Assembly (NCBI GenBank): GCA_037444665.1
Contig: JBBILZ010000025.1
Coordinates: 1 to 32,702 of the forward strand
Source: a candidate division WOR-3 bacterium
GTDB lineage: Bacteria > Hydrothermota > Tepidihabitantia > SM23-42 > JAOAFX01
DNA: 32,702 nt
Direction: 5' to 3'
Shown here in pieces: positions 1-32,702 of this stretch. A model generated the notes under the pieces. That model had not been told where the DNA came from and did no database searches. It saw only the letters and a program-made list of their open reading frames with translations. Each line of letters opens with the position of its first letter. The stretch's first letter is position 1. The position numbers and the translations under genes were made by a program.

Positions 1-47
1 TGCCTAAATGCCTAAAATCCAAAATGCCTAAATGCCTAAAAATGCAA
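1..47. repeat. Short tandem 8-9 bp repeat (TGCCTAAA-like)
   Basis: tgcctaaa tgcctaaaa tccaaaa tgcctaaa tgcctaaaa atgcaaa read directly; cut by the window edge. Confidence 0.75.
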
Positions 48-115
48 ACCTCTCTTAACATCTTCAAAGCCCTTAGTCGCCTCTTTAAGCCTTCCATTGC
101 CTCAATTTGCCCCTA

Positions 116-138
116 ATTGCCTTTTTTCCCTAACATCT
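116..138. repeat. 23-bp direct repeat, copy 1 (copy 2 at 1266-1288)
   Basis: attgccttttttccctaacatct is identical at 116-138 and 1266-1288; both lie in ~10-bp periodic gccttccatt-type tracts. Confidence 0.85.
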
Positions 139-228
139 TACATCCCCATCTTCAATCATAACAATTATACAAAAGCCATTAAAAAGTCAATCCCTAATTT
201 TTTAAAATTGCTGCTTAGAACATAATCA

Positions 229-296
229 AGGGGATTCTCCCCTTGAGAACCCCTACCCTCACCCTAACCCTCTCCCTTTAAAAAAGGAGAGGGTAT
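229..296. repeat. GC-rich palindromic repeats (ggggattctcccc; ccctcaccctaaccctctccc...ggagaggg)
   Basis: Two self-complementary hairpins; the second has the form of a widespread REP-like intergenic repeat. Confidence 0.6.
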
Positions 297-405
297 CTAT
301 GAGGAAAGTTCTCATAAAGTAATGGAAATTTTCATATCCCATTATTTAAAATATTCGCTATCTAAAAATTTGAAACCCGGAGGTCATTCTACAAATTTCA
401 TTACA

Positions 406-505
406 ACAAGATACATCAGGGGGATACCCCCTGAAACCCCCAGACATCTATAAACTTCAGGTTGTGCACCTTCATTGGTATTCCGCACACCCTGATGTAT
501 CTTGT
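406..505. repeat. 100-bp element with perfect 16-bp terminal inverted repeats (MITE-like or structured RNA)
   Basis: acaagatacatcaggg (406-421) is the reverse complement of ccctgatgtatcttgt (490-505); internal gggggataccccc hairpin. Confidence 0.65.
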
Positions 506-585
506 GATTTTTTCTTTATTTTATAATGAAAAATTTCATCATTACGTATTGGAATTTTTCAAATTCCAATGCGTTAAAATAGTGT

Positions 586-957
586 TTATTCTCTTTTTAA
601 ATCAATGGGTAATCTTCTAATCCTTACTCTCTTCCTCCCAATTACAATAATACTATTTTTAAACTCTTTTATTTTCGGCAACACATTTATAAGTAGAGCA
701 TTTATTTGATCGGTAGAATAATTCCCCACCCTGAGAATAATAACACTCGGCTCAATGTCCTTAGTATATGCAATTATTGAACCAAAATCTAAATCTTCAG
801 TGAGTATCGTATATCCATTTTCTTTAGCAAAATTTACTATTTCTTCATCGGTGGCGTCTGCCATTTGAAATTCAGTAATATGATAACACTCAAAGCCGTG
901 CTGCCTCAAAAATTGAACTGTCCGTAGTGATATCGGTGCATCTGCAAGGATTACCAT
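586..957 (-). CDS. DUF5615 family PIN-like toxin (VapC45-like)
   Basis: MVILADAPIS, ATDEEI, LTEDLDFG, VIILR and RVRIRRLPI motifs; 123 aa; overlaps the DUF433 gene by 1 nt. Confidence 0.85.
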   Translation of the reverse strand: MVILADAPISLRTVQFLRQHGFECYHITEFQMADATDEEIVNFAKENGYTILTEDLDFGSIIAYTKDIEPSVIILRVGNYSTDQINALLINVLPKIKEFKNSIIVIGRKRVRIRRLPIDLKRE

Positions 958-1181
958 TAAGTTACTTCAACAATTTCTTCCTGAATTATCCAGGCTGAAT
1001 ATTTTATTGCTTGTAGAATATCCTCACGCTCAAGATATGGATAATCTTTCAGTATCTCTTCAATAGACATGCCGGTGGCAAGCAAATCTAATACCTTTGA
1101 GACCGGAAATCGCATCCCGCGGATACAGGGTTTGCCATTAAAAATTCTGGGGTCAATGGTAATCCTATCAAATTGTATCAT
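957..1181 (-). CDS. DUF433 family antitoxin (VapB45-like)
   Basis: RITIDPRIFNGKPCIRGMRFPV...EEILKDYPYLEREDILQAIKY signature; AAGGAG RBS upstream. Confidence 0.92.
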   Translation of the reverse strand: MIQFDRITIDPRIFNGKPCIRGMRFPVSKVLDLLATGMSIEEILKDYPYLEREDILQAIKYSAWIIQEEIVEVT

Positions 1182-1198
1182 ATTTTTCTCCTTAAATT

Positions 1199-1226
1199 AT
1201 TATAAACATTTCATTCGTAAAATCAA
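1199..1226 (-). promoter_or_regulatory. Sigma70-type promoter of the toxin-antitoxin operon
   Basis: TTGATT-N16-TATAAT on the minus strand. Confidence 0.65.
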
Positions 1227-1265
1227 GGGGTAAAATTCTAAATTCTCTTTTTTTCATTGCCTTCC

Positions 1266-1288
1266 ATTGCCTTTTTTCCCTAACATCT
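1266..1288. repeat. 23-bp direct repeat, copy 2
   Basis: Identical to 116-138. Confidence 0.85.
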
Positions 1289-1400
1289 CACCCTTCTTTT
1301 ATTTTACTACAGATTATTACTAATGTCAATATAGAAATTTAAATGATTTGTGGGTTATAAAAATATCTAAACAATCTGTTCAATGTGAAAGAGGGAGGTG

Positions 1401-1549
1401 GAGACCCTGAAACAAGTCTGTCCTGGCGCAGGCCAGGGTTCAGGGTGACAAAAAAGAATATTGTCATGCTGAACTTGTTTCAGCATCTCTTTTGTGCGAT
1501 GAATTGCACTGCTACAAATGTCATTGCGAGCCGGAGGCGAAGCAATCTC
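1401..1549. repeat. Cluster of three TGTCA...TCTC REP-like palindromes
   Basis: 1401-1450 (minus orientation, with a 22-nt hairpin insert); 1462-1489 tgtcatgctgaacttgtttcagcatctc; 1519-1549 tgtcattgcgagccggaggcgaagcaatctc. Confidence 0.75.
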
Positions 1550-1600
1550 ATTTTCAGTGTTAATCTGTGTAATTGAAATTTGATTATTGGAATTTGGTTG

Positions 1601-1661
1601 TCTGCCTGAGGCAGATCCGCCTTTTTCCGCCCGAGGCGGATTCGCCTCTGGCGAAGGCGGA
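1601..1661. repeat. Nested double-hairpin repeats (TCYGCCYGAGGCRGAT...) within a 7-bp periodic GGATTT-type tract
   Basis: Outer tctgcctgaggcagatccgcct...ggcgga contains an inner tccgcccgaggcggattcgcctctggcgaa (1626-1655). Confidence 0.7.
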
Positions 1662-1723
1662 GGATTTGGTGCCTGGGATTTGGGACTTCATCAGAAAGGG
1701 GAGAGGATTCAGGGAAGTGTTGC

Positions 1724-1751
1724 TTGACTTTTTTCAAAATTAGACTATATT
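1724..1751 (+). promoter_or_regulatory. Sigma70-type promoter of asnS (likely leaderless)
   Basis: TTGACT-N16-TATATT, ATG 6 nt downstream, no RBS. Confidence 0.65.
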
Positions 1752-1757
1752 TATGCT

Positions 1758-3047
1758 ATGCAAGTTTATATTGAAGATATTGGAAAGTATGATGGCAAAG
1801 AGATAGAAATTAAGGGCTGGCTCTATAATAAGCGTTCAAGCGGAAAAGTAAGATTTTTATTAATAAGGGATGGCACTGGAATAGTTCAGTCGGTTATCAG
1901 TGAAGGTGAGGTAGATAAAAAAATTTTTGAAACCGCAGATAAAATTAGCCAGGAATCATCTGTCATTATAAAAGGATTTGTGCGCCAGGATAAAAGGGCG
2001 CCTGGTGGATATGAAATTGTTGCGACCGATTTAAGAATTGTGCAACTGGCAGAAGATTACCCCATCACGCCAAAAGAACATTCAATTGAATTTCTTTTGC
2101 CAATTCGGCATCTCTGGATTCGTTCTAAAAAACAGCATGCCATATTAAGAATCAGGCATACAGTGATCAAGGCAATAAGAGATTTTTTTGATGAGCGCGG
2201 ATTTATTAATGCTGATACGCCAATTCTCACACCAGCATCAGTGGAAGGAACAACAACACTTTTTCCGGTTGATTATTATGGAGAGACCGTTTATCTGACC
2301 CAGAGCGGGCAGTTGTATAATGAAGCAACTGCTATGGCACTGGGTAAGGTCTATTGTTTTGGTCCCACATTCCGGGCAGAAAAATCAAAGACACGCAGAC
2401 ATCTGACCGAATTCTGGATGGTTGAACCAGAGGTTGCATATTTAGAACTTGATGGACTTATGGAACTTGAGGAAGATTTTGTAATCTATATTGTTGAAAG
2501 GGTTCTGGAAAAAAGAAAGGAAGAACTGAAAATCTTAGAAAGGGATATCAAAAAACTTGAAAATATCAAAAAACCATTTCCTAAGATAAGTTATAAAGAG
2601 GCAGTAGAATTGATAAACAAGAAGGATAAAGAATTTAAATATGGAGAGGATTTTGGTGCCCCTCAAGAAACCTTGATCAGTGAGAGTTTTGAGCGACCCG
2701 TGATGGTGCATCATTATCCTGCGGCTTGCAAGGCTTTTTATATGAAAAGGGATTCTGCTGATGATTCATTATCCTTGAGTGTTGATATGATTGCACCTGA
2801 AGGCTATGGTGAAATCATTGGTGGTGGCCAGCGTGAAGACAATTATGAAATTCTGTTGAAAAGAATAAAAGAGAACAGACTGCCTGAGGAAGCATATCGC
2901 TGGTATCTTGATTTGCGAAAATTTGGCACCTGTCCCCATAGCGGTTTTGGTCTTGGTCTGGAAAGGACAGTTGCCTGGATTTGTAAAATTGCTCATGTAA
3001 GAGAGACCATTCCTTTTCCCAGAATGCTGGAAAAAATCTATCCGTAA
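1758..3047 (+). CDS. asnS: Asparagine--tRNA ligase
   Basis: OB-fold N-terminus ([11 protein letters not shown]); [44 protein letters not shown] and [11 protein letters not shown] class IIb motifs. Confidence 0.95.
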
Positions 3048-3188
3048 TAAAGACCATAAATCTCACTATTGCTCGGATAAATCCGAATAGCCTATTGTAA
3101 ATCGTTACCGAAACGCTCAAATCTTTTTTTACTGCTGATGCGCAAAACTTGATTTTGCAATTTTCAGTTTCAGGTGTGTAGTCTATCC

Positions 3189-4610
3189 TTAAAAATTAAA
3201 TGATTCAGAAAAATTAAATTCAAAACCTTCTGGATAATACTCACCGCGTTCTTTGTTCAGAATATATTTCCCTTTATATTCTTTTTTGATTATTTTTTTC
3301 AACATTTTTATGAATTGGTCAATTTCATCCTTTGTATTATAGATGCCAAAACTTATTCTCACTGCTCCTGGTATCTCAGAACGGTCTCTGTTGATAATCA
3401 TTTTTTCAATCCTCTTTGCATCTTCAGGTGATACACCGAGCAGACATTTTACATACGGATGGGCGCAGAAACAACCATTGCGCACGCCAATGCCTCCTTC
3501 ATAGCTCAGGATTGCAGAAACCAGTGCGTGGTCCATACCTTTTATATTAAATGCAATCACACCGAGTCTTTTATGTGCATTCTTTGGCTTGTTGTCACCA
3601 TAGATAATCACCTCGGGTAATTCATTCAATCGTTTGAGTGCATATTTGGTCAATTTCGTTTCGTGTTTTATAATCTGGTCAAAACCAACAGATTGAATTA
3701 ATTTAATCACTTCAGCAAGTGCGACCACACCGACGATATCCGGTGTTCCTGCTTCTTCTCTTTCTGGCAGGTCCTTCCAATAGGCACTTTCCAGGTCAAC
3801 GATATCCGCAGTGCCACCACCTACATCATCAGGTGTACCGAATTGGAATGCTGATTTATCACCCACGAGAACTCCAATTCCATAGGGTGCATACATTTTG
3901 TGCGCGGAGAATGAGAGATAGTCAATGTGTTCAGGGTCGGCTTTTGGTTTTACATCAATAGGACGATGGGGTGCTAATTGTGCCGCATCAACTGCAATTT
4001 GGGTTCCTGCTTCATGAACCTTGCGTGCATATTCATATATGGGATTGATGTAGCCGGTTACATTAGACGCACCACTTATTGCTACAAGTTGCAATTTACC
4101 AGCATACTTTTTGAGCTTTTCATAGAAATCGTTATTGTTAATCGTTCCGTCCGGATTCAGTTCTATATGGATGACCTGGGCGACCTTGCGCCAGGGAAGT
4201 TCATTTGAGTGATGTTCCATAATTGTTGTCAGAACAATGGGTTTTTCTTTGCCCATTGCCGGGCATTGGAATCGGCTGGAGAGTTTATTTATCGCTTCCG
4301 TTGTATTTTTGCAGAATATTACACAACAATGTTCATCAGCATGGACAAAATCGGCAATTATTTTTCTTGCCTCTTCAAAGACCCAGGACGAGAGTTGTGA
4401 TTTAAATCCTGTGCCGCGGTGCACATTTGAATACCATTTTAAAAATTCACCGATTTTTTTCTGAACTGGTAATAATGCAGGTGTACTGGCTGCATTATCA
4501 AAATTTATATATCTTTTTCTGGAGCCATCAAGCAGAGGAACTTCTTCATTGACTCCAATTATCTGTTTTGCCAGTTTTTTTAATGTAATATTATAATTTT
4601 TGCCAGACAT
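3189..4610 (-). CDS. Class V PLP aminotransferase / cysteine desulfurase-like protein
   Basis: INFDNAAST, YSNVHRG, MEHHSNELPW, VDAAQ, SAHKMYAPYG (PLP Lys) and VRNGCFCAHP; start moved to ATG 4610 (MSGKNY), overlapping the comM 3' end. Confidence 0.9.
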   Translation of the reverse strand: MSGKNYNITLKKLAKQIIGVNEEVPLLDGSRKRYINFDNAASTPALLPVQKKIGEFLKWYSNVHRGTGFKSQLSSWVFEEARKIIADFVHADEHCCVIFCKNTTEAINKLSSRFQCPAMGKEKPIVLTTIMEHHSNELPWRKVAQVIHIELNPDGTINNNDFYEKLKKYAGKLQLVAISGASNVTGYINPIYEYARKVHEAGTQIAVDAAQLAPHRPIDVKPKADPEHIDYLSFSAHKMYAPYGIGVLVGDKSAFQFGTPDDVGGGTADIVDLESAYWKDLPEREEAGTPDIVGVVALAEVIKLIQSVGFDQIIKHETKLTKYALKRLNELPEVIIYGDNKPKNAHKRLGVIAFNIKGMDHALVSAILSYEGGIGVRNGCFCAHPYVKCLLGVSPEDAKRIEKMIINRDRSEIPGAVRISFGIYNTKDEIDQFIKMLKKIIKKEYKGKYILNKERGEYYPEGFEFNFSESFNF

Positions 4611-6135
4611 CTTTATCAAGACTCCTGTATTGTATTGCTTCAGCAATATGCTGAACTTTAATATTTTCTGCTGATTCAAGGTCAGCAATGGTCCTTGCTA
4701 CTTTAAGTATCTTATCATAGGCACGGGCAGAGAGTCCAAATTTCTCTATTGCGGTTTTGAGCAGGCTCTGGGATTCATCGTCTATGGGACAGAATTTTTT
4801 AATATCCTTTGTTTCCATATGGGCATTACAGAAAATCTTTCTTTTGGTTTCTTTGAATCTGTTCAATTGTGCTTCGCGTGCTCTATTTACCCGCTTTTTA
4901 ATTTCTTCAGACGGTTCGCCAGCTTGTGCAGATTTTAACTCGTCATATTTCAGTGAAGGGACTTCAATATGGATATCAATGCGGTCAAGCAGTGGTCCTG
5001 ATATCTTTGCCCGATAATGCTGGATTTGAACTGGTGTGCAACGACATTCATGATAGGGGTCAGTGAAATAGCCACAGGGACACGGATTCATTGCCGCTGC
5101 CAGCATAAACCTTGCAGGATAGGTGAGGGTCACTTTTGCCCGACCGATTGTGACCGAACCATCCTCAAGCGGCTGGCGTAAGACCTCAAGGACATTTTTG
5201 TGAAATTCGGGTAGTTCATCAAGAAATAATACACCATTATGTGCTAATGAGACTTCACCGGGTTTGGGAATATGGCCACCACCAATTATGCCTGCATCAG
5301 AGATTGTATGATGGGGTGCACGGAAGGGTCTTGTGCCGATTAATGATTCACCTGCAGGAAGTGTGCCGGCAACCGAATGAATCTTGGTCGTTTCCAATGC
5401 TTCTAAGAGTGTCATCGGTGGCAAGATTGTCACCAGCCTGCGGGCAAGCATTGTTTTGCCAGTCCCAGGTGGTCCAATCATTAAAATATTATGTCCTCCA
5501 GCAGCAGCAATCTCAAGGGCTCTTTTCGCATGATACTGCCCTTTGACCTCGGCAAAATCAAACGGATATTTTGAAACTGCCTTGAAGATTGCTTCTCTGT
5601 CTACAACTACTGGATTGATTTGAAGTTCACCATTTAAAAATGCTACAACTTCAATAAGGTTGTCAAATCCATAGACATTTATCCCTTCAACAATTGCTGC
5701 CTCACGGGCATTTGCTGTGGGAACTATCAAACCCTCAAGTCTGTTTGCCTGTGCAGCAAGGGAGATGGAGATTGCACCTTTAATTGGCCTTAACGAACCA
5801 TCAAGGGATAATTCACCGAGAATGGCAAACCGCTCAAGACTATTTGTTCTAACAGTCTGGGATGCGGCAAGGATCCCAATGGCGATGGGCAGGTCAAAAC
5901 TTGACCCTTCTTTTTTTATATCTGCCGGTGCTAAATTTACTGTTATTCTCTTTGAAGGAAAGTGAAAACCCGCATTCTTTATCGCTGCATACACGCGGTC
6001 TTTTGATTCCTTTACTGCATTATCAGGCAGTCCAACTGTAGTAAAACCAGGAAGTCCTCCTGATAAATCTACCTCAACATTTACCAGGTAGCCATCTATT
6101 CCGTATGTAGCACAGGACAATACCCTTGAGAGCAT
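4591..6135 (-). CDS. comM: YifB/ComM Mg-chelatase-like AAA+ ATPase
   Basis: VGLPDNAVKES, ITVNLAPADIKKEGSSFDLPIA, Walker A GPPGTGKT, PFRAPHH, LFLDELPEF, AMNPCPCG and SGPLLDRID. Confidence 0.95.
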   Translation of the reverse strand: MLSRVLSCATYGIDGYLVNVEVDLSGGLPGFTTVGLPDNAVKESKDRVYAAIKNAGFHFPSKRITVNLAPADIKKEGSSFDLPIAIGILAASQTVRTNSLERFAILGELSLDGSLRPIKGAISISLAAQANRLEGLIVPTANAREAAIVEGINVYGFDNLIEVVAFLNGELQINPVVVDREAIFKAVSKYPFDFAEVKGQYHAKRALEIAAAGGHNILMIGPPGTGKTMLARRLVTILPPMTLLEALETTKIHSVAGTLPAGESLIGTRPFRAPHHTISDAGIIGGGHIPKPGEVSLAHNGVLFLDELPEFHKNVLEVLRQPLEDGSVTIGRAKVTLTYPARFMLAAAMNPCPCGYFTDPYHECRCTPVQIQHYRAKISGPLLDRIDIHIEVPSLKYDELKSAQAGEPSEEIKKRVNRAREAQLNRFKETKRKIFCNAHMETKDIKKFCPIDDESQSLLKTAIEKFGLSARAYDKILKVARTIADLESAENIKVQHIAEAIQYRSLDKDVWQKL

Positions 6136-6140
6136 AGCCG

Positions 6141-6168
6141 ATTATATACAAATAAATTTTTGTGTCAA
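6141..6168 (-). promoter_or_regulatory. Sigma70-type promoter of comM (leaderless)
   Basis: Perfect TTGACA-N16-TATAAT, ATG 5 nt downstream. Confidence 0.75.
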
Positions 6169-6192
6169 CAATATTTTATAAATAATTTTTTG

Positions 6193-6684
6193 CTATTTCA
6201 AGCCTTCAGGCAGTGGGTCAATGACCAGTTGAATTGTAGTACGACGCGCCCGCGAATAGTTGTTGTAACTTGAGAATTCATAATCGCCCGGGTCTTTTGC
6301 TAATCCCCTGGTAACTGGCTGGTTATGGATATAATCAAGATGTTGTTTTAATTGTTCCGCATTCTCTACAAGTTCTGCATCAAAACTTTGAGACCAGACA
6401 GTCCCTTCGCGCTTCTTTACTTCGTTGAATTTACGAGCGAAATTCCCTTTAATCAATTTCATAATCTTTGATACAGTAAACATCTTACCTGGTTGAATGA
6501 TGAGATAGAAAGATTCAGGCATAATCAGATATCCAAATATTTTGTAATTGAGCATATAACGGTGATAGCCAATGGATAGCAATAAGAACCGCGACCAGTG
6601 TGGGTCATTAAAGATTTCAATACAGTCCTTGGTTGTGGTCCAGATGTAGTATATTGCACCGGGTTTTATAACTCTTTTGGGCAT
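6193..6684 (-). CDS. REP-associated tyrosine transposase (RAYT/Y1_Tnp) homolog with a degenerate HUH motif
   Basis: Follows the RAYT pattern PG-x-YYI-x-T, YLIMP, SKIMKLIKG-x-FAR-x-FN, GTVW, YIH-x-x-PV-x-RGL, P-x-DY-x-FSSY; but MP[ND]H-x-H reads MPESFY. Confidence 0.85.
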   Translation of the reverse strand: MPKRVIKPGAIYYIWTTTKDCIEIFNDPHWSRFLLLSIGYHRYMLNYKIFGYLIMPESFYLIIQPGKMFTVSKIMKLIKGNFARKFNEVKKREGTVWSQSFDAELVENAEQLKQHLDYIHNQPVTRGLAKDPGDYEFSSYNNYSRARRTTIQLVIDPLPEGLK

Positions 6685-6692
6685 AATACCCC

Positions 6693-7760
6693 CTATTCTA
6701 AGATTTGTTCCATTACATCCCGATTCAAATTTTTTACAATCAAGGTGGTCAATTTTAATAGATTTTCATAATCTTCATAAGAGATGATACTCGCTGCAGA
6801 ATGCACATAACGCGTGGGAATACCGAGTGCCAGACTCGGGACGCCAAAATTAGTAAGGTGAATTGCACCTGTATCATAACCACCCTTGATTGATGTGAGA
6901 TGGTATGGAATATTATTTGTTTCTGCGAGTTCTATTACAAAATCACGCAGTTTTTTGTGGGGAATCATTGTCCGGTCATAGACCAGAATTGCCACACCGG
7001 CACCGAGTTTTTCTATTGTGTCTGCGCCATTGCCAGGTGTATCACGGCAGATACTGACATCAATGGCAAAGGCGAAGTCGGGCTGAATTAATGATGCAGA
7101 GGTCCGTGCGCCTCTTAATCCTACCTCTTCTTGAACCGTACCCACTAAAAAGACTTTATTGGAATGGTCAATTGCAACCAATTCATCCAACATATCAACG
7201 AGTAATGCACAGCCCATCCTGTCATCCCATGCCTTGGCAAGCAAAAGATCATTGTTTGACATCTGTTCAAAGGGCCCTACTGGTATTATCGGGTCGCCGG
7301 GCTTAATCCCTAATTTCTCTACGGGCTGAAAATTTTTGGTGGCACCCACATCAATATACATCTGTTCAAGTTCAGGCATTTTTCTTCGTTCTTCTGGAGA
7401 GAGTTCATGGATTGGTTTTAAACCGATAACACCCGGGATTAACTCCCCTTTTTTGTTTTTTATCTTGACCCGCATACCAGGAAGATTGCCATCCCACCAT
7501 CCACCTATCGGTAGAAATTTTATATATCCATCCTTGGTTATTTCTTTGACCATAAAACCAATCTCATCCATATGTGCCGCAAACATAATTTTGGGGGCAT
7601 CATTTGTGCCATCTTTCTGGGCAATAACACTGCCGATTCGGTCCCTCAAAACCCTTGTATGTTTTGCAAATTTCTTTTTCAGTATCTCCACAACATCATC
7701 CTCATACCCCGAGATACCGAATATCTCAGACATCTCCTTTAAAGTTTGCAGATGATTCAT
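6693..7760 (-). CDS. M42 family metallo-aminopeptidase (TET/FrvX-like)
   Basis: GISGYE, AAHMDEIG, KAWDDRMG, VQEEVGLRGA, AIDV and IPTRYVHS motifs. Confidence 0.93.
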   Translation of the reverse strand: MNHLQTLKEMSEIFGISGYEDDVVEILKKKFAKHTRVLRDRIGSVIAQKDGTNDAPKIMFAAHMDEIGFMVKEITKDGYIKFLPIGGWWDGNLPGMRVKIKNKKGELIPGVIGLKPIHELSPEERRKMPELEQMYIDVGATKNFQPVEKLGIKPGDPIIPVGPFEQMSNNDLLLAKAWDDRMGCALLVDMLDELVAIDHSNKVFLVGTVQEEVGLRGARTSASLIQPDFAFAIDVSICRDTPGNGADTIEKLGAGVAILVYDRTMIPHKKLRDFVIELAETNNIPYHLTSIKGGYDTGAIHLTNFGVPSLALGIPTRYVHSAASIISYEDYENLLKLTTLIVKNLNRDVMEQILE

Positions 7761-7769
7761 TTTACCCCC

Positions 7770-9689
<1,920 letters not shown>

Positions 9690-9995
9690 TTACTCCTTAG
9701 ATTGACCTCCTTTTTCAATAATAAATTTTATATCTTTTAAATTTGCTCCTGATTTATTAAATCGCTCAATTATTTTATTTTTCAATAAGAATAATTGTGC
9801 CTGCCATACAGGATTATCAACCACAACAAAAAGGGTTGCCTCATTAATATTTATTGCACGGGCATGCTGGGCAATCTTATCTCCTACAATCTGGGGCCAG
9901 AGTTGGACGAGCTGTATATCCTTAAGACGGTCTTCCAGATTCATAGACTTTAAAACCTGGGGAAGTATTTTATTAATTCGCTGTGGATAACGCAA
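9690..9995 (-). CDS. dciA: DUF721 / DciA helicase-loader family protein
   Basis: WPQIVGDKIAQH...LFVVVDNPVWQAQL motif; lies between recF and gyrB; start uncertain (TTG 9995 after GAGGT, or ATG 10013). Confidence 0.8.
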   Translation of the reverse strand: MRYPQRINKILPQVLKSMNLEDRLKDIQLVQLWPQIVGDKIAQHARAININEATLFVVVDNPVWQAQLFLLKNKIIERFNKSGANLKDIKFIIEKGGQSKE

Positions 9996-11031
9996 TGTTA
10001 CCTCTTTGAACATTAAATGTTGCTTTATTGGTCCAATTAATATCATCAGGATGCTGGACTGTTGCGTAAAAAACCTGACCTTTTATTAAATCAAAAAAAT
10101 TCTGCTCGTGTATTTTATCAAGTTCTATTGTCACCTCATCAAGGAGATATATTGGCTGGTCGTTTTTCAATTGTTGAATAATATCGGCTTCAGTCAATTT
10201 CAAAATTAATGCGAGCATTCTGCATTCACCTTCTGAGGCAAAATTTCGGGCAGGTTTGCTATCAATGGTAATATAAAGGTCATCACGGTGTGGTCCAATA
10301 ATTGTTTCACCCCTTTTTGTTTCCAGTGCTTCGTTCTTTTTTATCAGTTCTAAATTCATCTCCATCTCAGGGCAGGAACTCAGGTACTCAAGTGAAATGT
10401 TAGGCAAACCCATATTAATACCTTTTTGTTTGACGTTTTCCTGGAGCATGGGCAGGACCTGGCTCCGTTCTTTATAGATTGCATTTCCCCATAAAATAAG
10501 TTGTTCATTGTATGTGTCAAGGAGTGAGGTATTTTTTTCTTTTATAGACTGCTGGAGAAAACAGTTCCGCTGACGCAATACTTTACGATACTCTGAAAGA
10601 TCCGCACCATAAACAGGATTCAATTTGATTAAGAGCCAGTCCAGAAAATTTCTGCGCAGTGCCGGCGCACCTCTGATAATCCAGATGTCATTAAGGGACA
10701 TCGTGATTACTGAGAGCCAGCCCGCATAATCAGCAAGCCGATTCTTTTCATTTCCATTGAGTGTATATCTCTTCACACCATTATAAAAAATACTTCCGGT
10801 ACTGCCATTAGAAATTCCAGTGACCCGCAGGTATGGGCTATTAAATTTCACAAGATTTTTTTCATCACTGGTCCGAAAAGATATACCATAGGCGGAAAAA
10901 AAGATTGCCTCCAAAAGATTGGTTTTACCTGCACCATTTTCACCGGTAATTAGATTAAAACCATCGCAAAAACAGAGCTCGTTATCAGTAAGATTGCGAA
11001 ATCCTTCAAACTCAATTTTGTGTAGTATCAT
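9973..11031 (-). CDS. recF: DNA replication/repair protein RecF
   Basis: FRNL, GENGAGKTNLLEAI, P-x-x-RR-x-FLD, GPHRDDL, ASEGE and LLDEV-x-x-ELD. Confidence 0.93.
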   Translation of the reverse strand: MILHKIEFEGFRNLTDNELCFCDGFNLITGENGAGKTNLLEAIFFSAYGISFRTSDEKNLVKFNSPYLRVTGISNGSTGSIFYNGVKRYTLNGNEKNRLADYAGWLSVITMSLNDIWIIRGAPALRRNFLDWLLIKLNPVYGADLSEYRKVLRQRNCFLQQSIKEKNTSLLDTYNEQLILWGNAIYKERSQVLPMLQENVKQKGINMGLPNISLEYLSSCPEMEMNLELIKKNEALETKRGETIIGPHRDDLYITIDSKPARNFASEGECRMLALILKLTEADIIQQLKNDQPIYLLDEVTIELDKIHEQNFFDLIKGQVFYATVQHPDDINWTNKATFNVQRGNIALSTAN

Positions 11032-11038
11032 TACTATA

Positions 11039-11066
11039 ATTATATATATTTAACGCAAAAAGTCAA
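11039..11066 (-). promoter_or_regulatory. Sigma70-type promoter of the recF-dciA-gyrB operon (leaderless)
   Basis: TTGACT-N16-TATAAT, ATG 7 nt downstream; the -35 box lies inside the 3' end of the upstream gene. Confidence 0.7.
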
Positions 11067-13662
11067 GGGTTGGAGTTATTCCTATTAGCAGTTTGATTTT
11101 TTTATCATGGTTGACTGCTATACCTAATTTTGGAATAATCTGAATAAATCCAAAACAACTTTTTGATTCCAGTGCCATTTCTATACCAGTGCTATAATAT
11201 TTTTCACCATTTTGAGTTAGTGCATAATCAAAAAAGATGATTCCAAAAATGTCTTCAAAATAGATATTGGGATTCCATAGTCCTTTTCTTAATTTTAATA
11301 ACCTGTGTGAGTATTCAATGTTGAATAATATTCCTTTTTGTGCGAGAATCGGGTCATAACCACGTATTGGGATACTGGTTGAGTCAGGATTTTGCGAATC
11401 TGAAAAACCAATCAATTCCGCACGCAGTTCACCAGTAAAAATTAAATAATTCAGACCTGTGCCACAGAAATAACCGACCCTGTTAATGGTTGATTTTAGA
11501 AATTTTCTTTCAAAAGGAATAGAAAAATTCCAATAGCAATTATATTCAGGTTTTTGATAGTTTATTGTAAAATTTGGATTAATTTCTTTTCTCTGATATT
11601 CATTAAAAGATTTAACATTCAGATTGAAGATTATGTTTTTAATACCTGGGTTCAGAGTATTAAAGACCGGGCAGGAACAGGATAATTTAAAATAATCATT
11701 ATAATTATAAAACATTTCAATGAGTGCAGGACTGAAAAATTTTGATTGTAAATTTGATTGCAAGAAAAGTTTATTGGTCAATTGGTCATAGCCTAAGTAA
11801 CTAATGTAGAAGTTTTCATCAGTGGCATCACTACCTGCAAAGAGGACGCCATATTGCCATTTTCTAAATGTAGAGTCCACAGGCAGAAATACGGGCAATC
11901 TAATTGAGGGAAAAGTGGTTTGCATAATATTTAGATAGTTACCATTTTTTATATCAATTTTCTGGGCGTGGAAGTCGGGTTTTGGACCTGGTTGCCACTC
12001 TTTGAGTGTATACTTTTCAGGTGATGAAAACTTTTTATAAATATCAAAGCCATTTGTCTTTAGTTTGCTGAAATAGAGCGTATCTTCAACAAAAACAAAG
12101 GAATTGTTAAAACCATTTTTTGTATAACACAAAATACTTTCGGGTGCAGAGATATTTATTGCATAAATCTGATGTTTGCCATCAAAATTGGCAATAAATC
12201 CGAGCCAGTCATTTTGCATAAAACATAGATGACCTTCGGTCCAGGGTGTGCGCAGAATGGGAGTAAATTTAGAGGATTCGGGGTCAAAAAGATATAGATC
12301 TGGGTTTTCAAATTCATCACGTCCACACACAACAATCCAATTGCCATTGGTTTCAATTTCATCAATTAACAGAACACCTTCCCAGATTTTTTTCTTTAAT
12401 TCTGGTGTATACAACCAGATTTCTGAACCGAACCAATGTGATTTCTGTTTCACATAGAGGACAACATCATTGTCCAGCACGCAGAAACTTCTGATGTCAT
12501 CAGTAAAAAGGATATGTTCTTTTTTTGTCAGCAGATCTAATTTGTGCAGGGTAGATGTGATACCATATCCATTATAATATGTATTTTTAGTGCGTTTTAA
12601 ATCAGCTGTAACATAATAGAGTTGATGATTATAAATTCTAATCCTGGATGTGATTTGGCTGTTGAGGTTTATTAAAACCTTTTCTTTGTGTGTGTTTAAA
12701 TCAAGTTCAATGACCTGGTATATATTTTTATATCTGAAACAATTAAGTTTAATCGCTGACTCATAGACATAGAACAACTTACCATTATCAGCGACAAGAG
12801 AAGAAATATACCAGCCCCTGTTCGTTATTTTATCGCCTTCAATATGATTTACTGAATTTTTGGTGTTACTATGTTTTGCCCATTCTTTGAACAATGCAGG
12901 AAAAGATTTTCCATATATTTTCTTTGCTGCAATATCAAGCCCTAATCCAGGTAATATTGCTGAGACTGGTGCCCAGGGGTATGAGCCATAGATTGAAAAA
13001 AACTTTTTGAATCTTTCTTCTCCATATTGTTCAGCAAGAAAATCAAAGAATTCACCTCCGTATAGATACATTTTGCCATACGGAAATGATAGCGGTTCAT
13101 TTGTGGCATCAATAATATCGGGAAATTGTTTTTCAGCAATACAGGTACTGACATAGGCATCAAAAAATCCATCATTCAGTCTGCCTTCATAAGGTGAAAT
13201 TTTTGATTCGCTGTACACAGTAATTCCTTCTATTAGCCAGCCTGGTGAATACATATTGGGTTGAAATAAAGAACCAAATAATTTGGTGAGATAACGGGGT
13301 ACACCATTTGTGCGGGTCATATGGGCAATATGGGTGAACTCATGGACACTGAGCACTCTGTACCAGTCTTCAATGCCTTCAAGGTAAATACCCGCGCCCG
13401 GGGCATATGTAAAGAAATGGATGTTATAAAATACTGGATTGGCATATCCATTACTCAATGTGCCGATGTCTTCAATGACAACGGGCACTGCTCTTGTATT
13501 ATTGCCAGTAAGATTGACAATATATTTGCGATAGTATTCAAGATTTTTCAATGCCTTCAGGGCTTCATATTCATAGCCGGGTTTATAAATAACCTGGAAG
13601 TTTTCTGTCTTTATTACCTGCCAGTCAAACCAGTTAAAAAGAAGTATGGATATGAGTATCAC
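11050..13662 (-). CDS. Putative envelope protein: N-terminal gluzincin-like HExxH domain, beta-propeller-like middle, beta-barrel-like C-terminus
   Basis: W-x-VIKTENF-x-VIY, HEFTH, PGWLIEGITVY and YLYGG-x-F; alternating aromatic beta-strands at the C-terminus (IRGY...EYS); GTG start. Confidence 0.65.
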   Translation of the reverse strand: MILISILLFNWFDWQVIKTENFQVIYKPGYEYEALKALKNLEYYRKYIVNLTGNNTRAVPVVIEDIGTLSNGYANPVFYNIHFFTYAPGAGIYLEGIEDWYRVLSVHEFTHIAHMTRTNGVPRYLTKLFGSLFQPNMYSPGWLIEGITVYSESKISPYEGRLNDGFFDAYVSTCIAEKQFPDIIDATNEPLSFPYGKMYLYGGEFFDFLAEQYGEERFKKFFSIYGSYPWAPVSAILPGLGLDIAAKKIYGKSFPALFKEWAKHSNTKNSVNHIEGDKITNRGWYISSLVADNGKLFYVYESAIKLNCFRYKNIYQVIELDLNTHKEKVLINLNSQITSRIRIYNHQLYYVTADLKRTKNTYYNGYGITSTLHKLDLLTKKEHILFTDDIRSFCVLDNDVVLYVKQKSHWFGSEIWLYTPELKKKIWEGVLLIDEIETNGNWIVVCGRDEFENPDLYLFDPESSKFTPILRTPWTEGHLCFMQNDWLGFIANFDGKHQIYAINISAPESILCYTKNGFNNSFVFVEDTLYFSKLKTNGFDIYKKFSSPEKYTLKEWQPGPKPDFHAQKIDIKNGNYLNIMQTTFPSIRLPVFLPVDSTFRKWQYGVLFAGSDATDENFYISYLGYDQLTNKLFLQSNLQSKFFSPALIEMFYNYNDYFKLSCSCPVFNTLNPGIKNIIFNLNVKSFNEYQRKEINPNFTINYQKPEYNCYWNFSIPFERKFLKSTINRVGYFCGTGLNYLIFTGELRAELIGFSDSQNPDSTSIPIRGYDPILAQKGILFNIEYSHRLLKLRKGLWNPNIYFEDIFGIIFFDYALTQNGEKYYSTGIEMALESKSCFGFIQIIPKLGIAVNHDKKIKLLIGITPTLDFLR

Positions 13663-13667
13663 AGAAG

Positions 13668-13695
13668 ATTATAATCACTATAATCAAAAATGCAA
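13668..13695 (-). promoter_or_regulatory. Sigma70-type promoter (leaderless)
   Basis: TTGCAT-N16-TATAAT, GTG 5 nt downstream. Confidence 0.6.
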
Positions 13696-13745
13696 TATTA
13701 CTTATTAAGGGCTAATCCTGAGATATGGTTTTATGTAATTTTAAT

Positions 13746-15062
13746 CTAAAAATATTCAAAGACAATGAGGGTTTCTATGTGATAGGTTTGTGGAAACATA
13801 TCAAAAAGATAAACATTTTTGATAGTATAGCCATTATTGATTAATAGATTTGCATCACGGGCAAGGGTTGCAGGATTGCACGAGAGATAGATTATTTTTT
13901 TTATTTTCATCTTTGATAAACTTTCAATCACAGATTTTGCAACACCTTTTCGTGGCGGGTCCATAATTACAGTTTCTCCGATCTTTAATATATCAATCTT
14001 TTGCTCTACTCTGGCCTGAATGAATTCAATGTTTTTAATCCTGTTAATTTGTGCATTTTTAATGCCATCTTTGACCGCATACAAATTTTCTTCTATGGCA
14101 ATTACCTTTTTACAAACTTGAGCCAGACATATTCCAATTGCACCAACTCCTGCATAAAGGTCAATGATTGTTGCACCCGTGATTTCTGATTTTATTTTTT
14201 GTATAATTTTTTCAAATATTTTAATATTTACCTGAAAGAAAGAAATCGGGCTGATTTGAAAGAGTTTATTATCTATGAATTCTTCATAAAAGTCAGTGCC
14301 GCCAAGCAGAATATTTTTGTTTCCCAATATACGATTAGTTTTTTGATTATTAATATTCTGGCTAATACCCACAAGTCCCGGGATTTCGTTAACGAGATCT
14401 TCATAGAGTTTCGCGGTAATGTTTTTTTCCTTTGTTACAAAAATAAGATATAATTGACCGGTATTTGTGCCCCTGCGTAAGATTATGTGCCGTAAATTAC
14501 CTGAATGGCTCAGTTCGTTATAAATTTTTATCCCGGACTCTGCAATCCGTTTTCTGATAATAGTTAGTGCCTGATTAATTCCATTCTGGTTGATATAACA
14601 GATATCGTGGTTCACTACCTCGTGTGTGTTCTTTTTGAAATACCCAATCCTGAGTCCATCTTTATCCTGAACTGGAAGTTGAGCGCGATTGCGATAATAC
14701 CAGGGTTGGTCTGCAATTACTTCAATATTACTACATTCAATCCTGCCGATATGCCGGAGTGTATCAATCAGAATTTCTTTTTTTAATTTGACCTGATATT
14801 GATAATCAATATGTTGAAACTGACAACCACCGCACAACATAAAGACCGGGCATCTTGGTTCAATCCGATATTGCGAAGGCTCTTTTATTGTAATACACTT
14901 TGCTATATTATAATCCCTTTTTTCAGTTATTATTTCTGCTTTAATCTCTTCTCCAGGTATGACAAAATCAACAAAACAGACTTTGCCATCAATATAGCCG
15001 ATGCCCTGTGCACCAAGATTTAATTTTTCAATCTTTAATTCAACCATTTTCCGGTCTGCCAT
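13746..15062 (-). CDS. rlmD: 23S rRNA (uracil-5)-methyltransferase RlmD/RumA family
   Basis: TRAM domain, C-x5-CGGC, YRNR, SFFQVN, DLYAGVG, DPPRKG, YLSCNPATLARD and DMFPQTYHIE. Confidence 0.93.
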   Translation of the reverse strand: MADRKMVELKIEKLNLGAQGIGYIDGKVCFVDFVIPGEEIKAEIITEKRDYNIAKCITIKEPSQYRIEPRCPVFMLCGGCQFQHIDYQYQVKLKKEILIDTLRHIGRIECSNIEVIADQPWYYRNRAQLPVQDKDGLRIGYFKKNTHEVVNHDICYINQNGINQALTIIRKRIAESGIKIYNELSHSGNLRHIILRRGTNTGQLYLIFVTKEKNITAKLYEDLVNEIPGLVGISQNINNQKTNRILGNKNILLGGTDFYEEFIDNKLFQISPISFFQVNIKIFEKIIQKIKSEITGATIIDLYAGVGAIGICLAQVCKKVIAIEENLYAVKDGIKNAQINRIKNIEFIQARVEQKIDILKIGETVIMDPPRKGVAKSVIESLSKMKIKKIIYLSCNPATLARDANLLINNGYTIKNVYLFDMFPQTYHIETLIVFEYF

Positions 15063-15069
15063 ACCTGGA

Positions 15070-15097
15070 ATTATATATACTGCCTTAAGTGTGTCAA
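15070..15097 (-). promoter_or_regulatory. Sigma70-type promoter of rlmD (leaderless)
   Basis: Perfect TTGACA-N16-TATAAT, ATG 7 nt downstream. Confidence 0.75.
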
Positions 15098-15141
15098 TGA
15101 TTACTCTTTTCTGATTTATCGTTTGACCTTTGCCAACATAG

Positions 15142-15165
15142 AAAGCCTCATAAATGAGGCAACTA
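15142..15165 (-). repeat. Solo GTAG-family REP
   Basis: aaagcctcataaatgaggcaacta is the reverse complement of the REP at the 29099 end of the REP doublet. Confidence 0.85.
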
Positions 15166-15224
15166 GAAAAATTTCTAAAATATAAGCGAGAATAAAGGTG
15201 GAGAGGATTCAGTTATGTTTTATC

Positions 15225-15252
15225 TTGACTTATTAATAAATTTGGTTATGAT
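15225..15252 (+). promoter_or_regulatory. Sigma70-type promoter of the nfeD operon (leaderless)
   Basis: TTGACT-N16-TATGAT, ATG 5 nt downstream. Confidence 0.65.
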
Positions 15253-15257
15253 TTAGT

Positions 15258-16505
15258 ATGACTTTTTTATGTGCATTATTATTGCTACAGTCTAACGAAG
15301 TTTATTTAGGTGAGATGAGCGGTGTTATCAGTCCGGCAAGTAGTGCCTATATTTTGCGTGCAATCAGTATTGCTGAAGAAAAAAATGGGGTGTGTTTGAT
15401 TATCAAACTTGATACACCGGGTGGACTTGATGAATCAATGAGGGAGATAACAAAAAGAATTCTCAATGCCAAAGTTCCGGTTGTTATATATGTTGCACCC
15501 AGGGGTGCAAGGGCTGCGTCTGCCGGCGTTTTTATTCTGTATGCAAGCCATATTGCAGCAATGGCACCAGGCACAAATATTGGTGCAGCGCATCCAGTTG
15601 GCATGGGTGGTGAAAAGATTGATACAGTGATGGCGAGTAAAGTGACGAATGATGCAGTAGCATATTTGCAATCACTGGCAAAGGCAAGGAATCGTAATAT
15701 AGAATGGGCAGAAAAGGCAGTTCGGCAGAGTGTCTCTATTGATGATGAAACTGCATTAAAAATAGGAGTGTGTGAGGTCATTGCCGAGGATGAAGATGAT
15801 TTGATAAATAGACTTGATGGAAAAGAGGTCAGGATTCTTGATGAGACGATAAAATTGAATACGAAATCTGCACCCTTGAAAAAAATCTCTATGTCCTTAA
15901 GGGAAAAATTATTATTGATCCTGACAAATCCTAATATTGCTTACATTTTACTACTCCTTGGAATTTATGGACTCTTTTTTGAACTGCAGAATCCAGGGAT
16001 GATATTTCCAGGTGTTGTAGGTGGTATCTGCCTTATTTTGGGATTCTATGCCCTGCATCTTTTGCCCGTCAATTATGCAGGGCTTGCCTTGATTCTCTTG
16101 AGTGCAATATTTTTTATCCTGGAGATTTATGTTACTTCACATGGACTATTGAGTGTTGGTGGTGTTATTTCTTTAATTGTAGGTTCTTTAATACTTTTTG
16201 AAAGTGACCTACCCTTTTTAAGGGTATCCTGGGAGGTTATCGTGGTCGTTGTAATTATTATAATTGTTTTTGTTGGTCTTTTACTTTTCCTGGGTATAAA
16301 AGCACAGTTCAGAAAGCCAGCAGCAGGAAAAGAGGGTTTGATTGGAGAGCAGGGAGTTACCAGGACTGAAGTTAATAGTGAAGGTGGCACGGTCTTTGTC
16401 CACGGAGAACTATGGAATGCTGTGAGTGATCGTCCGATAAAAAAAGGGGTCAAGATTAAAGTTATTGGTTCTCAGGGAATGATTTTAAAAGTTGAACAGA
16501 TTTGA
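15258..16505 (+). CDS. nfeD: Long-form NfeD membrane-bound ClpP-class serine protease
   Basis: LDTPGG, RAASAG and AMAPGTNIGAAHPV; hydrophobic middle; C-terminal OB fold (G-x-VFVHGELW-x-A). Confidence 0.92.
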   Translation: MTFLCALLLLQSNEVYLGEMSGVISPASSAYILRAISIAEEKNGVCLIIKLDTPGGLDESMREITKRILNAKVPVVIYVAPRGARAASAGVFILYASHIAAMAPGTNIGAAHPVGMGGEKIDTVMASKVTNDAVAYLQSLAKARNRNIEWAEKAVRQSVSIDDETALKIGVCEVIAEDEDDLINRLDGKEVRILDETIKLNTKSAPLKKISMSLREKLLLILTNPNIAYILLLLGIYGLFFELQNPGMIFPGVVGGICLILGFYALHLLPVNYAGLALILLSAIFFILEIYVTSHGLLSVGGVISLIVGSLILFESDLPFLRVSWEVIVVVVIIIIVFVGLLLFLGIKAQFRKPAAGKEGLIGEQGVTRTEVNSEGGTVFVHGELWNAVSDRPIKKGVKIKVIGSQGMILKVEQI

Positions 16506-17218
16506 TAGTCCTTTTTCTATTTAGTATCTTTGAAAAATTCCTTTTTTTAGATTTTAATAACAGTTATCTTCAATTCAATCCGGCAAATTTAACTGAGCAA
16601 AAATTTTTGGTCTGTTTTGGTGGTAATGAAAATTTTGGACTATCCAGTTTGCGCATCTGGACTGCAGGAGTTCAGGTACAGAACTTTCAGTTAACAGGCA
16701 AAACATTTGGCAATGAACTCTATCGGGAAAATATGTTTGAACTGGCAGGCGGTTATACTGTATACAAAATGATTAGTGCGGGTATTGGTATTGGTATTCT
16801 GAATAACTGGATTAAAGATTATACCAACCGCTTCACCTACATGGTTAAACTGGGTGGAATGGCTGAACTACAGAATCTAAAACTCTATTTATGTCTGAAT
16901 AACATAAATAACCCAAAATTTTCTGAAATTGATTATCTGCCTATCACTTATCTCTCAGGACTACAATATAAAATAAACGCACAACTTAAAACATTTTTTA
17001 ATACAATGGGAATTGAGAAAGGGACTCCATTTTTCAATTTTGGTTTGATCGCCATTCCAGTAAAAGAGACTGAGTTTTATGCGGGGATAAATACTGAAAA
17101 TTTTGTTTTTGAGTATGGTTTAAAGGTTTGTCTGCGCAGGCTTGCATTTGATTATGCAGGAACAATGCACCGGCAACTTGGATTATCCCATACATTTTTT
17201 ATTAATTTTTTGAGATAG
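16502..17218 (+). CDS. Hypothetical protein, probable small outer-membrane beta-barrel
   Basis: FNPA-x-L motif near the N-terminus, amphipathic beta-strands, C-terminal H-x-x-LG-x-SH; TTG start overlapping the nfeD stop. Confidence 0.6.
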   Translation: MIVLFLFSIFEKFLFLDFNNSYLQFNPANLTEQKFLVCFGGNENFGLSSLRIWTAGVQVQNFQLTGKTFGNELYRENMFELAGGYTVYKMISAGIGIGILNNWIKDYTNRFTYMVKLGGMAELQNLKLYLCLNNINNPKFSEIDYLPITYLSGLQYKINAQLKTFFNTMGIEKGTPFFNFGLIAIPVKETEFYAGINTENFVFEYGLKVCLRRLAFDYAGTMHRQLGLSHTFFINFLR

Positions 17219-18936
17219 TGGCATTAGTTTTTATTATTACAATCATAAATACTTATTTCTGGGAAACAGAAGAGCAAAAGGATTTTGAAGTACTCCTGCT
17301 TGATTTGGAAAATTTAAAGCATAATCCAATAGACATTAATACTGCAGATTTGAACGGACTGGTAAAGATTCCGTTTTTGAAAGTTGTGGATTGTTTGAGA
17401 ATTATAGGGTACCGGGAAAAGTTTGGGTTATTTGAATCTGTTGATGACCTGTATAAAATTGCTGGTCTGGATAGAACCCTTGTTGATGAGATAAAGCCCT
17501 ATGTGGCAGTGAAGACGAAGCCGGTGAAGTGGAAAGGCATTCAGAATAGGCTCCGTGTGCAAAAAGATATTAATGAATCTCATAGTGAGGAATACTACAC
17601 GCGCACTACCATTGATGTAAATGATTACAGGTTTTTTTTGGTCACAGAGAAAGACCCTTATGAAGATTCATTTCTGGATTACTATAGTGCAGGCGTTGTA
17701 ATCAGTGAAGACAAGAGAAAAATTGCCCTTGGAAAATACAACCTTGATTATGGTTCAGGTGTAATGCTCTCTTCAGTCGGTTCTTTTTTTCAGAGTACTG
17801 AGTTCAGGTTGTTGACACAAGAGCGTGGGATTATACCTTATACATCCGCAATAGAAAATGGTGGTTTTTTTGGCGCTGCATTGAGTGATTCATTATTTTT
17901 AAATTATTGTCTATTCTACTCTCATCAGAAACTTGATGGCAGAATAGATACTGCTGGTTATGCCCGTTCATTTGACCCATCTGGTAATCATATTGATTCT
18001 GCATCAATCGCTCGCAAGGACCGTATTGGCGAGGAGATATTCGGCTATAATCTTGAATACCATAATAATAATATCCAGTTGAGTCAGCGCACCTACTGGT
18101 CTGGGTATGAACCACCATTCGTATGTGAGGATTCTATGACAGGATTTTATGGCAGGAATTACTGGCTGACAGGTATAGAGACAAAATATTATGCAGAGCA
18201 ATTTATTGTTTTTGCTGAGGTCTGCAGGTCATTCCAGAACCGTGTGGGAGGCATATTTGGCTGGACTGGTTTGTTACCATATAATTTTGAATTTAATCTG
18301 GCAACAAAGTATTTCAATCCTGGATTCTATGCGCCCAAAGGTGTTGAGGCAGAGAAGGATTATCTTGGTGCATATTTTGTGCTGGGAAATTCTTCACGAT
18401 TAATAAATGCAAGCACTGGCCTGAACATCTATACAGATAATACTGCTGATTCAAGCAATTATGATGTAAGATTGAACCTATCCAGACAATTGGGTATTGT
18501 TGAAACTGAAATTCAATTTCGCTGGTTATACCAGGAGACCAATAAAGAATTATCAGGTTCAATGGTTTTTTTAAGGATAAAGCCGAAAAAATTTTTTTAT
18601 CTTGATTTGAGATTGGAAGATAAATATGTCTATGAAGATACTTTAAAGAACGGCATTTTTGGTGCAATTGAGCTGGGTCTGGAAACAAAAATCATTAGTG
18701 TAAAGTTCAGATATGGAATGTTTGATACTGATTCATATACTGCGCGTGTCTATGTGTATGAGCCAGATTTACCAGGTATTATTAATAATCGCACTCTTTA
18801 TGGAAAAGGTAATTACGGGTTTGCTTATATTTCTTTCAAACCCATCAAAGCAATTAACCTCTCTTTTAAATATTTTAGAATGGATAAGGATTCTTTAAAA
18901 CAGCACATAGGTGTCCAGTTAGATACAAAGTTCTGA
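17218..18936 (+). CDS. ComEA-like helix-hairpin-helix domain fused to a probable beta-barrel
   Basis: PIDINTA-x-x-x-x-L-x-x-IP...YRE-x-x-G-x-F-x-SV-x-DL-x-x-I-x-G HhH motif; EKD-x-x-E; C-terminal strand ending in F. Confidence 0.75.
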   Translation: MALVFIITIINTYFWETEEQKDFEVLLLDLENLKHNPIDINTADLNGLVKIPFLKVVDCLRIIGYREKFGLFESVDDLYKIAGLDRTLVDEIKPYVAVKTKPVKWKGIQNRLRVQKDINESHSEEYYTRTTIDVNDYRFFLVTEKDPYEDSFLDYYSAGVVISEDKRKIALGKYNLDYGSGVMLSSVGSFFQSTEFRLLTQERGIIPYTSAIENGGFFGAALSDSLFLNYCLFYSHQKLDGRIDTAGYARSFDPSGNHIDSASIARKDRIGEEIFGYNLEYHNNNIQLSQRTYWSGYEPPFVCEDSMTGFYGRNYWLTGIETKYYAEQFIVFAEVCRSFQNRVGGIFGWTGLLPYNFEFNLATKYFNPGFYAPKGVEAEKDYLGAYFVLGNSSRLINASTGLNIYTDNTADSSNYDVRLNLSRQLGIVETEIQFRWLYQETNKELSGSMVFLRIKPKKFFYLDLRLEDKYVYEDTLKNGIFGAIELGLETKIISVKFRYGMFDTDSYTARVYVYEPDLPGIINNRTLYGKGNYGFAYISFKPIKAINLSFKYFRMDKDSLKQHIGVQLDTKF

Positions 18937-18937
18937 A

Positions 18938-19020
18938 GATTGGTTTAGAAACAGGTATAAGCTTATAAGGTATGGTTATTGGGTATTGGACGTGGATGTG
19001 GGTATGGTCATTATAAATGA
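18938..19020 (+). repeat. Degenerate internal fragment of the REP-doublet element
   Basis: gattggtttagaaacaggt...ggttattgggtattggacgtggatgtgggtatggtcat matches the spacer of 27051-27208 and of 29099-29260. Confidence 0.8.
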
Positions 19021-19113
19021 CAGAATAAAATTATTACAAAGTAGTTAAATCAATATTAAATCTCCGGGAATATTTTTTCTTGTTTTCTGTATATTGGAAT
19101 AGAGGAGGTAACA

Positions 19114-20136
19114 ATGAAAAGGATAATGATTGGTCTGATAACTTTTGCAATGCTCTTTTTTGCAAAAGAACCAGAAGGGGTTGTGGAAAAGTATCTAAAG
19201 AGAATAAAGGTGGGTTCGCCGATTGAATACAAGAATCTTAAAATCTTTCCGATTGAGATAAGTAATACGCTGACATTTAAGGATTTTATCACACTTGACG
19301 AAGCAATGGATAAGGGCTGGCTTAAGATAAAAGAGATTGGTTCGGGTGTGGTCAATACAGTCCAGATAAAAAATAATGGTGAACAACCTGTATTCATTCT
19401 TACTGGTGAGATGATAACTGGTGCAAAACAGGACAGAATGATTAAGGCAGATGTGCTTCTGCCACCAAATAGTGGCTGGATAGAAGTGGAAGTTTATTGT
19501 GTTGAACATGGAAGATGGGTTTCAGTTTCAAGTGAGTTCAAATCAGAAGGGCTTGCGGTTCCAAATGCAGTGAGACAGCGTGCAAAGATATGTGAAAGTC
19601 AGACAGAAGTCTGGGATGAAGTAGCAAAGACCCAGGACAAACTCGGTATCGCTTCAGGCACTGGCACAGTAAGGGCAAATTATGAAGACAAGTCAGTTCA
19701 GAAAGCTATTGAAGATTATACGGCTAAATTTAAAAAGATTCCACAACTATCAAAATCTACAATCGGTGTTGTCGTTACTACTGGAGATAAGATAATCTGT
19801 TTTGACCTTTTTGCCAGCAATAGTTTGTTGAATAAATTCTGGAAAAAGTTGATCAAATCTTATGCAATGGATGCAATTAATGGAGAAAAGAGTTCAATAA
19901 CAAAGACCGACATAGAGGATTTTATAGAGATATTTGAAGATGCAAAGTTTGTTTCAGTAGGCACACCCGGGCTCGGTGATTTGCTGGCCATTGAATCAAA
20001 TAATGGTAAGGGCTCTGCCCTTGTCTATGAACAAGCAGTTGTGCATATGGATTTTTTCCCTGTTGAAGACAATCTGCAGGATGGTTCAGGATTGAGACTG
20101 GACTTCCGTCGTGACCAGCGTATGGATGATAGATAA
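19114..20136 (+). CDS. ARPP-1 / DUF6569 family protein with a signal peptide
   Basis: TLDEA, E-x-G-x-x-x-VN, PVFIL-x-GE-x-x-x-GAKQDR, V-x-CVE-x-GRW and SQ-x-x-VWD-x-V motifs; GAGGAGG RBS; MKR plus hydrophobic N-terminus. Confidence 0.75.
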   Translation: MKRIMIGLITFAMLFFAKEPEGVVEKYLKRIKVGSPIEYKNLKIFPIEISNTLTFKDFITLDEAMDKGWLKIKEIGSGVVNTVQIKNNGEQPVFILTGEMITGAKQDRMIKADVLLPPNSGWIEVEVYCVEHGRWVSVSSEFKSEGLAVPNAVRQRAKICESQTEVWDEVAKTQDKLGIASGTGTVRANYEDKSVQKAIEDYTAKFKKIPQLSKSTIGVVVTTGDKIICFDLFASNSLLNKFWKKLIKSYAMDAINGEKSSITKTDIEDFIEIFEDAKFVSVGTPGLGDLLAIESNNGKGSALVYEQAVVHMDFFPVEDNLQDGSGLRLDFRRDQRMDDR

Positions 20137-20194
20137 TTGCATTTGATTGAGCACTTTGTCTGTGTAGAAAATATTTGATTATTAAGAATTTGTA

Positions 20195-20222
20195 TTGACT
20201 TTTTATCATTGGTGGTTATTAT
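20195..20222 (+). promoter_or_regulatory. Sigma70-type promoter of the DUF4389 gene
   Basis: TTGACT-N16-TATTAT followed by an AAGGAG RBS. Confidence 0.55.
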
Positions 20223-20241
20223 ATATTCAAAGGAGACAGAA

Positions 20242-20544
20242 ATGGAACAATATCCAATAAAATTTAATGTTGATTATCCGGAAAGGTTGTCCCGGGCAAT
20301 ACTAATATTGAGACTATTTTTTGGCTGGATTTATGTGGGTATACCGCATGGTCTTTGTCTGGCAGGTCTCGGCGTCGCAGTATTTTTTGTTCAGATAATC
20401 GCTTTCTTTGCGGTTCTATTCACCGGCAAATACCCCAGGGGTATGTTTGACTTTGTAATTGGATACTGGCGCTGGTGGAATCGGGTAAATGGTTATACAA
20501 GTTTTCTTACGGATAAATATCCACCATTTAATCTGAACGAATAA
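20242..20544 (+). CDS. DUF4389 domain membrane protein
   Basis: YPERLSR, F-x-VLFTGKYPRGMFDF and RV-x-x-Y-x-x-FLTDKYPPF; start moved to ATG 20242 after AAGGAG. Confidence 0.88.
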   Translation: MEQYPIKFNVDYPERLSRAILILRLFFGWIYVGIPHGLCLAGLGVAVFFVQIIAFFAVLFTGKYPRGMFDFVIGYWRWWNRVNGYTSFLTDKYPPFNLNE

Positions 20545-20585
20545 ACGAATAGCAGAAATTTTTAGATTTATCAGGTATTAAATTC

Positions 20586-21635
20586 TTACTGCTCTTTCTT
20601 TACCATTGCATAGAGGACACCGCCAATGCCGATTGTTCCGGCAACGAACAGGATTGTAAACGATAATATCGCAATAAATACACCAACAAATCCAATACCA
20701 TTGAGCAAAATACCAAAGATAGGAATGAGCATCAGGCAGAGCCAGCCAATGGAAAATTGACCAATCCTATTTTTTATTTGCCAGTTCAAACCCTCACAGA
20801 TTCTTTCACCAAGAATTGTGGAAATTCCTGTGAGCCCGAAGATTATACCGACAAAGAATGCCAGGACAAATGCGGGTATAATGGGAATACCGATGATAGA
20901 AATGGCAAAGAGAATTATTAAAGGCACAAATAGTATTTCCAGTCCTATACCAATGGCGATTGCAATCCAGATATTCTTTTGAATCATCTTTTCAATCTTT
21001 TCTATTGCACGCGGAAAGATTAAAAGGGCGAGTAGATTTAAAATATACATAACCAAAAGAAAAGCAATTGAGGCAAATCCAACAAATATCCGCTTCAATG
21101 GAGAGGTTCTCTGGTGTAATCTCAATAGCGGTCCAATTTTGGGCATTATTTTATCAAGTTTACCAATATCAAGGGCAGTTATTTTGCCGTTTACAATTGC
21201 ATAGTCTGAGCGGTCAACACTGCCACCGATAATTGCGATATCACCTTCTGTAACTGAACCTGAATCAAGTTCAACGCTTCCACCAGCAACTGCAATATCA
21301 CCTTCAATTTTGTTGATATTCTTAACTGAACCACCAGCAACTGCAACATCGCCAGTAATCTTACCATAATTTTCAATCTCTCCGCCGAAGACTGCAATAT
21401 CACCATCAACTGTTCCATTGATTTTTACTGAACCACCCATTACTGCGAGGTCACCAGTTATCAATCCATCAATTGTGGCATTGCCACCGCTTACTGTAAC
21501 ATCTTCATTAAGGGTGTCTGAAGATTTTAAATGGAAATCACCAGCAAATGTCTGTGCACAGGGTTCTGTTTTATCTTCAACCTGTTGGGCAAAGACGCAT
21601 AGAACAATTAATAAAAGCAGTGTTAATTTATTCAT
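20586..21635 (-). CDS. Bactofilin-like (polymer-forming) beta-helix protein with C-terminal transmembrane helices
   Basis: Repeated GD[LIV]AV-x-GG-x-[VI] units followed by several TM segments including ISIIGIP. Confidence 0.75.
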   Translation of the reverse strand: MNKLTLLLLIVLCVFAQQVEDKTEPCAQTFAGDFHLKSSDTLNEDVTVSGGNATIDGLITGDLAVMGGSVKINGTVDGDIAVFGGEIENYGKITGDVAVAGGSVKNINKIEGDIAVAGGSVELDSGSVTEGDIAIIGGSVDRSDYAIVNGKITALDIGKLDKIMPKIGPLLRLHQRTSPLKRIFVGFASIAFLLVMYILNLLALLIFPRAIEKIEKMIQKNIWIAIAIGIGLEILFVPLIILFAISIIGIPIIPAFVLAFFVGIIFGLTGISTILGERICEGLNWQIKNRIGQFSIGWLCLMLIPIFGILLNGIGFVGVFIAILSFTILFVAGTIGIGGVLYAMVKKEQ

Positions 21636-22771
21636 TTTTCCTCCAATGTTGCTAATGAGTTCTTTTGTAATTTATTTAATAAGAGAATAATCATTCCGGT
21701 TCCAAAGAAGAGCACAATGATACGGACAAAGAATCCAAGATAAGGAATTAAACTAATGAGTGAAATAATAATGAAGCCGAGAATGAATGAAAGTATGGGC
21801 GAAGGTATTGATTCTTTTTTTATCAATTTAATTATCCATTCACCAAATCCTGCAGAGAAGATGATACCAGAAATATATGCAAGCGTAAGAAAGACAAAGA
21901 CACCAAATATGGCAATGGGAATACCAATGATTGTTGCAAGGGTGAGCACTGAAACAATAGGAATCACAATAATAGTAAGGAATCCAAATCCCAGACTCTT
22001 CCAGGTGGAATCCTTAAGGACTTGATTGGTTGTCTTTATATAGGGTTTTAAAATGGCAATAAGGATTATGCCGATGATGAGTTTACTAAGAAAGAAAATG
22101 GTCTTAAAGAACCCTGCTATTCCTTTTTTCGGCTTTTGTGCCTTTTCTTCTATTTTTTTATACTCTGTCTTTCCCAGTATTTTAGCATTTGAATCAATTA
22201 CTGGCTCATTCTTGCTCTTTACAATAAAGTCTTCCAGTACAGTGGCACCAGAATTTACATACACATTTTCTGCCTCAATATCTACACGGTGGATTTTGCC
22301 ATTCAGATTGAGTTTACCCATATTTCCTTTGACCTTGCCCTGAACCTCACCATTTATTTTAATCTCACCACCAAAGACAAGCACATCTTTTTTGACAAGA
22401 TTCGTGTTGCTGGTCTTTAATTTTCCACCAAAGAACAAAAGATTATTCTCAATATTTGCATCTGTCTTGAGTGAACCGCAGAATGCCCAGATACTCCGAC
22501 ACTTCTTTACATTGAGATTTATTTCTGCACCTCCAGTATAGATTGAACCATTAACCGTGTTCTCTATGAACACTTCCTGGGCAAAGGCGAACAGGTCGCC
22601 ATTAACAATGCCTTCAATTTTCACTGAACGACCCATTGCAATGAGGTCATCATCAATTATTTCTTCAGGACCAACAACAATATCTTTGCCGGTCTTTAAG
22701 ATCAGGCTTGTGCCGGGCATAGCCAAAAAAAGAATTAAGAATATGGCTAATATGAATTTTGTATTTCCCAT
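21632..22771 (-). CDS. Bactofilin-like beta-helix protein with C-terminal transmembrane helices (paralog)
   Basis: DDL-x-A-x-G-x-x-V-x-IEG-x-VNGDLFA repeats; TIIGIP and LIPYLG TM motifs. Confidence 0.75.
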   Translation of the reverse strand: MGNTKFILAIFLILFLAMPGTSLILKTGKDIVVGPEEIIDDDLIAMGRSVKIEGIVNGDLFAFAQEVFIENTVNGSIYTGGAEINLNVKKCRSIWAFCGSLKTDANIENNLLFFGGKLKTSNTNLVKKDVLVFGGEIKINGEVQGKVKGNMGKLNLNGKIHRVDIEAENVYVNSGATVLEDFIVKSKNEPVIDSNAKILGKTEYKKIEEKAQKPKKGIAGFFKTIFFLSKLIIGIILIAILKPYIKTTNQVLKDSTWKSLGFGFLTIIVIPIVSVLTLATIIGIPIAIFGVFVFLTLAYISGIIFSAGFGEWIIKLIKKESIPSPILSFILGFIIISLISLIPYLGFFVRIIVLFFGTGMIILLLNKLQKNSLATLEEK

Positions 22772-23277
22772 TTTTCCTCCTTTTTCAGGATTGTGATAAA
22801 AATATAAAAAATTGGTGCTAAAAGTATTAATCCAGCAAATAACTGGACCAAATTGAGTTTTAAAAAAGATTGAGCAAAGATAGTTATTCCATTGGCAAGT
22901 GGTCGTGTCTTTTCAATGATGTGTAAAATCCCTGGAACCATAAACAGAATCTTTGATAATAGATAAGTTTTCACGGGTGTGAGTAAGAAAACTATTAAAG
23001 TAGCGGCATAGATACCAATAACTGAAGGAACGAATCTTTTCCATACTTTTTGTGGTTTAATACCAATTTCAGCCATAACCCGTTCATTAAATCCAGGAGA
23101 AGGAAAATATTCAATCAGTTCTTTTAATCCGTTTTTAATCCTTTCCATTTCACAGAAATATCCCTGACACTCCATACACTCCTTTAAGTGTTGGTTGAGG
23201 ATTTCTTCTTCCTGGCTGGTTATTTCATTGTCCAGTTTTTTCTGGATTAATTTCTCAATCTCTATGTGCCTCATCAT
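22747..23277 (-). CDS. Zinc-finger (zf-HC2/ZAS) transmembrane anti-sigma factor
   Basis: LD-x-E...HL-x-x-C-x-x-C (HLKECMEC), P-x-x-F-x-x-RVM, two TM segments. Confidence 0.85.
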   Translation of the reverse strand: MMRHIEIEKLIQKKLDNEITSQEEEILNQHLKECMECQGYFCEMERIKNGLKELIEYFPSPGFNERVMAEIGIKPQKVWKRFVPSVIGIYAATLIVFLLTPVKTYLLSKILFMVPGILHIIEKTRPLANGITIFAQSFLKLNLVQLFAGLILLAPIFYIFITILKKEEKWEIQNSY

Positions 23278-23284
23278 TAAGTAA

Positions 23285-23310
23285 TACGCAAAATTTCATA
23301 AAAAGTTTCA
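23285..23310 (-). promoter_or_regulatory. SigW-type ECF promoter of the anti-sigma operon
   Basis: TGAAAC-N16-CGTA matches the Bacillus subtilis SigW consensus; start codon 7 nt downstream. Confidence 0.7.
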
Positions 23311-23334
23311 CTTAAGGATTTAGATATGCAGATA

Positions 23335-23362
23335 TTGACACATAATAGATATTAAATATAGT
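23335..23362 (+). promoter_or_regulatory. Sigma70-type promoter of the TonB-dependent receptor
   Basis: TTGACA-N16-TATAGT. Confidence 0.6.
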
Positions 23363-23377
23363 ATTTTCTTAGATTTT

Positions 23378-25696
23378 ATGGATTTTCAGAGAAGAATCAC
23401 ATTTTTAGTCTTTTTATTGTTTTTAATACCATCGCCTGGCAGACCAATTGAATCTGGTACAATCAAGGGTTTTATATCAGATGCTGAAAATGGTGAAGGC
23501 CTGGGTTATGCAAATGTTGTTTTAAAGAACACAACAATGGGCACAAGTGCTGATGAAAAGGGCTATTATTATATTTCGCATATAATCCCTGGCGAATATA
23601 CGATTATTTTCTCGTATCTTGGTTATGAATCAGTAGAAAAGACGATTCAAATTAAGGCAAACGAAGTTTTGACAATGAATATTGAATTAAAGCCAATGCC
23701 CATAGAAATGCCCGGGGTGGTCGTTTCTTCAGACCGTGACCGTTTTGAAAAGAGTGTTGAAGTGAGCCATATTACTTTTACCCAGAGGGAGATAAGGTCG
23801 GTTCCGGGATTTTTTGAATCAGATTTAATTAAGACCCTGCAATTGATGCCTGGTGTCAGTACTATGCATGACCTTTCCAATAAATTATATGTTCGGGGTG
23901 GAAGCCCTGACGAAAATCTTGTTCTGCTTGATGGGATAATAATATATAATCCTGCAACCCATCTTTTTGGTCTTTTCTCTACATTCCAACCTGATGCAGT
24001 AAAAGAAGCAGAACTTTTTGCTGGTGGATTTCCTGCAAAATACGGTGATAGACTCTCGGCAGTCCTTGATATAACAACAAAAGAAGGTAACTCAAAAAAA
24101 TACGAGGGTGAGGCAAGCCTTGGCCTTATTACATCAAAGATATTGATTGAGGGTCCGATACCAAAGGGTTCTTTTTTATTCAGTGGCAGAAGAACATATT
24201 TTGATGCACTGGTATGGGGCTATGCCCACATCTTTAATAAAGATGTAAGTTTGCCCTATTATTTTTATGATGGTGTTGCTAAGATAAATTATAATCCATC
24301 AATTGATAATAGATTCACCTTAACCGGGTTTGGCGGAGCAGATGTTATTTCTTTTGAAGAAGGTGAGCCACCGAGTGAAAAGATTGACCTGATATGGGGA
24401 AATCGTGGTATCTCAGCAAGGTGGCGCAGGGTTCTGACTTCAAAATTGTATTGTGAATTTCTCGGTGTTTACAGTGAATTCTTCACTGATTTTAAATATA
24501 AACATTATTATGATACAATCCAGAATTTAGAACTTTTTGAAAAGATTAAAAGTTTTACAGGTAAGTGCGATGCGTCATATATTTTAAACCAGGAACATAC
24601 AATTGATTTTGGTCTGCACGAAGAGAATCTCAGGGTTGAACAGCAATGGGAAATTGAGGAACAAGAATTTGGTCCACCAATTCAAAAATCCAATCTCATC
24701 GCCATCTATGTTCAGGACAAATGGCAATTGATAAAACCTATTTTATATGTCCAGCCGGGCATTCGTGGAATCTATTATAATTTAGGCAGAAGATTTGTGT
24801 ATAATCCCCGCTTTGGATTGAAATATCGGTTTCAAGAAAATTCTGCATTTAATCTTGCACTTGGAAAATATAATCAGTTTCTTGTAACCATTAATAGCCA
24901 GGAGTCCTATTTTTCCATCTTTGATTTCTGGCGTCCACTTGATGCGAGCCATAACCCACCAGTCAGTTACCATTTTATTTGTGGCATAGAAAGATGGTTT
25001 GATGAACAGACAAATCTGGCATTCAGCCCTTATTATAAAAAATATTACAATCTTTTAATTCCGAAAGAAGAGGATATGTTCTTTAGCACACCAACTGAAA
25101 GCCTGGGCACGGGACAGGGATATGCTGCTGGTTTTGATATTTTCTTCAAGAAGAGTATTAATGATTACTCTGGCTGGTTCAGTTATACATTTGGCATAAC
25201 GCGCAGGCAACTTGAAAATATGTCTTATTATCCAAGATATGACCGCAGGCATAATATCAACATTGTTTTTGGGCTTGTTGTTCCGGGTTCAATCCCTGTT
25301 TTCAAAAAAGGGAGACTTGATTTGAGATGGTATCTGGGGACTGGTCTACCATATGCCCTTGAGATTGGTCGTTACCGTCATTTTTATTACCTGGAAATGG
25401 ATTCAGTCTATATTTATGATTGGCACAACATAAAAGGAAAAAGAGACGCACATAGACTACCGATTGCCCACCGGCTTGATTTACATTATGAAAGAGATAC
25501 AAAACTTTTTGGTTTAAAAACAACCTGGTATCTTGATGTTGTTAATCTTTATGCAAAAAAAAATATTCTATTTTATGATTACGAATATTTTGATTACAAT
25601 ACTGGTCAAGAATATAACCCGCCGAAAAAGGTTGGTTATTCAATACCGCCAATTGCTATTCCCATCCCTTCATTTGGTTTAAAGATGAGGTTTTAG
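23378..25696 (+). CDS. TonB-dependent receptor with a carboxypeptidase-regulatory-like N-domain
   Basis: G-x-I-x-G-x-x-x-D-x-x-x-GE-x-L, plug motifs LQLMPGV, VRGG-x-x-DEN-x-x-x-LDG and GGFPAKYGDRLS; barrel ending in F. Confidence 0.92.
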   Translation: MDFQRRITFLVFLLFLIPSPGRPIESGTIKGFISDAENGEGLGYANVVLKNTTMGTSADEKGYYYISHIIPGEYTIIFSYLGYESVEKTIQIKANEVLTMNIELKPMPIEMPGVVVSSDRDRFEKSVEVSHITFTQREIRSVPGFFESDLIKTLQLMPGVSTMHDLSNKLYVRGGSPDENLVLLDGIIIYNPATHLFGLFSTFQPDAVKEAELFAGGFPAKYGDRLSAVLDITTKEGNSKKYEGEASLGLITSKILIEGPIPKGSFLFSGRRTYFDALVWGYAHIFNKDVSLPYYFYDGVAKINYNPSIDNRFTLTGFGGADVISFEEGEPPSEKIDLIWGNRGISARWRRVLTSKLYCEFLGVYSEFFTDFKYKHYYDTIQNLELFEKIKSFTGKCDASYILNQEHTIDFGLHEENLRVEQQWEIEEQEFGPPIQKSNLIAIYVQDKWQLIKPILYVQPGIRGIYYNLGRRFVYNPRFGLKYRFQENSAFNLALGKYNQFLVTINSQESYFSIFDFWRPLDASHNPPVSYHFICGIERWFDEQTNLAFSPYYKKYYNLLIPKEEDMFFSTPTESLGTGQGYAAGFDIFFKKSINDYSGWFSYTFGITRRQLENMSYYPRYDRRHNINIVFGLVVPGSIPVFKKGRLDLRWYLGTGLPYALEIGRYRHFYYLEMDSVYIYDWHNIKGKRDAHRLPIAHRLDLHYERDTKLFGLKTTWYLDVVNLYAKKNILFYDYEYFDYNTGQEYNPPKKVGYSIPPIAIPIPSFGLKMRF

Positions 25697-26443
25697 ATGG
25701 CTAATGACAGGAAAAACAAGCGGGCAAAAAGATTTTTTTGGCTGGTATGCTTTATTTTAATTATAACTTCTTGTAACGAAATATCAGAAGAATATGAACC
25801 CGAGTTGAATGTTTTCTGTATTTTGAATAACAAAAATAATTGTCAAAAGGTGATAGTTGACCGCACCTATAAAATGGATGAAAAAGAGCAGTATGACCTT
25901 GAAGATGTTCAGGTTATTCTATCAGGAAATGGATTGTGTGATACCCTTGTGCAGTTATATGATTCAATGGGTATCTTTATTACGGAAGATTCATTTCCTG
26001 TATATGCTCGCGCCCATTATTATTTAAAAGTTTCGGTAAAAGGTTTTGATACGCTTATAGGGAGCACAGATATCCCTGATACTTTTACGATATCTGGTCT
26101 GCATAATGGAGATACAACAACTTATGATGATACATTGATAATAAGAAAGTCAAAACCCAATATGCTATGCTCTATCAGCTTTACTTATAATGATACTGCG
26201 AGTGTAGAACTGGGATTATGGAACTCAATGGACAGCCTGGAATTTGTAATTCCAGTGTCTTATATACTTGTGTGTGCCGATGGAAAATATCTTATTAGAA
26301 TTGGTTTATCTGATTCTAATATTTATAATTATTATTCTGAAACTTATGATTCATTACCGCGTTGTGGGGTTGCGGGTGGAGTGGGTCTTTTTGGCTCAAT
26401 GTGGACTGAAAGTTTGACCGTTTTTTTGAAGACATCTAGATAA
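25697..26443 (+). CDS. DUF4249-like lipoprotein partner of the receptor
   Basis: Lipobox ITSC, EL-x-V-x-x-x-L, and C-terminal V-x-GG-x-G-x-FGS motif; directly after the receptor stop. Confidence 0.7.
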   Translation: MANDRKNKRAKRFFWLVCFILIITSCNEISEEYEPELNVFCILNNKNNCQKVIVDRTYKMDEKEQYDLEDVQVILSGNGLCDTLVQLYDSMGIFITEDSFPVYARAHYYLKVSVKGFDTLIGSTDIPDTFTISGLHNGDTTTYDDTLIIRKSKPNMLCSISFTYNDTASVELGLWNSMDSLEFVIPVSYILVCADGKYLIRIGLSDSNIYNYYSETYDSLPRCGVAGGVGLFGSMWTESLTVFLKTSR

Positions 26444-26450
26444 AGAGATA

Positions 26451-26969
26451 TTATTCTAACAACTTTTTCAGTTTTTTTCGTGCCCTGTGTAATCTGGTTT
26501 TGATCGTTGAAACAGGCAGATTAAGAATATTACTTATTTCTTGATAAGAGAGTTCTTCTCTGTGAAAAAGGATAACAATTTCGCGGTCAATTGGCACAAG
26601 TTGACCGAGTGCGATTTCAAGTTCTTTTAATCTTTTTTCCGCCTCAAATTTTTCTCTGAAGTCTACACTGGCTGAATAACTTTCATCAAGGTATTCATAT
26701 TCAATTTTCTGCTTCCGAAAAAAATCTACGACCAGATTATGGGCAATCGTGAATAACCAGGAACATAGGGATTTTGATGTATCAAAAGATTTTAATGATT
26801 TGAAACATCGTATAAATGTTTCAAATGTAATCTCTTCTGCGTCATCATAATTTTTTACCAGGCGCAAAACATAACTAAAGATTCTTCCTTTATACAGATT
26901 CAGTATCTTCTGACAGGCAGTTTCTTCTCCTTTTATTGCCTTTTCAATCAATACTTTTTCGTCAGCCAT
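26451..26969 (-). CDS. ECF RNA polymerase sigma factor (SigW/RpoE-like)
   Basis: DAEEIT-x-ETF, SWLFTIAHN-x-x-x-D-x-x-RK, LSYQEIS-x-x-L and TIKTRLHRAR. Confidence 0.93.
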   Translation of the reverse strand: MADEKVLIEKAIKGEETACQKILNLYKGRIFSYVLRLVKNYDDAEEITFETFIRCFKSLKSFDTSKSLCSWLFTIAHNLVVDFFRKQKIEYEYLDESYSASVDFREKFEAEKRLKELEIALGQLVPIDREIVILFHREELSYQEISNILNLPVSTIKTRLHRARKKLKKLLE

Positions 26970-26976
26970 CTATTTA

Positions 26977-27004
26977 AATATACACAGGTTATTATAAATT
27001 ACAA
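26977..27004 (-). promoter_or_regulatory. Weak sigma70-type promoter of the ECF sigma gene (leaderless)
   Basis: TTGTAA-N16-TATATT, ATG 7 nt downstream. Confidence 0.45.
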
Positions 27005-27050
27005 GACAGACACGGAAGGATTTTAGATGAGTCTTTCTCTGCTTGAAATT

Positions 27051-27208
27051 GTAGTTGTCCGATTAATCGGGCATTATATCAAGGATTGGTTTAGAAACAG
27101 GTCTAAGGTTGTAAGGCATAGCATCGGCATGGTTATTGGGTATTGGGCGTGGATGCTGGTATGGAGGGCATTGTCTCTGCAAAAAAGCCTCATAAATGTA
27201 GCAACTAC
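27051..27208 (+). mobile_element. REP doublet (REPIN-like), copy A
   Basis: GTAGttgtccgattaatcgggc...gcctcataaatgtagcaaCTAC; near-identical reverse complement of 29099-29260. Confidence 0.85.
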
Positions 27209-27266
27209 TAAGATTTTAGCAATATAAAGAAGAGTAAGATTGAAGAGGAGCCAGTGATTGTAACCC

Positions 27267-27295
27267 TTGATTGTTTTTCAATTTGCGTGTATAAT
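27267..27295 (+). promoter_or_regulatory. Sigma70-type promoter of the SPFH gene
   Basis: TTGATT-N17-TATAAT followed by an AAGGAGG RBS. Confidence 0.65.
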
Positions 27296-27312
27296 ATTCA
27301 AAGGAGGCTATT

Positions 27313-28257
27313 ATGTTCATACTCGGAATTTTGCTGGTAATTGCGTTGTTTGTGTTTCGTAAGATATACCGGGTATCTGCAGAGGACCGCAGGGTGGATG
27401 ATAAACTGCGCATAAGGAATTATGTTACATGGGGAAGTGGTATCCTTGCCGGATTGTTGATTTTCTTTTCCCTGCTCAGAATAGTGCCACCTGGTTCTGT
27501 TGGTGTTCAAATTCTCTTTGGTCGTGTTCTGACAAAGGCGACTGTATCTGAGGGATTGAATATTGTAAATCCGTTTGTTGACCTGCATATAATGAGTATC
27601 AGGACCCAGGCATATACAATGTCAATCGCATATGAAGAAGGGCAGGTAAAAGGTGATGATGCCATCACTGCCCTTACCAGAGATGGCCTTGAAGTAAAGA
27701 TGGACCTGACGGTCTGGTATCATTTAAATCCTGAAGAGGCTGCAATTGTATTTCAAAAGATCGGTTCGGATTATATAGAAAAAATTGTAAGACCTGCAGC
27801 ACGGACAGCAATAAGAAATACAACGGCAAATTATCAGGCAATTGAAATTTATGCAGAAAAACGAAAAGACCTTGAACTGGAGATTGAAAAACAACTTGCG
27901 GTCGATTTCAGTAAAAGGGGTATAATTTTAGAAAGGGTGCTCCTGAGAAATATCAGCCTGCCAGCAAAGGTCAAAAATGCAATTGAGGCAAAACTTGAAG
28001 CAGAGCAGGAAGCTCAGAAAATGGAATTTGTTTTATTAAAGGAGAGAAAAGAGGCAGAGCGGAAGAAGATAGAGGCGAGTGGTATTGCTGAGGCACAGCA
28101 AATCATTGCTCAATCACTCGTTGGTGACCGTGGCAGGGCATATCTCTCCTGGAAATACCTTGAAAATCTTCAACATCTCTACAATTCACCCAATAATACC
28201 ATTGTTATTGCACCATATGATAAAAATTTTATACCTTTGCTGCAGATGGGGAAATGA
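27313..28257 (+). CDS. Prohibitin/SPFH (band 7) family membrane protein
   Basis: VPPG-x-VGV-x-x-x-FG-x-V, EGL-x-x-VNP, T-x-DGL-x-V-x-x-D, LLRNI-x-LP and AIE-x-K-x-x-AEQ. Confidence 0.92.
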   Translation: MFILGILLVIALFVFRKIYRVSAEDRRVDDKLRIRNYVTWGSGILAGLLIFFSLLRIVPPGSVGVQILFGRVLTKATVSEGLNIVNPFVDLHIMSIRTQAYTMSIAYEEGQVKGDDAITALTRDGLEVKMDLTVWYHLNPEEAAIVFQKIGSDYIEKIVRPAARTAIRNTTANYQAIEIYAEKRKDLELEIEKQLAVDFSKRGIILERVLLRNISLPAKVKNAIEAKLEAEQEAQKMEFVLLKERKEAERKKIEASGIAEAQQIIAQSLVGDRGRAYLSWKYLENLQHLYNSPNNTIVIAPYDKNFIPLLQMGK

Positions 28258-28269
28258 ATTTAATAGGTC

Positions 28270-28297
28270 TTGACATAGATTTAAATAAGAGTATAAT
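28270..28297 (+). promoter_or_regulatory. Sigma70-type promoter of ssrA
   Basis: Perfect TTGACA-N16-TATAAT. Confidence 0.75.
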
Positions 28298-28328
28298 ATA
28301 AGTGAACAGATTTATTGTCTAAAACATA

Positions 28329-28683
28329 GGGGGCGAACGGTTTTGACAGGGTGAATGGGGTGAAAGAGGGCATACCGAGGTTCCTGGCCACCTCGTTAAT
28401 CCGACCATGAGAAAAAAACATCCTGCAAATACAGGATACGCACTGGCTGCATAAATAAATGCAGTCACGTCTGCCCGGGTTTTGCCCGGCCCGGGGTCAG
28501 ACGTCATAATGGGCAAAACCTTATCATACCCTGCCTTTGGGTTTGATAGGGTCTTCTAAAAAGGCTTGCCCTTATCAACCTGTCCTTTGGTCAAGATAAG
28601 GGGAGATTTATAAAGGGAATAAGTATGTAGTCATCTTCGCTGAAGCACTCTGGACGCGGGTTCGATTCCCGCCGCCTCCACCA
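28329..28683 (+). ncRNA. ssrA: tmRNA, tag (A)ANTGYALAA encoded at 28425-28454
   Basis: 5' GGGGGCG pairs with 3' CGCCTCC-ACCA and has the G3:U wobble; T-arm GCGGG-TTCGATT-CCCGC; internal reading frame ends YALAA-stop; 355 nt. Confidence 0.95.
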
Positions 28684-28710
28684 ATTTTGCTCAATCTTAG
28701 CAAGCGTAGT
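28673..28710 (+). repeat. 38-bp direct repeat (tmRNA 3' end plus left arm of the hairpin), copy 1
   Basis: cgcctccaccaattttgctcaatcttagcaagcgtagt is identical to 29066-29103. Confidence 0.95.
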
Positions 28711-28734
28711 GCAGGTAAGATTGATTGCAAAATT
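28683..28734 (+). terminator. Long hairpin after ssrA (probable terminator)
   Basis: aattttgc-tcaatctta ... taagattga-t-tgcaaaatt imperfect inverted repeat. Confidence 0.6.
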
Positions 28735-28774
28735 GAGTGCCCCGAATGTAATGAGGGGCATTTGATAATTTTCT

Positions 28775-29026
28775 ATGAAATATTATGTTTATATAATTAA
28801 ATCAGCGGATGGTGATTTATACACTGGTGTAACAAAGGATTTAAATGAGCGTTTGCGGCGTCATAATACAGGGAGGGGATGTAAATATACAAAGAATAAA
28901 ATTCCTTTCCGATTGGTTTACTACGAGGAGAGATTTGATTTTAAAGCGGCGCTTGAGCGTGAGCGACAGATAAAGAGTTATTCGCGATATAAAAAGAATT
29001 TACTAATTGAACGGCAGAAGATATAG
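28775..29026 (+). CDS. Stand-alone GIY-YIG nuclease (UPF0213/YazA-like)
   Basis: YYVYII...LYTG-x-T-x-DL-x-x-RL-x-x-HN-x-G-x-G-x-KYT...LVY-x-E...AL-x-RE-x-QIK. Confidence 0.92.
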   Translation: MKYYVYIIKSADGDLYTGVTKDLNERLRRHNTGRGCKYTKNKIPFRLVYYEERFDFKAALERERQIKSYSRYKKNLLIERQKI

Positions 29027-29065
29027 GGTTCGATTTCCCTCGTTGCACTCGGGACAGTGCCCACT

Positions 29066-29103
29066 CGCCTCCACCAATTTTGCTCAATCTTAGCAAGCGT
29101 AGT
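29066..29103 (+). repeat. 38-bp direct repeat, copy 2 (displaced tmRNA 3' end)
   Basis: Identical to 28673-28710; preceded by a split T-arm gggttcgatt...ccc. Confidence 0.95.
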
Positions 29104-29260
29104 TGCCTCATTTATGAGGCTTTTTTGCAGAGACAATGCCCTATGACCATACCAGCATCCACGCCCAATACCCAATAACCATGCCGATGCTATGCCTTAC
29201 AACCTTAGATCCGTTTCAAAACAAATCCCTGATATAATGCCCGATAAATCGGGCAACTAC
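29099..29260 (-). mobile_element. REP doublet (REPIN-like), copy B
   Basis: GTAGttgcctcatttatgaggc...gcccgataaatcgggcaaCTAC; both REPs have perfect stems; inverted relative to copy A. Confidence 0.88.
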
Positions 29261-29341
29261 AATTTAATGTAGGAATGCTTTTAGCTTTGGTAAAGGCGGA
29301 GCTTAAATCAGATAGGTTGAGAGGACCATTACATTTGGTTC

Positions 29342-29369
29342 TTGACATTTTTCTTTTTTTGAATATAAT
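29342..29369 (+). promoter_or_regulatory. Sigma70-type promoter of tetR
   Basis: Perfect TTGACA-N16-TATAAT. Confidence 0.75.
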
Positions 29370-29377
29370 AGAGTATG

Positions 29378-29408
29378 ATTTTGAACAAAAAACTATTTTG
29401 GTCGAAAA
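29378..29408. promoter_or_regulatory. Putative TetR operator 1
   Basis: attttgaacaaaaaactattttggtcgaaaa is an imperfect palindrome resembling 30031-30061. Confidence 0.65.
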
Positions 29409-29426
29409 ATCAAAATAAGGGGTTAT

Positions 29427-30011
29427 ATGGCAGTCTCTAAAAAGGCAGTGCGTGATGCAATCGTTGATACTGCCAGGTATATTTTTGCACGTTTTGGTTA
29501 TCGCAAGACAACTATGGATGCTATTGCCCGTGCCGCCCGGAAAGGAAAGAGTTCGGTCTATTATTATTTTAAAAACAAAGAGGAAATTTTTCTTGCAGTC
29601 GTCAATAAAGAAGTCGGCAGCGTAAAAGAAGAGATTAGAAATGCCATTGCATCAACCTCAGACCCAAAGGAAAAACTAACGATATATGTTCTTACCCGAA
29701 TGAGAGTATTATATCGCATTGCCCATTTTTATAGTTCTTTTCGGGAAGAATACTTGCAGGAGTATGATTTTATACAGCGATTCAGAGAAGACCTTGACCG
29801 CTATGAGACAAAGATTATTCTTGATATTTTGCGCGACGGTATAAAGAAAAAGGTTTTCTCTATTTCAGATCCAATAACCGCAGCAAATTCCATTGTCGTT
29901 GCCTTGAAGGGTTTTGAATATTACTGGGGAACTGAAGAGAATATTACAAAACTTGAAAAGCAGACTGAAGATATGCTGGAGATGTTATATCGCGGGATTC
30001 TGAAAAAATGA
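29427..30011 (+). CDS. TetR/AcrR family transcriptional regulator
   Basis: F-x-x-x-GY-x-x-TTM-x-x-IA-x-x-A-x-x-GK-x-x-x-YYYF-x-x-KEE HTH. Confidence 0.93.
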   Translation: MAVSKKAVRDAIVDTARYIFARFGYRKTTMDAIARAARKGKSSVYYYFKNKEEIFLAVVNKEVGSVKEEIRNAIASTSDPKEKLTIYVLTRMRVLYRIAHFYSSFREEYLQEYDFIQRFREDLDRYETKIILDILRDGIKKKVFSISDPITAANSIVVALKGFEYYWGTEENITKLEKQTEDMLEMLYRGILKK

Positions 30012-30030
30012 ATAAAAAATTTTTTTGTAT

Positions 30031-30061
30031 TTTTCGACCAAAAAACATTTTTGGTTGAAAA
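30031..30061. promoter_or_regulatory. Putative TetR operator 2
   Basis: ttttcgaccaaaaa-aca-tttttggttgaaaa is a near-perfect palindrome upstream of the MMPL gene. Confidence 0.7.
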
Positions 30062-30081
30062 TTCTAAAAAGGGGATAAAAA

Positions 30082-32319
30082 ATGGCAGGATTGAGCAGGT
30101 TGATAATTAAATTTCGTATTCTTATAATCTTGGTGATAATGTGTATAACATTATTTTTCGGCTATTTTTTAAAAAACATAAAAATTAATCCGGATTTAAC
30201 AAGTTATTTGCCAGAGACTGACCCATATGTAAAACTGGCGCGGTATATTGGTGATGAATATGGGGGAAATTTGCTGGCGATTATTGCCCTTGAAACCGAT
30301 GATGTGTTTAATCGCAGGACAATTGAACAAATAAACCATCTCACCAATGAATTTAAACAGGTTTCAGGGGTGCAGTATGTATTGAGTCTAACCAATATCC
30401 TGGACATTAAATCTACTGAAGAAGGGATGGAAATTGTCCGTTTGATTGATGAGTATAATTTACCTGCGACAGAAGAAGAGTTCAGAACACTCAAGGAATA
30501 TACACTTGCTAAAGATATCTATAAAGGAATTGTTTCCCGGGATGCCAGAGTTACTTTGATTATTTGTCGTTTGACCCGAGGAGGTATGGAGATTGCTCGT
30601 GAATTAAAAAAGATAGTGGAAAATAGCAATTTAATAGAAAAATATTATTTTGCTGGTCTGCCATTCCAAATGCTTGATATCAGCGACCTTGTAATCAAAG
30701 ACATAAAATTGCTCATACCTTTTATTATTCTTATGCTCGTCATAGTGCTCTGGTTTGCTTATCGTTCACTGTTTTTTGTATTTCTTCCTTTAGTTGCAGT
30801 AGGAATAAGCACTGTCTGGACCATTGGATTAATGAGCCTTTTGAAAATACCACTGACCATAATCTCCAATATAATGCCGGTAATAATTATTGCGGTAGGT
30901 AGTGCCTATGGCATACATATAATATGTAAATTACAGGAAGAAAAGTATGGAGTCAATCAATCTGAAGCTATATCAAAGAGCCTAAGCAAGGTGTTTGTTC
31001 CAGTTCTGCTTGCCTGTGTGACAACGATGATTGGTTTTGTCTCTTTTATTTTTGGTTCCTACCTTACGATGATCCGTGAATTTGGAATCTTTACTGCCCT
31101 GGGAGTCTTTTTTGCCTTTATCAATGCAGTAATATTCATTCCATCGGTTCTTGCAGTCTTGCCTGCAAAATCAGTGAATCAAAAGATTTCTCCAGGAAAA
31201 GAAGTGTCCTTTCTTACCCGTCTCGCCAGATTTGTTTTAAATTGGCGGTTATTGATTGTGATTATTTCTATTTTAATTGTAGTATTCTTTGCATTGATGA
31301 TTCCGCGGATTCAGAGAAAAGTAGATTTCCTTGATTATTTTAAACCTGATAGTCGTATAAAAAAGACTGAAGAATTGATTATTAAAGAATTTGGCGGCTC
31401 AGTGCCATTACAAATTCTTATCAATGGCAATCTGCAGGACCCAAAGGTTCTGATTGAGTTACAGAAATTGACCGATTTTCTCAATACACTTGGTGAAGTG
31501 AATAATCCTGTTTCCATTCTTGATTACATAAAAGAGATGAACTATGCAGTTGTGGGTAAAAAAGAGATTCCTGATACACCAGAAAAGGTTGCCAACCTTT
31601 TCTTTCTTATTGAGGGTGAAGAGGCAATTGCCCAATTTGCTAATACAGACAAAACAGAGGGCGTATTGCAGGCTACAGTTAAAGGGTTGTATACCAAAAA
31701 CAGCACTGATATGATGAAGCAGATTGAGGATTACATTATGAAGCATAATAGTGAGTACTGCCATTTCCAGTTGACCGGCACAGCAAAGATATATGACAGG
31801 TTAGACCAATCGCTTTTGCGCAGTCAGTCACAGAGTTTGATTATGGCAGTAGTGTTAATATTCATCTGTCTTATCTTTCTTGTCGGTTCAGTACCAGTGG
31901 CAATTATCGGTTTAGTGCCCATCGGTTTTACACTGTTTATAGTCTTTGGTTTTATGGGCTTGGTAAAGATTCCTTTAGATGTTGCCACAGTGCTGGTTGG
32001 GAGTGTTTCTATTGGTATCGGCATTGATTATACAATCCATTTTATCAATCGTCTGCGCCAGGAATTAAAGGATAATAATATAAAAGAAGCAATACTTGCT
32101 ACAATCAGCACCACTGGTAACCCAATAGTTATTAATATGCTTACAGTAATGAGTGGATTTTTGATTCTAATCTTTGCCAATCTCATTCCCTTAGAAAACT
32201 TTGGTATTCTTGTTTGTCTGACAATGTTCAGTTCTGGTCTTTCTGCCCTTTTAATTTTGCCCTCTTTGATTCTTGTGTTAAAGATAAAATTTAATAAAAA
32301 AAATGAAAAGGAGGTATGA
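30082..32319 (+). CDS. MMPL/RND superfamily transporter
   Basis: Two repeats of one TM, a periplasmic loop and a TM bundle; TT-x-IGF-x-S, GIGIDY-x-IH-x-x-x-R and FG-x-L motifs. Confidence 0.9.
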   Translation: MAGLSRLIIKFRILIILVIMCITLFFGYFLKNIKINPDLTSYLPETDPYVKLARYIGDEYGGNLLAIIALETDDVFNRRTIEQINHLTNEFKQVSGVQYVLSLTNILDIKSTEEGMEIVRLIDEYNLPATEEEFRTLKEYTLAKDIYKGIVSRDARVTLIICRLTRGGMEIARELKKIVENSNLIEKYYFAGLPFQMLDISDLVIKDIKLLIPFIILMLVIVLWFAYRSLFFVFLPLVAVGISTVWTIGLMSLLKIPLTIISNIMPVIIIAVGSAYGIHIICKLQEEKYGVNQSEAISKSLSKVFVPVLLACVTTMIGFVSFIFGSYLTMIREFGIFTALGVFFAFINAVIFIPSVLAVLPAKSVNQKISPGKEVSFLTRLARFVLNWRLLIVIISILIVVFFALMIPRIQRKVDFLDYFKPDSRIKKTEELIIKEFGGSVPLQILINGNLQDPKVLIELQKLTDFLNTLGEVNNPVSILDYIKEMNYAVVGKKEIPDTPEKVANLFFLIEGEEAIAQFANTDKTEGVLQATVKGLYTKNSTDMMKQIEDYIMKHNSEYCHFQLTGTAKIYDRLDQSLLRSQSQSLIMAVVLIFICLIFLVGSVPVAIIGLVPIGFTLFIVFGFMGLVKIPLDVATVLVGSVSIGIGIDYTIHFINRLRQELKDNNIKEAILATISTTGNPIVINMLTVMSGFLILIFANLIPLENFGILVCLTMFSSGLSALLILPSLILVLKIKFNKKNEKEV

Positions 32320-32702
32320 TGTTTTTCAAAAAGACTAACCTATGCATCTGGGCATTGTGTTTTATTCCAGCACTCATATCTGGTGCTGAAGATTTGAATG
32401 CCCGGGAAATATTAAACAAAGTTGACGAGGTCCTACTCAATGCTAAGGACCAACAGATGGTAATGAAAATACTTATTGTGGATAAGAAAGGTAGTAGAAA
32501 AGAGCGGGAAGTATTAATTTATCAAAAGGGCGATAATAAGCGGCTGGCAAAGGTTGTTCAACCTGCTGACCAACGCGGTATTGGTTTCTTATCTTTGCCT
32601 GGAGACATAATCTATGTCTATTTACCGGCATACAAAAAGGTCAGGCGGATTGCTTCCCATGTGAAGAATAATAAATTTGCTGGCACTGATTTTACTTATG
32701 AA
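32316..32702 (+). CDS. Outer-membrane lipoprotein-sorting (LolA-like) protein, truncated by the window end
   Basis: Translated by hand: MMFFKKTNLCIWALCFIPALISGAEDLNAREILNKVD...PADQRGIGFL...YLPAYKKVRRI...FAGTDFTYE; not in the ORF track because there is no stop; start could be 32319. Confidence 0.85.
   Translation, partial: MMFFKKTNLCIWALCFIPALISGAEDLNAREILNKVDEVLLNAKDQQMVMKILIVDKKGSRKEREVLIYQKGDNKRLAKVVQPADQRGIGFLSLPGDIIYVYLPAYKKVRRIASHVKNNKFAGTDFTYE

Follow-up and report, generated by a model that had tools for sequence, protein, structure and literature searches.

An apparently nuclease-dead RAYT homolog retained in the recF-dciA-gyrB gene row of a WOR-3 lineage

The gene and its surroundings

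The window, a stretch of 32,702 nucleotides from a candidate division WOR-3 bacterium, carries a tightly packed gene row that is headed by a long open reading frame and continues through recF, dciA, gyrB and an M42-family aminopeptidase gene to a small gene for a RAYT homolog, which we call dRAYT (Table 1). An earlier note on this DNA had described dRAYT as an intact frame of 163 residues; the frame is real, and it is read from the minus strand. Among related genomes, dciA was found in 10/10 loci that extend that far, and the C-terminus of the long frame at the head of the row is 38-43% conserved in seven relatives' loci.

Table 1. Features of the dRAYT gene row, with positions in the window
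Feature	Position	Strand	Remarks
Open reading frame of 870 aa	11050..13662	-	First gene of the row; no Pfam or NCBIfam match
recF	9973..11031	-	NCBIfam TIGR00611, 285 bits
dciA	9690..10046	-	Pfam DciA, E 5.5e-20; start, as listed, overlaps the end of recF
gyrB	7770..9686	-	NCBIfam gyrB, 973 bits
M42-family aminopeptidase gene	6693..7760	-	Pfam Peptidase_M42, E 3e-101
Spacer from M42 stop to dRAYT start, 8 nt	6685..6692	-	GGGG Shine-Dalgarno-like run; direct reading
dRAYT CDS (apparently nuclease-dead RAYT homolog)	6193..6684	-	163 aa plus stop; ATG 6684-6682, stop 6195-6193
Former HUH motif, codons P56-E57-S58-F59-Y60	6505..6519	-	Corresponds to H59-M60-H61 of E. coli TnpA-REP
Best-conserved block of dRAYT	6409..6474	-	Column entropy and invariant K76, K79, N81, R84
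Former YxxxNP catalytic-helix motif, codons Y118-I-H-N-Q122-P123	6316..6333	-	Y115 corresponds to Y118, N119 to Q122
A+T-rich spacer 3' of dRAYT, 57 nt	6136..6192	-	No REP
YifB/ComM-type Mg-chelatase-like ATPase gene	4591..6135	-	TIGR00368, 691 bits

The spacer between the M42 gene and dRAYT reads GGGGTATT on the coding strand and lies immediately 3' of the TAG stop of the M42 gene, and both the distance and the GGGG run that had been read there earlier are confirmed. No promoter-like or terminator-like site was seen within this gap, in agreement with the earlier claim that dRAYT has no promoter of its own; the minus strand has a single 12/12 sigma-70 match, a perfect TTGACA-16-TATAAT at 6168-6141, which lies 3' of dRAYT and ahead of yifB/comM. 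Farther upstream, recF has an 11/12 promoter-like site at 11066-11039, and a reading of positions 13600-13800 for a conserved palindrome in the operon leader yielded none, only an A+T-rich promoter-like stretch. We propose that dRAYT may be expressed from a recF-dciA-gyrB-M42 transcript through read-through and coupled translation, in which case it would be present whenever these replication and repair genes are expressed. Sequencing runs covering positions 5600-9800 comprise nine DNA runs from five studies, one perhaps from the source sample, and zero RNA runs.

RAYT fold, former active site and candidate binding surface

The assignment of dRAYT to the RAYT family was borne out by both profile searches and structure comparison. 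The protein scores 88 bits against NCBIfam NF047646 (REP_Tyr_transpos, RAYT; cut-off 80) and 35.3 bits against Pfam Y1_Tnp (PF01797; cut-off 23), and its matches in the ESM Atlas are Y1_Tnp clusters only. An AF2 model (pLDDT 88.8) contains the RAYT fold, a beta-sheet that has alpha-B and alpha-C on one face and alpha-D on the other, and the C-terminal extension. The best Foldseek match of this model is 4er8_A, E. coli TnpA-REP (YafM), at E 4e-9, the protein with which the earlier note had suggested comparing it. VIA-align superposed the two over 141 residues with a Z of 17.7 and an rmsd of 2.3 Å, well above the Z of about 12 (12.8 or less) obtained with the class-1 TnpAs of IS608 and ISDra2. 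The two proteins are also similar in length, share a C-terminal extension and a conserved basic alpha-C, and are encoded by single-copy chromosomal genes, although their sequence identity is just 16-18%.

The class-1 TnpAs of IS200/IS605 elements have a YxxxQ motif, form an obligate interwoven dimer, have subterminal hairpins, often neighbor tnpB and occur in multiple copies. In dRAYT, by contrast, the Y118...Q122 spacing is not conserved, the Q being L or M in 28/41 orthologs; its fold is nearer to the monomeric 4er8, it is single-copy, and tnpB and adjoining hairpins are absent.

Residue equivalences were taken from a profile alignment to 4er8 and use the numbering given in the available parts of Messing et al. 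(2012, PMC3479197). In this alignment H59, H61, Y115, N119 and H123 of 4er8 correspond to S58, Y60, Y118, Q122 and R126 of dRAYT, and all four core side-chain metal ligands (H59, H61, N119 and H123) are replaced. The motifs had previously been read as MPESFY (residues 55-60), TKDC (18-21), WS (97-98) and YIHNQP (118-123), and the translation agrees. The HUH motif is absent, with S58-F59-Y60 in its place. The earlier note had allowed that orthologs might retain HUH, yet all 41 have S-x-Y; the invariance of S58 and Y60 suggests that the remodelled pocket is constrained. The equivalent of N119, position 122, is L in 27 orthologs, Q in 13 and M in one, with N in 0/41, and the equivalent of H123, position 126, varies as R33/S5/L1/K1/G1 across the 41. 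These substitutions uphold the earlier proposal of a nuclease-dead centre.

The nucleophilic tyrosine behaves differently. Its retention had been claimed, and this is correct for the present copy, which has Y118, with Q at the position of the metal-binding Asn of the YxxxNP motif; as a conserved feature the claim fails, since position 118 is Y in 22 orthologs, H in 14, F in three and R in two, and a 39-row tree built from M42 requires at least seven changes there. In contrast, H, H and Y are all kept in 133/153 other nearest 50%-cluster representatives, and 4/4 other Y1 genes of the same genome have HUH. Judged from these alignments, this RAYT homolog has consistently lost its catalytic centre across orthologs, and the nucleophilic tyrosine appears dispensable in its lineage.

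The former catalytic alpha-D region (residues 101-130) is the most variable part of dRAYT, at 1.1-1.3 bits, whereas alpha-C and beta-4 (residues 71-100) have column entropies of 0.14-0.25 bits, and residues 71-90 average 0.14-0.15 bits. The basic helix alpha-C, which contacts the DNA hairpin in TnpA-REP, is nearly invariant, and the invariant K76, K79, N81, R84 and K19 occupy the TnpA-REP DNA-contact positions R78, K81, Q83, H86 and R21. Other contacts are lost, namely R46 (L45 in dRAYT), K82 (G80), K91 (G94) and R97 (S100), of which K82 is critical for binding in E. coli. Similarly, the GTAG-reading residues Q95, W99, E100, H101 and R104 are S, D, A, E and E in dRAYT. Because several TnpA-REP contacts are lost, any hairpin recognition by dRAYT must differ from that in E. 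coli. The isoelectric point of the protein is 9.4.

The conserved C-terminal tail of dRAYT, RRTTIQLVID(156), is modelled at pLDDT 54-79, and the profile alignment to 4er8 ends at residue 139 of the latter, short of E161. The tail of TnpA-REP, with the acidic E161, is described as autoinhibitory and packed into the protein's own active site (Messing et al., 2012, PMC3479197). We considered QLVID as a beta-clamp motif and dropped the idea, because the TnpA-REP tail occupies its own active site and because [IVL]-x-[IV]-D tails are common in HUH-intact relatives.

Inheritance, conservation and REP palindromes

Clear orthologs of dRAYT were found in 16/16 genomes of family f1 and in 25/31 genomes of its sister family f3. 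Each genome carries one copy, always at the same locus, except G140, a bin with 6% contamination, which has two syntenic copies; dRAYT thus shares the low copy number and vertical inheritance of RAYTs. The M42 gene lies directly upstream in 41/41 loci, at a spacing of about 8-22 nt in every genus as taken from coordinates, and gyrB lies upstream of M42 in 37/41, the other four ending at contig ends, so the gyrB-M42 synteny that the earlier note had proposed checking is strict. The downstream side is less constant: yifB/comM follows dRAYT in 11/12 loci of this genus (it is absent from L015) and in none elsewhere, and in family f3 its place is taken by a SAM methyltransferase gene, both at the two loci scanned (L043 and L049) and at the G147 locus. 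In three of four outgroup genomes (G107, G108 and G094) gyrB and M42 are adjacent without dRAYT. On this comparison of gene orders the gyrB-M42 pair is older than the dRAYT insertion, and the position of dRAYT can be a legacy of the site where an ancestral RAYT landed.

Purifying selection on dRAYT is very strong by codon-based estimates. The maximum-likelihood omega is 0.038 (GY+F3X4, 41 sequences). Every genome here is a metagenome bin, and the lineages are related; the 41 sequences do not count as independent observations. Within the genus, the NG86 estimate has a median of 0.022 and a range of 0.009-0.032, with finite dS in 23/66 pairs and dS below 1.5 in seven of them, compared with 0.041 for M42; a ratio below one had been anticipated in the earlier note. 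The reading frame is intact in 41/41 orthologs, which are 70-99% identical, and 70/163 columns are invariant. A seemingly truncated ortholog in G147 was rejected as a decayed copy, the break being an N run at a scaffold join. Compared with the sister family, dRAYT is 70-78% identical, GyrB 77-82%, M42 65-70%, DciA 43-52% and RecF 41-46%. This whole-protein conservation near the level of GyrB fits a protein partner equally well as a nucleic-acid target.

The nearest HUH-intact relatives of dRAYT are 40-52% identical to it and form an 'IKGNFARKYNE' subfamily found in Elusimicrobiota, Omnitrophota and other MAGs, and on one 509-bp contig from within the present genus. A second lineage without HUH, of the G107 type, is 41% identical and lies in another gene context. 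They share with dRAYT the near-invariant alpha-C motif, EYEFSSY and a C-terminal R-x-x-[IV]-Q-x-x-[IL]-[DE]. Unlike dRAYT, they keep HUH, WQ and YxxxNP and lie outside the gyrB context, and GTAG-N7-TTAA-N7-CTAC palindromes adjoin them in 13/15 loci examined, of 80 matches listed. Such a GTAG palindrome adjoins dRAYT in 0/41 loci, and no REP-type palindrome flanks it in the window, as the earlier note had observed. Within family f1, an HUH-intact RAYT of dRAYT's own subfamily is unassembled in 16/16 genomes, except for the 509-bp contig, which belongs to G114. More widely, genomes of the order contain HUH-intact RAYTs with their own GTAG-REP arrays, and HUH-intact paralogs are patchy: at E<=1e-30 they are matched in 10/49 and 8/49 of the order's genomes, with identities of 38-97%.

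The present genome has 117 perfect GTAG-tagged hairpins of one family, compared with 0-3 for control tetramers; the palindrome has the form GTAG-TT-stem-TTTA-stem-CTAC, and two other GTAG-REP types flank HUH-intact RAYTs. This GTAG-REP family of 117 hairpins is present in 28/47 genomes from the two dRAYT families and in 3/225 other WOR-3 genomes (one copy each), a co-distribution confined to related genomes and hence not independent evidence. By the strict pattern, it is missing from 19/47 genomes of the two families, and none of the five single-contig genomes with dRAYT (75-78% identity) contains the full palindrome. Tyr118 has no link to REP copy number: G146 has His118 and 23 copies, and G117 and G119 have Tyr and none. 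A search for the cognate transposase of the GTAGTTGC REP family among the four HUH-intact RAYTs of this genome found 0/4 flanked by the family; the two genomes richest in GTAGTTGC REP have in common a 97-100% identical RAYT of another type.

Possible roles of dRAYT

We suggest that a GTAG-palindrome-associated RAYT inserted into the extragenic space behind the older gyrB-M42 pair, in a common ancestor of the two families of this WOR-3 / 'Stahlbacteria' lineage. The inserted copy would then have shed both flanking REPs and every active-site metal ligand, and would have come to do without a nucleophilic tyrosine. As the likeliest mechanism, what remains would bind structured nucleic acid without cutting it, the target being a ssDNA hairpin or possibly an RNA hairpin. 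Because a non-cutting dRAYT is kept nearly unchanged at the same spot in some forty relatives, it must have a job that does not involve cutting, and we regard its being exapted and non-cutting as very probable. That nucleic-acid binding is the function retained is at best slightly favored over its opposite. For the reading as a whole, a RAYT that has been exapted, no longer cuts and has probably kept its binding to structured nucleic acid, we see slightly better than even chances.

Simple decay of a recently inactivated transposase gene has nothing in its favor beyond the missing motif; with every frame intact, an omega this low, the same substitutions across two families and strict synteny, we consider it practically untenable. 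It is also very improbable that dRAYT is still an enzyme, in which E/D57, S58, Y60, R126 and D156 form a pocket for other chemistry on DNA or RNA, with or without metal. The invariant, non-drifting S58 and Y60 and the conserved pocket-lining tail would fit such an enzyme, but no metal ligands are left, the former nucleophile is exchanged freely between Y, H, F and R, and helix alpha-D is the most variable part; we know of no precedent for such chemistry. A protein-binding adaptor without a nucleic-acid role, whose partner might be the M42 peptidase translated along with it or else a factor of replication or repair, would account for conservation near that of GyrB over most of dRAYT, the fixed replacement residues and the tight coupling to M42 in every genus. 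Yet conservation peaks in the basic helix through which TnpA-REP touches DNA, the protein is basic overall, and the M42 gene works without dRAYT in outgroup genomes, which makes an adaptor of this kind unlikely.

Two further explanations tie dRAYT to the REPs themselves. In one, the dead RAYT couples gyrase or RecF-type repair to REP hairpins, as an accessory that recruits gyrase to extruded GTAG-REPs. REP/BIME clusters bind gyrase in E. coli, dRAYT always sits in the row of recF, dciA and gyrB, and the hairpins of this genome, like their enrichment in the two dRAYT families, would suit such a link. We nevertheless think it rather improbable, since the linkage may be historical given the outgroups that have gyrB-M42 alone, the immediate neighbor of dRAYT is the peptidase gene and not gyrB, and the REP family, whose co-distribution is among related genomes only, is missing under the strict pattern from 19/47 genomes of the two families, and its full palindrome from all the single-contig dRAYT carriers. 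A predicted complex of GyrB (11-row alignment) with dRAYT (41 rows), run without controls, scored 0.01 where the mark is 0.32, and this speaks neither for nor against the link. In the other explanation, dRAYT suppresses REP mobility by occupying GTAG hairpins and so limiting their mobilisation by HUH-intact RAYTs. Its closest live relatives do use GTAG palindromes, HUH-intact RAYTs with their own arrays exist in the order, and family f1 nearly lacks an assembled HUH-intact member of dRAYT's subfamily. However, REPs and RAYTs are patchy and turn over fast, and a decoy for fast-evolving elements should co-vary or vanish with them, while dRAYT is 70-99% identical throughout, including in REP-free complete genomes, and has changed the residues with which TnpA-REP reads GTAG; suppression therefore seems quite unlikely to us. 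More generally, none of these results favors a functional link with gyrase or with REP hairpins; we doubt that the target or partner is specifically gyrase, and are equally doubtful that it is specifically the GTAG-REPs of this genome.

A more specific extension of the exapted, non-cutting binder, which we put forward as unlikely in its full form, would make dRAYT a ssDNA-hairpin 'reader' at replication forks or daughter-strand gaps, produced along with RecF, DciA and GyrB. On extruded hairpins of the GTAG or a similar type, it would either act as a flag for gyrase or RecF or give protection against HUH-intact RAYTs. In this view dRAYT would belong to a class of DNA-binding proteins, derived from RAYTs and dead as nucleases, that has evolved repeatedly and gone unrecognised, the TnpA-side counterpart of TldR. 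TldRs are TnpB-derived, nuclease-dead, RNA-guided repressors; the TnpB family, the partner gene family in IS200/IS605 elements, has thus given rise to catalytically dead, host-retained DNA-binding proteins. The parallel is one of analogy only, as TldR is of unrelated fold and mechanism and is RNA-guided, whereas no guide RNA or regulated target for dRAYT is evident here.

Compared with E. coli TnpA-REP, dRAYT has lost the four metal ligands and the flanking REPs, its nucleophile is dispensable and its GTAG-reading residues have changed, and its gene has a fixed place in a row of housekeeping genes. Group 2/3 RAYTs (Bertels et al., 2017, PMC5581495) and class-2 TnpA-Y1 subclasses (Quentin et al., 2018, PMC6006769) resemble dRAYT in being single-copy, vertically inherited and no longer self-mobilising. 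They retain an intact HUH/Tyr centre and serve REP/REPIN mobilisation, as described in the available parts of both papers (PMC5581495; PMC6006769). These parts do not mention RAYT members without catalytic residues, although the supplementary alignments of Quentin et al. could still show some, and in the portion of the literature covered by our search we found no description of the exaptation of Y1 transposases into non-catalytic proteins.

That RAYTs are domesticated transposases is an accepted view, yet they have always been regarded as enzymes that bring their benefit through REP/REPIN movement. In the dRAYT lineage the enzyme chemistry appears to have been discarded, while the protein is among the best conserved in the genome and locked in a replication and repair gene row. 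It would thereby separate the binding function of the RAYT fold from its catalytic function, and may offer a clean 'catalytic-dead' RAYT, supplied by nature, with which to ask how proteins of this fold contribute to host physiology.

Gene context and selection

The dead-form RAYT homolog (dRAYT), which lacks the HUH histidines, is the final gene of a closely packed minus-strand row in which it follows an 870-aa ORF, recF, dciA, gyrB and an M42-family aminopeptidase gene. The intact ORF with its dead HUH is as the earlier note described it, although the strand, which that note left unstated, is minus. The M42 stop codon and the dRAYT start are separated by the reported 8 nt (coding strand GGGGTATT), and neither promoter-like nor terminator-like sites were seen in this gap or its surroundings. 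Within the 9.8 kb scanned, the sole 12/12 sigma-70 site, TTGACA-16-TATAAT, lies 3' of dRAYT, and an 11/12 match lies immediately 5' of recF. As called, the dciA ORF and the 3' end of recF share 74 nt (9973-10046), and dciA possibly starts further downstream.

Features of the window discussed in the text
Feature	Position	Strand	Basis or remark
dRAYT ORF, intact, 163 aa	ATG 6684, stop 6193-6195	-	ORF reading
M42-family aminopeptidase gene	6693-7760	-	family search
gyrB	7770-9686	-	family search
dciA	9690-10046	-	family search
recF	9973-11031	-	family search
870-aa ORF, first in the recF-dciA-gyrB row	11050-13662	-	without Pfam or NCBIfam match
Perfect sigma-70 match TTGACA-16-TATAAT, 57-nt spacer 5' of yifB/comM	6168-6141	-	promoter scan
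DUF5615 gene (123 aa) and preceding 74-aa ORF	586-1181	-	the two abut; may be a small two-gene module
REP copy	29099-29120	+	
REP copy	29239-29260	-	
REP copy, imperfect	about 27187-27208	-	

Screening 272 genomes from the phylum at an identity of at least 70% found orthologs in all 16 genomes of the window's own family (f1) and in 25 of the 31 genomes of its sister family (f3). A clear ortholog was lacking in six f3 genomes, five of which are 76–91% complete; G136, one of the six, carries a partial match at a contig end. The best non-ortholog match anywhere in the 272 genomes has 41% identity. The resulting set comprises 41 sequences from 40 genomes; in the 41st genome, G147, the gene is broken by an N-run at a scaffold join. 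M42 lies directly upstream of dRAYT in 41/41 loci and is preceded by gyrB in 37, the remaining four ending at contig ends, while recF and dciA are found in all ten relatives' loci that extend far enough. Identities between the window's genome and f3 are 70–78% for dRAYT, 77–82% for GyrB, 65–70% for M42, 43–52% for DciA and 41–46% for RecF; the C-terminal part of the 870-aa ORF is 38–43% conserved in seven f3 loci. A codon model of the 41 sequences yielded an omega of 0.038. For pairs within the genus, the median NG86 omega of dRAYT was 0.022 (finite dS in just 23 of 66 pairs; range 0.009–0.032 in the seven pairs with dS below 1.5), and that of M42 was 0.041. These comparisons indicate that selection maintains dRAYT, and at a single position.

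The gene 3' of dRAYT varies, being yifB in 11 of 12 loci of the window's genus and a SAM methyltransferase in both f3 loci scanned and in the G147 locus. The gyrB-M42 pair predates dRAYT: in genomes of three other families of the class (G107, G108 and G094), the two genes are adjacent without it. M42 directly after gyrB is an arrangement conserved in several families of the class, irrespective of whether dRAYT is present (6693-9686, minus strand, in the window; loci L054, L055 and L056).

Loss of the catalytic centre within a RAYT-type fold

The active site of TnpA-REP, the E. coli RAYT, is described as Y115, H59, H61, N119, H123 and E161 (Messing et al., 2012, PMC3479197). TnpA-REP residues were placed on dRAYT by profile alignment to its structure (PDB 4er8) together with pairwise alignment.

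Equivalents of TnpA-REP catalytic residues in dRAYT
TnpA-REP residue	dRAYT position	Window copy	41 orthologs
H59 (HUH)	58	S	S 41
H61 (HUH)	60	Y	Y 41
Y115 (nucleophile)	118	Y	Y 22, H 14, F 3, R 2
N119 (metal)	122	Q	L 27, Q 13, M 1
H123 (metal)	126	R	R 33, S 5, L 1, K 1, G 1

The catalytic Tyr reported for this copy is indeed present, but position 118 has changed at least seven times on the tree of the neighboring M42 protein (39 rows), and therefore it is not selected as Tyr. Across the orthologs, the catalytic centre is consistently gone. Both histidines and the Tyr are kept in 133 of 153 other aligned relatives (146 from a list of the 150 nearest representatives of 50%-identity clusters, omitting P0055, P0065, P0073 and P0076, plus seven more distant homologs), and HUH is kept in all four other Y1 genes of the window's genome; the loss seen in dRAYT is thus unusual among relatives. 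Together with the synteny and omega values, the uniform S58 and Y60 bear out what the earlier note expected of orthologs. Its description of the protein as dead, domesticated and co-expressed is well supported, co-expression being suggested by gene spacing and a gap with no visible promoter.

A second HUH-less lineage is represented by L048 (G107:C32, gene 4986-5444), which is 41% identical to dRAYT; here Q-x-H replaces HUH, and the Tyr is replaced by R. Its context differs from that of dRAYT, following ApbE, radical-SAM, NusG_II and heptaprenyl-synthase-I genes. Motif loss also affects a few more of the nearest cluster representatives (P0080, P0121).

In the checks that the earlier note proposed, dRAYT matches Pfam Y1_Tnp (35.3 bits, cut-off 23) and its predicted structure resembles TnpA-REP; it also passes the NCBIfam equivalog model of REP-associated tyrosine transposases (88 bits, cut-off 80). 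The top structural match of an AF2 model built from 25 aligned sequences (pLDDT 88.8) is 4er8_A, TnpA-REP with a REP hairpin (Foldseek E 4e-9). VIA-align gave Z 17.7 and an rmsd of 2.3 Å over 141 residues for this pair, in contrast to just Z 10.5–12.8 over ~100 residues for the IS608, ISDra2 and IS200 transposases. The predicted fold is RAYT-type, not IS200-type. While dRAYT belongs to the TnpA-REP/RAYT lineage by descent and fold, three defining RAYT features are absent: HUH, flanking REPs and a Y---NP motif that is conserved. The appropriate label is RAYT-derived protein, not transposase. All RAYT classes are described as sharing an HUH and Tyr centre (Bertels et al., 2017, PMC5581495; Quentin et al., 2018, PMC6006769); term searches of both papers turned up no reference to members lacking activity, and a full-text literature search found no description of a catalytically dead RAYT.

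Origin and relation to GTAG-REPs

The nearest HUH-intact relatives are 40–52% identical to dRAYT and have in common with it a near-invariant alpha-C motif (IKGNFARKYNE), EYEFSSY and a tail motif. GTAG-N7-TTAA-N7-CTAC palindromes lie directly beside the genes of these relatives in 13 of 15 loci, examined from 80 returned in public genomes, mostly Elusimicrobiota and Omnitrophota. A search beside dRAYT in the window found no palindromes of REP type, as had been reported, and a GTAG hairpin adjoins the gene at 0/41 orthologous loci. Under the simplest history, a RAYT associated with GTAG-REPs would have landed downstream of gyrB-M42 in the common ancestor of f1 and f3, shed both its REPs and its catalytic chemistry, and been retained for another purpose.

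In HUH-intact loci L065 and L066, GTAG palindromes lie inside the coding region (positions about 1777-1821), coinciding with a 20–30-residue insertion relative to dRAYT; they may be in-frame read-through REP insertions. L063 (G114:C69, from a genome of the same genus) is a whole 509-bp contig holding only the interior of an HUH-intact RAYT of dRAYT's own subfamily, and reflects either assembly breakage at a gene flanked by repeats or bin contamination.

The window's genome carries a classical GTAG-tagged REP family, with 117 perfect GTAG-NN-6-bp-stem-4-nt-loop hairpins compared with 0–3 for eight control tetramers. Most have the form GTAG-TT-GC(NNNN)-TTTA-(NNNN)GC-AACTAC, and compensatory changes distinguish the three dominant stem variants. 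The genome's four HUH-intact Y1/RAYT genes are L001 (C36), L004 (C18), L005 (C16) and L002 (C2), three of which are embedded in their own repeat arrays (types GTAG-GGACAG... and GTAG-CGCCCGAC..., and one without GTAG). The longest ORFs continue into these arrays, and gene calling would thereby extend the N-termini with residues derived from the repeats; L004 is truncated, and L002 encodes 287 aa with a C-terminal extension.

The earlier note had proposed that dRAYT could link gyrase or repair to REP hairpins, or suppress REP mobility. The REP core pattern occurs in 28 of 47 f1 and f3 genomes versus 3 of 225 other WOR-3 genomes (one copy each), a co-distribution with dRAYT that is suggestive and rests on related genomes. 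However, the strict pattern has no copy in 19 of the 47, and the full GTAG-N8-TTTA-N8-CTAC palindrome is missing from all five single-contig genomes keeping dRAYT. The co-distribution is thereby contradicted as a dependency. The gyrase/REP mechanism is weakened by the analysis and remains speculation. RAYTs of the order with an intact HUH have a patchy distribution (10/49 and 8/49 genomes gave matches), which is the expectation for mobile REP systems, whereas dRAYT is universal. From these distributions, we conclude that dRAYT functions independently of the GTAG-TT...TTTA...AACTAC REP family; it may act on hairpins of another kind or on a conserved protein.

Conserved surfaces and likely function

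Residues 71-100 of dRAYT, corresponding to helix alpha-C and the next strand, are almost invariant (mean entropy 0.14–0.25 bits). In TnpA-REP, alpha-C is described as occupying the REP hairpin's minor groove (Messing et al., 2012, PMC3479197). K76, K79, N81, R84 and K19 of dRAYT are fixed at the positions of the TnpA-REP DNA contacts R78, K81, Q83, H86 and R21, and the protein is basic (pI 9.4). The most variable part is residues 101-130, the ex-catalytic helix alpha-D and its surroundings (1.1–1.3 bits). This pattern is what would be expected if hairpin or nucleic-acid binding has been kept and catalysis dropped. However, a simple model in which dRAYT binds the same hairpin without cutting is disfavored, as the TnpA-REP contacts R46, K82, K91 and R97 are not kept and the GTAG-reading residues all differ. 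S58 and Y60, which stand in for the HUH histidines, do not vary among the orthologs, which also counts against that model and means that the old pocket is still constrained. dRAYT matters as a clean, deeply conserved example of a catalytically dead RAYT derivative.
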